A stretch of DNA of 64,000 nt from Candidatus Scatomorpha merdigallinarum. Its GTDB lineage: Bacteria > Bacillota > Clostridia > Oscillospirales > Oscillospiraceae. The notes under the pieces are model-generated. The model was given only the letters and a program-made list of their open reading frames with translations. It did not search any database and was not told the DNA's origin. The stretch's first letter is position 1. Each line of letters begins with the position of its first letter. Of this stretch, positions 1 to 64,000 are shown piece by piece. The stretch lies in assembly GCA_018710885.1 (NCBI GenBank), contig DVJA01000058.1:7922-71921 (forward strand). The letters run 5' to 3'. The position numbers and the translations under genes were made by a program.

Positions 1-873
1 TGCGTACTCCTCGCTGGAGGCCCGGCCGGCGGCCGCCTGCTGCTTGCGGAACTCCTCCAGGTCTTCCAAGAGCTTGGCCGCAGTCTGGTAGCGCTTCTTA
101 ATATCGGCGTTCATCGCCTTGAGCGTTATGCGAGCCAGCTCGTCTGGGATATCAGGATTTATCTCCTGAGGCGGCACGGCTATACCCGCTATGTGCTTGA
201 GCGCTATCTGCTCGGCCGTTTCGCCGTCATAGGGCATTTTACCTGTGAGCATCTCATACATGACCACGCCGAGCGAATATATATCGCTGCGCGTATCCGG
301 GGTCTCGCCGCGGGCCTGCTCGGGGGCGATATAGTGTACGGAGCCCACTGTCTGATCACTGCGCTGCTCCTGAGTGCTCTCAAGCGCAGCTATGCCAAAG
401 TCGGCAACCTTTATAGTGCCGTCGCGCAGTATCATGATGTTCTGCGGCTTTATATCGCGGTGGACTATGCCCTTGTCATGCGCGTGCTCTAGCGCCTTCG
501 TTATCTGCACAGAGAAGTGGAGCGCCTCTTTCCAGCCAAGTGCGCCACGCTTTTGCATGTACTGCATCAGGGTTACGCCTTCTATGAGCTCCATCACGAT
601 GTATTCCACGTCCTCAGTGTGGCTGACATCGTAGACTGAGACGATGTTGGGGTGTGAGAGCATGGCAACGGCTTGCGCCTCTATCTGGAACCGCGCTCTG
701 AATTCCTCGTCGCGCGCGAGCTCATCTCTGAGTATTTTTACGGCAACAAAGCGGTTCAGCCTCTGGTCTACCGCCTTGTAGACGACAGCCATACCGCCGG
801 TGCCGATAACTTCCAATATTTCATACCTGTCATCCAGGGTTGTACCTAAATACTTGTCCATATTGGTATCCAT
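1..873 (-). CDS. prkC: Ser/Thr protein kinase PrkC, N-terminal kinase domain (partial; 3' end lies beyond window start)
   Basis: Not in ORF track because there is no stop in the window. Own translation from ATG 873 (GGAGG 5 nt upstream): MDTNMDKYLGTTLDDRYEILEVIGTGGMAVVYKA..VAVKIL..HRDIKPQN..VADFG, which are Hanks kinase subdomains. The cognate PP2C gene lies immediately upstream in the same operon. Confidence 0.85.
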   Translation of the reverse strand, partial: MDTNMDKYLGTTLDDRYEILEVIGTGGMAVVYKAVDQRLNRFVAVKILRDELARDEEFRARFQIEAQAVAMLSHPNIVSVYDVSHTEDVEYIVMELIEGVTLMQYMQKRGALGWKEALHFSVQITKALEHAHDKGIVHRDIKPQNIMILRDGTIKVADFGIAALESTQEQRSDQTVGSVHYIAPEQARGETPDTRSDIYSLGVVMYEMLTGKMPYDGETAEQIALKHIAGIAVPPQEINPDIPDELARITLKAMNADIKKRYQTAAKLLEDLEEFRKQQAAAGRASSEEYA

Positions 874-896
874 GGCTACCTCCAAGTGCTGCGGGG

Positions 897-1634
897 TTAT
901 TTGGAAATGATGACGATTGTCACGTTGTCACGCGCTTCGCGCCTGAGCGCCTCTGCCATGAGGGCCCGTCCAAGTGAAAGCGGATCCGGGTTCTTCCGCG
1001 AGAGAGCAAATATCTCCTTGTCCTCAAGCATATTCGTCAAACCGTCTGAACAGAGCAGCAGCATGTCGCCGCGCTGCAGCTTAGGCGTAAATATGTCACA
1101 GGGCACCAGCTCGTTGACGCCGAGGGCGCGCGTTATGACATTGCGCCTGGGGTGAGTTCTGGCCTGTTCAGGGCTTATCTCGCCTCTGTCCACCATGTCC
1201 TGCACGAGCGAATGGTCGCGGGTAATCTGTTCCATGCGTTTACGAGTAATCTTATAGCAACGGCTGTCCCCCACGTTGAGCACGTATGCAGCGTCTCTGC
1301 AAATAACAGCAGACACCATGGTCGTACCCATGCCGGTGTAGTCAGTGTCAAAGCATGAATAGGAGTAGATCATGCGGTTTGCCTTGTTGCATGCCTGCTC
1401 CATCATAGCTTTAATATCAGGCTTGCGCTTTTTGTTCGCCGTTATCCTGTCTCTCAGGTCTGAGGCGTAAGTTTTTGTAGCAAGGTCACTGGCTATGTTG
1501 CCCGCCTTTTCGCCGCCCATTCCGTCACAGAGAACGGCTATGACGCACTCTTTATCGTCTAACCTCTCTATAAGAAAGCTGTCCTGGTTATCCCGCCGCA
1601 CAGCTCCCCTGTCAGTGATGCCAAAGCTGTTCAT
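897..1634 (-). CDS. stp: PP2C-family Ser/Thr protein phosphatase (Stp/PrpC)
   Basis: 245-aa ORF with PP2C motifs RRDNQDSF, LCDGMGGEKAG, GDSRCY, LLCSDGL. Sits between rlmN and prkC. Confidence 0.9.
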   Translation of the reverse strand: MNSFGITDRGAVRRDNQDSFLIERLDDKECVIAVLCDGMGGEKAGNIASDLATKTYASDLRDRITANKKRKPDIKAMMEQACNKANRMIYSYSCFDTDYTGMGTTMVSAVICRDAAYVLNVGDSRCYKITRKRMEQITRDHSLVQDMVDRGEISPEQARTHPRRNVITRALGVNELVPCDIFTPKLQRGDMLLLCSDGLTNMLEDKEIFALSRKNPDPLSLGRALMAEALRREARDNVTIVIISK

Positions 1635-2692
1635 GAGCTCCCCGTTCCTGCGGACATCGCATCCGCGGTCTTCTTTCTGAGCTGTCCACAGGAGGCGTCT
1701 ATATCGCTGCCAAGCCTGCGGCGTACCGTAACATTGACCCCCTCGCGCTCAAGAGCTTTTTTGAACTCCTTTATACGCTCCGGCGGTGTGGGCCGGAACG
1801 AGCGCTCGTCCACGTGGTTAAGAGGGATGAGATTCACATGCGCGCTAACGCGCCTGGCGTGCTTGGCCAACAGCGCGGCTTGAGCCGGAGAATCGTTCAC
1901 CCCGTCTATCATGGCGTACTCAAAGGAAATGCGCCGGCCCGTCCTGTTGAAATAGGCCTCGCACTCGTCCATGAGTTTTTCCACTCCCCTGCCACGGTTC
2001 GCCGGCATTATCTTCGAGCGGGTCTCGTCGTCCGGCGCATGCAGGGATACCGATAAAGTTAATTGTAAATTATATTCGGCCAGTTTGTCAAACTTTTCTG
2101 TGATTCCGCAGGTGGAAAGCGAAATGTGCCGCATGCCGATATTCATGCCGTCGCTGTGATTGACAAGCTGCAAAAACTTCATTACGTTGTCGAAGTTGTC
2201 CAGAGGCTCACCTATTCCCATGAGCACTATGTGTCCGATCTTCAATCCGGACTCCTTCTCGGAGAACATGACTTCCTCAAGCATCTCGCCCGCGTCCAAG
2301 TTGCGCACGAGCCCGCCTATGGTCGAGGCGCAAAAAGCGCAGCCCTGGCGGCAACCCACCTGAGTGGATATGCACACGCTGTTCCCATAGTGATAGCGCA
2401 TCACCACGGTCTCGACTGCGTTTCCGTCACGAAGGCCCCAAAGATATTTTATCGTCCCGTCCTCAGCAGAGACCTGCTTGCGCATTACCTTCGGAGCGCC
2501 GAGGTAAAAGCGCTCTGCAAGCGCGGTTCGCAACTGCTTGGGCAGATTTGTCATCTCATCCCAGCCGGAGACACCGCGCGTCGCCCACTCAAAGACCTGT
2601 TTGGCCCTGTATGCGGGCTGGCCCATGGCCTTGAGTTCGGCGGCTATCTCCTCCGGAAGCAGCGCTCTTAAGTTGATTTTACCATCCTGCAT
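1631..2692 (-). CDS. rlmN: 23S rRNA/tRNA (adenine-C2)-methyltransferase RlmN (radical SAM)
   Basis: 353 aa. Radical SAM cluster motif GCRQGCAFCAS and C-terminal catalytic Cys (DIDASCGQL). Overlaps the stp start by 4 nt. Confidence 0.9.
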   Translation of the reverse strand: MQDGKINLRALLPEEIAAELKAMGQPAYRAKQVFEWATRGVSGWDEMTNLPKQLRTALAERFYLGAPKVMRKQVSAEDGTIKYLWGLRDGNAVETVVMRYHYGNSVCISTQVGCRQGCAFCASTIGGLVRNLDAGEMLEEVMFSEKESGLKIGHIVLMGIGEPLDNFDNVMKFLQLVNHSDGMNIGMRHISLSTCGITEKFDKLAEYNLQLTLSVSLHAPDDETRSKIMPANRGRGVEKLMDECEAYFNRTGRRISFEYAMIDGVNDSPAQAALLAKHARRVSAHVNLIPLNHVDERSFRPTPPERIKEFKKALEREGVNVTVRRRLGSDIDASCGQLRKKTADAMSAGTGSS

Positions 2693-3951
2693 ATGAAAAA
2701 TCCGTCCGTTTTATTTATATCCGGCCAAAGCGTACTCTCTTTTGTGGAAGCAAAGCCGGGATTTGTCCCCAAAAAGGCTCTTATTACGTTCTCGTTCTCA
2801 CGTTCGAGCAGAGTACATGTCGAATAGAGCAGCACTCCACCGGGCTTTACGCAGCGAGAGAGGGAGCTGAGTATGGCCAACTGTATCTCAGGCAGGGACG
2901 CTGTCTCCTCTACGGTCTTGAACCTTATCTCGGGCTTGCGGCGTATTACGCCGAAGCCCGAGCACGGCACATCCGCTATTACGACGTCGAAGGCAGTGTG
3001 AAGTTCCTCGAACGGCTCGCGAGCGTCCATGGCGTGAGTCGTTATCATATCTATGCCCAGCCTCTGCGCTCCCTCTGAGACGCGCTTCAAGCGCTTCTCT
3101 TTCAGGTCACAGGCGAGGATCTCGCCCTCGCCGTGCATAAGCATGGCCGCAGCAAAGCTCTTGCCTCCGGGAGCGCTGCATGCGTCCAGCACGCGCATGC
3201 CAGGCTTCAGCCCCACACTCTCTACGGCCAGACGCGCCGCGGAATCCTGCACATAGAAAAGTCCCTCACTGTAGCCGGGTATCCTTTCAACAGCTCCGGC
3301 AGAGCTGAGGTCAAAGGAACCCTCACACTGCCCGGGTGTAAACGCTATACCGGTGCTATCCAGGGCTTTTTGCATCGCGTCAGGCGTTGTTCGCAAGGTG
3401 TTTGTCTGTATTGTCACGGGAGGCTCGGCGTTATTTGCCGCCAAAAGCGACTCGGCGCCATCATATCCACGCCGGGAGATAAACTCCTGCACCAGCCAGA
3501 GCGGGTGGCTGTATCTCACACTCAGATACTCCGCGCTGCCCTTTCCCGGCACCTCGGGGATAGACTCTCGGTGCTCTGAAACCCGCCTCAGCACGCCGTT
3601 CACAAGCGCGCAGGCACGAGCCTTGCCACGCTCCCGGCAGAGCTCAACCGCCTCGTTTACCGCCGCGCTGGGTGGCACACGGTCGAGGAAGAGCAACTGG
3701 CATACAGATATACGCAATATGTCCAGCACCTGTACCTCGAGCTTTTTCACCGGCGTATTGCACCAAAGGCCAATCACATAGTCGATATAGCTGAGGTTCT
3801 GCACGGTCGCCCTCACTATGCGCTCGCAGAGCGCGGCGTCGCGCGCGTCGAGCTTCGAGGCGCGGATACTTGCATCAAGAGCTTCGGAGGAAAAGGTGCC
3901 GCGCCTGAGCGCGTGCATCGCATCCAGAGCCGAACTGCGTGCGCCGCTCAT
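2668..3951 (-). CDS. rsmB: 16S rRNA (cytosine967-C5)-methyltransferase RsmB
   Basis: 427 aa. NusB-like N-domain plus SAM MTase motifs DACSAPGGKS, DVPCSG, YSTCT. Canonical fmt-rsmB synteny. Confidence 0.85.
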   Translation of the reverse strand: MSGARSSALDAMHALRRGTFSSEALDASIRASKLDARDAALCERIVRATVQNLSYIDYVIGLWCNTPVKKLEVQVLDILRISVCQLLFLDRVPPSAAVNEAVELCRERGKARACALVNGVLRRVSEHRESIPEVPGKGSAEYLSVRYSHPLWLVQEFISRRGYDGAESLLAANNAEPPVTIQTNTLRTTPDAMQKALDSTGIAFTPGQCEGSFDLSSAGAVERIPGYSEGLFYVQDSAARLAVESVGLKPGMRVLDACSAPGGKSFAAAMLMHGEGEILACDLKEKRLKRVSEGAQRLGIDMITTHAMDAREPFEELHTAFDVVIADVPCSGFGVIRRKPEIRFKTVEETASLPEIQLAILSSLSRCVKPGGVLLYSTCTLLERENENVIRAFLGTNPGFASTKESTLWPDINKTDGFFICRMVKST

Positions 3952-4868
3952 GACACGTCCACCGGGTGGCCTATGAGGTAGTCACGCGCACTCATGTGCT
4001 TTTTACCGGGCGCCTGCAGTTCAGTTATCATGACGGTCCTGCCGGAGCCACAGGCAATTTCCAACCCCTCCTTGCCGGCGCTGACTATGCTGCCGGGGAG
4101 TTTATCCGTGACCGTGTCCGTATACTTGGCCATATAGACCTTCAACGTCTCCCCGTTCAGTTCCATAGTGGCAACGGGCCAGGGGTTGAGGCCGCAGATG
4201 TGCTTTACAACTTCGCGCGGGCTCTTGCTCCAATCAATGGGGCAAATGCTCTTGTCAAGCTGACCGACGTAGGTCGCCTCAGCGCTGTTTTGGGCCTCAC
4301 GCGGGGCGCTGCCGTCCTCAATGGCGTGGAGCGTCCTCACCAGCAGCTTGGCACCGAGCGCGGCGAGCCGGTCAAAGAGCTCTCCTGCCGTCTCGTACTC
4401 GCCCACAGTCACGGCCTCACGGAAGATTATATCGCCCGCATCCATGTCGTGGGCCAGATACATGGTAGTAACTCCCGCGTACTCGTCGCCGTTGAGCACT
4501 GACCACTGTATGGGAGCCGCGCCGCGATAGCGCGGAAGCAGTGAACCGTGGACGTTTATCGCGCCGTATTTGGGCACGGCAAGCAGCTCGTCGGGCAGTA
4601 TTTTGCCATAGGCTACGACGCAGAGTATATCCGGGGCGAGGGACTTCATAAGCTCCAGCGCTTCCGGCGTGCGCACGCTCGCCGGCTGATAGATGTCAAG
4701 TCCGCGCTCGAGGGCGAGTTTCTTTGTCTCGCACTCGGCGAGCTTCATTCCGCGTCCACGCGGCTTGTCCGGCTGGGTAAAAACGCCCACCACTTCGTAA
4801 CCCGCGTCGAGCACTGCTTTCAGGCTCTCGGCCGCGAAATCCGGCGTGCCCATAAATACAACGCGCAT
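3948..4868 (-). CDS. fmt: methionyl-tRNA formyltransferase
   Basis: Start refined to MRVVFMGTPDFA (ATG 4868). The ORF-track 5' extension overlaps def. Motif HGSLLPRYRGAAPI. Confidence 0.9.
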   Translation of the reverse strand: MRVVFMGTPDFAAESLKAVLDAGYEVVGVFTQPDKPRGRGMKLAECETKKLALERGLDIYQPASVRTPEALELMKSLAPDILCVVAYGKILPDELLAVPKYGAINVHGSLLPRYRGAAPIQWSVLNGDEYAGVTTMYLAHDMDAGDIIFREAVTVGEYETAGELFDRLAALGAKLLVRTLHAIEDGSAPREAQNSAEATYVGQLDKSICPIDWSKSPREVVKHICGLNPWPVATMELNGETLKVYMAKYTDTVTDKLPGSIVSAGKEGLEIACGSGRTVMITELQAPGKKHMSARDYLIGHPVDVS

Positions 4869-4872
4869 GCGC

Positions 4873-5388
4873 TCAGACCTCCAGTCCGTCGTTCCAGCTA
4901 CCGTTTTCAACCTCATTGGGGGTGAGCATCCTGGTGGCACACTGGGTAAAAAGCTTCCCTTCAAGGTGGTCAAGCTCGTGGCAGAAGGCACGAGCGGTGA
5001 GCTCGTGTCCGGATATTTCAAAGCTGTTGCCGTTGCGGTCCTGTGCCCTTACGGTGACGTCCATGGGGCGCTTTACAAGGCCAAAACGTCCCGGCAGGGA
5101 CAGGCAGCCCTCAGGGCCGTTCTGCTCACCCTCGGTGGAGACGATTTCGGGGTTGACGAGCTCTATAATATATGGCTCTTCTCCCTCGGGCACGTTGGTC
5201 TCGAGCACGAGCACCACACGGCGCAGCACGCCAACCTGTGGAGCGGCGAGACCCGCTCCGTCAGCTTCGAGCAAAGTCTCGCGCATGTCGTCGATGAGCT
5301 CGTGGAGTCTGGAATCAAAATTGGTAACAGGGCGGCAGTGCTTGTGCAGTACGCTGTCCCCTTCTTCGATTATTTTACGGTGTGCCAT
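4873..5388 (-). CDS. def: peptide deformylase
   Basis: 171 aa with the three Def motifs GLAAPQVG, EGCLS, HELDH. Confidence 0.92.
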   Translation of the reverse strand: MAHRKIIEEGDSVLHKHCRPVTNFDSRLHELIDDMRETLLEADGAGLAAPQVGVLRRVVLVLETNVPEGEEPYIIELVNPEIVSTEGEQNGPEGCLSLPGRFGLVKRPMDVTVRAQDRNGNSFEISGHELTARAFCHELDHLEGKLFTQCATRMLTPNEVENGSWNDGLEV

Positions 5389-5399
5389 AGCATTTCCTC

Positions 5400-7646
5400 C
5401 TAGTCAGACGGGTTCGTATCAGCGTATACCGACACGCCCCGGTAGCATTTGTCAGCCGAAAACCTGATCACTGTATCGGCCACCAGCCTGCGCATCCCGC
5501 TGCCCGGCGGGGCACAGAGCGTCACGCGATATCTGTAGTTGTTGTTTACTTTTAAAACAGACAGTGGCGCCGGTCCCAGCACCCTGGCCGAATCGCAGCC
5601 CCTCGCCGCCTGTGTGAGTTCAAAGCGCAGGTGTGAGGCACAGTCGAGCACCAGCGACTCATCCTGGCCTGAGAGCGTTATGCTCAGCAACTCGGTAAAC
5701 GGCGGTAGCAACTGCAACCTGCGAAGCTCTATCTCCGAGCGGTAAAAGCTCTCGTAGTCCTGGTTCGAGGCCTGAACTATGGTCTCGTTGTCCGGGGTAT
5801 AGGTCTGGATAATCGCCCTACCCGGTTTCTCAAAGCGCCCAGAGCGGCCGATCACCTGGGTTATGAGCGAAAAAGTTCTCTCACTGGCCTGGTAATCGCC
5901 CGCGTACAGTCCTTGGTCCGCACATATGACTCCTACCAGCGTGACATTTTCAAAGTTGAGGCCTTTGGTCACCATCTGAGTGCCGACCATGATAGGTATG
6001 CGCTCTTTTCTGAAACGCTCAAGGAGTTTATCGTGCCCTCCGGCGCCCGCGACAGTGTCCGTATCCATACGCAGTATTTCAGTGTCCGGGAAAAGCTCAT
6101 GGAGCTCTTCTTCCACCTTCTGCGTACCGGCTCCGACGTATTTGAATGTACCGCCGCAGTCCGGGCAGCACTCGTCCAGTGGCTGTGTATAGCCACAGTG
6201 GTGGCACATGAGTTTGCGCCCATAGCTGTGGAAGGTCAGGCTGACAGAGCAGTTGGGACAGTGGTAAGTGAAGCCGCACTCGACGCAGGTCACAAGCTTG
6301 TTCGCACCGCGCCGGTTGATGAACAGTATGCTCTGCTCACCGCGGTCTATATTTCCCTGCAGCTCCTCGCGCAGTCTCCCGCTTATGGAGCCGCCGTTGC
6401 CTCTCCTGAGCTCACGTTTTAGGTCAACTATTTCTACTTCGGGCAGTTCGCGCTCATTATAGCGCATATTTAGCTTGAAAAAGCCATACCGGCCAATATC
6501 GGCGAAGTACCTGCTCTCCACATCCGGCGTGGCGCTGCCGAGCAGCAGCAGAGCCTTATCCCGGGCGCAGCGGTACTTGGCCACATCGCGCGCATGGTAA
6601 CGCGGGGCGTTTTCGCTCTTATACGTGTCCTCTTGCTCCTCGTCTATTATGACGAGGCCCAGTTCACTCACTGGTGCGAAAACCGCGCTGCGCGTGCCAA
6701 TGACTACTCCCGCTTCTCCGTTTTTGATGCGTCGCCACTCGTCGTACCTCTCGCCTGCGGACAGGCTGGAGTGGAGTACGGCGATGTCGTCACCGAAGTG
6801 CGAGGTAAAGGTACGCAGCATCTGCGGAGTGAGCGCAATCTCCGGTACCAACAGTATGCAGCTTTTTCCTCTGGCACGCTGTTCGGCTATGAGCCTGATG
6901 TATATCGTGGTCTTGCCAGAGCCGGTCACACCAAAGAGCAGCGCTGCCCCGGCCTTTTTGCCCTGTGCAAGCTTGGATATACCCTCAAAGGCCATCTGCT
7001 GGCTTTCATTGAGCTGTGGCAGCTCTGCGTGCTCTACGTCTACCTCAGGGCGACGGAACACTTCCTCGTCTTCGAGCGTGACAAACCCCGCCTTACACAG
7101 CGCATTGAGGCTGACTCTCGAGGCGCCTGTGAACTCCAACAGCTCGCGCGCCGGTACCCGGCCGACAGAGCAGAGTGTCGATAGCAGTTCAGCCTGCTGA
7201 GGCGCACGCCTGCGTTTGCGTGATGCGGCCTCCATAGCTTCTTCGCCCGGTACGGCCAGGGCGGCCATTGTAACATACTTCTCGCTGATACGCTGCCTGC
7301 CATTTTTAAACCACAGCCCCGCCGGGAGCATGGCCTTCACAGCTTCATAAACTGTGCAAAAAAAGCGCTCGTGCATCCACATAGCGAGGCCGAGCAGTTT
7401 TTCGTCCAGCACCGGCTGCTCATCGAGAGCGGACGAAACGGGCTTGAGTTTTTCAAACGCGCTCGACTGCGCGAGCGCGAGAACTATGCCTTCTGTACTG
7501 CGGTTCGCGTTTGTAAACGGCACCTCGACGCGCATTCCCGGGGAAATGCGTCCGGCCATAGACTCCGGTATACTGTAATCAAATGGCTTGTCCAGACGAA
7601 AAGGTACACCTGAAACAGCCACTTTGGCGACTTTCATCTCGCTCAT
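5400..7646 (-). CDS. priA: primosomal protein N' (replication restart helicase PriA)
   Basis: Walker A GVTGSGKT, DEEQ box, Cys-rich zinc insertion CVECG..CPNC..CHHCG..CPDCG. Start set at ATG 7646 (GGGAG 7 nt upstream); the track start 7667 is TTG. Confidence 0.9.
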   Translation of the reverse strand: MSEMKVAKVAVSGVPFRLDKPFDYSIPESMAGRISPGMRVEVPFTNANRSTEGIVLALAQSSAFEKLKPVSSALDEQPVLDEKLLGLAMWMHERFFCTVYEAVKAMLPAGLWFKNGRQRISEKYVTMAALAVPGEEAMEAASRKRRRAPQQAELLSTLCSVGRVPARELLEFTGASRVSLNALCKAGFVTLEDEEVFRRPEVDVEHAELPQLNESQQMAFEGISKLAQGKKAGAALLFGVTGSGKTTIYIRLIAEQRARGKSCILLVPEIALTPQMLRTFTSHFGDDIAVLHSSLSAGERYDEWRRIKNGEAGVVIGTRSAVFAPVSELGLVIIDEEQEDTYKSENAPRYHARDVAKYRCARDKALLLLGSATPDVESRYFADIGRYGFFKLNMRYNERELPEVEIVDLKRELRRGNGGSISGRLREELQGNIDRGEQSILFINRRGANKLVTCVECGFTYHCPNCSVSLTFHSYGRKLMCHHCGYTQPLDECCPDCGGTFKYVGAGTQKVEEELHELFPDTEILRMDTDTVAGAGGHDKLLERFRKERIPIMVGTQMVTKGLNFENVTLVGVICADQGLYAGDYQASERTFSLITQVIGRSGRFEKPGRAIIQTYTPDNETIVQASNQDYESFYRSEIELRRLQLLPPFTELLSITLSGQDESLVLDCASHLRFELTQAARGCDSARVLGPAPLSVLKVNNNYRYRVTLCAPPGSGMRRLVADTVIRFSADKCYRGVSVYADTNPSD

Positions 7647-7689
7647 CCGGCGCTCCCAAACGCGCAAAAGGGCAGTGGCGGCCGAGCCG

Positions 7690-7887
7690 TCACTGCTCCT
7701 CCTTGATCTTCAGCTTACCGGTATAGACCTCGTCTATTGCCATGGAAATGGGCTTGCGTTCGAGTATATCTCCGTTTTCTTCAGCCTTCTGAGAAATATC
7801 CCTCGCGCGGCGCGCGACAAGGTTGACAAGCAAATACCGGCTGCCGACCTTATTTACGAGTTCGGCCATAGGGGGATAGAGCATCAT
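7690..7887 (-). CDS. rpoZ: DNA-directed RNA polymerase subunit omega
   Basis: Short ORF downstream of gmk. SRYLLVNLVARRARDI is typical of RpoZ. Start at the MM pair overlapping the gmk stop. Confidence 0.8.
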   Translation of the reverse strand: MMLYPPMAELVNKVGSRYLLVNLVARRARDISQKAEENGDILERKPISMAIDEVYTGKLKIKEEQ

Positions 7888-8498
7888 GATATAAGCACCT
7901 CTGTAACAAGATTTATTCTGTCTGCCGCCCTGCATTTTTCCGCAGTTAGTATGGCATCGACTTCCCCAGCGGCGGCGTCCGGGTCGTCGTTTACAACAAT
8001 ATATCCGTATTTACCGGCCTCAGCGCATTCACGCTTGGCCTGGAGCAGACGTTCGCGTATTTTTTCGTCTGAATCAGTATTTCTGTGCCTTAGCCGGCGC
8101 TCGAGCTCTTCGCCCGACGGCGGCAATATGAAAACAGTTACCGCATCAGGGCAGTTGCGGACTATCTGGCTGGCGCCCTGTACCTCGATGTCGAGTATAA
8201 CGCTTTTGCCTTCCATCTGTCTCTGTTCGACATATCCACGCGGCGTACCATAACGGTTTCCTACGTACTCAGCGCACTCGAGGAGATAGCCGCCCTCGGC
8301 CAACTCCTGGAAATGTTGCGGCGATACGAAGAAATAATCCTTCCCGTCCACCTCGCCGGGACGCATAGGGCGGGTTGTAACTGACACGGAAAAACAGACA
8401 TCGTCCCGTTTCTCCATCAATTTGCCAATAACAGTGCTCTTCCCCGCTCCTGACGGGCCGGATATCACCAGCAATTTTCCCTTTTCAAGAGAGCTCAT
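7884..8498 (-). CDS. gmk: guanylate kinase
   Basis: P-loop GPSGAGKST and [17 protein letters not shown]. Start refined to MSSLEKGK. Confidence 0.9.
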
Positions 8499-8754
8499 CC
8501 ACAAAATCCCCCTGCGATATTTTATATCCCAGGCGCTCGGCAACGGTCTCGGCAGTGAGCGCCGAGAGTATCAGGTATCCACCGTCCGTTACCAAGACGC
8601 TTTTGGTTTTACGGCCGTAACTTGCGTCAATCAGGCTGCCGCGTTCCCTTGCGTCCTGTATCATGCGCTTTATCGGCGCTGACTCCGGACTCAGGACCCC
8701 CACAAGCCGCTCGGCCGAAACAAAGCTTCCAAAACCTATGCTCACCAGCGCCAT
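8485..8754 (-). CDS. remA: DUF370 / RemA-family regulatory protein
   Basis: 89 aa, [39 protein letters not shown], between yicC and gmk as in other Firmicutes. Confidence 0.8.
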
Positions 8755-8757
8755 AGT

Positions 8758-9636
8758 TCACTCCACGTTCTGTATCTGCTCGCGTATTTTCTCTATCTCG
8801 GCCTTGAGGTCTACAACTACGCGGGCAATTTCTGCGTTCTGGCACTTTGAACCTATGGTGTTGGATTCACGGTTGAGCTCCTGTATCAGGAAATCCATCT
8901 TGCGGCCAATGGGCGACTCTCCTTCGGCCATGGCCCTGAGCTGCGCTATGTGGCTGCGCAGGCGAACAGTCTCCTCATCCACAGCGATGCGGTCGGCAAA
9001 GATAGCGCACTCGGTCAGGATGCGCGAATCGTCCACAGCCATGCCCTCCAGCGTCTCACGCAGCTTCTGCTCCAGACGCGAGCGGTATTCTGCCACAGTG
9101 AGCGGTGCGCGCTCTTCAACTATGCCAGTCAGGCGCTCTATTTCTGTCAGGCGGCCCAGTACGTCGGCCCTAAGCTTTTCACCCTCGCGTTCGCGCATGG
9201 CATCATAGCCTGAGAGAGCCTGTTCCAGTATTTCCAGCAGTCCACGGGTGAGCTCGTCCGAATCCAGCTCACGCCTTTCCGTACTTAGCACATCCGGAAG
9301 GCGACACAGGTTCATCAGGCTCATGTCGTCTGTCAGATAGTACTTGTTGTGAATCTGTGTCAGCGCGGCAATATAGCCGCGCAGAAGCGGCTCGTTTACG
9401 CGCACTTCCGTCACGTCAGCTTCCGTAGCGTCCGCAGAGACATATACGTCCACCTTACCGCGAGTAATGTGTCCGGCAACAGCCTTGCGTATCGGCTCTT
9501 CGGCAAACATCAAGCTGCGCGGCAGCTTCACAGAAACGTCCAAGTAACGATTATTAACACTCTTAAGCTCCACACTAAGCTGAAGCCCCGCTGCGGTCCC
9601 TTTGGCAGAGCCGTAGCCTGTCATGCTTTTAATCAT
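8758..9636 (-). CDS. YicC-family stress-induced protein
   Basis: Start MIKSMTGYG, typical of the YicC N-terminus. C-terminal DUF1732-like helix EIEKIREQIQNVE. Confidence 0.85.
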   Translation of the reverse strand: MIKSMTGYGSAKGTAAGLQLSVELKSVNNRYLDVSVKLPRSLMFAEEPIRKAVAGHITRGKVDVYVSADATEADVTEVRVNEPLLRGYIAALTQIHNKYYLTDDMSLMNLCRLPDVLSTERRELDSDELTRGLLEILEQALSGYDAMREREGEKLRADVLGRLTEIERLTGIVEERAPLTVAEYRSRLEQKLRETLEGMAVDDSRILTECAIFADRIAVDEETVRLRSHIAQLRAMAEGESPIGRKMDFLIQELNRESNTIGSKCQNAEIARVVVDLKAEIEKIREQIQNVE

Positions 9637-9637
9637 T

Positions 9638-10057
9638 TCACGCCGCCTCGTGTCCAATAATACTGATTATATTATACGTAATAGGGTTTTTCTTGTGGCT
9701 GCGCCCTACCAGCACGACGACACCCAGCCCTATGGCAAAAGCTACAAAGCTGAACAGCACGCTCATTGCTTCAGTCATATTCATGGCCGCCGATATCGCG
9801 TATCCGATAAAGAAGAGAACAAAGGGCACAACATATACAAGCACGGCAGCCCCGAGTACTCTGGATGTGCGGGCCTCTATTTCCACCCGGTCACCGACCT
9901 GGGCGCCTATATCGTTCTGAGCCTCGACACGAATCTTGCTGGCGTAATGGCAAACACCACAACTCTCGCAGTCGTCGCCGCAGGCTGTACCGCGCAGAAC
10001 TTCCACTTCTGCCTTATCAGGACCTTTGAGCTTTTTTATAATGGCAAACTGAGTCAT
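9638..10057 (-). CDS. RseC/MucC (SoxR-reducing system) family membrane protein
   Basis: 139 aa. N-terminal Cys cluster ACGDDCESCGVC followed by two TM helices. Confidence 0.6.
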   Translation of the reverse strand: MTQFAIIKKLKGPDKAEVEVLRGTACGDDCESCGVCHYASKIRVEAQNDIGAQVGDRVEIEARTSRVLGAAVLVYVVPFVLFFIGYAISAAMNMTEAMSVLFSFVAFAIGLGVVVLVGRSHKKNPITYNIISIIGHEAA

Positions 10058-10072
10058 GATATCCTCCTGTTT

Positions 10073-11338
10073 CTATGCTCTGGCTATGTTGAACGTAAGT
10101 CTGTACGTACCTACAGCGCCCACATCGGTCACACCATCCACGTAAATCTGGACGCTGGATGTGTCCATTGTGCCTGTCGCTGTTGTATTAGACAGGTTGG
10201 CCACAGCCCTGAGGTTAACGCTGCTTGTGTTGCTGCTTATACTGTCGAGCGCCTCCGGTGTGCCGCGCAGGGTTACTGTCAGCGAATGGGTCACCAACTC
10301 GGCTGTGTACTCCTCTGGCAAGCCTGTGTAGCTTATGTTGGTTATGGTGAAGTCACGAACCTCCAGCCCCGAAACTTCAACCGTCACGTTGACCTCCTCA
10401 ATGCCGGATACGTTCTCCACGCCGTTGGTCAACAAGATGGGCAGCGTGAGCTCAGTCGTAAGCTCAAAGCTCGTGAGGTCTATAGGCCCGACCTCGATTG
10501 TGTTAATACCATCAATTATCTCAGCGTCGCCTGCAATGGTTATCTCGGTTACGTCGGAGGTTATTATGGTATTGGCTCGTGTTGCCCCTGCGCCCTCATT
10601 GAGTGTGAAGTAGATGGGCACAGTCTTGATTACGCTGACCGGAATGGTTATTGAGATAGCTTCTACATTGAACTCAAGTCCGGTCTTGTCTATCTCGTTA
10701 CCTTCCGCATCGAGCAGAACAAAGTTGGTGGCGTCAACAGTACGGGTCTCGTTGAGCTCGTCTATTGAGACCTCGGCATATACGTGGTCTATATTTTCAA
10801 TCACATTCTGCGGACCGCTTACCTGTATGCTCGTGGGCTCGTATTCCAGGTCGCCAAGCAGATATCCTTCGGCGACGCTGCCAGTGAACGCGGCCTCAAC
10901 AGGCACTGTTACCGTATCAACGCGGGTCACCTGGAAGCTTATAGTGCTCACGGAGCTTTGCACTATGCTCACGGCATTGGCATCCACGTTGCTCGGATAA
11001 GTGAGCGTGTAGGTGACGTTGTATGACCCTGCGCTGGTATAGCGGGAAACGTCTACTACAGCCTGCACGTCGCTGACATCGAGTCGCCCTATGTTGAGCC
11101 TCGTACCGGAAATCGTAACGTCAACTGTCTGTGTGCTGGCGTCGGTCACAACGAGGCCGCGCTGTGACTGCAATGCTTCCTCACCAGTGAAAACGACCTC
11201 GACGCCGTTGAGTTCGACTCTTATCTCCTCCTGCTGGGTTCCGGTGGTGTAAACCCAGATGCACAGAGCCGCCAACAGAGAGATTATAGCCCAGAATATG
11301 TTGTTGTTGAACAGCTTACTTGCTCTCTTCTTTGTCAT
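10073..11338 (-). CDS. cdaR: YbbR-domain protein CdaR (diadenylate cyclase regulator)
   Basis: 421 aa. N-terminal TM plus repeated beta-rich YbbR-like modules. Overlaps the cdaA 3' end. Confidence 0.8.
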   Translation of the reverse strand: MTKKRASKLFNNNIFWAIISLLAALCIWVYTTGTQQEEIRVELNGVEVVFTGEEALQSQRGLVVTDASTQTVDVTISGTRLNIGRLDVSDVQAVVDVSRYTSAGSYNVTYTLTYPSNVDANAVSIVQSSVSTISFQVTRVDTVTVPVEAAFTGSVAEGYLLGDLEYEPTSIQVSGPQNVIENIDHVYAEVSIDELNETRTVDATNFVLLDAEGNEIDKTGLEFNVEAISITIPVSVIKTVPIYFTLNEGAGATRANTIITSDVTEITIAGDAEIIDGINTIEVGPIDLTSFELTTELTLPILLTNGVENVSGIEEVNVTVEVSGLEVRDFTITNISYTGLPEEYTAELVTHSLTVTLRGTPEALDSISSNTSSVNLRAVANLSNTTATGTMDTSSVQIYVDGVTDVGAVGTYRLTFNIARA

Positions 11339-12203
11339 TTTTCTTCACCTTGAGGCTCTTGGCAGAGTCGATAAGTCCTGCTATACCGCGCCGCTTTGGC
11401 TTATTCTCGTCATCCGGCATGAGCTCACTGCGGAGTATTTTGCCAAAGGTATCCGGAGTAAGATGCCGCTTAAGCATACCGTCCATTGCGATGGATATGG
11501 AGCCGGTCTCCTCGCTGACTATAGCAACCACAGCATCAGAGCTTTCGCTCACACCAATACCCGCACGGTGACGCATGCCCAGGTCCGAACTGAGGCTTGC
11601 GTTCTTTGATAGGGGCAGCATACATCCCGCGGCTGCGAGCCGTCCATCACGTATGATGACCGCGCCATCATGCAGCGGCGAGTTGACGAAAAAGATATTG
11701 CGCAGGAGCTCGCTGGACACGTCGGCGTTGACAATGGTACCTGTTATCATGGCATCGTTAAGGCTGCTTGTGCGTTCAAAGACTATAAGAGCGCCTGTCT
11801 TGGATTCTGACATGCTCGTGCAGGCGAGCACAGTCTGGTTTATGACAGCTTCCATAGTGGCGGGTGCGCTTACGCCGCCGAAGAAATAGGCAAACTTACC
11901 GCTGCCCATACGCTCGAGCAGCCGCCTTATCTCCGGCTGGAAGATGATAAAGATAGCTATGAGTCCAAGCTCCACTATACGCTGGAACAAAGAGCTTATC
12001 ATGCGCAGGTTCAGCAAATCGGAGGCAACAAGTGCGAGCAGCACGAAAACTATGCCTCGCGCCAGTCTTATTGCATTCGTGCGTCTGATCAGTCCGATGC
12101 CCAGATATATGAGCCCGGCAACCAGGAGTATGTCCACTATGTCGGACACATTCATAGTCATCATGTAGTTTATTGCGTTTGAAATAAATTCTGAAATACG
12201 CAT
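11316..12203 (-). CDS. cdaA: diadenylate cyclase CdaA (c-di-AMP synthase)
   Basis: Three N-terminal TM helices plus DAC domain motifs DGAVIIRDGRL and RHRAGIGVSE. Start ambiguous (12203 preferred, 12233 possible). Confidence 0.9.
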   Translation of the reverse strand: MRISEFISNAINYMMTMNVSDIVDILLVAGLIYLGIGLIRRTNAIRLARGIVFVLLALVASDLLNLRMISSLFQRIVELGLIAIFIIFQPEIRRLLERMGSGKFAYFFGGVSAPATMEAVINQTVLACTSMSESKTGALIVFERTSSLNDAMITGTIVNADVSSELLRNIFFVNSPLHDGAVIIRDGRLAAAGCMLPLSKNASLSSDLGMRHRAGIGVSESSDAVVAIVSEETGSISIAMDGMLKRHLTPDTFGKILRSELMPDDENKPKRRGIAGLIDSAKSLKVKKNDKEESK

Positions 12204-12272
12204 GGGCCTGTCCCCTATATCTCTACAGCGCATCGCCCCGCATAATTGCGAGGGAGCATGTCAATTCATGAT

Positions 12273-12301
12273 ATTATATAATATCTATTTCAAAATATCA
12301 A
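12273..12301 (-). promoter_or_regulatory. sigma-A promoter of cdaA operon
   Basis: Minus strand TTGATA (12301-12296), 17 nt, TATAAT (12278-12273). Confidence 0.65.
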
Positions 12302-12355
12302 GGCGAAATTGTGAACTCAGAGTCACGGGGACGGGTTCGCACCCGCCCCCATAAA

Positions 12356-13483
12356 TCAGGCCGAAGCCAGCGCCAGAGCCCTTGACATCAGCTCCGGTAT
12401 CCGTGACATCTCGCGCGGAGTGTTAAACGGCGAAACGCTCAGCCGCACCGTGCCAGTATCTATCGTGCCTGCACTCTCATGCGCATAAGGCGCGCAGTGC
12501 AGCCCGGCCCTCACGCAAACGCCAACAGCGCCAAGTGCGGCGCCCAGCTCCTCACTGCCGATGCGCTCGTGCCTTATGGACAGCACTCCCGCCTGGGCGC
12601 TCTCATCTTGGGCCAGATACACTTCTAGTCCGGGCATTGCGCGCAGGCTTTGCGCCAGAGCCCTTATTAGGCCGCGCTCGCGGGCCTCTATACCCGCAAT
12701 GCCGCGCTGACGCAAATACCTCACTCCAGCAAGCAGCCCGGCTATACCCGGTACGTTGTGAGTGCCGGCCTCCAGCCTGTCTGGCAGGAAGTGCGGCATA
12801 CTCTGGCTGCGGCTGGCAGAGCCGGTACCTCCGGCAATAATGGGCGTCGTAGTGGAATTGCACAGCAGTACTCCGGTGCCCTGCGGGCCCAGCAGTCCCT
12901 TGTGTCCCGGCATGGCCACGAAGGCCGCACCAAGCTTCTGCATATCGACATCGAGCGCTCCGGCGCTCTGTGAGGCGTCCAGCACGAATGGCACGGAGTA
13001 CTCCTGGCAGATCTTTGCGATGCCATAGACAGGCAGTACAAACCCAAAGACATTTGACACATGAGTACACACTACGCATTGCGCGCCCGGGATGCGCTGC
13101 CTGAACCCCTCTAAAGCCGCCGCCGTGTCAAAGAGCGGCGTACGAACTGCGTCAATCTGTGCTCCCAGCATAACGAGCGGCCTCGTGACGGCGTTGTGCT
13201 CCCAGCCGGAAACTACAACCCTGTCACCCGGCGATACCAGCGAGGACAGGGCTATGTTGAGACCGTGCGTCGCGTTCATGGTAAAGACCACGTTCTCCGG
13301 CTCCGGAACGTTGAACATGCTGGCAAGCTCGACGCGGCATTCAAACACCTTTTCCTCAGCCAACTGCGCAGGACGGTGGCCGCCGCGCCCGGGGCTTGCC
13401 ATGGTGCGCATGGCTGTCAGCATCTCCTCCGAGACGGCCCGCGGCTTTTGCATGGATGTGGCCGCGCTGTCGAGATAGATCAT
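12356..13483 (-). CDS. cysteine desulfurase-like class V aminotransferase
   Basis: 375 aa. PLP-lysine context MPGHKGLLGPQGTG. Typical N-terminus MIYLDSAATS. Confidence 0.8.
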   Translation of the reverse strand: MIYLDSAATSMQKPRAVSEEMLTAMRTMASPGRGGHRPAQLAEEKVFECRVELASMFNVPEPENVVFTMNATHGLNIALSSLVSPGDRVVVSGWEHNAVTRPLVMLGAQIDAVRTPLFDTAAALEGFRQRIPGAQCVVCTHVSNVFGFVLPVYGIAKICQEYSVPFVLDASQSAGALDVDMQKLGAAFVAMPGHKGLLGPQGTGVLLCNSTTTPIIAGGTGSASRSQSMPHFLPDRLEAGTHNVPGIAGLLAGVRYLRQRGIAGIEARERGLIRALAQSLRAMPGLEVYLAQDESAQAGVLSIRHERIGSEELGAALGAVGVCVRAGLHCAPYAHESAGTIDTGTVRLSVSPFNTPREMSRIPELMSRALALASA

Positions 13484-13734
13484 CGCGCCACCTCCACATA
13501 CCGGCCGTCGGGCTCGATCTTATAGAGCTTTCCATACGGAGTACCGGAGCGCGAAAGCGCATTGAGCGCGTCGCGCATATGCCGCTCTGCCACGCTCACG
13601 CAGTAGCCGCAGCCGTTACCCGTAAGCTGCTGGGGTGCGCGAGAAATGCTCGCGGTTATGCCCGCACGCTCCAGAGCCTGGCTCGCACGCTGGGCATATG
13701 TGAGCGAACGGCACATTATCAAATAGCGCTGCAT
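13480..13734 (-). CDS. DUF3343 (putative Se/S carrier-like) protein
   Basis: Start refined to MQRYLIM (GGAGG 9 nt upstream). Small protein with GCGYC motif, 4-nt overlap with the downstream desulfurase. Confidence 0.6.
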   Translation of the reverse strand: MQRYLIMCRSLTYAQRASQALERAGITASISRAPQQLTGNGCGYCVSVAERHMRDALNALSRSGTPYGKLYKIEPDGRYVEVAR

Positions 13735-13803
13735 ATATACAAACCTCCACATCAGTGCAGGGCAAGGCCCTTGAGCCATTCTATGCAGCGCAGGGCGTAT
13801 TGT

Positions 13804-14274
13804 TTAGTATATAAGCGCGACTGCGTGCGCGGCTATGCCAAGTCCTTCACCGGTAAAGCCCAGTTTCTCCTCCGTCGTGGCCTTTACACTTATGGCCCCG
13901 GAGTCCACTCCGGCGGCTGCGGCAATGTTTTCGCGCATTTTTTCTATGTATGGCAACAACTTGGGCCTCTGAGCCACAACTGTTGCATCGACGTTACCTA
14001 TCGTATATCCCTTCTCGCGCAACAGGCTTGCCACGGTGTGCAGCAGTTCCAGGCTGTCAGCCCCGGCGTAGCGCTCATCTGTATCCGGAAAAAGTTTGCC
14101 TATATCGCCCAGCGCCGCCGCGCCGAGCAGGGCGTCCATGATGGCGTGGACCAGCACGTCGGCGTCGGAGTGGCCCAGCAGGCCGCGCTCATAAGGCACT
14201 TCTACGCCGCCCAATATCAGCCGTCTTTTCTCCGTCAGACGGTGTACGTCATAACCGTGGCCTATTCTGAACAT
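13804..14274 (-). CDS. ispF: 2-C-methyl-D-erythritol 2,4-cyclodiphosphate synthase
   Basis: 156 aa with [13 protein letters not shown] and [11 protein letters not shown] motifs. Confidence 0.92.
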
Positions 14275-14990
14275 CAGTCCTCACCTCTCCTGTCCAATAT
14301 GGCCTCGGCGGCGTAAACATCTGCCGGGGTCGTGAGCTTCAAATTTTCCTCCGAGCCCTCCACCAAAAACACGTCGGCGTCCATGAGCATGACCGCCGCG
14401 CAGTCGTCCGTGAGTGAAAGGCCGAGCCGGTGAGCGTCGTCCAGGGCGGCGCGTATGAGCCCTGCGCGGAACACCTGAGGCGTCTGCATTAAATACAGCT
14501 CGTCACGCTCTAGCGTGCGCATAACGCGGCCGCCTCTGGCCTGGCGCACGGTGTCCTTCACGTGTATGGCCGGGGCTGCGGCGCCCCTCTGCTGCGCTGC
14601 GCGCACAGCACGCTCAATAATGGCCTCCGTCACCAGCGGGCGCGCGGCGTCGTGTATTGCGATAAGCCCCGCGTGTGGTGAGCACTCGCAGACCCCTGCC
14701 CAGGAGGAGTCCGTGCGCTCGGCGCCGCCCGTAACTATGCTCTTGAGCTTCTTTATACCCGCGTCGCGGGCCATGTTGGCCACAAGCGGGATCTTATCTG
14801 CCTGCGTCACAACGACTATCTCGTCTATGTAAGCGCTGCGCTCGAAGGCCAGCATACTGCGCTCCACGACCGCACGGCCATGCAGTTCCATGAGCAGTTT
14901 GTCTTCGCCCATTCGTGTCGAAGAACCGCCCGCGACTATGACGGCGCTGCAAAACGGAACACCGTCAGGTCTTTTCGATTTATTTCGCAT
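14274..14990 (-). CDS. ispD: 2-C-methyl-D-erythritol 4-phosphate cytidylyltransferase
   Basis: 238 aa with [10 protein letters not shown] motif. 1-nt overlap with ispF. Confidence 0.9.
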
Positions 14991-15092
14991 AATTTGTACC
15001 TCTCAAACTGCTGATGCGGCCATTATAACGCGCCGCGCAGAGGTTTGTAAAGCGAGCGGCAGAAAGCGCGCAATACTGCGCGCTTTCGCGTT

Positions 15093-16118
15093 TCAGAGGA
15101 ATCTGGAATACACTATGCGCTCTATCGTTCCTTCCTCATTTACGTAGAAGAACACATGGCTATAGGCGTTGTCGAGCAGGTAAAAGCACCGCTGTCCCTC
15201 GTAGCCCGGGATGAACTCCGCACGACTGCTGTTGAAACCATCCGTGCCGTACAGGACGGTCCACCCGTCCGTCGCGGGGTCGAAGTCCGCTATGCCGGAG
15301 GGAAAGCTTGCCAGCAGGTCCGCGGCAGAAGAGCCCACGTCCAGGCCGCGCACGGAAAAGCCCGTCCCCGGACCGGTCACGGAGACGTACTCCAGAGCGT
15401 GGTTTTCCCGATAAACGAAGGACAGATCCCCGAGCCTGTAGCTGTCCTCTCCAGTCTGAACCACTCCGGGCATGGACAGTATCTCCTCCTGCGACGACGT
15501 CGCGGGAAGCGGGATGCGCGCTTCACTGTTATACGGCATATTGCGCCAGGCGGCGCGCGCATCCTCGTAACCGCAGCGGTAAAAGTTCTCGGGATAATCG
15601 GCGTATATTTCCTCTTCCGGGTATGTTATTGTCAGTTTATCGCCGTTCACGCTCAGGCACAAGTTGTCGTCCCTGTCAATGAATATATCGAAAACGCCAT
15701 CCCCTCCGGCTTTAGCTGCGAAGGTCTGCGTGCTGAGGTCCCGCTCTACGATTCCATTGCCATGCAGCGTATAGCAGCTATGCCAACAGCGGAACTGCGC
15801 GCCGCCGTCCAGGCTGCGCATGAGCAGCAGCGCCTGACCCTGTTCTCCATACGGCTCGCTCACCCAGTAGGACTCCGGCTCAAACCCAGGGTCGGGCAGC
15901 TCAAACCCATCCAGAAGCGGATCATCCTGCGGCCGCACAGGCTGAGGCGTACCGTCGGGCGGCAGCGTATACTCCGTCGGCTGCACAAGTAAATCACGCC
16001 CAGAAGCCGGATACACCGTCGGTGCAGGTGTCGCCTCTGCTGAAGATTCAGACGCAGGAGCGCCGCAGGCGGTGAGAACAATTGCCAGTGCCAATAGTGT
16101 TAAAGCAGCGCGCTTCAT
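15093..16118 (-). CDS. hypothetical lipoprotein (paralog of the upstream gene)
   Basis: Lipobox LTACG after MKRAALTLLALAIV. Shares the N-terminal ATxYPAS..DL and internal W(R/Q)xMPYNxE segments with 16123..17874. Confidence 0.6.
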   Translation of the reverse strand: MKRAALTLLALAIVLTACGAPASESSAEATPAPTVYPASGRDLLVQPTEYTLPPDGTPQPVRPQDDPLLDGFELPDPGFEPESYWVSEPYGEQGQALLLMRSLDGGAQFRCWHSCYTLHGNGIVERDLSTQTFAAKAGGDGVFDIFIDRDDNLCLSVNGDKLTITYPEEEIYADYPENFYRCGYEDARAAWRNMPYNSEARIPLPATSSQEEILSMPGVVQTGEDSYRLGDLSFVYRENHALEYVSVTGPGTGFSVRGLDVGSSAADLLASFPSGIADFDPATDGWTVLYGTDGFNSSRAEFIPGYEGQRCFYLLDNAYSHVFFYVNEEGTIERIVYSRFL

Positions 16119-16122
16119 GGTC

Positions 16123-17874
16123 TCACTCCGTCAAATACTCAATGCTCTCAACGCATCCGTTTTCGTCTATGTCAAACCGGACGCTGCTCTCGCCGTCGCT
16201 GTACTGGATATACCTGCCGTATGCGTCCGTTCTGATAAGTCCGTAAGCGCCTTCCGCGCTGCCGTAGATGTAACCGTCATCCATGCAGGAGTAGAGCCTC
16301 TCCGACGGGAAGCGCGCAACGACCTCATTGGCGCTCGTACCGGGTGTTATCCCGCGCAGGGCTCCCGATGCGTAATTGGCGGCGTTCTCGTGGTTATATG
16401 GCATACTCTGCCAGAGTGCGATGTCGGATACGTTATCCCAGGATCTAAAGTATAGCTTGTGGCCGTCAGGCAAGGTCACGGAATAGTCTGCATAACTGCC
16501 GTCCTCAAACTGGATACTGTAATTCTCCTCAGTGAGCGTTGCCTGTGTCTCGTCCACTTTTCCGCAGATAAGCCTGCCGCTCTCGACATAGCTGTACCAG
16601 CACGTAAAGCGCTCTATGTCCATATAGCCATCCGTCTTCAGCCAGCCATTTTCACTGCTGTCAGAGCTGCCGCAGAGATATGTACGTTCATCCTCATAAT
16701 AAACCGTGGGCAGTTCGCGGTCATAACGCACCAGCTCTCGGTAGAGAGCTGTCATGGCGCCGGCCATTTCTTTGGCGGTCACCGGCTCATCGGGGCGTAT
16801 TTTCCCGTCGTTCACCTCATACCAGCCGTCGTAGTAAGCGCAGTTGATCTCATCGTAGGCCCAGTGTGTATCATCTATATCGCTCGCGGGCAGAGGCTCG
16901 TTTCCGCTCAGATAGAACCAGTACGGGTAGATGTATGTCCGCGGTGAGTTTACGAACTGCACGCGCTGCAGAAGCTGGGCAAATTCCGCGCGCGTTATAG
17001 GCTCATCCGGACGGAACACGTCGCCGTCGCTTACGCGCTCGCCGCTGTCAGTGTACTGCGCAAAAATGCCGTAGCTGTCTAGATAGGCGATGGCTCTCGC
17101 CTCATCCGTGCCTGGCGTCACGTCGGTGAAACGCAGCGGATACTCCGTGTCCTTGTTGTCTGCCGTGAGCATGTCCACTACGAACACCGCAGCCTCGCCG
17201 CGCGTCATGGTCGCATTACCCAGGCCGTCCAGCTTCGCCGCAGCCTCCGGGAGAGATTCGCGTTCGAGCACGGGCAGGCCATCCGGGTTTGGAACAATCA
17301 GGTTCTCTTTCAGAGCGTTGAAACCAACAGCTCTTCCTGCTGTACTCTGTCCTTCCAGGGGCTCTATAGGCAAATCATACCCACCGGTGCCAGTGATATC
17401 GACATAGATATATTCACGGCTGGCCTTTACAACACCGTGCACTCCGTGGTAGTCCTCGTTATAGTAACGGGCCGGATTGAAATAGTCCTCCCTGGGCACA
17501 GCCATGATAGAGCCGAATGTGCCCAGGTCACTCTCGTACTCATGCGAGTAGTAGAGGAAGCTCACAGCCTCCCCAACCGGTATATACCATGGCCTGCCGT
17601 CGCTTATTAGAACATACGGCGCGGCCTCGTCCGGGATTTCAATCGAAAAGTGCTGTGTGTCACTTGTAAAGGTGTAACCCTCATCTGCCGGACCAGCCAA
17701 TACGGCGGGTTCCTGCGGAATGCGAGGGTCCTCAGTCGGCTCCGGTGTGCGCTCTACCAGGTCCTGCGGTGACGCAGGGTAAAGCGTCGCTGAAGGCGTG
17801 GCCTCCGGTGCAGGAGAACCACAGGCGGCCAGTATAAGCGCGAGCGCCAGCGCGATTGGAATTGCTCGTTTCAC
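16123..17874 (-). CDS. hypothetical lipoprotein with SLH-like repeats
   Basis: Start refined to GTG 17874 (GGGGGAAAG upstream) giving VKRAIPIALALALILAACG lipobox. SLH-like segments TRGEAAVFVVDML, ITRAEFAQLLQRV, VTAKEMAGAM. Confidence 0.6.
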   Translation of the reverse strand: MKRAIPIALALALILAACGSPAPEATPSATLYPASPQDLVERTPEPTEDPRIPQEPAVLAGPADEGYTFTSDTQHFSIEIPDEAAPYVLISDGRPWYIPVGEAVSFLYYSHEYESDLGTFGSIMAVPREDYFNPARYYNEDYHGVHGVVKASREYIYVDITGTGGYDLPIEPLEGQSTAGRAVGFNALKENLIVPNPDGLPVLERESLPEAAAKLDGLGNATMTRGEAAVFVVDMLTADNKDTEYPLRFTDVTPGTDEARAIAYLDSYGIFAQYTDSGERVSDGDVFRPDEPITRAEFAQLLQRVQFVNSPRTYIYPYWFYLSGNEPLPASDIDDTHWAYDEINCAYYDGWYEVNDGKIRPDEPVTAKEMAGAMTALYRELVRYDRELPTVYYEDERTYLCGSSDSSENGWLKTDGYMDIERFTCWYSYVESGRLICGKVDETQATLTEENYSIQFEDGSYADYSVTLPDGHKLYFRSWDNVSDIALWQSMPYNHENAANYASGALRGITPGTSANEVVARFPSERLYSCMDDGYIYGSAEGAYGLIRTDAYGRYIQYSDGESSVRFDIDENGCVESIEYLTE

Positions 17875-17954
17875 AGCTCTTTCCCCCAATCTCTGTATAT
17901 GCAAAAAGGACGGGAAAGCGCTGCCATTTGTTCCCGTCCTTTGCTGCACGGCCC

Positions 17955-18437
17955 TTACTGAGCCATTGCGCTGTCCAATCTCGCCTCGACCTCCTCATAG
18001 CTGGAGCTCTCTGAGAGGACAATTTCCGATATGAGTATTTGTTTTGCCGAATGGAGCATTTTACGCTCTCCAGTGGAGAGCCCGCGCTCCCGGTCTCGCT
18101 GCATGAGGCCTTTTACGACAGAGGCAACCTCCATGAGATCACCGCTCTTAATTCTGAGCATGTTTTCTCTGTACCGCTTGTTCCAGTTCGACGTCATCTC
18201 CACCTGTATGCCTGGGATGGCTCCGAGGATTTCCTCTGCCTCCGCGGGGTTGACTATCGGCCTCACGCCAATCGCCTCACAGGTCTCCACAGGAACCATT
18301 ACCATCATGCCACCCGTAGGCAGCTTCAGCACATAGTAGTCCCTGTCCTGTCCGTTTATTCGCTTCGTCACGATGCTGTCTATGACACCCGCGCCATGCA
18401 TCGGATGAGCAATCCGGTCTCCTACCCGGAACGTCAT
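17955..18437 (-). CDS. carD: CarD-family transcriptional regulator
   Basis: 160 aa. N-terminal CarD/TRCF RNAP-interaction domain FRVGDRIAHPMHGAGVI. Confidence 0.85.
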   Translation of the reverse strand: MTFRVGDRIAHPMHGAGVIDSIVTKRINGQDRDYYVLKLPTGGMMVMVPVETCEAIGVRPIVNPAEAEEILGAIPGIQVEMTSNWNKRYRENMLRIKSGDLMEVASVVKGLMQRDRERGLSTGERKMLHSAKQILISEIVLSESSSYEEVEARLDSAMAQ

Positions 18438-18487
18438 TTTAACCTCCGTTTCCCTTATGCTGTTTATTACACTTACTATGTACGTAA

Positions 18488-18516
18488 ATTATACACCAAT
18501 TTTCAAGTTCAGGCAA
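18488..18516 (-). promoter_or_regulatory. sigma-A promoter of carD
   Basis: Minus strand TTGCCT, 17 nt, TATAAT, just downstream of the ispH/S1 terminator. Confidence 0.6.
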
Positions 18517-18540
18517 GGAAAATCGGGATTATATTTGTGA

Positions 18541-18587
18541 AAAAATAAGAAAAACAGCGCCGAAGCTGAAATTCGGCGCTGTTTTTT
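18541..18587 (-). terminator. intrinsic terminator of ispH/S1
   Basis: cagcgccgaa / ttcggcgctg stem, followed on the minus strand by TTTTTCTTATTTTT. Confidence 0.8.
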
Positions 18588-18610
18588 GACATAATACGTC
18601 CGGATGTCGC

Positions 18611-20833
18611 TTATTCCTCGTCGTCGTCGAAACCAAAGTCGGGAATGTTGCCCTTGGCTTCACCGGTCTCGGACACTTCGTAAACGAGGGCGTCCTCCTC
18701 GGGGACTATCGGACGGCGCTCACGCGGCTCACGGGGCTCACGCTCGCTACGCTCACGGCGCTCACGGCGCGGAGCCGGTTCGGGCTCGCTCAGAGCGCGG
18801 ATGGAAAGGCTGATCTTCTGCTTGTCTGTATCAATGGCAGTGATCTTCGCATCAACAACATCGCCCACGCTCAGAACCTCATCGGGCTTGCCGATGCGGC
18901 GGTTGGCAATCTGGCTGATGTGGATAAGGCCGTCAACGCCTTCCATGACCTCGGCGAAAGCGCCGAAGGGCATCAGCTTGACTATCTTAACCTTGACAAC
19001 GTCGCCCACGGAGCAAGTGTTGATGAACTTAGTCCAGGGGTTGTCCTCAGCCCTCTTGTAGCCGAGGGAGATACGGCGCGCCTCGCGGTCGAAGCTGATA
19101 ACGTAGACATCAATCTCCTGGCCGACGGAAACGACCTCGGCGGGGTTCTTGATGCGGTTCCAGCTCAGTTCGCTGACGTGAACCATACCGTCGATGCCGC
19201 CGATGTCAACAAAGGCGCCATAGCTGGTGAGGCTCTTGACGACGCCGTGGTAAACCTTGCCGTCCTCGATCTCGTTCCAGACGGCCTCGGCCTTCTCGCG
19301 GCGCTCCTTCTGCAGCACCGCACGGATGGAGCCGACCACACGGCGGCGGCTGCGGTTGACCTCGGTGATCTTCAGACGCACGGTGGTCTTGACGAGCTGA
19401 GTCATCGGGGCGTCCTTGGGCAGGCCACTCTGGCTGGCAGGCACGAACACGCGCACGCCGCCCACGGAGACGACAACGCCGCCCTTGTTCTCTTCGGTGA
19501 CAACGCCTTCAACGATCTCACCGTCGGCCTGAGCCTGCTCAATGGTCTGCCAGCTCTTGGCGGCGTCCAGACGCCTCTTGCTGAGCTGAGCGGTGCCTTC
19601 AATGTCGTTAACACGAACAACAATGGCCTCGACAGTGTCGCCAATCTTGACAGCGTCCTCTACGTTGACGGTGCCGTCGTTGGTGAACTCAGCAGTCGGG
19701 ATGAAAGCAGAATACTTGGTGCCGAGGTCCACGCTGACCTCGGTGGGCGTGATAGCCACAACTGTGCCGGATACCCTGTCGCCATTATATATAGTTTTAA
19801 GAGAATCCTCCAGCAGTTCATCGAAGCTCTTTTCAGCCGCAGGCTTCTCGGCGGCTTCCGCTTCTGCAGCGGTGGGCACGGCTTCCTCCGCGGGCGCGGT
19901 CTCAACCGCCGCCTCGGTCACGGGCTCGGCCGCTTCAACAGCGGACTCGGCCGCAGTCTCTTCTGCCGGGTTCTCTTGAATCAGGATCTCGTCGCTCATC
20001 TTATCCAGTACCTCCTTGATTATCCACTCGGGCGCAGACGCCCCAGCGGTCACCCCAATTCTCTCGGCCGGCTTAAGTGAGCTCAAATCAAGCGCAGCAG
20101 CAGACTCAACAAATTGGGTATTGGGACAATATCGCTCGCACAGCTCCGCCAGGTGCAGGCTGTTTGCGCTGTTCTTGCCTCCGATGACCACCATTGCGTC
20201 GCACTCGGAAGCAAGCTTTATTGCCTCCGTTTGCCTGGTGGACGTAGCAGAACATATTGTATCAAAGATTTCCGGATTTGTACACCATTTTTTTATTAAA
20301 ATTTCACACTCTTTAAGATTTTCTTCGGTTTGAGTGGTCTGTACGACAACTGTAACAGATTTTGTGTGCATTTCCGGGCTATCAGACAGCAGTTTTTCCA
20401 GTTCTTGTGCATTTGCAACTACCTTTGCACCTTCGCACCGTCCACATATGGCTCTAACCTCGGGGTGTTCAGCCGCTCCTATTACCAGGACCTGTCTCCC
20501 GGCAGCTGACGCAGCGGCCACAAGCCTGTGTATTCTCGAGACATTAGGGCAGGTAGCGTCGGTTATCTGTGCGCCTCTTGCCTGAAGCGCCTCCTCTTCG
20601 GCCAGGGACACACCGTGCGAGCGTATCAGGACGCGATCTCCGGGGTTGACTTCTTCGGCGCTGTTGATAACCTTGAGGCCACGCCCGGCCAGGCTGTTCA
20701 CAACGTCTGCATTGTGTATAAGCGGCCCGTAACTGAGGCAGGGACCGCTCTCCAGCATCTGCTCTGCCATTTTTACCGAGCGGGAAACGCCGAAACAGAA
20801 GCCGGCGCTCCTGGCAACAAGTACTTCCTTCAT
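18611..20833 (-). CDS. ispH: bifunctional 4-hydroxy-3-methylbut-2-enyl diphosphate reductase (IspH) / ribosomal protein S1 fusion
   Basis: 740 aa. N-terminal IspH (SAGFCFGV, three-Cys architecture), A/E-rich linker, then four S1 OB repeats (GTVV.., GVV.., GVVKSLTSYGAFVDI, VKIVKLMPFGAFAEV), then an R/E-rich acidic tail. Confidence 0.9.
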   Translation of the reverse strand: MKEVLVARSAGFCFGVSRSVKMAEQMLESGPCLSYGPLIHNADVVNSLAGRGLKVINSAEEVNPGDRVLIRSHGVSLAEEEALQARGAQITDATCPNVSRIHRLVAAASAAGRQVLVIGAAEHPEVRAICGRCEGAKVVANAQELEKLLSDSPEMHTKSVTVVVQTTQTEENLKECEILIKKWCTNPEIFDTICSATSTRQTEAIKLASECDAMVVIGGKNSANSLHLAELCERYCPNTQFVESAAALDLSSLKPAERIGVTAGASAPEWIIKEVLDKMSDEILIQENPAEETAAESAVEAAEPVTEAAVETAPAEEAVPTAAEAEAAEKPAAEKSFDELLEDSLKTIYNGDRVSGTVVAITPTEVSVDLGTKYSAFIPTAEFTNDGTVNVEDAVKIGDTVEAIVVRVNDIEGTAQLSKRRLDAAKSWQTIEQAQADGEIVEGVVTEENKGGVVVSVGGVRVFVPASQSGLPKDAPMTQLVKTTVRLKITEVNRSRRRVVGSIRAVLQKERREKAEAVWNEIEDGKVYHGVVKSLTSYGAFVDIGGIDGMVHVSELSWNRIKNPAEVVSVGQEIDVYVISFDREARRISLGYKRAEDNPWTKFINTCSVGDVVKVKIVKLMPFGAFAEVMEGVDGLIHISQIANRRIGKPDEVLSVGDVVDAKITAIDTDKQKISLSIRALSEPEPAPRRERRERSEREPREPRERRPIVPEEDALVYEVSETGEAKGNIPDFGFDDDEE
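18711..18775 (-). repeat. in-frame degenerate 9-nt repeats encoding the R/E-rich tail of IspH-S1
   Basis: The gctcacg unit is reiterated about 5 times. Peptide RRERRERSEREPREPRERR. Confidence 0.6.
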
Positions 20834-21465
20834 GCGCTCTCACCATCCCTGAGCTCATATATGCGCTCCATTATGTCATCGGCCAACTGCTCGTACTCGT
20901 TGTGATTGTGTCCCTCCACGTAATATGGCTCGCCGATTATCAGGTGCACACGCGAAAATAGCTTCTTGCGGCGCGGTATATAGACAGGAACTATGGGGAC
21001 TCTCAGCTTGGAAGCCAGGCGCACGGCCCCTGTTTTGGCATCGACCATATTATCTTCTCCGACTCGTGTGCCCTCCGGAAAGATGAAAATTTTGTCACCG
21101 CGCTTGAGGAATTTCATCATACTGCGCATTGCGCCTATGTCGCTCTGTCCTCTGTTTACAAAGCATACTCCAGCTTTTGCAAGCGCCCAGCCAACCACGG
21201 GAACGCCGCTCAGCTCTTGCTTGGCAATGAAGTGCATAAAGGTCTTCTTTCCAAAAGATGCGGCCACCAGTATTGGGTCAACAAGGTTTGAATGATTGCC
21301 ACATACTACGGCTGGACCGTCCGGTATGTTTTCCCGGCCCTTGAAGCTCAAGGGGTACAGCAGACGCACTATTGGAACCACAATGGCATAAATCAGGTTG
21401 TACCATCGTTTCTCATCGGAGGGTGAGCCTGTGCGCTTGTCCTGATTTGTGTTTGTCTCGGTCAC
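20830..21465 (-). CDS. plsC: 1-acyl-sn-glycerol-3-phosphate acyltransferase
   Basis: HxxxxD motif NHSNLVDP and FPEGTR. Start refined to GTG 21465, overlapping the cmk stop (GTGA), with a G-rich RBS upstream. Confidence 0.8.
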   Translation of the reverse strand: MTETNTNQDKRTGSPSDEKRWYNLIYAIVVPIVRLLYPLSFKGRENIPDGPAVVCGNHSNLVDPILVAASFGKKTFMHFIAKQELSGVPVVGWALAKAGVCFVNRGQSDIGAMRSMMKFLKRGDKIFIFPEGTRVGEDNMVDAKTGAVRLASKLRVPIVPVYIPRRKKLFSRVHLIIGEPYYVEGHNHNEYEQLADDIMERIYELRDGESA

Positions 21466-22151
21466 CTGCTCACCACCCCCAGTTTGTCCGCAATAAGCAC
21501 ACATACTGCATCTATGCTCTCTTCGAGCGTCAGCACGCTCGTGTCGAGTTTTACGGCGTCGCGGGCACATTTGAGGGGAGCCGCAGCACGGCTCATGTCG
21601 TGCTCATCACGCTCTTCGATCTCGCGCAGTACCTTTTCCAAGCTCACTTGCAGCCCCGACTCACGCAGCTCCTTGCAGCGGCGCATGGCGCGTGCCTCTG
21701 CGCTCGCAGTCAGGAAAATTTTCAAGTCTGCGCCCGGCAGCACAACGGTGCCTATGTCTCTCCCGTCCATGATGACGTTGTTGCTGGCAGCCATGGAGCG
21801 CTGCATATCCAGGAGATAGGCACGCACACACGGCATGGCCGAGACGTCGGAGGCGCGGTTTGAAATTTCGGGCGTGCGTATAAACCCGCTCACGTCCTCA
21901 CCGTTCAAGTATGAGCGCTGCTCGCCATTCTCGCCATAGCCGAGCCCGACGGTTATTTCCGGCAATAGCGCCTCAACGGTCTGCTCGTCGCCGAAGCTCA
22001 CACCATGTCTCTCCGCGGCCAGGCCAACAGTCCGGTAAATAGCCCCCGTATCTACATACAGGAACCCAAAACGTTTGGCTGCCGCGCGGGCAATGGTGCT
22101 CTTACCGGCCCCCGAAGGCCCGTCTATTGCAACTGAGAAGTGATCTTCCAT
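21462..22151 (-). CDS. cmk: cytidylate kinase
   Basis: 229 aa. P-loop [11 protein letters not shown] and DTGAIYR. Confidence 0.9.
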   Translation of the reverse strand: MEDHFSVAIDGPSGAGKSTIARAAAKRFGFLYVDTGAIYRTVGLAAERHGVSFGDEQTVEALLPEITVGLGYGENGEQRSYLNGEDVSGFIRTPEISNRASDVSAMPCVRAYLLDMQRSMAASNNVIMDGRDIGTVVLPGADLKIFLTASAEARAMRRCKELRESGLQVSLEKVLREIEERDEHDMSRAAAPLKCARDAVKLDTSVLTLEESIDAVCVLIADKLGVVSR

Positions 22152-23383
22152 TATTTATCCTCCGTCCTGAGGGAGTTTGCGGCCACAAAGGCCGTAGACC
22201 ACGCTATTTGAAGGTTGTAGCCGCCAGTATACGCATCCAGATCCATGACTTCGCCTGCAAAATAGAGTCCCGGCACCAGCTTTGACATCATGCTGCGCGG
22301 GTCTATTTCCCGCGTGCTTACGCCTCCGGAAGTCACTATGGCCTCCGCAACGGGGCGTGGGCGTGAGATCTCAACCGGAAAAGCCTTGAAGAGCCGCACC
22401 AGGTTCTGGCGCTGTTCCCGTGTAACAGAGTTTGCCCTTAGCGTCTCCGGTATACCGCTCAGACGCACAAGTACCGGTATCATGGCCTTGCCCGCCAAGT
22501 CATTGAGGCAGTTTGCGAACTCGCGGTTGTGGTATTTTTCCAAGTCGCGCAAGATGCGTGCGTCGAGCTTTTTCTCGTCGAGTCCCGGCTTCAAGTCGAT
22601 GTTGAGCCGGTATTTGGCCTCACCGAAATGGCGCATGTGCGCCGAGGCTGAAAGCACCAGCGGGCCCGAAACCCCGAAGTGCGTAAAGAGCATCTCGCCC
22701 AGTTCTTTATATATGAGTTTGTCGTTCTCATACGCCGAAAGCGTCACGTTTCGCAGCGAAAAGCCCTGCATCTCGCGGCAGTAGGCGTCCGGCGACTCCA
22801 GAGGCACCAGGCTCGGGCGGCACTCGCTCACGCTGTGTCCAAGCGTCTTGGCCAATCCGTACCCGTCACCTGTTGAGCCGGTGCCGGGATAGCTCAGGCC
22901 TCCGGTGCATATGACCGCATTGCGGCAGGCTATCTCGCCGCGCTCGGTTTTGACCGCGCGCACACCGTCTGCTCCGAGCAGTATCTCATTCGCCTTTTCC
23001 CGCAGGATTTCGACGCCGTTTTTGTGGCACAATCTGGTCAGCGCCCCGGCTATGTCTCCCGCCTTGTCGGAAACCGGGAATACTCTCCTGCCCCGCTCTG
23101 TCTTGAGCGGCACGCCGAGCCCCTCGAAGAAGGCCATCGTATCCTGCGGTGAAAACTTGTGTATAGCACTCTGCAAAAAGCGTCCGTCGCCGGGTATGGC
23201 CTCTATGAACTCCCTTGGAGTACAATCGTTCGTGACGTTGCAGCGGCCTTTGCCAGTTATACGCAGCTTGCGGCCCAGCTCGCGGTTGGGCTCAAGCAGC
23301 ACTACTTTCAATCCTCTTCCGGCGGCCAGGGCAGCGCAGAGCGTGCCTGCCGCGCCGCCGCCAATTACTACTGCATCAACCAT
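22151..23383 (-). CDS. HI0933/BaiN-family NAD(P)/FAD-dependent flavoprotein
   Basis: Start refined to MVDAVVIGGGAAG (dinucleotide-binding fold). C-terminal GEVMDLDAYTGGYNLQ is typical of the family. Confidence 0.8.
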   Translation of the reverse strand: MVDAVVIGGGAAGTLCAALAAGRGLKVVLLEPNRELGRKLRITGKGRCNVTNDCTPREFIEAIPGDGRFLQSAIHKFSPQDTMAFFEGLGVPLKTERGRRVFPVSDKAGDIAGALTRLCHKNGVEILREKANEILLGADGVRAVKTERGEIACRNAVICTGGLSYPGTGSTGDGYGLAKTLGHSVSECRPSLVPLESPDAYCREMQGFSLRNVTLSAYENDKLIYKELGEMLFTHFGVSGPLVLSASAHMRHFGEAKYRLNIDLKPGLDEKKLDARILRDLEKYHNREFANCLNDLAGKAMIPVLVRLSGIPETLRANSVTREQRQNLVRLFKAFPVEISRPRPVAEAIVTSGGVSTREIDPRSMMSKLVPGLYFAGEVMDLDAYTGGYNLQIAWSTAFVAANSLRTEDK

Positions 23384-24239
23384 CTGCTTTTTCAAACACC
23401 TTGTAGTCGCTCCAGACCTGCTCAAGTTTATTGAAGGTCTCGCTTATGGCGTCGCGGCTGCGGGCGCCGACCGCTATAACTATAGCGTTTACGAGGCTCA
23501 TGGGCGCAACCAGGGAGTCTACGAACGAAACCATCTCGCTTTTGGCAAAGAGGCATATGTCGGCCATGCCATAAAAAGGCGAGTTCTCACTGTCTGTCAG
23601 GCCTATAGTCGAAGCCCCACGGTCCTTGGCAAAGCCCATGACCTTGGCCGAGCGCGCAGAGTATCGCGGGAAGGTGAAGCCTATAAATAGATCGCCCTCG
23701 CCTATACGCAAAAGCTGCTCGTATGCCTCGGCAGCGCTGTTGTCATCAACCAGATGAACCCCCGAACGGATGAGGCCCAGGTAGTAGGCCAGGAAATCCG
23801 CAAGGCAGCGCGAAGTACGGGAGGCAAAAATATATATGTCTCCCGCGTTTATTATGCTGTCAATCACCCGGTTAAAGCTGTCCTGGTCTATCTCCTCAAG
23901 CGTCGTTTGCAGCTTGTCTATGTCGTCGCTGAGGACGGCCTTGAGTATGTTCTTGTCATCGAGCATATCGCGGCTGGCCTCTATGCGCTGCACGCTCGTC
24001 AGGCGCGAGCGTATCATCTCCTGCAGTGCCTTGCGCATGCCCGGATAACCGTCGAACCCCAGCTCTGCGGCAAAACGTACGACCGTGGACTCGCTCACGC
24101 CCACGGCCTTGCCGAGCTTCCCGGCCGTCATGAATGCGGCCTTGTCGTAATTATCCAGTATGTACTTTGCGATTAGCCGTTGTCCTTTTGAAAACCCGGA
24201 ATTTTCCCGGGAAATGATTGTCAAAATATCCTTGTCCAT
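23376..24239 (-). CDS. MurR/RpiR-family transcriptional regulator
   Basis: 287 aa. N-terminal HTH (AGKLGKAVGVSESTVVRFA) plus C-terminal SIS domain. Confidence 0.85.
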   Translation of the reverse strand: MDKDILTIISRENSGFSKGQRLIAKYILDNYDKAAFMTAGKLGKAVGVSESTVVRFAAELGFDGYPGMRKALQEMIRSRLTSVQRIEASRDMLDDKNILKAVLSDDIDKLQTTLEEIDQDSFNRVIDSIINAGDIYIFASRTSRCLADFLAYYLGLIRSGVHLVDDNSAAEAYEQLLRIGEGDLFIGFTFPRYSARSAKVMGFAKDRGASTIGLTDSENSPFYGMADICLFAKSEMVSFVDSLVAPMSLVNAIVIAVGARSRDAISETFNKLEQVWSDYKVFEKADG

Positions 24240-24310
24240 GTGCTGTCCAATCCCCCATGCCTGCTATATGAGCGCGGCCGGCTTGCGGCCGACGAGTAAA
24301 CACTTTTTTC

Positions 24311-24339
24311 ATTTTACACAGTTTGCGCAGATATTACAA
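24311..24339 (-). promoter_or_regulatory. sigma-A promoter of the RpiR-family gene (extended -10)
   Basis: Minus strand TTGTAA, 17 nt, TGtGTAAAAT. Confidence 0.5.
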
Positions 24340-24360
24340 GGGGGATTACGTAAACAAACT

Positions 24361-25086
24361 TTAACGTTTTTCGGCTATGAGACCTTTCACGTAAGCGAGT
24401 TCCTCTCTATCCAGCTCTCGCCACTTACCGGCCGGCAGCTCGCCGAGCTTCAGCTCACCCTCAGCTACGCGCACAAGGCGTCTGACGTTAAGGCCCACAC
24501 TTTCGCACATGCGCCGTACCTGGCGGTTCCGGCCCTCGTGTATGGTGAAGCGCAGCCTGCTGTTCTCTCCGTCAGGGCGCAGCGGCTTAATATCTGCCGG
24601 ACTTATGGGTTTGCCGCCCACCGCTCTCAGCGCTTCCATCGCGGCTATCTGCTTGGACGTTATTCGCCCCTGGACGGTTACAACATACACCTTCTCCACT
24701 TCGTGCGCCGGGTGCATGAGCGCGTTGGCCGCCTCGCCGTCGTCGGTCATTATCAGCAGTCCCTCGCTGTTGAGGTCAAGCCTGCCCACGGGATACAGCC
24801 TGCGCCCCGCGCCTTGCACGAGCCCGGCTACGGTTTTTCTGCCCTTCTCGTCGGAGAGAGTCGTGACATAGCCGCGCGGTTTGTTGAGCATTATGTACAT
24901 GCGCTCCTCAGGCGCTCTGAGCAGCACCCCGTCTACCAAAACTGTGTCGGTCTCCAGGTCAGCACTCATGCCTAGAGCGGCGGTTTCTCCATTCACTCTC
25001 ACCCGTCCGGCAAGTATGAGCTCCTCGGCCGCGCGGCGCGAGGCTATCCCCGCGCCGGATATGAGCTTTTGCAATCTTTCCTTCAT
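24361..25086 (-). CDS. rluB: pseudouridine synthase (RluB/RsuA family)
   Basis: Start refined to MKERLQKLISGAGIASRR (S4 domain). Catalytic motif GRLDLNSEGL. ATGA overlap with the upstream dacB stop. Confidence 0.85.
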   Translation of the reverse strand: MKERLQKLISGAGIASRRAAEELILAGRVRVNGETAALGMSADLETDTVLVDGVLLRAPEERMYIMLNKPRGYVTTLSDEKGRKTVAGLVQGAGRRLYPVGRLDLNSEGLLIMTDDGEAANALMHPAHEVEKVYVVTVQGRITSKQIAAMEALRAVGGKPISPADIKPLRPDGENSRLRFTIHEGRNRQVRRMCESVGLNVRRLVRVAEGELKLGELPAGKWRELDREELAYVKGLIAEKR

Positions 25087-26222
25087 GTGTTGTCTCCAGT
25101 CAGATATATAGGCCTTGCAAGATTTCTGATAAAACGCTCTATGCTGCCGAGAAAGCCTCCACTCTCTCGGGCGGGCAGATCCTCTGCGTATACAAGCTGC
25201 TCTGAGCACACCTTTTGCCCATTTGAGCTCACAACTACCTGCCCGGCCGTCTCACCGGCCTGCACCGGGCAAATCACAAACGGCGGCAGCTCAACCCTTG
25301 TGTCGTATTCAGCCCCCACTGGCAGCAGGGCCCAGCCGTCTCTTTGAGCTGAAGCCGAGGCATAGAGCGTATCTTCGGCGTTCACGGCGTTTACTCTATA
25401 TGTCACGGAGCTGTCTATAACCCTGACATACTCATAGTTTTCAAAGGCCCAGTCGTAAAGCGAGGCGTGGTCATCCCAGTCGTCCCTGTCGCAGAGCGTC
25501 ACGCAGATAAACCTGGTGTTACCGCGCTCGGCGCAGCTCACCAGCGTGCGCCCGGCGGCCATAGTGTAGCCGGTTTTGACGCCGATGCAGCCGTCGTACA
25601 GGCTCAAGAGCCTGTTATGGTTCGTGAGCGTCTGCCCGGCCACATTCGCGCTGCGCGTAGCGACAATGCGCGCAAAGTCGTCGTTCTCCATGCAGTACGC
25701 CGCGAGCACCGCCATGTCGCGCGCAGTGGAATAGTGGTCCTCCGCGTCCAGGCCGTGCGGATTTGAGAAGTGTGTGCCGGTCATGCCAAGTGCGGCGGCC
25801 TTCTCGTTCATCATATCCGCGAAGTCCTCAACCGAGCCCGCGGTGTTTATTGCCAGCGCCAGCGCCGCGTCGTTGCCGGAAACGAGCATTAGCCCCAAGA
25901 GCAGGTCCTCCACCGTATAGCGCTCTCCCGCGCGCAGATACATGGACGAGCCCTCGGCCCCGGCGCTGCGCTCGTCTATGGTCACTATATCGTCCAGGGC
26001 GCAGTTTTCCAGCACGACGATGGCTGTCATTATCTTTGTCGTGCTGGCAATCAGCATCCGGTCATCGGCATTGTGCTCGTACAGCACCGTGCCCGTGTCC
26101 GCGTGCATGAGCACCGCCGAATGCGCGCTGGTGCCGGGTGGAGCAGACCCGGCGCCCGCGGGCACGGCAGGCAGCATGGTAAAAGCAAATAATATCAGCA
26201 GAGCCAGAGCGGCCTTCTTCAA
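25083..26222 (-). CDS. dacB: D-alanyl-D-alanine carboxypeptidase (S11, DacB-like)
   Basis: Signal peptide plus SxxK (ASTTK), SGN (VSGND) and KTG (KTGYT) motifs. Start refined to TTG 26222 with GGAGG 8 nt upstream. Confidence 0.8.
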   Translation of the reverse strand: MKKAALALLILFAFTMLPAVPAGAGSAPPGTSAHSAVLMHADTGTVLYEHNADDRMLIASTTKIMTAIVVLENCALDDIVTIDERSAGAEGSSMYLRAGERYTVEDLLLGLMLVSGNDAALALAINTAGSVEDFADMMNEKAAALGMTGTHFSNPHGLDAEDHYSTARDMAVLAAYCMENDDFARIVATRSANVAGQTLTNHNRLLSLYDGCIGVKTGYTMAAGRTLVSCAERGNTRFICVTLCDRDDWDDHASLYDWAFENYEYVRVIDSSVTYRVNAVNAEDTLYASASAQRDGWALLPVGAEYDTRVELPPFVICPVQAGETAGQVVVSSNGQKVCSEQLVYAEDLPARESGGFLGSIERFIRNLARPIYLTGDNT

Positions 26223-26259
26223 AATAGCACCACCCTCCAAATTTCAGGGTGGTGCTATT
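26223..26259 (-). terminator. 14-bp perfect hairpin between the DUF296 gene and dacB, overlapping the dacB SD
   Basis: aatagcaccaccct (26223-26236) and agggtggtgctatt (26246-26259), 9-nt loop. On the mRNA the 3' arm abuts start codon TTG 26222 and is followed by UUUUG. Confidence 0.5.
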
Positions 26260-26289
26260 ATTTGCATCTTACAGCAGCACTATTCGAGC

Positions 26290-26757
26290 TCACTCTTCGC
26301 CGAACACGAGCTTGTCCACTCCAGGAAACTCCGACTCCGCGAGCGAGGCGTCAATGTCCACTACGTCGAGCCTGAGTACGCAGTGCGTGCTTATAACGGC
26401 AGAGTGAATCTTGCCCCCGACGGCGAAACCATTTATGCTGACGAAGGCCACCATTTCTCTGCCGTAGGACGGATTTGCTATCGTCGCATACAAATCTGCG
26501 GCGGGGTTGTCGCCTTTGCGGGCCAGCATGCCCTTGATTGACGTCAGCACAAAATCTATGTCCGTATAATCGCTGCCGTAATAGGTTTTATCCCTCGTGT
26601 CAGAATAGCACAGGCACAGGTTTCTGCTCGCACCGTAGCCGTCAACAAAGGCAAAACCGATGTTCTCAGCCTCAGCGAGCTCGTACAGCTTGGCCAAAAG
26701 CTCTTCGCCTTTGTCCAGGCGCGCGACTATCGTATTCCCCGTTCTGCGGTAGTCCAT
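26290..26757 (-). CDS. PPC-domain (DUF296) protein
   Basis: 155 aa. Overall pattern resembles PPC/DUF296 proteins (IVARLDKGEELL..L.ELAE...I..A.V.G.GA). Weak by-eye call. Confidence 0.5.
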   Translation of the reverse strand: MDYRRTGNTIVARLDKGEELLAKLYELAEAENIGFAFVDGYGASRNLCLCYSDTRDKTYYGSDYTDIDFVLTSIKGMLARKGDNPAADLYATIANPSYGREMVAFVSINGFAVGGKIHSAVISTHCVLRLDVVDIDASLAESEFPGVDKLVFGEE

Positions 26758-26777
26758 TTAATTGCGCTGCGGGCTTA

Positions 26778-27191
26778 TCAGGCCTCGGGAGCGGTTTCGG
26801 CGCTCTCGGCAGCCGCGGGCACGCTTTTCTTGTCCATGAAGGCCTCGGCACGGTCCAGGAGCTGCGGCACGAGATCAATGACGCGGTCAAGCGTTGTCAC
26901 CGCGGGTGGCTGTATGTTCAGCATGCGCACCACGCCGTCCTTGACCACAAGGAAGCCAATGGGCTCGATGCGGATACCGGCACCGCTGCCCCCGACGCAG
27001 CCGTCGCGCTGCTTGACGAGGTCGCCGCCACCGCCGGCAAAGCCCACGCTCACGCGCGAGACCGGAACCAGCGTGACTCCGTCCGGCGTTGTAACAGGGT
27101 CGCCCACAACGGTGTTGGCATCGACCATTTCCTTGATCTTAGCTATGCTCTCCTTGAGGAAATCAGCCATTGGTGTCTGCATCTTGTCCAT
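26778..27191 (-). CDS. ytfJ: sporulation protein YtfJ (GerW family)
   Basis: 137 aa. VVGDPVTTPDGVTLVPVSRVSVGFAGGGGD is characteristic of YtfJ/GerW. Confidence 0.75.
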   Translation of the reverse strand: MDKMQTPMADFLKESIAKIKEMVDANTVVGDPVTTPDGVTLVPVSRVSVGFAGGGGDLVKQRDGCVGGSGAGIRIEPIGFLVVKDGVVRMLNIQPPAVTTLDRVIDLVPQLLDRAEAFMDKKSVPAAAESAETAPEA

Positions 27192-27849
27192 CTTTTTCCT
27201 TCCTTTCCTGAGACGCTGCCTTTGCGGCCTTATCTGAGCGCCGTTTAATCTTTAAAAATCCAATACCGGCCACTGCAACCACAGCTAGGATACGCGCCAA
27301 ATTGATGGTTACAGTCATCCCGGCCTCTACTGTATAGTGCGGGTTAGAAAAGTCTAGCCCGGTCTGGACATCGCTCTTCTTGACGTTGAAGGCCCTCCCT
27401 GCGGCAGAACCCACTGTGGCCACGGCGTAGTTTATCATGCCGTAGCTCATAACAGCGTCATACGGGTCGTCACCGCCCACAATTATGTGCAGCACAAACC
27501 GGTTGACGGTTATTTTGCGGCGAAAGCGGGAAAGGGTATCCAGCGCGAGCTTGATCAGGTCAGGAATCATATCCCGGTTGAGCTCAAACTTCTTCTTTCC
27601 CTCTTTCTCGGGCTTGGCCTCTTTGGTTTTTTTGGCCTTTGCGGGCTTTTTCTTTTTCTTGGGCTTCTCTGTCTTTTCTGGTCTTGGAAACACGGTCACA
27701 TCGAAGCACATGACTCTCACGGCCGCTTTGAGCCCACCGGCGGCGTAGTCCACCGAAACCCCAAGCGGCGTGAAGAGCAGTAAGAGCAGTATTGCCGCAA
27801 TCACTGCCAAGATTATCAACCAGAACAGGCACATCACCCCCAGCGGCAT
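27163..27849 (-). CDS. DUF2953 (YtfI-like) sporulation membrane protein
   Basis: N-terminal TM, Lys-rich stretch PEKTEKPKKKKKPAKAKKTKEAK, located directly upstream of ytfJ. Confidence 0.65.
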   Translation of the reverse strand: MPLGVMCLFWLIILAVIAAILLLLLFTPLGVSVDYAAGGLKAAVRVMCFDVTVFPRPEKTEKPKKKKKPAKAKKTKEAKPEKEGKKKFELNRDMIPDLIKLALDTLSRFRRKITVNRFVLHIIVGGDDPYDAVMSYGMINYAVATVGSAAGRAFNVKKSDVQTGLDFSNPHYTVEAGMTVTINLARILAVVAVAGIGFLKIKRRSDKAAKAASQERKEKDGQDADTNG

Positions 27850-27861
27850 TCTGCCGCAGAA

Positions 27862-28479
27862 TTATTCGCCCTCGTCCTCGGGCGCGTTCATTTCTATCTC
27901 CATTTGCTGGCCCCGGCTCTTTAGCTGTTCCACGGCGTCCTGGAGCTTCTCAAGTCCGTCAGACTGGCTCATGTCCGGCAGCGTCGGGAGCTCGTCCAGC
28001 GAGCTTATACCCATGACACGCAGGAAGGCCTCCGTTGTCTTATAGAGCGTCGGGCGTCCCGGAGCGTCCAGGCGGCCCGCCGGCTCTATGAGTCCCTTTT
28101 CGGCCAGGCTGGAGACCGTATATGAGCTGTCTACGCCCCTCACCTGCTCGACATATGCCCGGGTCACCGGCTGGAAGTACGCTATGATGGCGAGGGCTTC
28201 CAACGCGCTCGGCGAGAGCTTGGGCGCTGCCCGGTGTTCAATTACGCGGGAGATGAGTTTGGCGTACTCGGGCGCGGAACACAGCTGCAAAGTGCCCGCC
28301 AGGCGCAGCAGGCGTATGCCTCTGCGCTTTTCCTCGTAGTACTCGGCGAGCTTTCCCGCCGTTACAAGTATATCCTCTTCCGGCACCCCGAAAACCAGCG
28401 ACAATCTGGCCACGGGTACAGGCTCGCCGGAGGCGAAAAGCACCGCCTCGAGTGCCGGAGCAAGTTCGATAATATCCAT
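27862..28479 (-). CDS. scpB: segregation and condensation protein B
   Basis: 205 aa. LEAVLFASGEPV N-terminus and two winged-helix modules. Confidence 0.9.
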   Translation of the reverse strand: MDIIELAPALEAVLFASGEPVPVARLSLVFGVPEEDILVTAGKLAEYYEEKRRGIRLLRLAGTLQLCSAPEYAKLISRVIEHRAAPKLSPSALEALAIIAYFQPVTRAYVEQVRGVDSSYTVSSLAEKGLIEPAGRLDAPGRPTLYKTTEAFLRVMGISSLDELPTLPDMSQSDGLEKLQDAVEQLKSRGQQMEIEMNAPEDEGE

Positions 28480-29274
28480 TTACTCTTCCTCTATGGCTTC
28501 CAATATCTTCTCCGTGTCGCCGCCTGTGAACTCGAGCAGCAGATCCCCGTCCATCTCACTGATCGCAAGGCTGCCCATTGAGCACAGTTCCAGCACCGAC
28601 AGGAACACCGCGACTATCTCGCTGCGGCTGCGGCTCTCGGCGCAGAGCTCGCCGAGCGTCGCCGGCCCGTCCGAGCTCAGCCGCGCTATTATCTCACGCG
28701 ACTTGTCACGCACGCCGTAAACTATGCGTTTGGGCGCGAGCCTGGCCAGCTCACGCGGAGCCGGGGGCTTGGCCTCAGGCCGCATAAAGACGTCGCAGAG
28801 CGCGCCCAAAAGCTCCACGGGGTCATGCCGGTAGTCGTAGACCTTGGCTTCCCTGGACAATGGCTCCTGCCTGCGCGTGAACAAATCCTTGCCGTTCTCA
28901 CTCATGGCCGAAAACTCTTCGAGCACGGCCTTTATGGAGTCGCGCGCGCCTTTGGCCTTGAGCTGTTCCAGGCTGCTCATGAGCTGTTCCAGCTCGGTGA
29001 CTTCCTTCTCAGAGGCGAGCAGCGTGCGGCTTTTTATATACAGCAAATACGCCGCCATCTGCACAAACTCGCTGGCGACTTCCAGGTCCATGCGCTGCAT
29101 CTCATCGAGATAGGCCAGGTACTGGTCCAGTATCTCGCTGACGGATATGTCGCGTATCTCTATCTTGTTTTTACTCAGGAGCTGCAAAATCAGGCTCAAC
29201 GGGCCCTCAAAGTCCGCGAGCGAATCGCGCTCGTGTACCACGCCTTCCAGGCGAAAAGTCGGATCCTGGCTCAT
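28480..29274 (-). CDS. scpA: segregation and condensation protein A (kleisin)
   Basis: Start refined to MSQDPTF (ATGA overlap with the upstream stop). FEGPLSLILQLLSKNKIEI motif. Confidence 0.9.
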   Translation of the reverse strand: MSQDPTFRLEGVVHERDSLADFEGPLSLILQLLSKNKIEIRDISVSEILDQYLAYLDEMQRMDLEVASEFVQMAAYLLYIKSRTLLASEKEVTELEQLMSSLEQLKAKGARDSIKAVLEEFSAMSENGKDLFTRRQEPLSREAKVYDYRHDPVELLGALCDVFMRPEAKPPAPRELARLAPKRIVYGVRDKSREIIARLSSDGPATLGELCAESRSRSEIVAVFLSVLELCSMGSLAISEMDGDLLLEFTGGDTEKILEAIEEE

Positions 29275-29963
29275 ATGAACACCCTCGCAAGGTCCAGTCC
29301 TAGCTGCGCGACCCAAATCAACTTGTCAAAGACCCATCCGGCAGCGTAGCTGAGCGGGTCAAAGGGCAGGCGGTTCGTGACCAGTACCAGCACAAACAGC
29401 GCTATCATGCCGTAGCGCTCATAGTACATGAGCTTTCTGTAGGCCTGGTCGGATATGACGGAATACAGCACCTTGCTGCCGTCGAGCGGCGGTATGGGTA
29501 TGATGTTAAAAACAGCGAGCGTGAGGGAGAGATACGCCGTAGTTATAAGCATCTCCGACACGCAGTAACCCACGTACCCCGCCCTTCCGAGCGGTATCAA
29601 GGTAAGTCCATATATAAAAAGGAAAATGACAGAGACAAACAGATTTGCCATTGGCCCGGCGGCTGCCGTCACGGCCATACCCTCTTTGGGGTTTTTGAAG
29701 TTGCGCATATTCACCGGCACCGGCTTGGCCCAGCCAAAACCAAAGGCGACCAGCATCACAAGACCGAGTATATCTATGTGCTTTATGGGGTTCAACGTGA
29801 GCCTGCCAGCTCGCTTGGCGGTGTCGTCACCCAGCTTCCACGCCACGTAGCCGTGTGCCAGCTCGTGCAGGGTTATACAGATGAGGGCCGGCAGCACCGA
29901 CAAAAGCAGTCTGGCTGGCACGGACCAGTCCAGGCCGCGTATTATAGCTGTAAAATCTTCCAT
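29271..29963 (-). CDS. site-2 protease family (M50) membrane metalloprotease
   Basis: Start refined to MEDFTAII (AGAGGTG RBS). HELAHG and NIIPIPPLDG motifs, multi-TM. Confidence 0.75.
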   Translation of the reverse strand: MEDFTAIIRGLDWSVPARLLLSVLPALICITLHELAHGYVAWKLGDDTAKRAGRLTLNPIKHIDILGLVMLVAFGFGWAKPVPVNMRNFKNPKEGMAVTAAAGPMANLFVSVIFLFIYGLTLIPLGRAGYVGYCVSEMLITTAYLSLTLAVFNIIPIPPLDGSKVLYSVISDQAYRKLMYYERYGMIALFVLVLVTNRLPFDPLSYAAGWVFDKLIWVAQLGLDLARVFI

Positions 29964-30092
29964 TTGACACCTCTTGTGTACATTATAACAATTTGCCCGG
30001 CTAAAAACAAGAGCAGTTTGAGTATTTTGCGGCTTATGTCGCAAGCAGACACTGAAACCAAAAAGCGGGGCGGCTGCCGCCACCCCGTTTTT

Positions 30093-30680
30093 TTAAACTT
30101 TTGCCAGGATCTCACCCAGCAATTCATTTCGCCCAGTACCTTTTTCAGCGGAAAAAGGTATCAGTTTGGCCTCCTCCGGAAGCGCCAGAGTCTCGCGGAT
30201 CACAGCGATGTTGGCTTCTACGGCGCTTTTGGAGATCTTGTCAGTCTTGTTCGCCACCACGACGAAGGGCCGTCCCGAGGCCTTGAACCACTCGGACATG
30301 GTCACGTCGTCGCCCGTGGGCTTGTGCCGGGCGTCAACTATGTGCACGCCCAGGCTTATGCGCTCGCTCTCGGCAAAAAAGCTCTCCATCAGCGCGGCCC
30401 AACGGTCCCGTTCGGCCTTGCTGACCGCGGCGTAGCCGTAGCCGGGCAGATCTATGAACCAGCACTTCGAATCTATGTCGAAGTAGTTCACGTGTACCGT
30501 CTTGCCGGGCTGTGAACCCACTCGGGCGAAGTTTTTTCGGTTCAGGAGCCGGTTTATAACCGAGCTCTTGCCCACATTTGACTTGCCCGCGAATACGATT
30601 GCCGGCCTGCCGTCGCGTATAAAGTTTGAGCTGCTTGCCGCGGAGCGTACAAATTCAGCGCGGTTTAAGTTTATAGCCAT
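30093..30680 (-). CDS. engB: ribosome biogenesis GTP-binding protein YsxC/EngB
   Basis: G1 [10 protein letters not shown]3 DLPGYG, G4 NKTDK. Canonical position next to lon. Confidence 0.9.
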
Positions 30681-30683
30681 CTG

Positions 30684-33086
30684 TCACTGTCCTATTCTGG
30701 CGCCCTCGGCCGGCGGCTGCGGCGGCACGGGTGAAACGCCGGAGGCGGGTTCTGCATCGAGGCGGTTGAGGGCGACGTCAAGTATCGCGTCTACGTGGTC
30801 GGCCGTCACAAACTTCAAGCTGCGCCGCACGGTCTGGTCTATTTCGTCCAAGTCGGCCTCGTTGGCAGCCGGGATTATAACCGTGCTCACACCGGCGCGC
30901 AGGGCCGCCATTGTCTTCTCCTTGAGCCCGCCTATGGGCAGGATACGGCCGCGCAGGGTTATCTCGCCCGTCATGGCCAGGTCCCGGCGCACAGGTATGC
31001 CGGTGAGCGCCGATATGACGCCAATGCATATGGTTATGCCCGCGCTGGGGCCGTCCTTGGGTACTGCGCCCTCTGGGAAGTGGATGTGTATGTCGCGCTT
31101 GCGGTAGAACTCCGGGTCTATGCCCAGCTTGCCCGCACGCGAGCGGATATAGGTTATCGCGGCTTTACAGCTCTCCTGCATGACGGAGCCGAGGTTGCCG
31201 GTCAGGATGAGCTGGCCGGTGCCGTCCACTACGCCTACTTCCACGTCCAGCACTTCGCCGCCCACCGATGTCCAGGCCAATCCGCGGACCAGGCCGACCT
31301 CGTCGCGCGGATAGATGCTGTCTGGCTTATATTTGGGCGCACCGAGCAGCGGCTCGAGCCTTCCTGCACGCACGGACAGGGACTTGTATTCGCCCTTTGC
31401 TATGCCGGCGGCGCACTTGCGGCAGAGCGCCGCGAGCTCGCGTTCCAGCAGCCTGACGCCGCTCTCGCGGGTGTAGAGCGAGATTATCTCGCGTATAGCG
31501 TCGTCGCTCACGCGCAGCGTCGTGCCGTTGAGGCCGTGGCGCTTTCTCTGCTTTGGCAGCAGGTGCTGTTTGGCTATCATCAGCTTTTCCTCGTCGGTAT
31601 AGCTGGTGAGCTCTATGACCTCCATGCGGTCGAGCAGCGGGCGCGGTATCGTATCCAGCGTGTTGGCCGTGGTGATGAAGAGCACGTCGGAGAGGTCAAT
31701 GGGGATCTCCATATAGTTGTCGCGGAACTTGTTGTTCTGCTCCCCGTCCAGGGCCTCCAGCAGTGCGCTGGAAGGGTCGCCCCTGTAATCGGAGCCGAGT
31801 TTGTCTATCTCGTCGAGGACCATGACCGGGTTCATGCTTCCGGCCTGTATGAGTCCGTTCACCAGGCGTCCCGGCATGGAGCCTATATAGGTCTTGCGGT
31901 GGCCGCGTATCTCGGCCTCATCGTGTACGCCGCCGAGGGCGACATGCGAGAGCTTGCGGTTCATGGCCCGGGCAATGCTCATCGCTATGCTCGTCTTGCC
32001 TGTGCCCGGAGGGCCTACAAGGCAGAGCACGGTGCCGCGGATATCCGGCGCCAGCTTGCGCACGGACAGGAACTCTATGATGCGCTCTTTTACTTTGTCG
32101 AGGCCGTAGTGGTCCTCATCGAGCAGCTTGCGCGCTTTGGCGACGTCCAGCGTCTCTTTAGTACGCTTGTTCCAGGGCACTTCCAGGCATGTGTCCAAAT
32201 AGCCGCGGATTACGCTGGCCTCGGCCGACCCGAAGGGTTGGCGCGAGAGCTTGGAGACCTCTTTGAGCAGCTTCTTTTCAACGTCTTCGTCAAGACGCAG
32301 CTCCCTTATGCGGCGGCGGTAGTCGTCCAGTTCCTGCGGCGTGTCGTCGTCGCCGAGCTCGGACTGTATAACCTTGAGCTGTTCACGCAGGTAGTACTCG
32401 CGCTGGTTGCGGTTCATCTGCTCCTGCGTACTCTCGCTTATGTCGCGCTCTATGCCGAGCAGCGTCAGCTCGCGGCTCACCAGCGAGCAGAGCCTGGCCA
32501 GGCGGCGCGAGGGGCGCAGCTCTTCCAGGAGCTGCTGCTTCTCTTCAGGCTTTAGGTACACGTTCTGGGCCACGAAGTCGGCTATATAGGCCGCGTCATC
32601 GCTCGCCGCGACGCTGATAAGCGACTCGGCCGGCGAGTTTCCGCTGGCCTCGGTGTACTGGCTGAAAAGCGTCACACAGCGCCGGCATAGGGCCTCAATC
32701 TTGACAGTGGACTTCTCCTCCACGTCATTCAGGGGCTCCACCTCTGTGTAGAGGCATGGCGAGTCGGTGATAAGCGAAATTATACGGCCCCTACCGATAC
32801 CCTCAACCATGACGCGGACGGTTTTGCCGCCGGGCTGGCGCAGCATCTGGCGCACGCGGCAGACGGTACCGATGGCGTAAATGTCGTCCAGGAAGGGTAT
32901 ATCCTTCGTCATGTCCTTCTGCGCGGTGAGGAACAGGATCTGGTCCTCGCCCATAGCTATGTTCAGCGCAGCCACGCTCATGGGCCTCTCCACATCAAAG
33001 TTCAAAAGCATGCCCGGGAATACGGACAGGCCGCGGAGCGGCAGCACAGGCATGGACCTCTGCGCTCTAAATTCATAATCGCTCAT
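30684..33086 (-). CDS. lon: ATP-dependent Lon protease (LonA)
   Basis: 800 aa. Walker [10 protein letters not shown] and protease Ser motif PKDGPSAG. Confidence 0.95.
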
Positions 33087-33166
33087 ACTGCACTCCTTTC
33101 ATTTCGGAGCATATACGCGCATGGGGACGGATATCCTCCGTCCCCCCACTTGTATTCTACTTACTT

Positions 33167-34471
33167 TCAAGATACGCTCTCACCGGTGGCGTCCTTGTGT
33201 ATTACCATCGGCTCGGTGGAATTGCGCACACAATCTGCGGTCACAATGACCTTCTCAATGGTAGGATCGGAGGGCACCTTATACATTATGCCCGTCATGA
33301 TCTTTTCCATTACACTTCTGAGTCCGCGGGCGCCAATTTTCATGGCTATCGCCTGATCAGCTATGGCGCTCAGCGCCTCAGGCTCGAACTCAAGCTGAAC
33401 CCCGTCGTAGTCCAGCAGCACCTTGTACTGCTTGGTCAGGGCGTTCTTGGGCTCAGTCAGGATGCGCACCAGATCTTCGCGCTTGAGGCTGTTGAGGCTC
33501 GTAACTACGGGCAAGCGGCCTATCAGCTCGGGGATGATGCCGAACTTCAGCAGGTCGTGGCTCTGAACCTCGTGCATCAGCTCGCCCACATCCCTCTCGG
33601 CCGCGCTCTTTATATCTGCGCCGAAGCCCAGGCTTTTGCGGTCGGTACGGCGCTCGATTATCTTGTCGAGGCCGTCAAATGCGCCGCCGCAGATGAAGAG
33701 GATGTTGGTGGTGTCCACGTGTATGAACTCCTGGTGGGGGTGTTTGCGGCCGCCCTGCGGCGGCACGCTGGCCACCGTGCCTTCGAGCAGCTTCAGCAGT
33801 GCCTGCTGCACGCCCTCTCCCGAGACGTCGCGCGTGATAGAGGTATTCTCGCTCTTGCGGGCGATTTTGTCTATCTCGTCAACGTAAATTATGCCGCGCT
33901 CGGCCCTTTCCACGTCAAAGTCCGCGGCCTGAAGCAGCTTCAGGAGAATATTCTCCACGTCTTCTCCGACATAGCCGGCCTCAGTCAAGGTAGTGGCGTC
34001 TGCGATGGCGAAGGGCACGCCCAGCATCTTTGCCAGGGTCTGGGCGAATAGGGTCTTGCCGGAGCCGGTCGGGCCTATGAGCAGTATATTGCTCTTTTGC
34101 AGCTCGACGTTCTTCTCCTTGCTGAGGTTATCCTCAGAGTCCAGGTGGAGTATACGCTTATAGTGGTTATACACCGCCACGCTGAGCACTATTTTGGCCT
34201 CTTCCTGGCCGATAATATAGTCGTCCAGGTTGGCGCGTATCTCAGCAGGCTTGGGTATGAGCCCATACTCCTTCACAGTCGTCTCCAGATCGCTGTACTT
34301 GTACGGCGACGCATGTTCGCGCTCCTCTTCCCTCTTCACTATATTGGCGCAGAGTTTGACGCACGAATCGCAGATAAACGCACCGTTGCCGGCGATGAGC
34401 CTTTTCACCGCCGACTGCGGCTTGCCGCAGAACGAGCACGTAGGTATATCGTTAATATCGTTCTTTGCCAT
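33167..34471 (-). CDS. clpX: ATP-dependent Clp protease ATP-binding subunit ClpX
   Basis: Zinc ribbon CSFCGK..CDSC, Walker [12 protein letters not shown]-loop region. Confidence 0.95.
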
Positions 34472-34532
34472 TTCTCACCTCATGCGCAGTAATAACCGCG
34501 TAATAGCCTCATGCGGGCCTTGTCCCGTGGGC

Positions 34533-35114
34533 TTATCTCTTATAGATGACCTTGTCGATCAGGCCGTACTGCAGGGCCTCTTCGGCGGGCATAAAGTTGT
34601 CGCGCTCGGTGTCGATGGCGATCTGCTCTATGCTCTTGCCGGTGTTCTCGGCGAGGATGCGGTTGAGCTTTTCACGAGTGCGCAGCATCCACTCGGCCTG
34701 GATCTTGATGTCGCTGGCCTGGCCCTTCGTACCGCCGGAGGGCTGGTGAATCATGATCTCGGCGTTGGGCAGGGCGAGACGCTTGCCCTTAGTGCCGGAG
34801 GAGAGCAGGAAGGCTCCCATGCTGGCGGCCATGCCGATGCAGATGGTGGACACGTCGCACTTGATATACTGCATGGTGTCATAGATCGCCATGCCGTCGG
34901 TGACGGAACCGCCGGGGCTGTTGATATAGAACTGGATGTCCTTATCGGGGTCCTGGGCCTCGAGGTAGAGCAGCTGCGCCACGATAAGGCTCGCGGTGGT
35001 AGAATTGACTTCCTCGCTGAGCATGACTATACGGTCATTGAGCAGGCGGGAGAAGATATCGTAGGAGCGCTCGCCGCGCGAGGTCTGCTCCACTACATAC
35101 GGTACTAAACTCAT
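34533..35114 (-). CDS. clpP: ATP-dependent Clp protease proteolytic subunit
   Basis: 193 aa. Catalytic Ser context GMAASMG, His context IMIHQP. Confidence 0.95.
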
Positions 35115-35174
35115 TTATGTTCCTCCTTGGATTAATATACACTGTTAAATGAGCTTAACCGGTTTTCGCTGGGA

Positions 35175-36530
35175 TTAGTCTCCGGCTTCCTCAGTGGAAG
35201 CGGCCTCTTCCTCGGCGGGAGCAGCTTCTTCGCCTTCCTCCTCTGCCGGTTTGGGCTCGGTCTTGACGGCGCTCTCGTAGATGACCTCGGCGGCCTTGCG
35301 GCGAATGATATCCTGGGTCATGAGATTCTCGTCGATCATTTCCTTTATCTTGTCAGCCTCTTCGCCGTAATCGGCGGCCAGCTTGTCGTAGAACTCCTTC
35401 TTGTCCTCTTCGGTGGCCTCGATGCCTTCAGCCTTAGCTATGGCGTCAAGCAGCAGGTCGGTCTTGACCTGGCGTTCGCTCGAGGGACGCATCATGGCCT
35501 CAAAGGCGTCCTCGGTGAGGCCCAAGCTCTGGATGAGCTCTGCACGGTTGCGCCCGGTGGCGCCGATATTATTGGCGTAGTTGACCAGGAACTCGTCAGT
35601 CTTCTCGCTTATCATGCTCTCCGGCACGGTGACGTCCATGTTGTCGCAGGCCTTAGTGAGCAGTTCGCTGTGGAACTTGTTGGTGGCGCTCTCTACACGG
35701 CCGTCGTACAGCTTGGTCCTGAGGTCGGCCTTATACTCTTCGAGGGTGTCAAACTCGCTGACGTCCTTGGCGAACTCGTCGTCGAGCTCGGGCAGCTGCG
35801 GCTCGCGCACAGTGTGAACCTTGACCTTGAAGGTGGCGTCCTTGCCGGCTAGCTCAGGGCTGTACTGCTCGGGGAAGGTCACATTGACTTCGCCCTCGCT
35901 CTCGGGAGCCATGCCTACCATCTGATCCTCAAAGCCGGGTATGAACTCGCCGGAGCCGATCTCGAGGCTGTAGTTCTCAGCCTTGCCGCCCTCGAAGGGC
36001 TTGCCGTCGACAAAGCCCTCGAAATCGAAGACTATGGTGTCGCCCTTCTGCACGGGGCGCTCGACATCGACGTAACGGGCGTTGCGCTTGCGGTTGCTCT
36101 CGAGCAGGCGGTCAACTTCCTCGTCAGCGACGCTCGGCTCCTTGTAGGGAGCCTCGAGGCCCTTGTACTCGCCGAGAGTGACAACGGGATAGAGGTCGGT
36201 GGTGAAGGTTATTGTGCAGGCCTTGCTGTCGTCAACATTGTAGTCGGCTATGGAGGGCGCGCCCACAGTGTTGAGCTCTTCGGCCTTGACGGCGAAGTCA
36301 AACGCCTCGGGGGCGAGCTCCTGCACTGCCTCGTCATGGAAGATGTCGGCGCCGTACATGCCCTCGATAACTACGCGGGGAGCTTTGCCCTTGCGGAAAC
36401 CGGCGACATATATCTGGTTCTTGAGCTTCTTGTAGGCCTTGTTGACAGCCTGCTCAAAAGCGTCGGCATCGACTTCGACCTGGAAGATAGCGGTGTTGTT
36501 TTCTTTCTTTTCTACGTTCTTGACGAGCAT
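35175..36530 (-). CDS. tig: trigger factor
   Basis: Start refined to MLVKNVEKKENN (GGAGG upstream). GFRKGKAP ribosome-binding motif, central FKBP domain, acidic C-tail. Confidence 0.9.
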   Translation of the reverse strand: MLVKNVEKKENNTAIFQVEVDADAFEQAVNKAYKKLKNQIYVAGFRKGKAPRVVIEGMYGADIFHDEAVQELAPEAFDFAVKAEELNTVGAPSIADYNVDDSKACTITFTTDLYPVVTLGEYKGLEAPYKEPSVADEEVDRLLESNRKRNARYVDVERPVQKGDTIVFDFEGFVDGKPFEGGKAENYSLEIGSGEFIPGFEDQMVGMAPESEGEVNVTFPEQYSPELAGKDATFKVKVHTVREPQLPELDDEFAKDVSEFDTLEEYKADLRTKLYDGRVESATNKFHSELLTKACDNMDVTVPESMISEKTDEFLVNYANNIGATGRNRAELIQSLGLTEDAFEAMMRPSSERQVKTDLLLDAIAKAEGIEATEEDKKEFYDKLAADYGEEADKIKEMIDENLMTQDIIRRKAAEVIYESAVKTEPKPAEEEGEEAAPAEEEAASTEEAGD

Positions 36531-36591
36531 GGGGTGGATTCCTCCTAAATATTTATCACTGAAATTAGTTCCTATAATTTTACGCGGAAGC

Positions 36592-36620
36592 ATTATAGCA
36601 GATTGCGCAAATAAAAGCAA
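36592..36620 (-). promoter_or_regulatory. sigma-A promoter of tig
   Basis: Minus strand TTGCTT, 17 nt, TATAAT. Confidence 0.65.
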
Positions 36621-36630
36621 TGATAATTGT

Positions 36631-37320
36631 TCAATCTCTGACTTTTATCGGAGAGAAAAGCAGGTGGTCAGCCGAAACGAGCTTGAAACGCACCGAATTT
36701 TTCTCGCCCTGGAAGGCCGCGTAGCAGCCCTTTCCGTGTATGTGCCCGTAATAGCACTCCCTGACGCCGTAGCGCTCGAGCAGTTCAAGTATCTCCGTAC
36801 ACTCGTAGCCCATGTACTTGGGAGGGTAATGCAGGAAGGCTATTTTCTCCCTGTCACCGGCAGCTTTAAGCGAGGCCTCAAGCCGGCCTATCTCGCGGAG
36901 CATGATCTTTTTGTCGTGCGCATTGCCGCGCTCTTCCTCGTAAAACCAGCCCCTGGTACCGCACAGCGCCGTCTCGCCATACAGGCAGCAGTTGTTATTC
37001 AAGATGTCTATCGTCGTTATGCCGTTCGCCTCAAAAAACTTTCTGGCCTTCGACGCGGTGCTCCACCAGTAGTCGTGATTGCCTTTGAGGACAATCTTTT
37101 TGCCAGGCAGGCGGTCTATGAAGAGGAAGTCCTCCAGCGCAGACTCGAGGGACATACCCCAGGACAAATCGCCGCACAGCACCGTGACGTCGTCTTCGCC
37201 AAGAGCGGCAAAACCCTCGCGGAGCTTGTCTACGTAACCTGTCCACGGCCCGCCGAAGACGTCCATGGGCTTGCTGCTGCCCAGCGAGAGGTGCAAATCT
37301 CCAATTGCATAAAGCGCCAA
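36631..37320 (-). CDS. metallophosphoesterase
   Basis: Start refined to TTG 37320 or GTG 37323 just after GGAGG (37327-37331). Motifs GDLH, GDLSWG, GNHDYWW. The 362-aa track ORF is an artefactual 5' extension. Confidence 0.7.
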   Translation of the reverse strand: MALYAIGDLHLSLGSSKPMDVFGGPWTGYVDKLREGFAALGEDDVTVLCGDLSWGMSLESALEDFLFIDRLPGKKIVLKGNHDYWWSTASKARKFFEANGITTIDILNNNCCLYGETALCGTRGWFYEEERGNAHDKKIMLREIGRLEASLKAAGDREKIAFLHYPPKYMGYECTEILELLERYGVRECYYGHIHGKGCYAAFQGEKNSVRFKLVSADHLLFSPIKVRD

Positions 37321-37422
37321 CACGCACCTCCGTATATTTTTATGCCTACCGGCCGATAATAGCTGACAGGCCAAGGACTGCGTACGCCGCCCGAGGTCCA
37401 ATAACCATTGGAGGCTTGAGTC

Positions 37423-37605
37423 ATGAACGACAACAAAAAGCACAGCGGAAAGACCGCCATCGGCTGCGATGCCGCCAACTGCGCCTACAACGAAAACGGC
37501 CATGGCTGCAACGCCGAACACATCCGTGTTGACGGACGCACCGCCAAGACCACCGGTGAAACCTGCTGCTCCACTTTTAAAGCTAAGGACAAGGCCAGTT
37601 TCTGA
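37423..37605 (+). CDS. DUF1540-like small Cys-rich protein
   Basis: 60 aa. GGAGG 8 nt upstream. Pattern C..(A)NC......C.A..I.V.......T.C.TF is typical of DUF1540. Confidence 0.65.
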   Translation: MNDNKKHSGKTAIGCDAANCAYNENGHGCNAEHIRVDGRTAKTTGETCCSTFKAKDKASF

Positions 37606-37667
37606 GAGGCCGGTGTCAACCGGGCTGGGGCTCCGGCGCGTTTGGACGCGCTTGGAGCCTGTACATA

Positions 37668-39149
37668 TCAGTCGAGAAAAGCCGCCACCACGCCGCGCAT
37701 ATTCTGCGGGTCGGTGCACTCTGAAAAGCGCTCCGTCTTTTCGCCCAGGTGCGCAAGCGGTTCGGGCGCCTTGGTGCCCGTGGCGCGCTCAAGCTTGCCT
37801 ATTAGCTCATGCCCCGGCTCGTCCGTACTCATACCCAGGGCGCTGAGCACGCTCGGGCAGAATTTATAGGGGCTCGCCGTGGACACAACCGCCGTCGGGG
37901 TCTCGTCCCCGGTGCCGCAGCGATAAGCGGAGAGCACTGCGCTCGCCACAGCGGTGTGGGTGTCTATCAGGTAGCCATGCTCGGCCCAGACGCGGGCTAT
38001 CTCAGCGCTCGCGCCGTCGCCGGTGCAGAATCCCGCCGAGAAGTCTTTTGTAATAGCGCCGAGCACTTCTTCTCCCACGTCGTAATGGCCCTCAGTGGAG
38101 AGTTCATTCATCCACTGCGCCACACGTTCGGTGTCGCCGGTCACGAAGTACAAAAGCCTTTCGAGGTTGCTGGAAACGAGTATGTCCATGCTCGGGCTGT
38201 TCGTGAGGTGGAAGTCGCGGCGCTTGTCGTACACGCCGGTAGTGATAAAGTCCGTGAGGACGTTGTTCTCGTTGGAGGCACAGATGAAACGCTCAACCGG
38301 TAGGCCCATCTGCTTGGCTATCCAACCGGCCAGGATGTTTCCGAAGTTGCCTGTGGGCACGCAGAAGTCCATGCTCTCCCCCGGAGCTATGAGTCCGGCG
38401 TTTACAAAGTCGCAGTAGCAGGAGAAGTAGTAGGCAATCTGCGGCAGCAGACGTCCCCAGTTGATCGAGTTGGCCGAGGAAAGGAACCAGCCCTTCTCCC
38501 TGAGCTCATCCGCAAAGGGCTTGTCGGAGAAAATGCGCTTTACGCCCGCCTGGGCGTCGTCAAAGTTGCCCTCGACGGCGCAGACCATGACGTTCTGCCC
38601 CTCCTGGGTGACCATTTGCAGGCGCTGCACGTCGCTCACGCCGTCGCGCGGGTAGAAGACCATAATCTTCGTGCCGGGCACATCGGCGAAACCTTCAAGC
38701 GCAGCCTTACCCGTGTCGCCGCTGGTCGCAACGAGAATGCAGACACCGAGCTCGACGCCCTGTTTGCGCAGAGAAGCCGTCAGCAGCCGGGGCAGCATCT
38801 GAAGCGCCATGTCCTTGAAGGCGCTCGTGGGGCCGTGCCAGAGCTCCAGGTAGCCGGTGGTTTCATCTATGAAGCGCACGGGCGCTATTTCAGCCGTGTC
38901 AAAGTTCTCCCCGTAAGCCTGACGGCAGAGCTCGCCAATCTCCTCACTCGTGAAGTCGTCGAGAAACGGCGCCATTATTCTGGCCGCGCGGGCGCGGTAG
39001 TTCATCGCACAGAGGTCTTCAATTTCCTGCGCGCTTATCTGCGGAAAACTCTCAGGCACATACAGGCCGCCGTCCGGGGCCAGACCTCTGATAATGGCCT
39101 GAGCAGCAGATATACGCTCATCCAGGCCTCGGGTGCTGAAGTACTTCAC
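37668..39149 (-). CDS. thrC: threonine synthase
   Basis: 493 aa. PLP-Lys motif GPTSAFKD, long-form ThrC. Confidence 0.9.
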   Translation of the reverse strand: MKYFSTRGLDERISAAQAIIRGLAPDGGLYVPESFPQISAQEIEDLCAMNYRARAARIMAPFLDDFTSEEIGELCRQAYGENFDTAEIAPVRFIDETTGYLELWHGPTSAFKDMALQMLPRLLTASLRKQGVELGVCILVATSGDTGKAALEGFADVPGTKIMVFYPRDGVSDVQRLQMVTQEGQNVMVCAVEGNFDDAQAGVKRIFSDKPFADELREKGWFLSSANSINWGRLLPQIAYYFSCYCDFVNAGLIAPGESMDFCVPTGNFGNILAGWIAKQMGLPVERFICASNENNVLTDFITTGVYDKRRDFHLTNSPSMDILVSSNLERLLYFVTGDTERVAQWMNELSTEGHYDVGEEVLGAITKDFSAGFCTGDGASAEIARVWAEHGYLIDTHTAVASAVLSAYRCGTGDETPTAVVSTASPYKFCPSVLSALGMSTDEPGHELIGKLERATGTKAPEPLAHLGEKTERFSECTDPQNMRGVVAAFLD

Positions 39150-39164
39150 TCTTTCTCTCCACTC

Positions 39165-39551
39165 CTATTCAAAAGCATTTTCTATATGGTTGAACTCCTG
39201 CCCTCTCTCGCCGTTGAGGACCTCTATGACGTCAAAGCGCGGTTGCAAATCCGTCTCGTGCTCCGCGAGCCACATTGAGGCCGCCAGCCTCAGCCGGTCC
39301 TGCTTTCTGCGCGTCACGGCCTCACGGGGTTCGCCGAAATCACGCCGCGAACGCATTTTGACCTCGACAAAGACTATGAATCCCCGCGCTGTTCCCGCGA
39401 AAACCCGCGTTCTCCGGCGCTGTTCAGCGATTATGTCTATCTCTCCACCACGGCAGGAGTAGTTCATGGCTATTATCTTGTAGCCCTTAGCGCGCAAATA
39501 TCCCGCGCACTCGGCCTCGGCCGTGCTCCCAAGCAACTGGCTTCTGTCCAT
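39165..39551 (-). CDS. YraN-family (UPF0102) endonuclease-like protein
   Basis: 128 aa. GE.A.YL...GY.I...N....GEIDIIA..FVEVK pattern. Downstream of rnhB as usual. Confidence 0.8.
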   Translation of the reverse strand: MDRSQLLGSTAEAECAGYLRAKGYKIIAMNYSCRGGEIDIIAEQRRRTRVFAGTARGFIVFVEVKMRSRRDFGEPREAVTRRKQDRLRLAASMWLAEHETDLQPRFDVIEVLNGERGQEFNHIENAFE

Positions 39552-40153
39552 CAGTGCATCTTTCTCAGGAAACTCGGCCTGTGTTCAGGGCACGCACCCA
39601 GCTCACGTATAGCTGCGTAGTGCGCTGCCGTGCCGTAGCCCTTGTGCTTTTCGAAACCGTAGCCCGGGTACTTTTCCGCGAGGGCACGCATATACCTGTC
39701 CCTCGTGACTTTGGCGAGGATGCTGGCCGCCGCAATGGAGGCGCACTTGGCGTCGCCGTGTACCACGGTGCGGCTCGGATATTGTATACCCTTGTTCCTA
39801 TTCCCGTCAATCAGGGCGAGGTCGGTTTTCATACCCAGAGCTTCAATGGCCCGGTTCATGGCGAGATATGTCGCGTTGAGTATGTTCAGGCTCTCTATTT
39901 CATCGACGCCGGCGAAGGCAATTCCATATGCCTCGGCGCGCTCACATATCACATCGTAGAGCGCTTCGCGGCGCTTTTCGCTGAGCTTCTTGGAGTCGTT
40001 GAGCCCGGGTATCTCTATGTCCCGCGGCAGGATGACCGCCGCGGCGCACACAGGTCCGGCCAGAGGTCCGCGCCCGGCCTCATCCACTCCGCACACTGCA
40101 CGGAAGCCCTCGGCACGCACTGCGTCCTCTATCTCCCAAAGCGGCGCGCTCAT
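39551..40153 (-). CDS. rnhB: ribonuclease HII
   Basis: 200 aa. [13 protein letters not shown] and DSKKLS motifs. Confidence 0.9.
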
Positions 40154-41055
40154 GCCTCTGCCTCCGAGCCGGACGAAGTTTGCTCCGGCGGCAGCTCGAG
40201 AGTCATTCTGCCCAGCTTGCCTCCTCTGAACTCATCGAGGAGCACGGCACTCATGCGCTCGGTGTCGTACTCTCCGCGTCCTGCGAGGAAGCCGCGGTTT
40301 TTGGCGCAGCGCTCGAGCATCTCCCAGCCGGCCATTCCCTCTTCGGTCTCCAGCTTATAACGCTGTTTGAGCGCTTCGGGATAGAGCCTTGAAAGCCGCA
40401 CAAGGAAATTTGCCGCCAGGGTCTCGCGGTCGAGCACGTCGTCCTTGATAGCGCCCGTGACGGCCAGAAGCTCTCCGACCTCCTGCGAGTCGAATTTCGG
40501 CCAGAGTATACCGGGGGTGTCGAGCAGTTCAAGACCCCTGTCCACGGTTATCCACTGCCTGCCTCGCGTGACGCCGGGCCTGTCCGAGACCGCTGCGGCT
40601 TTTTTACCGGCCACGCGGTTGATAAACGTGCTCTTTCCGACATTCGGTATGCCGAGCACCATGACCCGCACTGCGCGCGTGGCCTGTCCTTTGGCCGCGC
40701 GCTGCTCGAGCAGCGGCTTCAGCAGGGCGCGCACCGCGCCGGAAAAGGCGTTTACGCCCTTGCCGGATTTGCAGTCTGTCTCAAGCACGGCCAGGCCGCA
40801 GGACTTAAAATACGCCTTCCAGAGCGCGCTGGCCTTGGGGTCGGCCAAATCGGAGCGGTTAAGTAGCACCAGGCGAGGCTTCCCGGCCGCCAGAGTGTCG
40901 ATGTCCGGGTTGCGGCTTGCCATAGGTATGCGCGCGTCTAGTATCTCGCACACGGCGTCAACGTTGCCCACATTGGCGCTTATCATGCGCCCGGCCTTGG
41001 TCATGTGGCCAGGAAACCACTGTATATTCAGTTTTTCAAGGCCGTTTTCGCCCAT
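40150..41055 (-). CDS. rbgA: ribosome biogenesis GTPase A (YlqF/RbgA), circularly permuted
   Basis: G4 (LNRSDL) precedes G1 (GIPNVGKST) and G3 (DTPG). IQWFPGHM N-terminus. Confidence 0.9.
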
Positions 41056-41636
41056 TAAGAATACACGCTCCCAAAGCTCTTCAGCGGGAAGATAGTGAAA
41101 TACACTTTGCCCATGATGCAGCGCTTGTCAACGCAGCCTATCACGCTGTAGCGGCTATCCGTGGACTGGTTGCGGTTGTCACCCATGACAAATACGCAGC
41201 CCTCATCAACAGTTATCTCGCCGCCGAAGTCATATGATTCATATGTGGGCTCTGCAACATAAGGTTCGTCAAGCGGCTCTCCATCGACATACACAATGCC
41301 AAGGTCGAAGTCTATACTGACGGTCTGCCCCTCCACGGCGATGATGCGTTTTACAAGAGGCTGATCTCGGTATTCATCCTTGCGGAACACAACTATATCC
41401 CCCTGCTTCGGCTCATAGAACAGGTTAGACACTATTATCTTGTCGCCGTTTTCGAGAGTCGGGTGCATGCTCTCGCCCACGACATCCACAAGCCTCACGA
41501 AAAAAGAGAACAACAGCACGCAGGCAATGATTGCAACGACTATGCACTGCATCCAGTCGTAAATGTCCCTGCGCACACTGCGTTCGCCGTTTTCTTCCAC
41601 CGCCTTGGCGGGCGTGTTCTTAGTATTATCCTTCAT
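41055..41636 (-). CDS. lepB: signal peptidase I
   Basis: 193 aa. TM anchor, catalytic Ser box GESMHPTL, Lys box, GDNRNQSTDSR. Confidence 0.9.
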   Translation of the reverse strand: MKDNTKNTPAKAVEENGERSVRRDIYDWMQCIVVAIIACVLLFSFFVRLVDVVGESMHPTLENGDKIIVSNLFYEPKQGDIVVFRKDEYRDQPLVKRIIAVEGQTVSIDFDLGIVYVDGEPLDEPYVAEPTYESYDFGGEITVDEGCVFVMGDNRNQSTDSRYSVIGCVDKRCIMGKVYFTIFPLKSFGSVYS

Positions 41637-41669
41637 CGTATTACCTCGATTGAAAAATGCTGTCCTTTT

Positions 41670-41698
41670 ATTATACAGTCACAGCGCCCTCGTGGCAA
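41670..41698 (-). promoter_or_regulatory. sigma-A promoter of lepB-rbgA-rnhB operon
   Basis: Minus strand TTGCCA, 17 nt, TATAAT, downstream of the rplS terminator. Confidence 0.65.
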
Positions 41699-41727
41699 CA
41701 AAAAATTGAATTGCTGCATATGTACGC

Positions 41728-41756
41728 AAAAACCCGCCGCTTGTGCGGCGGGCTTT
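41728..41756 (-). terminator. intrinsic terminator of rplS
   Basis: AAAGCCCGCCGC-ACAA-GCGGCGGGTTTTT on the minus strand. Confidence 0.8.
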
Positions 41757-41769
41757 GCGAGCCTTTGCG

Positions 41770-42111
41770 TTAGATTCTCTCCTTGACCTTGGCCTTCTTG
41801 CCCACGCGGTCGCGCAGGTAATACAGCTTGGCGCGGCGAACTTTGCCGCGGCGAAGAGTCTCAACGGAGACTATCGTGGGGGAGTGCACCGGGAAGACCT
41901 TTTCGCAGCCGACGCCGTAGCTGATGCGGCGCACGGTTATGGTCTCGTTGATGCCGCCGTGCTTCTTGGCAATGATGGTGCCGTCGAACGCCTGGTTGCG
42001 GACACGGTTGCCTTCCTTGACGCGGACGGTGACGCGCACGGTGTCGCCGACGTTCATCTCGGGAAGCTCGGGCTTCATGTACTTTTCGGTCAGGGTCTGA
42101 ATAAGATCCAT
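41770..42111 (-). CDS. rplS: 50S ribosomal protein L19
   Basis: Start refined to [27 protein letters not shown] is typical of L19. Confidence 0.95.
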
Positions 42112-42198
42112 TTTGTATCCCTCTTTCGATACGGGCGTTCTTACCGGCGGGACTTCGCCACGGCAGCGGACCGTCCTGAATATGCGCACTGCGCAAGC
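42112..42198 (-). promoter_or_regulatory. rplS 5' leader (possible L19-leader-type autoregulatory element)
   Basis: About 87-nt GC-rich leader with several short hairpins (TGCGCA-G-TGCGCA; GGCG-AAGTCC-CGCC; GTATC-loop containing the SD-GATAC). Not matched to the Rfam model by computation. Confidence 0.3.
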
Positions 42199-42204
42199 TA
42201 AAGT

Positions 42205-42233
42205 ATAATATCACAGTGCAATGTGTTTGGCAA
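42205..42233 (-). promoter_or_regulatory. sigma-A promoter of rplS
   Basis: Minus strand TTGCCA, 17 nt, TATTAT. Leaves an approximately 87-nt leader. Confidence 0.55.
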
Positions 42234-42326
42234 GAGGAAATTTAGATTTTTAAGGTGATTTTGTCTCAGATTCAGCTTCAAGCTTCACTATATATAGTCT
42301 CGCCCGGACTGTGTACAAGCAGCTCC

Positions 42327-42785
42327 TCACTTCAATTGAGCTATCCAGGCGTCCATCGCATCAGTGTCGGCGGCGCTCAGTAATGAGAGCGGCTCTATAA
42401 AAATCGCGCCCTTGGCGAGTTTCTGTGCGTCTTGGGGCATGCGGGCCAGGCCGCTGCCTCCACTGGTGCAGAATATGCCCACACGCTTCCCCTCAAGCGG
42501 GGCGTTGGCGAGGAAGGTGCCTACAGGCGCGGCGAAAGCCCCGCACCAGTTGGGTGAACCGACTAAGACAGTGTCATAGCCGCTGACGTCCGGCATCTCG
42601 GCCAGAGGCGGCTTGGCCTTGGCGCGCAATTCTTCCATAGCGCGCTCCACAACAGCCCTGTACTCCTCGGGGTATGGCTCGGCTGGCTTAAGCTCGAAGG
42701 TATCGGCGCCCAGCTTCTTGGCCATGTACTCTGCCGCAGCGCGAGTTGTGCCGCTGCGGGTGAAATAAACTATCGCAGTTGACAT
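42327..42785 (-). CDS. flavodoxin-family protein
   Basis: Start refined to MSTAIVYFTRSGTT (FMN phosphate-binding loop). Confidence 0.75.
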   Translation of the reverse strand: MSTAIVYFTRSGTTRAAAEYMAKKLGADTFELKPAEPYPEEYRAVVERAMEELRAKAKPPLAEMPDVSGYDTVLVGSPNWCGAFAAPVGTFLANAPLEGKRVGIFCTSGGSGLARMPQDAQKLAKGAIFIEPLSLLSAADTDAMDAWIAQLK

Positions 42786-42899
42786 TGCGATACCTCCTTT
42801 ATTTTTATTATACCACCTCTCCTCGGCAAAAGTCAAAGCTCCCGCCGTCCAACGGCGCGCCGCCCCGGGGAATTTCTCCCGGGACGGCTCCGTTTTTAT

Positions 42900-43877
42900 T
42901 CATGTGCAGGAGGCAAACACTTCGTCGAATATGGCTCCCGGCATGTAGGCGCAGACTCTCACTGCGCTGCCGCCGTACATGACGCAGCCGTTTTCAAAGA
43001 GTCGCACGGGAACGGTCGTGCCGTCTGCCAACTCGAAGTAGAGATGCACCTCGGCGTACTCATAGTCGAAAATGTCGCCGTTTTCGCTCCACGCGCTCCA
43101 CTCCTGCATAGGCGAGACCATGAGCAGGGAGACAAAGGCTTCCAGGCTCTCCGGGTCGAGCTCGTGGCGGTTATCTATATTCTCCTCCCAGTCAGCGTCG
43201 AGGATGTAGTACGCGCCCACGTAGTTTTCGACATGCAGACAGGTTTCAAATAGGTCAGCGCCGCTGTAGAGCGTCATGTCGCTCAGACAGTCGTAGAACT
43301 CTATCAGCCCGTCCGGTCCATCCATGCACAGACGGAAGTTGGTGTCGTAGCCTTTGACACTGTACACGTCGCCGCCGATGCTGGACGCGCCCTCGACGTA
43401 CTCGTCCGCGCCGGACCACTCGTCTATATCTCCCTTGACCGTACAGACATATCCTTCCCTCAACGAAGGGTCGGCGTACTGCCCGGTCTGGACATACATG
43501 CGGCCGTTGTATATGAAAAAGGCCATCATATCCGCTGCAACCCCCGGCTCCGGCGCCTCCGGCATTGGGTCTGGCGAGATGTACACACTGTCCCAAGGAG
43601 GTGCCGGCACCATCACACCGTTGTCCGGCGACACAGACCCTGGTGCAGCCGATGTGTCAACCGCCGGGTTATCGCCGGCCACCGGCTTTATACCCTTCCA
43701 CGGCTGGGCAATACCCAGCACCAGTGCTGTGCAGGCTGCCATGACCGCCACAGCGCCGATAATGCGCCGGCGGCGTGTTTTGCGCTTGCTGCCAGATGTT
43801 GCAGATTCGAGTCTTGCATCCTCTATAGCTTCGTCCGATATGCCGCCGATTGCTTTGAATACATCCCAGTTCGTCAT
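42900..43877 (-). CDS. single-pass membrane protein, putative anti-sigma factor (by position only)
   Basis: ATGA overlap with the ECF sigma stop. About 35-aa cytoplasmic N-terminus, RRRR-TM (IIGAVAVMAACTALVLGIA), about 265-aa extracytoplasmic domain with no motif I recognise. No HxxxCxxC ZAS motif. Confidence 0.4.
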   Translation of the reverse strand: MTNWDVFKAIGGISDEAIEDARLESATSGSKRKTRRRRIIGAVAVMAACTALVLGIAQPWKGIKPVAGDNPAVDTSAAPGSVSPDNGVMVPAPPWDSVYISPDPMPEAPEPGVAADMMAFFIYNGRMYVQTGQYADPSLREGYVCTVKGDIDEWSGADEYVEGASSIGGDVYSVKGYDTNFRLCMDGPDGLIEFYDCLSDMTLYSGADLFETCLHVENYVGAYYILDADWEENIDNRHELDPESLEAFVSLLMVSPMQEWSAWSENGDIFDYEYAEVHLYFELADGTTVPVRLFENGCVMYGGSAVRVCAYMPGAIFDEVFASCT

Positions 43878-44431
43878 ATTAGCTCCTCGCTTTCGAGATA
43901 AGCGCGCAATTTTCTGCGCGTCCTGTGGAGCAGCGAGCGCACGGCTTGTTCTGTCATCCCGTTTTGCCTGGCTATATCCGGCACGGTATCACAGTCGAAA
44001 CAGCGCTGCACGAACACACGCCTTGTCCTGGCATCCTGCTCAAGCACGAACGAATCAACAGCCCGTGCCAGTTCATCGGCGTCCAGGCGCTCCCCCACGC
44101 TTCCAGGCGCCGGTACGCACTCCGAGAGTTCCTCCAGGACTGCCTCCACCTCCCCGCAGCCGCGTTTGGCGGCAGTGTTGTGTTCGAGCCTACCCAGGGC
44201 AGTGTTTCTTGCGCAGCGCGCCAGCCAGGCTCCGAGCGATCTCGGCTTTTCCGGCGGTATGGCTTTCCAGGCGGCCAGGTACACATCCGCTTCGCACTCC
44301 TCTGCGTCGCGTACGGATCCGGTTATGTTCAGCGCTACCCGGCGCAGATATGAGCCGTATCTGGCCCGGCACTCGTCCAGGGCACGCTCTGAACGCCGGT
44401 TGAAAAGCTCGATGATTTCCCTGTCGTCCAT
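43874..44431 (-). CDS. ECF-type RNA polymerase sigma-70 factor
   Basis: Start refined to MDDREIIELF (AAGGAG 7 nt upstream). Region 2 (YLAAWKAI) and region 4 HTH (IPDIARQNGMTEQAVRSLLHRTRRKL). Confidence 0.85.
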   Translation of the reverse strand: MDDREIIELFNRRSERALDECRARYGSYLRRVALNITGSVRDAEECEADVYLAAWKAIPPEKPRSLGAWLARCARNTALGRLEHNTAAKRGCGEVEAVLEELSECVPAPGSVGERLDADELARAVDSFVLEQDARTRRVFVQRCFDCDTVPDIARQNGMTEQAVRSLLHRTRRKLRAYLESEELI

Positions 44432-44676
44432 GAGCACGCTCCTTTCCTCTTGAGGTCCCTCATCTATAAAGTAAGGTTTTTTATCCATGTGTTGCGATCA
44501 AAGCTTCAACTTCAGAATCTTTTTTAACATCTGAGGCGCGCCAGGCACGCATTAAGTTTGCTGCTGAGATTTGCTTCCGGTTGCGTAACCTCAGTGTAAT
44601 TCTGTTACCGGGTCAAAAGCTGTCACAAGGACATATACTGTTCTCGGGGCATCGCCCCAGAGGGAGGAACACACAA

Positions 44677-46059
44677 ATGGGTGTTACTAATTCCAACAAG
44701 CTTATAAATCTCAACAGTATAGACTGTGACGGATCGCTGCGTGTAACGCTTGCGCTCACCGCAGCGCCCGATATTATAACTAATCCAACCGATATCGTCC
44801 TCGTGCTCGACCGCTCCGGCAGCATGACGGGCACGCCGCTTTCCAACATGAAAACCGGCGCCAAGACCTTTATCGACATCATCGCCGAGTCCACCGGTGG
44901 CACCGCCAGCGGGCAGATAGGCTCCGGCAGCCGTATAGGCATAGTCAGTTTTGCCGATACGGCAATGGACAATACGCAGCTCATCACTTCCGTCGATGCG
45001 CTTAAAAACGCCGTTGACGCCCTGGTAGCGCTCGGCAACACCAATCACGCCGACGCCTTCACCAAGGCGCTCGGTCTATTTGACCCCAACTCAAGCAACG
45101 CAAGAGTAATTGTAATGTTCACCGACGGTAAGACCACGGCCGGAGGCCCGCCTGCTCCGATTGCCGCGCAGGCTAAAGCCCAGGGCGTCATAATCTACTG
45201 CATCGGCCTAATCGGCTCTGACGGCATTGACGTCCCCACACTTGAAGAGTGGGCCAGCGACCCGTCAGCCACGCACGTGGCCGTCACCCCGGATTCTGCC
45301 GAGCTTGAAGAGCTGTTCAAAGAACTGGCTGAAAACATCTCCAAAACCGGTGCCACCAACATCGTGATAGACGAAAAGGTGGCCTCCGACTTCGTGATAA
45401 CCAGTATTGTTACTCCCGACCGTGGCACTGCCACCATGACGGACAGCCGCACGCTGCGCTGGACGATACCTGAACTCGGCGTATCTGCCAGCGAAAGCGC
45501 GCTGCTTGAGTTCTATATCCGGCACACGTCTCAGAACCCCGGCACGAAACTGGTAAACGAGTCAATCACCTACTCTGACAGCGAGGGCAATGTTGTGGTC
45601 TTCCCCGCTCCCACTGTCGAAGTGAACTGCGGCATTGTCGTGAACCCGGAAGAGTGCCCTGTGCCAGTTGACTTGGCGGTCTCCGGCTGTTCCGACTCTG
45701 TGCTCGTGGACCTTGGCAATGTCGAACTAGAATCGCTCGGACGCATCATTCAAGCCGATGTGACAATTAAGAACGTCTGCCCCGGCAAGCGCGTGGCCCT
45801 GGCTGCAATACTGACTGAGGTTGACGGTGAGGGCATGGAATACCAGCGCGGCATGAAAACTGTAGCCATCCCTGCGCACACCCAGCCCTCCTGCCGTGAC
45901 GTGCTGGTCAGGTGCATCAAATTCGTGGTCCCGGAAAGCCTGGCTGAAAACGGCGAGCCTGTCGGCGCCATGTGCGGCGACCGCCAGTTTAAGATGCGTT
46001 TTATCGCCCACTATATCGACACCGATTACCGCTGCTGCGAGGCAGAAGTAACCCTGTAA
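44677..46059 (+). CDS. von Willebrand factor A (MIDAS) domain protein with beta-rich middle domain and Cys-rich C-terminus; no signal peptide
   Basis: Start refined to ATG 44677 (AGGGAGG at 44661-44667). MIDAS DRSGSMTG, GNTN, MFTDGK. About 10 Cys in the last 150 aa, ending YRCCEAEVTL. Confidence 0.8.
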   Translation: MGVTNSNKLINLNSIDCDGSLRVTLALTAAPDIITNPTDIVLVLDRSGSMTGTPLSNMKTGAKTFIDIIAESTGGTASGQIGSGSRIGIVSFADTAMDNTQLITSVDALKNAVDALVALGNTNHADAFTKALGLFDPNSSNARVIVMFTDGKTTAGGPPAPIAAQAKAQGVIIYCIGLIGSDGIDVPTLEEWASDPSATHVAVTPDSAELEELFKELAENISKTGATNIVIDEKVASDFVITSIVTPDRGTATMTDSRTLRWTIPELGVSASESALLEFYIRHTSQNPGTKLVNESITYSDSEGNVVVFPAPTVEVNCGIVVNPEECPVPVDLAVSGCSDSVLVDLGNVELESLGRIIQADVTIKNVCPGKRVALAAILTEVDGEGMEYQRGMKTVAIPAHTQPSCRDVLVRCIKFVVPESLAENGEPVGAMCGDRQFKMRFIAHYIDTDYRCCEAEVTL

Positions 46060-46079
46060 ACAAGCAAGCCGAATTGGAA

Positions 46080-46103
46080 GAGGCCCGCCGTACGGCGGGC
46101 CTC
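46080..46103. terminator. shared hairpin between the convergent VWA gene and EF-Tu-like gene
   Basis: gaggcccgccg / cggcgggcctc, GC-rich 11-bp inverted repeat. Poor U-tracts on both sides. Confidence 0.55.
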
Positions 46104-46122
46104 ATTGCTGTTCACTTAGTGT

Positions 46123-46647
46123 TTACCACGGAAGATTTGCCACTATGTCCTTTAGAAGCTCTTCCAGGGCCGAGATGCCGGCTTCAATCTGCCCATAGAC
46201 GGCGGCACGTGCGGAGCCGGCTATAAATTTGAGGTTATCGTATGGCACATCGCTATTATAGAGCTGACGGCAGGTATCAATCTGCACCAGCTCAATAAGT
46301 TCGTCGTCGTAGTCGATGAGGTCGCATTTGTTGAAAAATACACCCTTAAACTTCAAATCCTTGCCCGGCAGGAGCTCGTCGAGGTCCATCGGCCCGTCGT
46401 CGGCCGCCACGACCAGATACCACATGTCTGCTTCCGGAACGGCAACGTCAAAATCTGAGAAGTGTGTCTCCAGTATGTAGAGTTCTATGCCCTTCATCCG
46501 GATGCAGCAGCCGCCCGGCACCGCGCCGCCCGCGCCACCTCTGGCGGCGAACTCGGACAGCAGGTACAGAATTTCAGACATACCCACACCCTCTGTGCCG
46601 AGAAGTCTGATAATTGCCCGCCTTGATGCATTGATACCAGCACTCAT
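46123..46647 (-). CDS. EF-Tu G-domain-like protein with degenerate P-loop and switch II (putative pseudo-GTPase)
   Basis: By-eye alignment to EF-Tu domain I: LVVAADDGPM, VFFNKCDLIDYDDELIELVQ, FIAGSARAA. The P-loop equivalent is GTEGVGMS (Lys to Met). No DxxGH. Start taken at the second ATG (GGAG 8 nt upstream). Confidence 0.6.
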   Translation of the reverse strand: MSAGINASRRAIIRLLGTEGVGMSEILYLLSEFAARGGAGGAVPGGCCIRMKGIELYILETHFSDFDVAVPEADMWYLVVAADDGPMDLDELLPGKDLKFKGVFFNKCDLIDYDDELIELVQIDTCRQLYNSDVPYDNLKFIAGSARAAVYGQIEAGISALEELLKDIVANLPW

Positions 46648-46665
46648 GTTCATTACTCCTGTCCT

Positions 46666-47130
46666 TTAGTTTTTGCCGTGCGCGGCGAAGTACTCCTTGA
46701 GCACTTCCAGCGCCGCTTCACGGCATGCGCCTAGGGTTACAGAGATGTTTGCGCCTGAACTTTCAAATACAATACGGCTGCACTCACTGCCCTGTACTCC
46801 GAGCAGCGCGCAGAGGTCAATATCGCTCGCCCCGTAGACGAGCCGCCCGAGTTTGGCCCAGACCATAGCGCCGGAACACATGAAACAGGGCTCGCAGCTC
46901 GTATAGAGCGTGTACTCGCTCAAATCGGTAATGCCTGTCTCACGGGTAAAGCGGCGTATGAGGCCGATTTCCGCATGCTCGGTGTGGTCATGAGCCGTAT
47001 ATATCTGGTTTTCATTGCGGCAAACTATTTTGCCGTCTTTCACCAGCACGGCGCCGAAGGGCTCGTTGCCGTGGAGAACAGCTTCGCGCGAGAGGCGCAC
47101 CGCCTCGCGCATGAAAACTTCATCGCTCAA
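46666..47130 (-). CDS. CDA-fold nucleoside/nucleotide deaminase (TadA/GuaD-like)
   Basis: 154 aa. Zinc motifs HAEIGLI and CEPCFMCSGA. Confidence 0.8.
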   Translation of the reverse strand: MSDEVFMREAVRLSREAVLHGNEPFGAVLVKDGKIVCRNENQIYTAHDHTEHAEIGLIRRFTRETGITDLSEYTLYTSCEPCFMCSGAMVWAKLGRLVYGASDIDLCALLGVQGSECSRIVFESSGANISVTLGACREAALEVLKEYFAAHGKN

Positions 47131-47786
47131 CGGAACACCCCCATGTCTGCGTCGTAGATCTCGACCCGCCTGAACTTGGCAAAGTCCGGCTTGAGCTCCG
47201 GACTAAGCTGCTCCAGCGCATGTATTAAGAGGTCCGGGTTTACTGTGGGCTCCTGCGCGGATATTACGCACTTGATGCGGAGCCCGTCCTGCGTGGGTTC
47301 GCACTCAAAATCCCTTACGTTTCCGGCGAGCTCCAACACTCCCTCGCCCCTCTTAGTGCGGCGTTTGACCGGTATGCTCTCACGCCTGAAAAAGGCCAGC
47401 AGCGGCTGGACTATATTCTCTCCGCTGACATGGTCATAGTCGAAACGCCCCTCAATGCGCAGCCACTTGATACCGCTCGCCTTGCGCTCGGGCTCGTAGC
47501 ACTCCAGGAAGCGTATACCCTCGGGCGAGGTGGAGTTGAGCTTTTCCGGCAGGGCCGCTATATCTATATCCCGCTTCACGCGGAAGTCCATGAGCTCGCA
47601 CAGGCTCTCTGTCCCCACTGAAAGGGGCAGGCAGATAGATATGAGCGCGTGCGGGTTAAAACCCTCGGAATATCTGAGCGGGGTCTCGGCGCGCAGGAAG
47701 ATGCGCTGCACCACACGCATGAGGTCGAGGTGGCTTATGTACGCGGCCTTGCCGGTCTTTTCAAAACGCAAACGCAGTTTATCCAT
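47127..47786 (-). CDS. TIGR03936-family (DUF2344) radical SAM-associated protein
   Basis: 219 aa. MDKLRLRFEKTGKAAYISHLDLMRV..R..LP...S.GFNPH is characteristic. Overlaps the upstream radical SAM gene by 8 nt. Confidence 0.75.
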   Translation of the reverse strand: MDKLRLRFEKTGKAAYISHLDLMRVVQRIFLRAETPLRYSEGFNPHALISICLPLSVGTESLCELMDFRVKRDIDIAALPEKLNSTSPEGIRFLECYEPERKASGIKWLRIEGRFDYDHVSGENIVQPLLAFFRRESIPVKRRTKRGEGVLELAGNVRDFECEPTQDGLRIKCVISAQEPTVNPDLLIHALEQLSPELKPDFAKFRRVEIYDADMGVFR

Positions 47787-49617
47787 CGCACTTCACCCCC
47801 TTGGGAAGTAGGCTCTGCGCCCCGCAGGCAGAGCAGGCCACGCGGCAGTCGGGGCTGAGCTCGGCGGCATACGCCCTGTGCTTTTCGCGCAGCAGCAGGC
47901 TTGTCCTCACACCCATGTCTATGCGGCACCAAGGTAGGACCTCGTCCTCTGAGCGCTCGCGCGTGGCGTAGAAGTCCGGGTCAACGCCACATTCGTCAAA
48001 GGCATCCATCCAACGCTTGAAGTTGAAGTAGTCACTCCATGCCTCCATGCGTGCGCCGCGCCGCCAGGCGGCCTCTATCGCGTCACCGACACGCCTGTCA
48101 CCGCGGCTGAGCACGGCTTCTATAAAGCTCGTATCCGGGTCATGCCAGTTATATGTGACATTCTTGGCGGTAATGGAGTCGCGTAGCAGGTTTACGCGGC
48201 GCTTATACTCGCTGCGCGTAACCTGTGCCTCCCACTGGAACGGGCTGTGCGGCTTTGGCACGAAGCAGCTTGTGGACACGGTTATGCGCACGCCGCGCTG
48301 CTTGTTGGGCGAGCTCTCGCGCCAGACGTGGAGCACCTGGGCGGCGAGGTCGGCTATGCCCACGACGTCCTCGTCCGTCTCCGTGGGCAGGCCCAGCATG
48401 AAATAGAGCTTAATGCCGTTCCAGCCACCCTCAAAGGCTATGCGGCAGGTATTCAGCAGGTCATCCTCGGTGACGTTCTTGTTTATGACGTCGCGCAGAC
48501 GCTGTGTTCCCGCTTCAGGCGCGAAGGTCAGGCCGCCGCGGCGCACCTTTTGCAGGCGGCTCATGAGTTCCATGGAGAAGTTGTCAGCTCTCAGGCTGGG
48601 TAGAGAGAGCGAGACGTTGCGGGGCTCGCACCAGTCAAGGAGTCCGTCACAGGCCTCCGGCAAGTGCCGGTAGTCGCTGCTGGATAGGCTCAGCAGCGTC
48701 GCCTCCTGCGAGCCCGTGTTCCTGATAGACTCTATGCCCTGGCGTATGACAGTCTCCGGCTTCTTCGCGCGTATGGGGCGGTACACGTACCCCGCCTGGC
48801 AGAAGCGGCAGCCGCGCACGCAGCCTCGGAAGAGCTCCACATTCACGCGGTCGTGGACTATCTCCGTGCTGGGTACGATGGGGTTTGTGGGGTAATACAC
48901 GCTGTCCAGGTCGGATATAATGCGCTTCGTGACCTTTTCCGGCGCGCCGGGCAGGCAGCGCATCTCGGCGAGGGTGCCGTCTGCGTTGTAGACCGGCTCG
49001 TAGAGGCTTGGCACGTAGACGCCCTGTATCTTTGCGGCTTCGAGCAGAAAGTCGTGCTTGCTCCAGCCCTCGTCGCGGGCCCTCTGGAACAGGCGCAAGA
49101 CCTCAACGTCCACTTCCTCGCCTTCGCCGAGGACCATCAGGTCCATGAACGGCGCCATCGGCTCGGGGTTGCAGCAGCTTGTGCCCCCCGCGAACACCAG
49201 CGGCGTCAGGCCGGGTCTGTCCGCGCTTCTGAGCGGGATTCCCGCCATGTCGAGCATGTCCAGCACGGTACAGTAGGCCATTTCGTAGCCTATGGAGAAG
49301 CCAAGCACGTCGAACTCGCTCACCGGGTCTCCGCTTTCAAGCGCATATAGGAGCATTTTGTTCTCGCGCATGGCCTCGGCCATGTCGCCCCAGGGCGCAA
49401 ACACACGTTCGCACCAGATGTCCGGCTCGTTGTTGATAACTCCGTAGAGTATGCGCATGCCGAGGTTGGACATGCCTATTTCGTACACGTCCGGGAAGCA
49501 GAAGGCCATGCGCAGCTTGACTTCACTCTTGTCCTTGATTATTTCATTGAGCTCACCGCCTGTGTATCTGGCGGGCTTTTGCACATTAGGGAGTATTCTT
49601 TCTAAGCGTTTGTCCAT
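47779..49617 (-). CDS. TIGR03960-family B12-binding-domain radical SAM protein
   Basis: Start refined to MDKRLERIL. KPARYTGGELN N-terminus. Radical SAM cluster RGCVRGCRFCQAG. Confidence 0.85.
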   Translation of the reverse strand: MDKRLERILPNVQKPARYTGGELNEIIKDKSEVKLRMAFCFPDVYEIGMSNLGMRILYGVINNEPDIWCERVFAPWGDMAEAMRENKMLLYALESGDPVSEFDVLGFSIGYEMAYCTVLDMLDMAGIPLRSADRPGLTPLVFAGGTSCCNPEPMAPFMDLMVLGEGEEVDVEVLRLFQRARDEGWSKHDFLLEAAKIQGVYVPSLYEPVYNADGTLAEMRCLPGAPEKVTKRIISDLDSVYYPTNPIVPSTEIVHDRVNVELFRGCVRGCRFCQAGYVYRPIRAKKPETVIRQGIESIRNTGSQEATLLSLSSSDYRHLPEACDGLLDWCEPRNVSLSLPSLRADNFSMELMSRLQKVRRGGLTFAPEAGTQRLRDVINKNVTEDDLLNTCRIAFEGGWNGIKLYFMLGLPTETDEDVVGIADLAAQVLHVWRESSPNKQRGVRITVSTSCFVPKPHSPFQWEAQVTRSEYKRRVNLLRDSITAKNVTYNWHDPDTSFIEAVLSRGDRRVGDAIEAAWRRGARMEAWSDYFNFKRWMDAFDECGVDPDFYATRERSEDEVLPWCRIDMGVRTSLLLREKHRAYAAELSPDCRVACSACGAQSLLPKGVKCDG

Positions 49618-49671
49618 GTAATGACCCCGTTTCAAAAGTTACGCGGTCAGTATATACTATCCTGCCCAAAT

Positions 49672-50229
49672 TTACAAGTGCGCTTGTTGTACCATGAGCG
49701 CTCCACCGGCTATTAAAAGCGCGATTCCTCCCCCGCTGGCAGCCAGTATGGCGCCAAAGAGCAGCACCAGTGCAGCCGTCACCAGCGAGCAGAGCAGCGT
49801 TGCCCGGCGGCCAACGGCACACTCGAGCGCCCGGCCTCCGTCCAGCGGCAACGCCGGAAGCAGGTTGAAACCGCTGAGCACGAGACTCATACCGGCTGAC
49901 AGCAAAAGCATATCCAGTCCAATGAAGGAACCCAAGCCCGCCGCAAGGGCGGCCCATATGAGCCCCGCTGCCGGTCCTGAAAGGGCGCACACCAGCTCGG
50001 ACAGGCTGCCCGCCTGGGCGTCGCGCTCTATCACAGCACCCGTTATGTTCGCTGTCAGCGATTTTACTCTCCCGCCCGTCAGCCTGATGGCAACGAGGTG
50101 GCCCAGCTCGTGCGTCACTGCAGCCAGCAGCAGTGCAGCCAGCTCGTCCGTGTCCAGCAAGAAGTAGAGCGCCGCGAGCAGCACGGCGCCCCCGGCGCTT
50201 ATTTTAACTTTGAATCTTCTGTGCATCAT
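49672..50229 (-). CDS. short M50 site-2 protease (SpoIVFB-like, no CBS domain)
   Basis: Start refined to MMHRRFKV, overlapping the upstream M23 stop. HELGH and NLLPALPLDGGR motifs. About 185 aa. Confidence 0.7.
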   Translation of the reverse strand: MMHRRFKVKISAGGAVLLAALYFLLDTDELAALLLAAVTHELGHLVAIRLTGGRVKSLTANITGAVIERDAQAGSLSELVCALSGPAAGLIWAALAAGLGSFIGLDMLLLSAGMSLVLSGFNLLPALPLDGGRALECAVGRRATLLCSLVTAALVLLFGAILAASGGGIALLIAGGALMVQQAHL

Positions 50230-51110
50230 GAGAGGTAAAACTCTGGGTTGTAGTAAACCCCGTCGCAGGTGAGTTCCAGGTGCAGGTGCGGCCCGGTGAC
50301 ATTGCCCGTGGCGCCGACCAGACCTATGCACTCCCCGGCCGTCACGGTGTCCCCTCCGGTCACATACACGGCAGAGCAGTGCGCATAAAGCGTGCGCCAG
50401 CCTCCGGCGTGCTGGACTATTATATAGTTGCCAAAGCCAGCGTCCCAGCCGACCATCCCCACAGTCCCGTCCGCAAAAGCCAGAATCTGCGTGCCGGTCC
50501 AGGCCGCAAAATCAGTGCCATAGTGAAAGAGCACCTCGTTTCGCAGCGGATGCATCCTATAGCCGAAGCCACTGCTCGTCATATCACTGACCGGGCTCAC
50601 ATAGTCAAAGGGCAGCTCAGGATAACTGTAGCTCACATTCGACGGCACCGCGTAGTCAGAGAACTGGGCCTGGGCCTCCAAAAAAGACGTGACAGCCTCC
50701 GGCACCGGCTCTTCGGTCGGCTCCGGAGTCGGTTCAGGCGTCGGCTCTGGTGTGGGCTCAGGCGGCGTTGGCTCGGCCGTGTTCTCCGGCTCAGACTTCG
50801 GCAGCAGGGCGGCCTGTTCCTCCAGCAAGTCGTTAATCGTGGTCGGGGAGTACTGTACGGGCTTGGTGTCACCCTCGTCATACCGTCCGGTGAGACGCAG
50901 GAACGCCTCCCTCACCTCTTCGTCGCCTGCCAGAGTTTCGCCGAGGTCCTGGAACACCGCCATATAGTCCGCATCGCTGGATATCACCTCGCGTAGCTGT
51001 GCCCGCGCCTGCTCCGTCTGCTCCGGGAACAGCAGCTTGATGGCAGTCAGCAATATGAACACTGCGGCGGCACAGAGAACTTTTAAGTTTTTCGTATGTT
51101 CGGCCTTCAT
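50226..51110 (-). CDS. membrane-anchored M23/LytM metallopeptidase (SpoIVFA position)
   Basis: Start refined to ATG 51110 (MKAEHTKNLKVL + TM). The track ORF extension runs across the tRNA-Pro gene. HxxxD (HYGTD) and HxH (HLHLE) intact. (EPTP)n linker. Confidence 0.75.
   Translation of the reverse strand: MKAEHTKNLKVLCAAAVFILLTAIKLLFPEQTEQARAQLREVISSDADYMAVFQDLGETLAGDEEVREAFLRLTGRYDEGDTKPVQYSPTTINDLLEEQAALLPKSEPENTAEPTPPEPTPEPTPEPTPEPTEEPVPEAVTSFLEAQAQFSDYAVPSNVSYSYPELPFDYVSPVSDMTSSGFGYRMHPLRNEVLFHYGTDFAAWTGTQILAFADGTVGMVGWDAGFGNYIIVQHAGGWRTLYAHCSAVYVTGGDTVTAGECIGLVGATGNVTGPHLHLELTCDGVYYNPEFYLS
50700..50780 (-). repeat. in-frame tandem 12-nt repeats encoding (EPTP)n linker of the M23 peptidase
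   Basis: Peptide AEPTPPEPTPEPTPEPTPEPTEEPVPE. The DNA shows reiterated ggctc(a/c/t)gg(c/t/a)g(t/g) units. Confidence 0.7.
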
Positions 51111-51177
51111 ATCAAGAGTATATTTTGCCCGGGACGGGCTTATACATACGGCCGCACGAATCTTTTTAAATAACTGC

Positions 51178-51206
51178 TTGACAAGCGCCCTCTGAGCCCT
51201 TATAAT
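51178..51206 (+). promoter_or_regulatory. consensus sigma-A promoter of tRNA-Pro
   Basis: TTGACA (51178-51183), 17-nt spacer, TATAAT (51201-51206), 13 nt before the tRNA 5' end. Confidence 0.8.
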
Positions 51207-51219
51207 GATAAGGCCGTTT

Positions 51220-51295
51220 CGGGGTGTAGCGCAGATGGTAGCGCGCATGGTTCGGGACCATGAGGCCGCGAGTTCAAGTCTCGCCACTCCGACCA
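51220..51295 (+). tRNA. tRNA-Pro (anticodon CGG)
   Basis: Manual cloverleaf: acceptor CGGGGTG/CACTCCG, D stem GCGC/GCGC, anticodon stem CATGG/CCATG with loop TTCGGGA, T stem GCGAG/CTCGC with loop TTCAAGT, encoded CCA. 76 nt. Confidence 0.9.
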
Positions 51296-51297
51296 CA

Positions 51298-51335
51298 TCC
51301 GTCAAAGTCAAATGACTTTGACGGATTTTTATTTT
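51298..51335 (+). terminator. intrinsic terminator of tRNA-Pro
   Basis: ccgtcaaagtc / gactttgacgg stem followed by ATTTTTATTTT. Confidence 0.8.
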
Positions 51336-51374
51336 CAAGGCAAATGGTCAGGCGCAGAGACATATAAATCACCA

Positions 51375-51403
51375 TTGCCGCTCCTGCCGGTATGTGGTAG
51401 AAT
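51375..51403 (+). promoter_or_regulatory. sigma-A promoter of the Crp/Fnr gene (extended -10)
   Basis: TTGCCG, 17 nt, TGgTAGAAT. Confidence 0.6.
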
Positions 51404-51444
51404 TATACCAGGTAAATTACAGGGAGCGTGAGGTTGTGGCAGAT

Positions 51445-52098
51445 ATGGAGTACACTGAACGTCTGCCGTATTGGCGGCATCTAAATGACAGCGAAAAACA
51501 GCTTGTGCGTCAGCACTCCAATATTCGCCGCTATGGGCGCGGCGAGCTCATACACGGCGGCGGCAGCGACTGTCTCGGTCAGGTCATGGTGCTCTCCGGG
51601 CTCACGCGAACATACGTGCTCAGTGAGGAGGGACGTGAAGTCACCCTCTTCCGGCTCGGCGAGGGCGATTGCTGCGTACTAAGCGCGAGCTGTGTAATAA
51701 CCCAGATAACCTTTGACACCTTCATGAGCGCAGAGATGGACTGCGAGCTGCTGATTGTGTCATCCGGGGCCTTTGGTTCTCTCTCCGATTCAAATATATA
51801 TGTGCGCTGCTTTATGTACGAGCAGGCCACCGCGCGCTTTTCGGACGTCATGTGGGCCATGCAGAACGTGCTATTCCGTCGCTTCGACCAGCGCCTTGCG
51901 GCTTTTCTGCTCGAAGAGTCCGGGCGCACCGGCTCAAACGAGATACGCATGACGCACGAGCAGCTCGCTCAAAACACCTCTTCCGCTCGAGAAGTCGTGG
52001 CACGCATGCTAAAGCGCTTTGCCTCAGACGGCCTGGTTGACGTCAGGCGCGGCGTCATACGCATACTGGACGCCGGCGGGCTGGAAGAACTGCTGTAA
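51445..52098 (+). CDS. Crp/Fnr-family transcriptional regulator
   Basis: Start refined to MEYTERL, downstream of the predicted promoter. cNMP-binding beta-roll plus C-terminal HTH ([23 protein letters not shown]). Confidence 0.85.
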
Positions 52099-52104
52099 TA
52101 AAAA

Positions 52105-52139
52105 GCCGGGGAGTTTTCTCCCCGGCAAAAATTTTTTTG
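52105..52139 (+). terminator. intrinsic terminator of the Crp/Fnr gene
   Basis: gccgggga / tccccggc stem followed by AAAAATTTTTTT. Confidence 0.75.
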
Positions 52140-52226
52140 TCAAATGAGACCTGGTCACGTTTTTTCAGCGACGGATGGTATATATTAAGCTCACAAGAAA
52201 GACACGAGCCGAAAGGAGAAACAACC

Positions 52227-52535
52227 ATGGCCGAAATAACCGTAACTTCCGCAAACTTTGAAAACGAAGTCCTGCACAGCGACAAACCCGTGCTGGTTGA
52301 CTTCTGGGCCAGCTGGTGCGGCCCCTGCCGCATGCTCGCCCCTGTAATTGCCGAGATAGCTGAAGAGCACCCCGAACTCAAGGTCGGCAAAATTAATGTA
52401 GACGAAGAGCCCGCGCTGGCAAGTCAGTTCGGCGTCTCATCTATACCTACCGTCATAGCTTTCAAAGACGGCAAGCCTGTGAAAGCCTCTGTAGGTTTCA
52501 GGCCCAAAGACCAGATAGTCTCCCTTGTAAAATAA
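52227..52535 (+). CDS. trxA: thioredoxin
   Basis: Start refined to [11 protein letters not shown] (AAAGGAG upstream). Active site WASWCGPC. Confidence 0.92.
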
Positions 52536-52632
52536 AAAACGCGCCCAGCGCGTCCTCCCCATAACTTCTTTTCCCTTTTTCTCTTTTCTCTCCAAATGGA
52601 AAGAGCCCCGCGGCCTGGCCACGGGGCTCTTT
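52531..52632. terminator. convergent terminator region trxA / secG
   Basis: Hairpin aaagagccccg / cggggctcttt (52600-52632), and ACGCGC-TGG-GCGCGT followed by TTTTTTATTTT on the minus strand (52531-52556). Confidence 0.65.
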
Positions 52633-52641
52633 CTCTCGTTA

Positions 52642-52869
52642 TCACACAAAGTGCAGCGCAAGCGTCAGCAGAACAAACACGAGGCCGACCCACTTGGTGG
52701 CCTTGGCGAGCCTGGCATCCCAGGTCTTGGCCTTGCCCTTGCTGAGGAAGGTATCCGCGCCGCCGGCTATTGCGCCGGACAGTCCGGAGCGCTTACCGGA
52801 CTGGGATAGCACTATTACCGTAACGGCAAGAGCGGAAAGAAGCTGCAAAATGGTGAGCACAAGCGTCAT
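52642..52869 (-). CDS. secG: preprotein translocase subunit SecG
   Basis: 75 aa, two TM helices, SGKRSGLSGAIAGGA motif. Confidence 0.85.
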   Translation of the reverse strand: MTLVLTILQLLSALAVTVIVLSQSGKRSGLSGAIAGGADTFLSKGKAKTWDARLAKATKWVGLVFVLLTLALHFV

Positions 52870-52909
52870 AATATATCGACCCTTTCAGTTTTCATACGCA
52901 GTAATTGAT

Positions 52910-52938
52910 AATATAGCACACAAGATGTTGTATTGCAA
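52910..52938 (-). promoter_or_regulatory. sigma-A promoter of secG
   Basis: Minus strand TTGCAA, 17 nt, TATATT. Confidence 0.6.
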
Positions 52939-52967
52939 GTGGTTTTTCAGTTTTTTTCAGGTGTCAC

Positions 52968-55541
52968 TCATACATTTGCGGATTTGAAGCCGCACTCGGC
53001 TATATTGTTAACCGGATCCAGCCAGAAACGCAGACCCTGCGGTTCTGTAACACGGAACATTTTGGCCAGTTCATCCATTGACGGACAATACTCTTCGAAT
53101 TTGTCCGGCAGGCCATTCAGAAGGTCGCGGTTATATATCACCGTGCGCTTGTCGTTCCAGACAGCGCAATAGAAAATATCAGCTTCGACGAGGTCCTGGA
53201 ACATATGGCTGCCATAGCTGAGTTCAGGCATATACCCTGCCCGGTCATCGCTGACTTCGCACACACCCGCAAATCCGCTTATATCTGCAAAGCTCACCGG
53301 CACACCGAGCTCCGGCGAACTGGTACCCAACCTGCCCGGAGCGAGCAGCAGCACGCGCTTCCCGCTGTCCTTGAGTTTGCGGTTTATGAGGCCGACGGCC
53401 TTGGCCACGAGCGGCTTTTTAGCATACGGGTACTCGTAGTACTCCTTGGCGTCTATCTCAATCACCACGTCAATGTCCACGACTGTGGCCGGACCCATTG
53501 CGGAGTTTTTCAGGTAGAAGAGTACGTCCTCCCGTCTGAGCTCCGGCAGCTTCACCTTGCCGCCGGGCTGGCCTATGTAAAGCGGGCGGCACTGGAGCAG
53601 GTTAATTACAAAATCTCCCGTCTCGTCGGTGTTTACGGCGTACTCTATGTCCACGGGAGTACCGTAGACGTTTTCCAGCGTCTTTAGAAGAGACCGCATG
53701 ATTTTAGGGAAGGGCGTGCGCTCCAGGAAGCCCTGGCAGCTCACGTACCAGACGTCTTCGCGGTAACCGGCGTCGCGCAGCGCGGCCTCGGCGTCGGTGT
53801 CGTGCTCATACATCAGAGACCAGAACCACACCGGCAGGCACTGGCGCACAGTCTCGGCGTCTACGCTGCGGAAGGCCTGCCTGTCCCGGTCTATGACGTC
53901 TATGCTGTGCTGTGAGAACTTGTGCCGCTCCGCGCTGCTCGGATGCGAACGGGCCGTCGGCCTGTCCAGGCTCACCAGGCGCGGATAGTCGTCCTCCGTG
54001 CGGTCCACAGCCTTGGTGCCCAGACCTACAACCAGGCGCAGCATACCGGCTTCAGGGTCGGAGTCGGGGCTGGGCCGGTAGAGGCTGCGGCTGAAGCCCA
54101 CGCCGGCCGCGCCCGGCAGATAGTACGGGCCCGCCCAGGAGCCGGACACGCGCTGCACGAGTATACTCATCTGCTCGTCGAGTTTCTCCAGCCCGCGCTG
54201 GACACGGTACTCGAGAGCCGAAGGGTCCATGGTGCTGGCATAGACCGTGCGCACGGCCTGCTCGAACTGCTTCAGCCGCTCATCCAGGGAACCTGAGTTC
54301 ACGCAAAATACACTCTCGTACTTTCCGGCGAAGGCGTTTCCGAAGCCGTCCTCGAGGAAGCTCGAGGAACGGACAATGATCGGCGTCTGACCGTAATAAC
54401 TTAGCATGCTCTTGAACTGCTCGCGTATCTGCTCAGAGAATTCCCCGTGCAGCAGCGCCTCCCGCAGTGCGGGCGCCTTCGTGAAGAAGCCCTCGCGCGT
54501 GCGCTGCTCCACCCTCAGCTTCCAGCAGTTGTTGTTGACTATATAAGTGTAGTAGACGTCTGAACCTATGAAAAACGAGTCATGCGGCTCGGAGTGGTCG
54601 CGGAACTCTGGCAGGCACCCGTCAGCTATTTTTCTGGCCAGGAGCATGCCGCAGGCCTTGCCGCCTATGGAGCCGGAGCCTATCATGCGGTCCCGCACCA
54701 TGAAGTAGTCCTTTGGCTCAAACATCTGCCGGATCAGCTTCTGAACGTTCGGGTCCCGGCTCATCATGCTCTCAAGTATCTTGCGCTCCGTCTCGTCGTG
54801 GAACTTGCCCTGGCCGAACTCCAACTTTGCCTGTGCAAAAAATCGGTCGTGACTGTCATAGTTCTGGTCCTGCGAGTGAGATGATATGTTGTCTAATAGC
54901 CGGTAATACCGGCTGAGCGCCACGCCGCCGTCCAGCGGTTTAAACGGCCCGCCGTGCTGGCTCACATGCGGTATGTAGAGGTTTATGCCCTCCCTGTCCT
55001 GGGCCTTGAGCGTGTGAATATATACGCTGCTGTCCGAAGTGTATACGTCAATGAGCACCTGGGTGGTGTCGCGTATTCTCGCTATGACGTCATAGGAGTG
55101 GCGTGAACGTATTAGCGGGAAATACGCCACCGTCTCGAGCTCATAGAGGTACGGACACGTCACGCGGAAGAAGTTGCCCATCATCTGGTCAGTGTACCAG
55201 GCAGATTGCAGCTCGCTCAGACAGTCAAAGACATAGAACGTACCCGGACCCTCTGTCGTTATGCGGTCGTAGATGGCCACCGTGAAGGGCTCAAAGCCCA
55301 TGTCCGGGTCAAACTCATAGATTTTCAGCCCCGGCTGCGCCGACAGCAAACTCTCGTGGCGCGTAAAGTGTATATAGACGGTATTTCTCCCGTCGGCTAT
55401 CGCCTGTTCTGCAAACGGGCGGGCAAACAGCCGGAACTCATCAAGGTTTGAAACCTGCCAGACGACGTTGTCGCCTATCCGTATGTTGTCGAACACACTG
55501 TCCGCGCCGGGATATCCACTGGGCACCCTGTCAAACAGCAT
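52968..55541 (-). CDS. PEP/pyruvate-binding (PPDK_N ATP-grasp) domain protein with degenerate KaiC/RecA-like N-domain
   Basis: 857 aa. GGKACGMLLA and IVRSSSFLEDGFGNAFAGKYES are typical of the PPDK/PpsA nucleotide-binding domain. The N-terminal RVPSGYPGADSVF resembles a KaiC-type domain without a Walker A. Confidence 0.75.
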   Translation of the reverse strand: MLFDRVPSGYPGADSVFDNIRIGDNVVWQVSNLDEFRLFARPFAEQAIADGRNTVYIHFTRHESLLSAQPGLKIYEFDPDMGFEPFTVAIYDRITTEGPGTFYVFDCLSELQSAWYTDQMMGNFFRVTCPYLYELETVAYFPLIRSRHSYDVIARIRDTTQVLIDVYTSDSSVYIHTLKAQDREGINLYIPHVSQHGGPFKPLDGGVALSRYYRLLDNISSHSQDQNYDSHDRFFAQAKLEFGQGKFHDETERKILESMMSRDPNVQKLIRQMFEPKDYFMVRDRMIGSGSIGGKACGMLLARKIADGCLPEFRDHSEPHDSFFIGSDVYYTYIVNNNCWKLRVEQRTREGFFTKAPALREALLHGEFSEQIREQFKSMLSYYGQTPIIVRSSSFLEDGFGNAFAGKYESVFCVNSGSLDERLKQFEQAVRTVYASTMDPSALEYRVQRGLEKLDEQMSILVQRVSGSWAGPYYLPGAAGVGFSRSLYRPSPDSDPEAGMLRLVVGLGTKAVDRTEDDYPRLVSLDRPTARSHPSSAERHKFSQHSIDVIDRDRQAFRSVDAETVRQCLPVWFWSLMYEHDTDAEAALRDAGYREDVWYVSCQGFLERTPFPKIMRSLLKTLENVYGTPVDIEYAVNTDETGDFVINLLQCRPLYIGQPGGKVKLPELRREDVLFYLKNSAMGPATVVDIDVVIEIDAKEYYEYPYAKKPLVAKAVGLINRKLKDSGKRVLLLAPGRLGTSSPELGVPVSFADISGFAGVCEVSDDRAGYMPELSYGSHMFQDLVEADIFYCAVWNDKRTVIYNRDLLNGLPDKFEEYCPSMDELAKMFRVTEPQGLRFWLDPVNNIAECGFKSANV

Positions 55542-55575
55542 TTCCGTACCTCCTTTACATTAAATGTATGTTATC

Positions 55576-55604
55576 AGTATACCAGAGAGCTCGGCTTTTG
55601 TCTA
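55576..55604 (-). promoter_or_regulatory. sigma-A promoter of the PEP/pyruvate-binding protein gene
   Basis: Minus strand TAGACA, 17 nt, TGgTATACT (extended -10). Confidence 0.5.
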
Positions 55605-55615
55605 CCGTTTACAAG

Positions 55616-55653
55616 ACAAAAACAGGCGCGAAGTTGCACTTCGCGCCTGTTTT
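55616..55653 (-). terminator. intrinsic terminator of the TIGR01440 gene
   Basis: aacaggcgcgaag / cttcgcgcctgtt, 13-bp stem flanked by A and T runs. Confidence 0.8.
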
Positions 55654-56214
55654 TCAAACACTTTCGGGGTATACGGCCCTCGCGCCACCAATGAGCTTCG
55701 GACGGGTGCGGGCAGCGTTTATGGGCGCCTCGCCCACGTGCTTCACCGCCAGACGGAGAGGCACCGCGACATCCTTGAGGTGCATGCCGATGAGTGTACC
55801 GCCTATGTCAAGGCCGGCGCTCGCACGCACGTGTTCAACTGCCACAGGGTCCTTCATGCCGTGCCAGGCCGCTGTGGCAAAGCTGCCGCCGGCTTTGGGC
55901 TGCGGGATTACGCAGACGGGCTCGTAGCCGAACTTTTCAGCCGCCTCGCGCTCTACTATGAGCGCGCGGTTGAGGTGCTCACAGCACTGCGCGGCCAGGT
56001 AGAGGCCCCGCTCTTCAAGCAGGGGCGCTATAGCGTTATACACCGCCTGGGCAGCCTCGGGCGTGCTGCCCTTACCTATATTGCTGCCCATTATCTCGCT
56101 CGATGAGCAGCCCACAACTACCAGAGACCCGCGCGCGGGGTTTGCGCGCTCAAGCAGTTCGCTCATAGCCGCACCGGCCGCTTCGTATATCGCTTCATAA
56201 GAAGTTTCCGACAT
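55654..56214 (-). CDS. TIGR01440 (UPF0340) family protein
   Basis: Start refined to MSETSYEAI (AAGGAG 9 nt upstream). VVVGCSSSEIMG motif. Confidence 0.75.
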   Translation of the reverse strand: MSETSYEAIYEAAGAAMSELLERANPARGSLVVVGCSSSEIMGSNIGKGSTPEAAQAVYNAIAPLLEERGLYLAAQCCEHLNRALIVEREAAEKFGYEPVCVIPQPKAGGSFATAAWHGMKDPVAVEHVRASAGLDIGGTLIGMHLKDVAVPLRLAVKHVGEAPINAARTRPKLIGGARAVYPESV

Positions 56215-56361
56215 TTTCAACAACTCCTTCAACAATGTTATGTCACCCTGCAACTTTATTGTAACACTTTGCGTCATATTTGACAACTAGGCGGGGTAAG
56301 AGTATTATACACTTATTCTGTCCGGCTGTTAAGCCGAAGTACATTCCCTATGAGGTGTTTT

Positions 56362-57453
56362 ATGAAAAGACTTTTGTCGGCCGTGCTTGCGGCGGCCATG
56401 CTGTTTGTTCTCGCGTCCTGCGGAACCGATAACCCATCCTCACTGCCAGACCCCGACGCCGAGAGCGTACCGCCAGTCAGCACTCAGCCCACGCCGGAGC
56501 CCACTCCCACTCCCGCGCCCTACAGCAACCCTCTCTCCGGAGAACCGATGGACGAGGACATCAGTGCGAACAGGCCCTGGGCCATTATGATAAACAACCT
56601 CGAGCAAGCCCTGCCTCAGTGCGGCGTATCCCAGGCCAAGATACTCTATGAAATACCTGCCGAGGGCGGCATTACGCGCATGATGGGCATTTTCACCGAC
56701 ATATCCGACGTGGATAAGCTCGGCTCCATGCGCTCCATAAGGCCCTATTACGCCCAGGTCGGCTTCAGCTACGACGCCATGATAGTACACGCCGGCGGTT
56801 CCGAAGCCGCCTACAGCCTGCTCGCCTCCACCGGCTGGGATCACCTCGACGGTGTACGCGAGACCTATGCGAGCGCCCCCTTCCAGCGCGACCCGAACCG
56901 CATGCAGTACGGCATAGAGCACAGCCTTTTCGCAAACGGCCCCAAGCTAATCGAGGCCGCCAATGAGAAGGGTTTCGTCTTCGAGCACGATGGCGGCGAG
57001 TATGACTACGGCCTCACTTTCTCCGAAGACGCCGTCTCTCAGTGCACCGGCGACGCACAGTACGCGCAGATAGCCTTTAACAGCTACAAGACCACCAGCT
57101 TCGAGTACAACGCCGAGGAAGGCGTCTACTATGCCAGCCAGTACGGCGGGCCGTACATGGACGACGACTATGGCGTGCAGCTTAGCTTCACCAACCTCAT
57201 CTTCCTGCGCACGCAGATTTCGGTCATAGACAGCTACGGCCGCCTGGACGTCGTCACCACCGGCTCAGGCGAGGGCTGGTTCTGCAACGGCGGCAAGTGG
57301 GTCGAGATAACCTGGGAAAGGGCCGACGACTACAGCCCCTTCCAGTACTACCTGGCCGACGGCACTCCTCTCGACCTCGGCATAGGCCACACCTACATAG
57401 GAATCATGGGCAACGACTATGGCTGCGAAGTCAGCTTTGAAATGCCCGAATAA
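56362..57453 (+). CDS. DUF3048 (YerB-like) lipoprotein
   Basis: Start MKRLLSAVLAAAMLFVLASCG (lipobox). RPWAIMINN..QCGVSQA.ILYE.PAEGGITRMMGIF is typical of DUF3048. Confidence 0.75.
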   Translation: MKRLLSAVLAAAMLFVLASCGTDNPSSLPDPDAESVPPVSTQPTPEPTPTPAPYSNPLSGEPMDEDISANRPWAIMINNLEQALPQCGVSQAKILYEIPAEGGITRMMGIFTDISDVDKLGSMRSIRPYYAQVGFSYDAMIVHAGGSEAAYSLLASTGWDHLDGVRETYASAPFQRDPNRMQYGIEHSLFANGPKLIEAANEKGFVFEHDGGEYDYGLTFSEDAVSQCTGDAQYAQIAFNSYKTTSFEYNAEEGVYYASQYGGPYMDDDYGVQLSFTNLIFLRTQISVIDSYGRLDVVTTGSGEGWFCNGGKWVEITWERADDYSPFQYYLADGTPLDLGIGHTYIGIMGNDYGCEVSFEMPE

Positions 57454-57467
57454 ACAACATAGGCAAG

Positions 57468-57498
57468 GGCCGGCGGGAACTATCCCGCCGGCCTTTTT
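57468..57498 (+). terminator. intrinsic terminator of the DUF3048 gene (convergent with ZIP)
   Basis: ggccggcggga-acta-tcccgccggcc followed by TTTTT. Confidence 0.8.
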
Positions 57499-57499
57499 C

Positions 57500-58282
57500 T
57501 CAGCCCAGCGCCACGTCCAGTATCATCATGAGCACAAAGCCCGCGGCGGCGCCCAGCGTACCTATATTGGAGTGCTCTCCCGCCTGTGACTCCGGTATCA
57601 GTTCCTCTACCACGACGTAAATCATGGCTCCCGCTGCAAAAGCGAGTATGTACGGCAGTGCGGGCGTTATGAGCGACGTCAGCGCTATGGTGATGAGCGC
57701 ACCTATTGGCTCCACAACACCGGAACCAAAGCCGAGCAGGAAGGCCTTGCCCTTGCTGTTGCCGCGTCCGGCCAGAGGCATGGATATAACGGCCCCTTCC
57801 GGCACGTTTTGCAGCGCTATACCTATCGACAGCGCAAAAGCCCCGGCCAGCGACAGGCCCATATCTCCCTGCATGGCCCCGGCAAAAACCACGCCCACAG
57901 CCATACCCTCAGGCAGGTTGTGCAGCGTCACTGCCAGTACGAGCATGGTGCTCTTGCCCAGGTTCACCGGGCAGCCCTCAGGCTTGTCGCAGTCCAGGTG
58001 CTGGTGCGGAACCAATGTGTCGAGCAGCAGCAAGAATATGATACCTGCCAGGAAGCCCACCGCAGCCGGCATCCAGGGCGTAACGCCCTGCTCTCCGGCC
58101 ATGTCTATAGCGGGGATGAGCAGCGACCATACGCTCGCCGCTATCATAACGCCCGAGGCAAAGCCCAACAAAAGCTTTTGCAGCCACGAGCGCATCTCGC
58201 CACGCAGCAAAAATACGCAGCCGGCACCAAGCGTAGTCCCGGCCAGCGGTATCAAAATGCCGATCAAAGCGTTTAGTGTCAT
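57500..58282 (-). CDS. ZIP-family divalent metal transporter (ZupT-like)
   Basis: 260 aa, multi-TM, HNLPEGMAVG and QNVPEGA motifs. Confidence 0.85.
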   Translation of the reverse strand: MTLNALIGILIPLAGTTLGAGCVFLLRGEMRSWLQKLLLGFASGVMIAASVWSLLIPAIDMAGEQGVTPWMPAAVGFLAGIIFLLLLDTLVPHQHLDCDKPEGCPVNLGKSTMLVLAVTLHNLPEGMAVGVVFAGAMQGDMGLSLAGAFALSIGIALQNVPEGAVISMPLAGRGNSKGKAFLLGFGSGVVEPIGALITIALTSLITPALPYILAFAAGAMIYVVVEELIPESQAGEHSNIGTLGAAAGFVLMMILDVALG

Positions 58283-58425
58283 CTAATCTCCTCCTGCCGC
58301 CATTGTACCACAGGCAAAGGGATAAATCCACCAGTGATATGGGAATGTGCAACGCAAACAGGCCTACCGTGCACATCACCCGGCACACAGCACCAGTACA
58401 TGGCGGCAGCGGAGTTGCACAGACT
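58283..58425 (-). promoter_or_regulatory. structured 5' leader of the ZIP transporter gene (candidate cis-regulatory RNA, class unknown)
   Basis: 14-bp long-range helix (58396-58409 with 58294-58308, one bulge) ending on the first G of the SD GGAGGAG. Competing pairings for GTTGCACAT (58345-58353) by TGTGCAAC (58414-58421) or ATGTGCA (58370-58376). Confidence 0.4.
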
Positions 58426-58454
58426 CTGGAGAGCAAAATTCAGAGGGCTCTCTC

Positions 58455-59630
58455 CTACAGGCAGGCACGGTAGATCTCTTCCACCTCTGCCCTGCCCATT
58501 GGCGCAATCGCCGGGAACGTCACGCTCCCACCGGAGGTACACTTATCGCTCATGACGGCAATGTCTCGCTCATCCAGGCCCAGGTCCCTCAGCGTCGAGG
58601 GCATGCCCAGCTCATCAAAGTACGCGCGTGTCGCCGCAATGCCTGCCTGTATTGTCCGTTCCGGGTGCTCGAAGTCCATCTCCATGCCCCAAATCTCGAC
58701 GGCATGGCGCAGAAGCCGGGCATGCGCAGCTTCGTGGCGGGCGAGAAATTCCAAATACGCCGGCCATACCACGGCCAGTCCGGCCCCGTGCGCTATGTTC
58801 TCATCTATGGCGCTCATCTCGTGCTCCAGCTTGTGCGCCCACATGCCGCAGGCCCTGCCCGCTCCCATGAGTCCGTTGTGCGAAAGGCTGCCCGCGAACA
58901 TGAGCGTTGCGCGCGCTTCGTAGTCGTCAGGCCGGGCCATGGCGGCGCGCCCGGCGTCTATCACCGCACGTGAAAGCCCCTCTGCCAGATTGTCTACCAG
59001 GACGTTGTCCGTGTTCGTGCACATATAGCGCTCGAAGGTGTGCATGAGTATATCCACCACGCCGCAGGCTGTCTGATATGCCGGGAGCGTATAGGTGAGT
59101 TCAGGGTCCATGATGGCAAAGTCCGGCCGGTTCAGGTCGCTGCTGAAACCGCGCTTGAGCCCGTCGTGCGTCAGCACGGCGCTGTTGCTGGTCTCGCTGC
59201 CAGTAGCCGCGATTGTCAATACGACGCCCAGCGGTATGCGGCCCGCCGGCACTACCTTCTTCGTGGTTATGTCCCAGGGCTCGTAACCCGTGTCAACACA
59301 GTAGGCGGCCATCTTGGCGCTGTCGATGACACTGCCGCCGCCGACTGCAAGAATCATGTCGCAGCCGTTTTCCCGGGCAAAGTTGGCCGTGTACGCAGAG
59401 AATTGCGCCGTGGGATTGGGCCTAACACCGCCCAGCTCGGCGTATTCTATGCCGGCAGCCTCAAGCGAACGCTCGATGCGCGTCAGCAATCCCGTGCGCA
59501 CTGCGCTGCCGCCTCCATAATAGACCAGCGGCTTTTTAGCTCCAAGTTCGGCGACAGCCGCACCTACTTCGTCGGTGCGGCCGCGGCCAAAATAGATTTT
59601 TGTGGGTGTATAAAGGTCGAAGTTCAGCAT
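58455..59630 (-). CDS. iron-containing (group III) alcohol dehydrogenase, BdhA/YqhD-like
   Basis: 391 aa. GGGSVIDSAK motif and His-rich metal site (H..E...H, HG). Confidence 0.85.
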   Translation of the reverse strand: MLNFDLYTPTKIYFGRGRTDEVGAAVAELGAKKPLVYYGGGSAVRTGLLTRIERSLEAAGIEYAELGGVRPNPTAQFSAYTANFARENGCDMILAVGGGSVIDSAKMAAYCVDTGYEPWDITTKKVVPAGRIPLGVVLTIAATGSETSNSAVLTHDGLKRGFSSDLNRPDFAIMDPELTYTLPAYQTACGVVDILMHTFERYMCTNTDNVLVDNLAEGLSRAVIDAGRAAMARPDDYEARATLMFAGSLSHNGLMGAGRACGMWAHKLEHEMSAIDENIAHGAGLAVVWPAYLEFLARHEAAHARLLRHAVEIWGMEMDFEHPERTIQAGIAATRAYFDELGMPSTLRDLGLDERDIAVMSDKCTSGGSVTFPAIAPMGRAEVEEIYRACL

Positions 59631-59631
59631 G

Positions 59632-60321
59632 TTACCTTCCTGAAACCTCCGCTTTCTCGCCTATTCTGGCGCATTTTTCGCTCAACAATTTGAGCACCGG
59701 CAGAAGCAGGCCGCCGACTATGTTCCCCGCTGTGTTGACGGCTATGAAAACAAATGGGTTGTGCAAAGCCCCAGATGCCGCGCCCTGAAGCGAGCCAAAC
59801 CAGGCGCCCGAGGCGGCGAAGTAGAACATATTGGCAATGCAGTGCTCAAAGCCGCAGACCACGAAGACAGTCACGCCGAAGAATATGGCGAGATGCCTGC
59901 CCACGTCGCTCTTTATGCTCCTGTAGCCCTCGACGGCTATGTAAATGAGCACGTTGCAGAATATGGCGAGTATGAAAACGCTCAGAAAACTGTCGCTCAG
60001 CTTGGTAACGGCGAGCTCACCGGCACGTTCAACCGCCGCCGTCAGCCGTGTCAGGCGCAGCAGTGCGCCGCCCGTGGCGGCTCCGGCGAAGTTTGAAAGC
60101 CACACAATCGCGAGAAAGCTGATGTAGCGCGGGCCCTTGCCTATAGAATAGCAGACCTTGCCCGTGAAAAGGTTCCAGCCGAATGAACATATGGCGAAGA
60201 GTCCAACCGTAAACATGAGCGCGCCCGCCATTATGTTGTCCAGCAGCAGATATGCCGTGGCGCCGAGCGTTATCACGAGCCCAGCCATAAATCCGAGCAG
60301 TGCGTCCGACAGAAACTTCAT
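59632..60321 (-). CDS. formate/nitrite transporter (FNT) family channel
   Basis: 229 aa, six TM. GANLFTG-like (WNLFTGK) and CGFEHCIANM motifs. ATGA overlap with the folD stop. Confidence 0.8.
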   Translation of the reverse strand: MKFLSDALLGFMAGLVITLGATAYLLLDNIMAGALMFTVGLFAICSFGWNLFTGKVCYSIGKGPRYISFLAIVWLSNFAGAATGGALLRLTRLTAAVERAGELAVTKLSDSFLSVFILAIFCNVLIYIAVEGYRSIKSDVGRHLAIFFGVTVFVVCGFEHCIANMFYFAASGAWFGSLQGAASGALHNPFVFIAVNTAGNIVGGLLLPVLKLLSEKCARIGEKAEVSGR

Positions 60322-61169
60322 AGCAGACCTCCTGCGGCCTGGATAACGTGCTTCGCCAAAATGGCGGTGGTAACGCTGCCCACCCCCGCCGGCACCGGGC
60401 TTATCGCCGAAACTATTGGCTCTACGCGCTCATAGTCCACATCGCCTACAAGTTTCTGCTCAGCCTCTGAGTAGTTTATGCCTACGTCCACCACTACCTG
60501 GCCGGGCACAAAATACTGACTGGTGAGAGCCCTGGGCTTGCCGAGGGCAGCCACAACTATGTCGGCGCGCGCGCAGATCTCAGCCAGACCGCGTGTGTGC
60601 GAGTGGCAGATAGTTACGGTGGCATTTTTGCGCATGAGCAGCATGCTCACGGGCCTGCCTATGACCAGGCTGCGGCCCACGACAACCGCGTTCTTTCCCT
60701 CAAGCTCCACGCCGTAGTGTTCCAGCAGGGCCAACACAGCCTCTGCCGTACAGGGCGCAAAGCCCGCACCGGCTCCCATATACAGCGCCGCCGCGCTGCC
60801 GGAACTTATGCCGTCCATATCCTTGCCCGGCATAAGCGCCTCGCAGGCCTCAGCTTCGTTGAGCTGCCCCGGCAGGGGACGGAACATCAGCACGCCGTGT
60901 ATGCCCTCGTCCGAGTTGAGCCGTGCAATCTGGGCGAGCAGCGCGCCCTGCATGACATCGCCCGGAAGTGTCACGAGCTTCGTGTCTATTCCGAGCTTTT
61001 CACAGCGCTTGACCGCTGCGCGCTCATAGGCCACATCGTCCGGCCTCTCCCCCACGCGCAGTATGGCCAGCGCCGGCTGCACGCCGCGCGCCTTCAGCTT
61101 TACCACAGCCCGCAAGCTCTTTTCATCCAGCGCAGCCGCAACCGGCGCGCCTTTCAATATCTCTGCCAT
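60318..61169 (-). CDS. folD: bifunctional methylene-THF dehydrogenase / methenyl-THF cyclohydrolase
   Basis: 283 aa. VVGRSLVIGRP, PVPAGVGSVT motifs. Confidence 0.9.
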   Translation of the reverse strand: MAEILKGAPVAAALDEKSLRAVVKLKARGVQPALAILRVGERPDDVAYERAAVKRCEKLGIDTKLVTLPGDVMQGALLAQIARLNSDEGIHGVLMFRPLPGQLNEAEACEALMPGKDMDGISSGSAAALYMGAGAGFAPCTAEAVLALLEHYGVELEGKNAVVVGRSLVIGRPVSMLLMRKNATVTICHSHTRGLAEICARADIVVAALGKPRALTSQYFVPGQVVVDVGINYSEAEQKLVGDVDYERVEPIVSAISPVPAGVGSVTTAILAKHVIQAAGGLL

Positions 61170-61777
61170 CAGATCAGCCTCCCGGATACGTCTTCGTATA
61201 TTTTTTCGGCCAATTTGGTGTATTTAGTTAGCAATTCGTACGTTTCCGCATTCATTTTATCTGCTGCGTCACGGTCCATCATGCTCTTCGTGTTGATACG
61301 CACATTGAGCGCGGCGGCCTTCATGGCGGCGACGCACAACGCGGCGGCGCAGCCCGCGTCGGATATGGCGAGCGCGCTGCCCTTGGCGGCGTAATCAGCT
61401 ATGACGTCCAGCGCCTCGGCACACTTACGCATTGTATCAAGCGGCGGTTCGGCAGCGCGTTTTAGGCCGACCTCCATTATATCGGCGCGCATGGGATCGT
61501 CCTTCGGAATGCCATATGCTTTCGAGAGCGGCGCAAACGCCTCTGCGTCGGCGTCGATGAGCGCGACGAAATCAGCTCGCAGCGCTTCCGCTTTTGCGTT
61601 GAGGGTAAGAATGTCCTCCTGCACGTCTGCGTACTTCTTCTTACCCAGCGTGAGGTTGCCAACCATGTTGCCGAGCGCTATGCCCAGCGCACCGCAGAGC
61701 GCCGCCGCGCCTCCACCGCCCGGCGTGGGAGCGGAGGAGGCAAGGTCGGCGAGGAACTTATCTACGTTCTTTTCCAT
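61169..61777 (-). CDS. fchA: cyclodeaminase/cyclohydrolase family protein (FchA-like)
   Basis: 202 aa. LASSAPTPGGGGAAAL motif of the formiminotransferase-cyclodeaminase / methenyl-THF cyclohydrolase family. Confidence 0.8.
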   Translation of the reverse strand: MEKNVDKFLADLASSAPTPGGGGAAALCGALGIALGNMVGNLTLGKKKYADVQEDILTLNAKAEALRADFVALIDADAEAFAPLSKAYGIPKDDPMRADIMEVGLKRAAEPPLDTMRKCAEALDVIADYAAKGSALAISDAGCAAALCVAAMKAAALNVRINTKSMMDRDAADKMNAETYELLTKYTKLAEKIYEDVSGRLI

Positions 61778-63453
61778 CAGAACAGACCCGAAATCACGCC
61801 GTTCTCGTCGACGTCTATCTTCTCGGCAGCGGGGACTTTCGGCAGGCCGGGCATGGTCATGATGTCGCCGGTGAGGGCCACGATGAAGCCCGCGCCCGCG
61901 CAGACCTTGAGGTTGCGCACGGTGACAGTGAAGCCCTTCGGCGCGCCCAGCAGGCTGGGGTCGTCGGAGAAGCTGTACTGCGTCTTGGCCATGCAGATGG
62001 GCAGATTGCCGAAGCCCAGCTCCTCGAGCTGCTTTATCTGCTTCACCGCATTGCCCACGAGCTGCACGCCGTCTGCGTGGTAGACCTTCGTGCAGATGGC
62101 AGTCAGCTTGTCCATGATAGAGCTCTCAAGCTCGTAGCTCTGGTGGAAGTCGTTCGGCTGCTCGCAGAGACGCACGACCTCGGCAGCCAGCGCCTTGCCG
62201 CCCTCGCCGCCCTTCGCCCAGACTTCGCTCAGAGCGACGTTGACGCCCAGCTCCTTGCACTTGGCTTCGACCATGTCCAGCTCGGCCTTCGTGTCCGTCG
62301 GGAAGGCGTTGATGGCAACCACGCAGGGCAGACCGAAGACGTTTTTGATGTTGCCGACGTGCTGCAGCAGGTTCGGCAGTCCCTTTTCAAGCGCTTCGAG
62401 GTTCTCGTGGTTCAGCTCGGACTTCGGCACGCCGCCGTGGTACTTGAGAGCACGCACGGTGGCGACAATGACCACAGCGCTCGGCTGGATGCCCGCCATG
62501 CGGCACTTGATGTCTATGAACTTCTCCGCGCCCAGGTCGGCGGCGAAGCCAGCCTCGGTCACAACGTAGTCCGCGCACTTGAGCGCCATGCGGGTAGCCG
62601 TGATGCTGTTGCAGCCGTGGGCGATGTTCGCAAAGGGGCCGCCGTGGATGAAGGCGGGAGTGCCCTCCAGCGTCTGGACGAGGTTCGGCTTGAGCGCGTC
62701 CTTGAGAAGCGCCGCCATAGCGCCCTCGGCCTTGAGGTCGTGCGCGGTCACCGGCTTGCCAGAGTACGTGTAACCCACAATCATGCGGCCCAGGCGGGCT
62801 TTTAGGTCGGTGATGTCGCTCGCGAGGCAGAGCACCGCCATGACCTCGCTGGCGACGGTGATTTCAAAGCCGTCCTCGCGCGGTACGCCCTGCATCCTGC
62901 CGCCGAGGCCGTCCACGATGTGGCGCAGTTGGCGGTCATTCATGTCTACGGCGCGCTTCCAGGTTATCTGCTTGGGGTCGATGCCGAGGGCGTTGCCCTG
63001 CTGGATGTGGTTGTCCAGCATCGCGGCCAGCAGGTTGTTGGCAGCGCCTATAGCGTGGAAGTCGCCGGTGAAATGGAGGTTGATGTCCTCCATGGGCACG
63101 ACCTGGGCATAGCCGCCGCCGGCCGCGCCGCCCTTGACGCCGAACACGGGGCCGAGGCTAGGCTCACGCAGGGCGACCATGGCGTTCTTGCCTATCTTGC
63201 GCAGGCCGTCGGTCAGGCCAACGCTGGTGGTGGTCTTGCCCTCGCCCGCGGGCGTGGGGGTGATGGCCGTCACGAGGATGAGCTTGCCGTCGGGCTTGTC
63301 CGCGTTGTCCCGCATGAATTTGTAGTCTATCTTCGCCTTGTAGTTGCCGTACAGCTCCAGGTATTCCTCCGGGATACCCGCGCGCTCGGCTACGGCGGTT
63401 ATCTTCTCTTTCTCACACGCCTGTGCGATTTCAATGTCGGTCTTATACTCCAT
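61777..63453 (-). CDS. fhs: formate--tetrahydrofolate ligase
   Basis: Start refined to [11 protein letters not shown] (GGAGGAG upstream). [13 protein letters not shown]-loop. Confidence 0.95.
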
Positions 63454-63510
63454 TTCTCTCCTCCAGGTCTCGTTTTCGTATACGAGCGCTTTGGCGCTGC
63501 AACTGATAAT

Positions 63511-63540
63511 ATAATATCTCCTTTCCCGGGTTCCGGTCAA
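63511..63540 (-). promoter_or_regulatory. sigma-A promoter of fhs operon
   Basis: Minus strand TTGACC, 18 nt, TATTAT, immediately after the upstream terminator. Confidence 0.55.
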
Positions 63541-63551
63541 CTACTAATGAG

Positions 63552-63577
63552 AAAGCCCGCGCAAAAGCGCGGGCTTT
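63552..63577 (-). terminator. intrinsic terminator of the partial upstream gene
   Basis: AAAGCCCGCGC-TTTT-GCGCGGGCTTT on the minus strand, 6 nt after the stop. Confidence 0.75.
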
Positions 63578-63582
63578 GAGTT

Positions 63583-64000
63583 TTACTTGAAACCATTTGC
63601 CACGAATAGCACGCTCCGCAGCAGTATGCCGGGTACGCGACCGTTAATCTGCATCATGCGCAGAGGAGCCAAAGCACTGCTGGCAAACATCATGCGCGCC
63701 TCAGGCTTGCGCTCTCGACCGGAGCCATATCTGAGCCTGAAACTCAGGTCTATGCCGTGGTAGATCGCGCTCATTATCAGCGAGTCCTTTTTGAGGTCAT
63801 ACGGTGTATCATTCAGCGTAAACTTGCCTTTTTGGGGGACGTACGGCTCATATTTATACCCCGTTGCGGCCTCAAGTGAAGCCCGGTCCGGCTTGCCTGC
63901 AAGCGACTCATACCAGCTACTCCGCTGAGACTCGGGCACAGGTATATCCCGCTCGCCGTCTACATGTACAACTGTAGAGAGCGGCAGGTCCGCGCTTGAC
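63583..64000 (-). CDS. hypothetical protein, C-terminal part (partial; 5' end beyond window end)
   Basis: The reading frame stays open from 63583 to the window edge (own translation upstream of the track start, which is GTG). No family recognised. Followed by a clean terminator. Confidence 0.4.
   Translation of the reverse strand, partial: SSADLPLSTVVHVDGERDIPVPESQRSSWYESLAGKPDRASLEAATGYKYEPYVPQKGKFTLNDTPYDLKKDSLIMSAIYHGIDLSFRLRYGSGRERKPEARMMFASSALAPLRMMQINGRVPGILLRSVLFVANGFK

Follow-up and report, generated by a model that had tools for sequence, protein, structure and literature searches.

A stand-alone, pared-down EF-Tu G domain in Candidatus Scatomorpha merdigallinarum and its relatives: a candidate bacterial pseudoGTPase

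The window analysed in this study is a stretch of 64,000 nucleotides from Candidatus Scatomorpha merdigallinarum (contig DVJA01000058.1). On its reverse strand, the gene for a small protein related to the G domain of EF-Tu, which we call the mini protein, follows the genes for a B12-binding radical SAM protein, a radical-SAM-associated protein and a nucleoside deaminase (Table 1). The deaminase gene overlaps the TIGR03936 gene before it by 4 nt and ends with a TAA stop codon at 46666-46668. Counted from its first in-frame ATG (46653), the mini ORF spans 46123..46653 on the reverse strand and encodes 176 aa. The second ATG, at 46647, is the likely start of the gene, since an AGGAG lies 8 nt upstream of it and the database orthologues from the same species are 174 aa long. 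Comparable Shine-Dalgarno sites lie 6-9 nt before the starts of the orthologues, and such a site is present in every locus checked. The protein stops at residue 174, which corresponds to EF-Tu residue ~201, and a GC-rich hairpin then follows, likely a bidirectional terminator with a weak U tract. Elsewhere in the window there is no tuf gene or other EF-Tu-like sequence, and no mobile elements were seen around the mini gene.

Table 1. Features of the mini EF-Tu locus, in coordinates of the window
Feature	Position	Strand	Basis
Mini EF-Tu G-domain CDS, 174 aa and stop	46123..46647	-	ORF list, Shine-Dalgarno spacing, homology to the EF-Tu G domain
Shine-Dalgarno sequence AGGAG	46656..46660	-	Read from the sequence; follows the deaminase stop codon directly, 8 nt from the ATG at 46647
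Degenerate P-loop GTEGVGMS, residues 17-24	46576..46599	-	Sequence, family motif table
ETHFSDF, residues 60-66	46450..46470	-	End of strand β3 and short linker; hhalign, family motif table
G4 motif NKCD, residues 106-109	46321..46332	-	K107 and D109 invariant (16/16 family members)
Helix-D equivalent, residues 112-131, DYDDELIELVQID...	46255..46314	-	Sequence comparison with EF-Tu
G5 motif G-S-A, residues 144-146	46210..46218	-	G144 16/16, S145 14/16 in the family
GC-rich hairpin GAGGCCCGCCGTACGGCGGGCCTC	46080..46103	.	Between the convergent mini EF-Tu and VWA genes
TadA-like nucleoside deaminase gene	46666..47130	-	Immediately upstream of the mini gene; NCBIfam 94 bits, cut-off 150
TIGR03936 (DUF2344) radical-SAM-associated protein	47127..47786	-	169 bits, cut-off 71.9; synteny
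TIGR03960 B12-binding radical SAM protein	47779..49635	-	899 bits, cut-off 462; first gene of the conserved trio

A preliminary description of this DNA had taken the product for a stand-alone paralogue of EF-Tu domain I, and all of the motifs that it quoted (GTEGVGMS, LETHFSDF, LVVAADDGPM, FFNKCDLIDYDDELIELVQID and AGSA) are present. Searches with phmmer, hhalign over the whole G domain, and Foldseek agree on this assignment, and the resemblance to EF-Tu goes well beyond what chance would give. In phmmer against the PDB, residues 74-166 match EF-Tu with an E-value of 2e-10. The significant matches are EF-Tu chains or EF-Tu-containing fusion constructs, except for one IF-2 at E 0.08 and two designed SAKe proteins in which no matched stretch qualifies. 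Aligned by hhalign to E. coli EF-Tu 1-205, the family profile places residues 8-171 on EF-Tu 10-201 with a probability of 98.8% and an E-value of 1.1e-16. Pfam GTP_EFTU (PF00009) scores 13.4 bits against a threshold of 26.5. The NCBIfam EF-Tu models reach an E-value of 1e-9, with 31-38 bits against cut-offs of 449-522 (best 38 against 479). Because these scores lie under the curated Pfam and NCBIfam thresholds, standard annotation misses the protein as a GTPase.

The structural comparison gives the same answer. The AF2 model of the window protein has a pLDDT of 90 and a pTM of 0.87, and its top 50 PDB matches in Foldseek are all EF-Tu, with a query TM of 0.72-0.79. This match is not fully independent of the sequence, because EF-Tu fragments are part of the alignment behind the high-confidence model. 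A model built from a family-only alignment of five sequences has a pLDDT of 55, not usable for a fold search, and keeps the order of secondary-structure elements unchanged. Like the EF-Tu G domain (PF00009 GTP_EFTU, TIGR00485), the mini protein has the same β/α order and fold, and the P-loop glycines, DDGP, NKCD and GSA are common to both. In helix D, it reads DDELIELV where EF-Tu has DEELLELV. Mean identity to EF-Tu is 48% over β5 and NKxD, 38% over helix D, 38% over β4 and 37% over β6 and GSA, and 9-29% over most other segments.

The mini protein differs from EF-Tu in lacking domains II and III, the β-barrels that bind aminoacyl-tRNA (PF03144, PF03143). The alignment ends at EF-Tu ~201, in agreement with the preliminary description, which had also reported a shortened switch I and a missing DxxGH. 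Both of these losses are seen in the hhalign alignment. In switch I, ~11 residues are deleted. In switch II, another deletion of ~11 residues removes HVDCPGHADYV, so that DxxGH and the beginning of the switch-II helix are gone; no family member has a counterpart. ETHFSDF occupies the place of this segment, which carries the catalytic His84 of EF-Tu and is deleted family-wide. According to hhalign and the AF2 model, nothing remains of helix B (switch II) and only about 4 residues of helix C. In addition, the Mg-coordinating Thr of G2/switch I (RGITI) is not conserved, its position (Thr61 equivalent) being taken by C, A, R, V, E, G or S. Judged from the alignment, every family member lacks the residues that GTP hydrolysis of the EF-Tu type or a conformational switch between GTP and GDP would require. 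With domains II and III, the switches and DCPGH gone, neither aminoacyl-tRNA binding nor GTP hydrolysis is possible in the manner of EF-Tu.

The guanine-recognition motifs are retained, as had been described: NKCD occupies residues 106-109 and GSA residues 144-146. K107, D109, G144, G17 and G22 are found in all 16 family members compared, and S145 in 14 of them. The family also has conserved residues of its own that are absent from EF-Tu, namely W76, Y77, C47, E60 and G38. E60 (15 of 16 members), C47 and K52 (14 of 16 each) correspond to EF-Tu positions flanking the nucleotide site. At the level of sequence and model, the protein combines a G-domain fold with the loss of the residues for hydrolysis, the combination that characterises pseudoGTPases.

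The family comprises ~18 clusters that share 28-99% identity, with intact ORFs of 167-195 aa. The 18 clusters score at least 122 bits and the next EF-Tu scores at most 66 bits, leaving a gap between them, and a profile search of 1.84 billion representatives separates the family from EF-Tu likewise. No member reaches the Pfam or NCBIfam thresholds, and the only name found is "hypothetical protein". The earlier impression that no described family covers the protein is thereby upheld for Pfam, NCBIfam, the source names and one survey of EF-Tu (PMC4342817). Known members come from gut Oscillospiraceae: Ca. Scatomorpha spp., Pseudoflavonifractor capillosus and uncultured relatives. The P. capillosus protein (WP_204899982.1) is from a cultured organism. 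A pattern-based scan of 185,579 species genomes gave 3 matches, to be taken as a minimum, and a scan of JGI metagenomes gave one further locus only, from the same species as P0004. Outside the subfamily of the window, members carry basic N-terminal peptides or coiled coils, or are fused or adjacent to Sel1-repeat proteins. In one subfamily, the gene is preceded at a distance of ~530 nt by tRNA-Thr(UGU)-tRNA-Tyr(GUA), the pair of tRNAs with which the classical tufB operon begins. An Rfam search for riboswitches or leaders upstream of the stand-alone subfamily genes found two tRNAs only at one locus (L022) and nothing credible at another (L019).

The orthologues are under purifying selection. 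For orthologues that are 60-72% identical, NG86 dN/dS is 0.10-0.23, and the overall range is ~0.1-0.25. The conservation on which the preliminary description had made the reality of the gene depend is found. Between two strains of one species, where dS is an unsaturated 0.073, dN/dS is 0.19, compared with 0.12 for the deaminase and 0.24 for the VWA gene. The same description had considered that orthologues with an intact GxxxxGK[ST] and DxxG would mark this copy as a decaying pseudogene. This argument fails, because no member carries DxxG. On this comparative evidence, the ORF is a genuine and presumably translated gene under purifying selection that encodes a pared-down EF-Tu G domain, and its family descends from EF-Tu. 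Within the same genome pairs, aa identity is 61-63% for the mini gene and 72-94% for its neighbours. This much faster divergence fits an adaptor and also fits weak constraint.

The window shows the order radical SAM gene, TIGR03936 gene and mini gene, and so do six more distinct Scatomorpha-type lineages (13 loci). It is found in Ca. Scatomorpha gallistercoris-type loci (L001, L002, L004, L005, L007 and L018) and also in L006, L008, L009, L010 and L016/L017. In all Scatomorpha-type loci, the mini gene comes next to the pair on the same strand, after a gap of 15-66 nt that holds no U-tract terminator. Its downstream neighbours vary between loci. The TIGR03960/TIGR03936 pair itself is very widespread without the mini gene. 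The genomes with this gene order are close relatives (83-94% aa identity in the radical SAM protein), so the adjacency could be inherited rather than selected. Three subfamilies (P0010/P0157, P0016/P0159/P0261 and P0014/P0019) are in unrelated contexts with no radical-SAM link.

The neighbouring deaminase had been put forward as a partner, and this proposal did not hold. Outside the window, the deaminase was seen only in L024, from a strain of the same species, and tblastn finds no match to it in the orthologous loci L001-L017. The conserved upstream neighbours are instead the TIGR03960 and TIGR03936 proteins, and from the gene order we infer that, of the candidate partners, this pair alone has any evidence behind it. 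A literature search found nothing on the function of DUF2344, TIGR03936 or TIGR03960. One may speculate about a G3E-type metallochaperone, given the Cys, His and Glu residues near the P-loop and the adjacent B12-radical SAM gene; a CxCC-type motif is not present in the mini protein.

Our data suggest, with moderate confidence, that the mini protein is a pseudoGTPase-like module derived from EF-Tu, which would act by binding and not by catalysis. A guanine nucleotide or nucleoside would probably still dock, as a structural or a sensed ligand without turnover, since conservation is highest at the Lys and Asp of NKxD, the Gly-Ser of G5 and the P-loop glycines. In the Scatomorpha clade, the mini gene may be the last, co-transcribed gene of a TIGR03960/TIGR03936 radical-SAM operon. 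In other lineages, the association of the module with basic peptides, coiled coils and Sel1 repeats would be the behaviour expected of an adaptor domain. A more far-reaching version, which we consider unlikely, is that these proteins are the founding family of EF-Tu-derived bacterial pseudoGTPases: a switch-less adaptor, either nucleotide-sensing or purely structural, of which only the guanine pocket is kept, and which serves as a dedicated subunit or regulator of the radical SAM system in Scatomorpha and is tethered elsewhere by coiled-coil, Sel1 or membrane-targeting extensions.

The P-loop of the window copy, GTEGVGMS, departs from GxxxxGK[ST]. The Lys-to-Met replacement that had been reported is correct for this copy, in which the Met23 codon is an ATG at 46579-46581, but it is a feature of neither the family nor the species. 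The sister strain L024 has the Lys codon AAA at this place, and strains of the same cluster at ≥90% identity (P0220, P0227 and P0229) read GTEGVGKS. K and M alleles thus coexist, and K23M is a polymorphism within Ca. Scatomorpha merdigallinarum, ruled out as a family trait. About half of the family's lineages have an intact GxxxxGK[ST], P0004 and WP_204899982.1 among them, and the Ser/Thr that follows the Lys position is kept in all members except one with Arg. In a neighbour-joining tree, with the states K, M, I and Q, the Lys has been lost at least 3-4 times independently. By this distribution the P-loop Lys is dispensable, and its repeated loss speaks for triphosphate chemistry being dispensable as well.

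Alternatively, the family could be a working guanine-nucleotide switch or slow GTPase. Catalysis would then rely on the non-canonical residues E60-T61-H62, C47 and K52 near the former γ-phosphate site, and the Lys-less alleles would be weaker or differently regulated. The lineages with an intact GxxxxGK[ST] and its following Ser/Thr speak for this possibility, as do the invariant or nearly invariant G4 and G5 motifs and the conservation of E60, C47 and K52 beside the nucleotide site. We nevertheless find it improbable, because both switch regions are deleted, DxxG is absent, and the Lys has been replaced repeatedly, by the hydrophobic Met or Ile. In addition, one species has both K and M alleles at a dN/dS of 0.19, with the M allele the common one.

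The polymorphism also raises the question of whether the window copy is a drifting loss-of-function allele, or one that starts at an internal ATG and yields a 152-aa product without a P-loop. The K alleles of P0220, P0227 and P0229 in the same species are compatible with such an origin. K23M creates an ATG with a GAGG 8 nt upstream, and in HIS45220.1 (P0216), also from Ca. Scatomorpha merdigallinarum, NCBI places the start at Met23, giving 152 aa. We hold this explanation to be quite improbable. The M allele is by far the commonest in the cluster: P0217, a 174-aa protein identical to that of the window, is on 88 contigs, against 1-2 contigs per K variant. At least two haplotype backgrounds carry it (P0217 and P0222). 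Other lineages have I or Q fixed in this place, with the remainder of the protein kept. Furthermore, the 22 codons upstream of Met23 are intact and are preceded by a better Shine-Dalgarno sequence.

The protein might also mimic EF-Tu and, as a decoy, tune translation or protect EF-Tu. Its helix-D face would then be presented to the L7/L12 C-terminal domain, EF-Ts, a kinase or toxin, or a phage factor. Helix D, with the adjacent G4 and β4, is among the most EF-Tu-like segments, and the positions equivalent to the exposed E144, E147 and E152 of EF-Tu stay acidic across the family. The G domain of translational GTPases contacts the L12 C-terminal domain early in docking (PMC3505967). Several observations make this role quite improbable. 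An EF-Tu-like complex with EF-Ts is argued against by the deletion of helix B and the shortening of helix C to ~4 residues; in structures of EF-Tu with EF-Ts, these two helices make up much of the contact surface. Toxin, defence and phage genes show no link to the mini gene, and no mobile element surrounds it. PADLOC and PHROGs returned nothing for the window protein and weak generic P-loop matches for two divergent members, and BFVD held no phage counterpart, only generic giant-virus GTPases. With no specific match in any of the three, an origin in a defence system or phage was rejected. Rapid divergence would be unexpected in a mimic of so conserved a protein, although it fits an arms race.

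Finally, a functionless, decaying remnant of a partial tuf duplication would agree with the fastest-evolving gene of the locus, the eroded catalytic motifs, the narrow taxonomic range and the tRNA-linked subfamily, which is consistent with origin from a second tuf copy, but it is strongly disfavoured and has very little probability: ORFs of conserved length are intact in ~18 clusters down to 28% identity, dN/dS is 0.1-0.25 with the unsaturated pair included, the Shine-Dalgarno sites are conserved, and so are W76, Y77, C47, E60 and G38, which EF-Tu does not have. Truncated or frameshifted versions are confined to L005 (a long-read contig in which other genes are split too), P0013 (a probable chimera) and partial products from short contigs (P0007, P0008, P0011, P0161 and P0162). 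On ORF conservation, Shine-Dalgarno sites and dN/dS together, a pseudogene or spurious ORF was rejected.

EF-Tu is among the most conserved and most studied of proteins. A binding module derived from it would resemble the eukaryotic pseudoGTPases, such as the psGD of AAGAB, pG1 and pG2 of p190RhoGAP and the degenerate septins, in which a G-domain fold has lost its catalytic motifs (PMC12490416, PMC5593906). These domains are used as protein-interaction modules, and the mini protein may be used in the same way. Unlike them, it is bacterial, stands alone and comes from a translational GTPase, not from the Ras-like or septin lineages. Binding of a nucleotide or base may persist, since G4 and G5 are invariant or nearly so, unlike in class i pseudoGTPases. 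In its evolution, the family is like the divergent EF-Tu paralogues of the actEF-Tu or Streptomyces EF-Tu3 type, lineage-restricted duplicates that escaped gene conversion and diverged. In the survey of Atkinson (2015), a single EF-Tu-like subfamily stands out as clearly distinct, and truncated or G-domain-only forms did not come up when its text was searched for such terms (PMC4342817). Our literature search found nothing on bacterial pseudoGTPases derived from EF-Tu.

The family is rare and taxonomically narrow, which limits its significance; the member in the cultured P. capillosus makes experiments feasible. If our reading is true, the mini protein would be a rare bacterial pseudoGTPase, and an EF-Tu G domain that has lost its switches and kept guanine recognition would be a natural experiment on G domains without GTPase chemistry. 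If it is partnered with the TIGR03960 and TIGR03936 proteins, it may offer a first handle on a widespread radical-SAM system.

The mini-G gene of the window, a minus-strand ORF, encodes a member of a switch-less, stand-alone EF-Tu G-domain family. Its similarity to EF-Tu is beyond chance: in a phmmer search of PDB sequences, residues 74-166 align with EF-Tu 97-194 at E 2e-10 and the matches are essentially all EF-Tu. The NCBIfam EF-Tu models hit it at E 1e-9 with 31-38 bits (cut-offs 449-522) and Pfam GTP_EFTU with 13.4 bits (cut-off 26.5); because these scores fall below the cut-offs, routine annotation misses the protein. In hhalign, residues 8-171 of a family profile built from 11 members align to E. 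coli EF-Tu 10-201 (probability 98.8%, E 1.1e-16) with two deletions of ~11 residues each, the first in the effector loop (switch I) and the second spanning HVDCPGHADYV and so comprising DxxG and the catalytic His as well as the beginning of the switch-II helix. AF2 gave the correct strand and helix order from a 5-sequence family alignment (pLDDT 55), and a pLDDT of 90.2 and pTM of 0.87 from a 34-row alignment that included EF-Tu fragments, so that this model partly depends on EF-Tu. Only about four residues of helix C are left in the latter model, and its top 50 Foldseek matches in the PDB are EF-Tu throughout (query TM 0.72-0.79). Homology to EF-Tu domain I, a shortened switch I and the loss of DCPGH had been proposed in the preliminary description; the searches bear out all three, and the motifs it quoted are all found in the sequence. 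Although derived from EF-Tu, mini-G departs from it in the P-loop, G2 and G3, in domains II and III, and in its scores against the model thresholds.

A word-indexed search with mini-G returned 8 clusters, and an HMM scan of 1.84 billion representatives with a second profile search brought the family to ~18 clusters at 90% identity. All of them reach at least 122 bits, with genuine EF-Tu next at 66 bits or less, and precomputed Pfam domains are lacking throughout the family. The named members, from Ca. Scatomorpha merdigallinarum (HIS45220.1), Ca. S. stercoravium (HIT30107.1) and Pseudoflavonifractor capillosus (WP_204899982.1), are all "hypothetical protein". Scanning one genome per species by sequence pattern gave matches in three Oscillospiraceae MAGs, a lower bound, as P. 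capillosus fails to match the patterns used; JGI metagenomes add one locus. A protein identical to that of the window (P0217) occurs on 88 contigs, which makes Ca. Scatomorpha merdigallinarum or a very close relative the most likely source of the window. The profile search also found two proteins outside the family: P0040 (170 aa), a lone G domain in which switch I is short but GHGKT and DCPG are intact, and P0020 (548 aa), with a degenerate extra G domain ahead of an EF-Tu-like protein. Given these two, the G domain of EF-Tu may have been pared down on more than one occasion. In Atkinson's survey of translational GTPases (PMC4342817), actEF-Tu is the one EF-Tu-like subfamily reported as clearly distinct, and a term search of the text gave no hit for forms that are truncated or consist of the G domain alone.

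DxxG and the catalytic His are missing from every family member, so that no orthologue combines them with an intact P-loop, and the position of the switch-I Thr is variable. In the P-loop, G17 and G22 are invariant and the Ser/Thr next to the Lys position is retained in all members but one. The Lys itself is kept in P0002-P0006, P0158, P0014 and P0016/P0159/P0160, and is replaced by Ile in P0162, L008 and P0012/P0156, by Gln in P0009 and P0010/P0157, and by Met in the window; on a neighbour-joining tree rooted with EF-Tu, the Lys must have been lost independently at least 3-4 times. Within the window's own cluster at 90% identity or more, GTEGVGKS (P0220, P0227, P0229) coexists with GTEGVGMS (P0217 and eight other variants), and the residue-23 codon is ATG in the window vs AAA in the same-species strain L024. 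The Lys-to-Met change pointed out in the preliminary description is indeed present in the window protein, but this coexistence shows that the striking feature is a recent polymorphism; it is also one case of recurrent loss. The guanine-specificity motifs are retained as claimed: K107 and D109 of NKxD are found in 16/16 members, some of which have Ser or Ala in place of the Asn, and in G5, G144 is found in 16/16 and S145 in 14/16.

The data favour a real gene over a relic. Intact ORFs of 167-195 aa persist over 28-99% identity, and a Shine-Dalgarno sequence lies 6-9 nt 5' of the start in all loci checked. The sole frameshifted member, P0006 (L005, tig00021304, 8001-8489), is probably a sequencing error and not decay, since TetR and ABC genes are also split on this long-read contig. 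Purifying selection is seen among orthologues of 60-72% identity (Nei-Gojobori dN/dS 0.10-0.23, with dS saturated) and in the unsaturated comparison of the window with L024 (dS 0.073, dN 0.014, omega 0.19), where the flanking deaminase and VWA genes give 0.12 and 0.24. Mini-G is the fastest-evolving protein of the locus, at 61-63% identity between the genome pairs compared vs 90-94% for the radical SAM protein, 72-83% for TIGR03936, 82-86% for VWA and 73% for the ECF sigma factor. Conserved residues occur in both halves of the protein and include G20, G38, C47, K52, E60, W76, Y77 and G102, which are absent from EF-Tu; the N-terminal half has thus gained constraints of its own instead of decaying.

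The AGGAG of mini-G abuts the stop codon of the deaminase gene. Its spacing from the second ATG makes a 174-aa product likely, and the same-species database proteins are 174 aa long. The Lys-to-Met change also creates an in-frame ATG preceded by GAGG, making an internal start at Met23 possible; the NCBI record HIS45220.1 (P0216) is annotated from this codon (152 aa) and therefore lacks strand beta-1 and the P-loop.

Features of the mini-G locus in the window (minus-strand genes in order of transcription, then other elements)
Feature	Position	Strand	Remarks
M23 peptidase	50226-51338	-	370 aa as listed; antisense over tRNA-Pro(CGG)
M50-like		-	
TIGR03960 B12-binding radical SAM		-	899 bits
TIGR03936 (DUF2344)		-	169 bits
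TadA-like nucleoside deaminase	46666-47130	-	94 bits, equivalog cut-off 150; between TIGR03936 and mini-G
mini-G, from first ATG	46123-46653	-	176 aa
Shine-Dalgarno AGGAG	46656-46660	-	8 nt 5' of second ATG (46647)
GAGG	46590-46593		8 nt upstream of Met23 codon
Met23 codon	46579-46581		in-frame ATG
GC-rich hairpin	46080-46103		between mini-G and convergent VWA gene
VWA-domain protein	44581-46059	+	convergent to mini-G; Pfam VWA plus CsxB in orthologues
ECF sigma factor	43874-44488	-	next to VWA gene
Probable anti-sigma protein	42900-43877	-	
tRNA-Pro(CGG)	51220-51295	+	
Promoter TTGACA-17-TATAAT	51178-51206		perfect; ahead of tRNA-Pro(CGG)

The trio of radical SAM, TIGR03936 and mini-G genes is found in this order also at the Ca. 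Scatomorpha gallistercoris-type loci L001/L002/L004/L005/L007/L018 and at L006, L008 (mini-G 39% identical), L009 (P0009), L010 (P0012) and L016/L017, with gaps of 15-66 nt and no U-tract terminators. The deaminase gene overlaps that of TIGR03936 by 4 nt in the window, and among the other orthologous loci searched it was found only in L024, of the same species. Since the trio recurs and the deaminase does not, the stable link of mini-G is to the radical SAM pair and not to the deaminase, both of which the preliminary description names as neighbours. The genomes sharing the trio are close relatives (radical SAM identity 83-94%), and the pair is widespread without a mini-G gene. The 3' neighbour varies between VWA/CsxB, an ECF-transporter S component and an ECF sigma factor; the VWA gene is absent at L008, L010 and L016. 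Further upstream, the M23-peptidase ORF crosses tRNA-Pro(CGG), and its true start must therefore lie further downstream.

Other subfamilies have different surroundings. P0010/P0157 is a stand-alone gene, and P0016/P0159/P0261 of P. capillosus lies 318 nt 3' of guaA; N-terminal extensions of 25-30 residues occur in P0010/P0157 and P0016/P0159/P0160/P0261 (e.g. L022 7001-7100, L019 7001-7100). They begin MGFFGRKAKK and MSLFKRKSKV, respectively, and are reminiscent of FtsY, whose basic, amphipathic N-terminus targets the membrane. In a low-GC subfamily, mini-G is associated with a KE-rich coiled coil and Sel1 repeats: P0014, with the coiled coil, comes after a Sel1-repeat protein gene (L014 2-2111), and P0019 (L025 166-1752) fuses the mini-G domain to the domains of that neighbour in one 528-aa protein, a Rosetta-stone type link. 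In the P0010 subfamily, tRNA-Thr(UGU) and tRNA-Tyr(GUA) lie ~530 nt 5' of mini-G (L022 6283-6472; L011 5555-5744), with terminator-like hairpins in between. This is the thrU-tyrU order that heads the classical tufB operon (PMC6134099), and the tRNAs may be left over from an origin in a second tuf copy, unless the arrangement is a coincidence.

In EF-Tu, helices B and C make up much of the EF-Ts interface, and in mini-G they are deleted or shortened, which counts against a possible but less likely role as a decoy for EF-Tu partners, even though the helix-D segment is among its most EF-Tu-like parts. G domains touch L12-CTD (PMC3505967), a further point for the decoy; no defence or phage signal was found for mini-G. 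Across the family, triphosphate handling appears dispensable and conservation is highest in the guanine pocket, which would favour a ligand-holding, non-catalytic module over a nucleotide-free scaffold. Such a mode resembles that of pseudoGTPase domains (PMC12490416; PMC5593906). The TIGR03960/TIGR03936 pair, for whose function no literature was found, is the sole candidate partner with any evidence. The most probable mode of action of mini-G would be binding without catalysis, in which a guanine ligand may take part.

Follow-up and report, generated by a model that had tools for sequence, protein, structure and literature searches.

A probable operon with a conserved radical SAM core and a variable 3′ end in Candidatus Scatomorpha, carrying a stand-alone EF-Tu-like G domain

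We analyzed a stretch of Candidatus Scatomorpha merdigallinarum DNA of 64,000 nucleotides (the window), in which four co-directional genes are located on the minus strand. The first gene (47779 to 49617) encodes a TIGR03960-family radical SAM protein (rSAM) of 612 aa with Radical_SAM_N2 and Radical_SAM domains. Its reading frame (47779-49635) extends up to a TTG at 49635, but the likely start is the ATG at 49617. It is followed by the TIGR03936/DUF2344 radical SAM-associated gene (47127 to 47786; 219 aa), a gene for a CDA-fold zinc deaminase (46666 to 47130; 154 aa), and a gene for a stand-alone protein derived from the G domain of EF-Tu, designated as EFTuL (46123 to 46653; 176 aa, shortened to 174 aa if the ATG at 46647 is the start).

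The genes are closely packed. An overlap of 8 nt (ATGGATAA; 47779-47786) joins rSAM to TIGR03936, whose start lies over the rSAM stop codon. TIGR03936 and the deaminase gene overlap by 4 nt (TTGA; 47127-47130) if the deaminase starts at TTG, and the in-frame ATG at 47112, an alternative start, would leave a gap of 14 nt to TIGR03936. On two near-identical metagenome contigs, the gene was called with the overlapping start. The deaminase and EFTuL genes are separated by 12 nt, or by 18 nt when counted from the second EFTuL ATG at 46647, for which a GGAG sequence is better spaced than for the first. A sequence-only reading of this DNA had described four co-directional genes with these overlaps and this gap, and the minus-strand open reading frames confirmed it.

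A G+C-rich hairpin (46080-46103) is located between EFTuL and the VWA gene, which is encoded on the plus strand and converges with it. The hairpin contains 10 pairs, nine of them G-C, with an energy of − 27.1 kcal/mol (z = − 4.2 against shuffled sequences); on the minus strand it has only a weak U-tract. Scanning the same strand for hairpins revealed no strong terminator-like site inside the four-gene block, where a single 5-pair site was detected; the strong hairpin thus follows the last gene only, as had been noted. It is probably the terminator of the operon. Just upstream of the rSAM start, a sigma-70-like promoter match (49649-49677, minus strand; TTGTAA, 17 nt, TATACT) was found by consensus alone. 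Two further co-directional minus-strand genes precede rSAM, encoding an M50 peptidase (49672-50331) and an M23 peptidase (50226-51338), and in most loci of the genus whose contig reaches upstream, both are conserved on the left of the rSAM pair. The junctions and the single strong hairpin bore out the operon-like packing of the four genes.

The first two genes constitute the core of this block. TIGR03960 and TIGR03936 form a widespread pair and are often fused, and we know of no substrate assigned to them. The rSAM protein scored 899 bits against the TIGR03960 model (B12-binding radical SAM protein; cut-off 462.3), matching model positions 1-601 of 605; its N-terminal domain matched Radical_SAM_N2 of Pfam, and the cysteines of the radical SAM CxxxCxxC motif (C266, C270, and C273) are invariant across 17 sequences. 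The TIGR03936 protein scored 169 bits (cut-off 71.9). Its predicted model (pLDDT 87.7) resembles the fold of the pseudouridine synthases TruA, Pus1, and Pus3 in Foldseek searches (1vs3_A, E 2.8e-6; 1dj0_A, TMq 0.64; TMq range 0.5-0.64). TIGR03936 was found in 29 of the 34 Ca. Scatomorpha genomes, and the rSAM gene adjoins it in every locus of the genus whose contig reaches that far. The sequence-only reading had taken these genes as a conserved pair of unknown substrate, and the scores far above the cut-offs, the 8-nt overlap, and the distribution in the genus are in agreement with this. The family scores and motifs showed that its naming of the genes was correct.

The gene for RNase E/G is the usual and often-cited neighbour of the pair. 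No such gene lies beside the pair at this locus, and a search with PF10150 (RNase E/G) found no match elsewhere in this genome (G000, 83% complete) or in 60 other genomes of the order. The pair is therefore kept in an order in which RNase E/G was not found in the 61 genomes searched, which loosens its often-cited link with this gene. The locus otherwise shares the features of the known pair, namely scores above the curated cut-offs, translational coupling, CxxxCxxC, and a partner with a TruA-like fold. It differs in that an RNase E/G gene does not adjoin the pair and that lineage-specific genes come next in this lineage. A literature search on DUF2344, TIGR03960, and TIGR03936 returned incidental mentions only.

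The core is formed by a TIGR03960 radical SAM enzyme and its TIGR03936 partner, the two genes being translationally coupled. Most likely, the pair modifies an RNA by radical chemistry, with the TIGR03936 partner holding the RNA, as suggested by the predicted fold, at modest TM-scores (0.5-0.64), and by the family context. Few radical SAM systems that lack a known substrate are as widespread as this pair, and a conserved additional partner would therefore be a valuable lead.

EFTuL matched EF-Tu models only in part: the scores were 30-38 bits where the cut-offs exceed 449, and the match spanned EF-Tu residues about 100-199. Its score against TIGR00485 was 30.6 bits (cut-off 522), placing it outside elongation factor Tu as defined by that model. 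The predicted model (pLDDT 86) matched the whole G domain of EF-Tu with a TMq of about 0.74, and the identity with EF-Tu was 24-26% over the full G domain, although similarity was detectable at the sequence level only over EF-Tu residues about 97-195. EFTuL shares with EF-Tu domain I this fold, the NKxD and GSA motifs, and helix D. It differs from EF-Tu in consisting of domain I alone, the tRNA-binding domains II and III being absent; in the deletion of switch II (DCPGH, 12 residues); in a switch I shorter by about 14 residues; and in a P-loop lysine that is not conserved. The P-loop reads GTEGVGMS in the window, where Lys is replaced by Met; this position is K, M, I, or Q across the family, and most copies have lost the lysine. 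Invariant across the family are xKxD (NKCD in the window), the glycine of GSA, and two glycines of the P-loop, and helix D is conserved. Among the canonical translational GTPase motifs, G4 and G5 are present, G1 is degenerate, and G3 is deleted. Lacking switch II and, in this copy, the P-loop lysine, EFTuL cannot work as a canonical GTPase switch. The description of this protein as a translation-factor mimic was right as to the EF-Tu-derived G domain and overstated for a protein that lacks domains II and III and switch II.

The helix-D face of EF-Tu binds EF-Ts and L7/L12. EFTuL would most likely be a protein-binding pseudo-GTPase that works through its retained helix-D face, a proposal that we regard as speculative. 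PseudoGTPases, reviewed for eukaryotic cases (e.g. PMC12490416, PMC5593906), retain the GTPase fold but no longer catalyse and serve as interaction modules. EFTuL resembles these proteins in its G-domain fold, degenerate G1, absent G3, and retained selection, and differs in being bacterial, derived from EF-Tu, and stand-alone, with about 175 residues. Our literature search on EF-Tu-like proteins, truncated EF-Tu, and pseudoGTPases found no description of a bacterial stand-alone EF-Tu G domain. EFTuL represents a small, undescribed family of free-standing EF-Tu G domains in which switch II has been lost and selection persists. Pseudo-GTPase or EF-Tu-decoy functions in gut Clostridia are candidate roles for its members.

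EFTuL is present in 10 of the 34 Ca. Scatomorpha genomes. In all nine that could be checked, it is located 3′ of TIGR03936 on the same strand at a distance of 14-60 nt; the tenth is cut by the contig end. The EFTuL proteins of nine species are 37-63% identical, except for two closer pairs at 83%. EFTuL evolves faster than any other gene around it; in most pairs, its dN is two to three times as high as for TIGR03936. Pairs whose dS is below about 1.3 gave dN/dS ratios of 0.17-0.32, and the ratio remained below 1 throughout; judged by these substitution rates, purifying selection maintains EFTuL. Nine of the ten species have an open frame, and the remaining copy (G002) contains an in-frame TAG.

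On a midpoint-rooted tree of the flanking genes themselves (rSAM and TIGR03936), the genomes with EFTuL form one clade, inside which two genomes without EFTuL (G043 and G048) are nested; L068 likewise lacks it. The tree indicates at least two losses in this clade. The order-wide sample contained EFTuL in one of 400 other genomes. Distant relatives were located away from the rSAM pair, either after guaA (L077 and G284) or beside, or fused to, Sel1 repeats. One subclade of Ca. Scatomorpha would have gained EFTuL, which was then inherited vertically and repeatedly lost. The linkage thus held in that EFTuL adjoins TIGR03936 in one subclade; it did not hold in some members of the subclade, which have lost the gene, or among the distant relatives, which are located elsewhere. 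The short-gap linkage in nine species fits a functional partnership as well as vertical descent.

EFTuL, but not the deaminase, could serve the rSAM/TIGR03936 enzyme of the Scatomorpha subclade as an accessory subunit or regulator specific to this lineage, for example as an adaptor directing it to a place where EF-Tu binds, such as the ribosomal stalk or EF-Ts. Its position directly after TIGR03936 with short gaps in nine divergent species, the purifying selection, and the retention of helix D and xKxD while the catalytic parts are gone are all consistent with this role. However, one insertion followed by descent can explain the linkage, members of the clade have lost EFTuL yet kept the pair, the distant homologues lie apart from the pair, and the wide distribution of the family indicates that the pair works without EFTuL in most bacteria. 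We consider such a role rather unlikely. Predicting a three-chain complex of rSAM, TIGR03936, and EFTuL residues 9-176, run without controls, gave a score of 0.00, which counts neither way.

A more specific form of this idea is that EFTuL is a new bacterial pseudo-GTPase, a mimic of EF-Tu domain I whose helix-D face for EF-Ts and L7/L12 couples the orphan radical SAM/TruA-like RNA-modifying enzyme to the translation machinery in the Scatomorpha subclade. This is a long shot; if it were true, the place of EFTuL in the operon would give a first functional hint of what the TIGR03960/TIGR03936 family acts on.

The patchy distribution, repeated loss, and fast evolution of EFTuL, its rarity in the order-wide sample, and the varied contexts of the family, with Sel1 repeats fused or adjacent in distant members, would also suit a decoy or guard in genetic conflict. 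Such a protein would soak up or sense EF-Tu-targeting toxins, phage proteins, or antibiotics, and would be located after TIGR03936 only incidentally. No defence or toxin gene adjoins EFTuL in any context examined, however, and with dN/dS below 1 throughout there is no sign of positive selection over the whole gene; we regard this explanation as improbable.

It is very improbable that EFTuL is a functionless, decaying remnant of a partial tuf duplication, as the loss of switch II and, in most copies, of the P-loop lysine, the one in-frame stop, and the several lineages without the gene might suggest, since the frame is open in nine of ten species at 37-63% identity, dN/dS is 0.17-0.3, neither xKxD nor the two P-loop glycines vary, and the model is confident (pLDDT 86). 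A tuf pseudogene was rejected on dN/dS and motif conservation.

The deaminase scored 76.3 bits against dCMP_cyt_deam_1 (PF00383; cut-off 25) and contains HAE and PCFMC, which fit the PCxxC pattern and assign it to the CDA superfamily. Its best match in the PDB was the guanine deaminase GuaD of B. subtilis (1wkq and 1tiy, E 4e-23), with TadA at E 1e-17. These results sustain its description as a zinc deaminase of the TadA/GuaD fold. It shares the CDA fold, HAE, PCxxC, and a similar size with both enzymes. The alignment with GuaD covers residues 2-106 only, so that the N-terminal 105 residues alone align and the C-terminal substrate-binding segment is outside it. In comparison with TadA, it scored 93.9 bits against NF008113, below the cut-off of 150. 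We rejected it as the TadA of this genome on this score and because a better candidate (134.7 bits) is located on another contig, C25.

At this site, the deaminase gene was found in the window and in two metagenome contigs of the same species (L069 and L070, with neighbours 95-98% identical) and nowhere else. It was absent from all nine related loci that keep TIGR03936 followed by EFTuL. Orthologues with 64-69% identity are present in three genomes of the genus (G004, G019, and G021), one of which, G004, is a single contig in which the orthologue comes after ftsH; a TIGR03936 query found no match in any of the three. The sequence-only reading had held that a linkage unique to this genome would make the association a chance adjacency, and the linkage of the deaminase fell on this point, being confined to contigs of the same species. 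The insertion is clean (4-nt overlap, 12-18-nt gap), has been retained in three independent samples of the species, and showed nothing distinctive when inspected for a duplication or GC signature. Such a clean, retained insertion may reflect co-option in the operon. The deaminase would be a GuaD/TadA-like nucleobase or nucleoside deaminase, inserted between TIGR03936 and EFTuL in this species only, and it probably just rides on the transcription of the operon.

The distribution of the genes bears directly on the proposal that all four proteins constitute one RNA- or translation-directed modification system, as the sequence-only reading had suggested. Tight packing with a single strong hairpin and no strong internal terminator-like site, the assignment of three of the four proteins to folds with links to RNA or translation, and the recurrence of the arrangement in two metagenome contigs of the same species speak for it. 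However, the four-gene order is limited to one species, the deaminase is missing from the nine related EFTuL loci and has orthologues in three genomes without a TIGR03936 match, 19 of the 29 genomes of the genus that carry the pair, close relatives among them, lack EFTuL, and relatives of EFTuL are found away from the pair. The four-protein model is largely refuted by this distribution, with the deaminase insertion confined to one species and the EFTuL linkage to one subclade, and we give it hardly any credence.

A census of 28 loci in the genus showed that the slot after TIGR03936 differs by lineage, being occupied by rplS-lepB-rbgA, a CAT-type acetyltransferase gene, moaA, a sigma factor gene, or nothing. 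The block would thus be one operon in which the core is conserved and the 3′ end is variable. We consider it fairly probable that the four genes are co-transcribed neighbours in such an operon and not a conserved four-component system; the function of both add-on genes is unproven. As neither extra gene here is a general partner of the pair, the effort that a four-component model would demand can be saved.

In the genome GCA_964261755, a 250-aa open reading frame comes after TIGR03936.

Four open reading frames run along the minus strand at 46123–49635 of the window, which comes from a Candidatus Scatomorpha (Oscillospiraceae) metagenome-assembled genome that is 83% complete. The first, which extends to 49635 and likely starts at the ATG at 49617, encodes a radical SAM protein of the TIGR03960 family (899 bits; cut-off, 462), and the second encodes its TIGR03936/DUF2344 partner (169 bits; cut-off, 71.9), whose start shares 8 nt with the radical SAM stop. 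The third encodes a CDA-fold deaminase of 154 residues with HAE and PCxxC, and overlaps the TIGR03936 gene by 4 nt, given a TTG start. The fourth (46123–46653), 12–18 nt past the deaminase, encodes an EF-Tu-like protein of 174–176 residues, designated EFTuL, whose sequence matches only residues ~ 97–199 of EF-Tu. A hairpin of 10 pairs (46080–46103; − 27.1 kcal/mol, z = − 4.2) follows the last gene, and the sole hairpin site on the coding strand within the block is weak, with 5 pairs. Thus, the packing and terminal hairpin described in the sequence-only reading were confirmed. Co-transcription of the four genes is very probable. M23 and M50 peptidase genes lie 5′ of the block in the same direction; a convergent VWA gene and then sigma factor, putative anti-sigma, and flavodoxin genes lie 3′.

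The same reading had proposed that the four genes form one RNA- or translation-directed modification module. They do form a tight block but are not a conserved four-component system, as the deaminase occurs there in one species only and EFTuL is linked to TIGR03936 in one subclade only. The part that is conserved is the radical SAM pair, already known as an orphan, and a conserved core plus independent add-ons is the explanation we consider fairly probable. The predicted TIGR03936 model (pLDDT 88) was most similar to the pseudouridine synthases TruA, Pus1, and Pus3; this fold and the family context suggest that the pair may modify RNA. The pair is usually described as a neighbor of RNase E/G. 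No PF10150 (RNase E/G) match turned up in this genome or in 60 other genomes of the order (37 of the 61 being of high quality), and the pair is kept nonetheless; therefore, it is independent of that neighbor.

Among 34 genomes of the genus, TIGR03936 was found in 29 and EFTuL in 10. EFTuL was located 14–60 nt 3′ of TIGR03936 in nine of these ten, the tenth being interrupted by a contig end. The EFTuL genomes formed one clade in the tree of the radical SAM and TIGR03936 proteins, and two genomes without EFTuL (G043 and G048) were nested within it. In a relative with an 84% identical TIGR03936, ~ 1.5 kb of non-coding, repeat-rich DNA stands in place of EFTuL (L068:4660–6140). A ~ 25-codon segment is present twice in the translation of this stretch, and the neighboring VWA gene is split over several frames.

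Other members of the genus carry, after TIGR03936, rplS-lepB-rbgA, a CAT-type acetyltransferase gene with moaA, only moaA, a YbaK-like gene in convergent orientation, a gene for a secreted protein, or an 871-aa ORF, which makes the 3′ end of the operon a variable site. The chloramphenicol-acetyltransferase-family gene (PF00302, E = 3e-67) between TIGR03936 and moaA in G015 (L040:345–1016), present at the same position in G001, G009, G041, and G014 of one subclade, is another cargo gene at this site. Genes identified by eye from translations as rplS (L19), lepB, and rbgA/ylqF-like follow the pair on L063, L065, L054, and L064 (G045, G047, G022, and G010). These loci come from deep-branching members of the genus and from G022, which also carries an rnhB-like gene. 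This looks like an older arrangement tied to ribosome biogenesis.

When 1.84 billion representatives were searched with a profile, about a dozen EFTuL family clusters emerged before the hits blended into ordinary EF-Tu, and a scan of 400 more genomes, sampled evenly across the order, yielded one true member (G284). These distant members do not adjoin the radical SAM pair. One type (G284/P0259) is located after guaA and P0258 after a Sel1-repeat gene, P0255 lies 830 nt beyond an unannotated gene, and in P0265 (L073:166–1752) the EFTuL domain is fused to a long N-terminal region, a coiled-coil-like stretch rich in charge, and a Sel1 repeat at the C-terminus. The two Sel1 contexts hint that the family has a partner of the Sel1 type. 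The link with TIGR03936 is thus confined to one subclade, and one insertion of EFTuL after TIGR03936 followed by descent is enough to explain it. A lineage-specific accessory of the core pair would also fit the linkage within the genus; with G043 and G048 lacking EFTuL and distant members located elsewhere, we regard this as rather unlikely.

The position directly after a Sel1-repeat gene was seen at L071:2–1324. The guaA (GMP synthase) context was seen at L090:4256–6678 (G284) and on L077, in a different genus of the same family. EFTuL of the window follows a guanine-deaminase-like gene, and guaA and the deaminase both act on guanine compounds, which may be a coincidence. P0264, a 548-aa protein of the representative library, contains an extra, degenerate G-domain-like region ahead of a G domain that bears GHGKT and NKCD, and an EF-Tu domain III match; it is an EF-Tu paralogue of a different kind.

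The predicted EFTuL model (pLDDT 86) matched the whole EF-Tu G domain (TMq ~ 0.74), whereas domains II and III are missing. Alignment with EF-Tu of related genomes revealed that switch I is shorter by ~ 14 residues, and that a 12-residue deletion takes out switch II, including the DCPGH motif. Both P-loop glycines are invariant but the lysine is not, being K in G011, G024, and several distant members, M in the window, and I or Q elsewhere; xKxD is invariant, GSA is conserved, and helix D is well conserved. Judged from these motifs, EFTuL cannot be a canonical GTPase switch. A decoy role for EFTuL is improbable. The frame is open in nine of ten species, with most pairs 37–63% identical, and dN/dS was 0.17–0.32 in the less saturated pairs; for most genome pairs, its dN was two- to threefold that measured for TIGR03936 between the two genomes. 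Despite its degenerate motifs, EFTuL is thus a real gene under selection, probably encoding a clade-restricted, EF-Tu-derived pseudo-GTPase; a decaying relic, to which the one in-frame TAG in G002 might point, is very improbable.

The deaminase was not found at the EFTuL-bearing loci of nine related species, which have the order M23-M50-radical SAM-TIGR03936-EFTuL, nor in relatives with 82–84% TIGR03936 identity. Two metagenome contigs with TIGR03936 95% and 98% identical to that of the window both keep TIGR03936-deaminase-EFTuL, so this order is fixed in the species. True orthologues (64–69% identity) are present in G004, G019, and G021, where a TIGR03936 query gave no match; in the single-contig genome G004, the gene follows ftsH. 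The expected co-occurrence of the deaminase with TIGR03960/TIGR03936 was therefore not borne out. The deaminase is a species-specific insertion at the TIGR03936/EFTuL junction and probably a recent passenger of the operon. That all four proteins work as one system is accordingly most improbable. The closest protein is B. subtilis guanine deaminase, with similarity over the first 105 residues only. The deaminase was rejected as the TadA of this genome (93.9 against a TadA cut-off of 150), for which another contig holds a stronger candidate.

The VWA-domain gene (44581–46059, plus strand) is divergent from a sigma-70-family gene and from the putative anti-sigma factor gene that overlaps it, which encodes 325 aa and has no Pfam match (42900–44488, minus strand). 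This trio is kept beside the operon across the EFTuL clade, and a CsxB family match is on record for the VWA protein of relatives. An 857-aa ORF at 52968–55541 (minus strand) has PPDK_N (pyruvate phosphate dikinase AMP/ATP-binding; residues 291–655) as its sole match, the remainder being unannotated.
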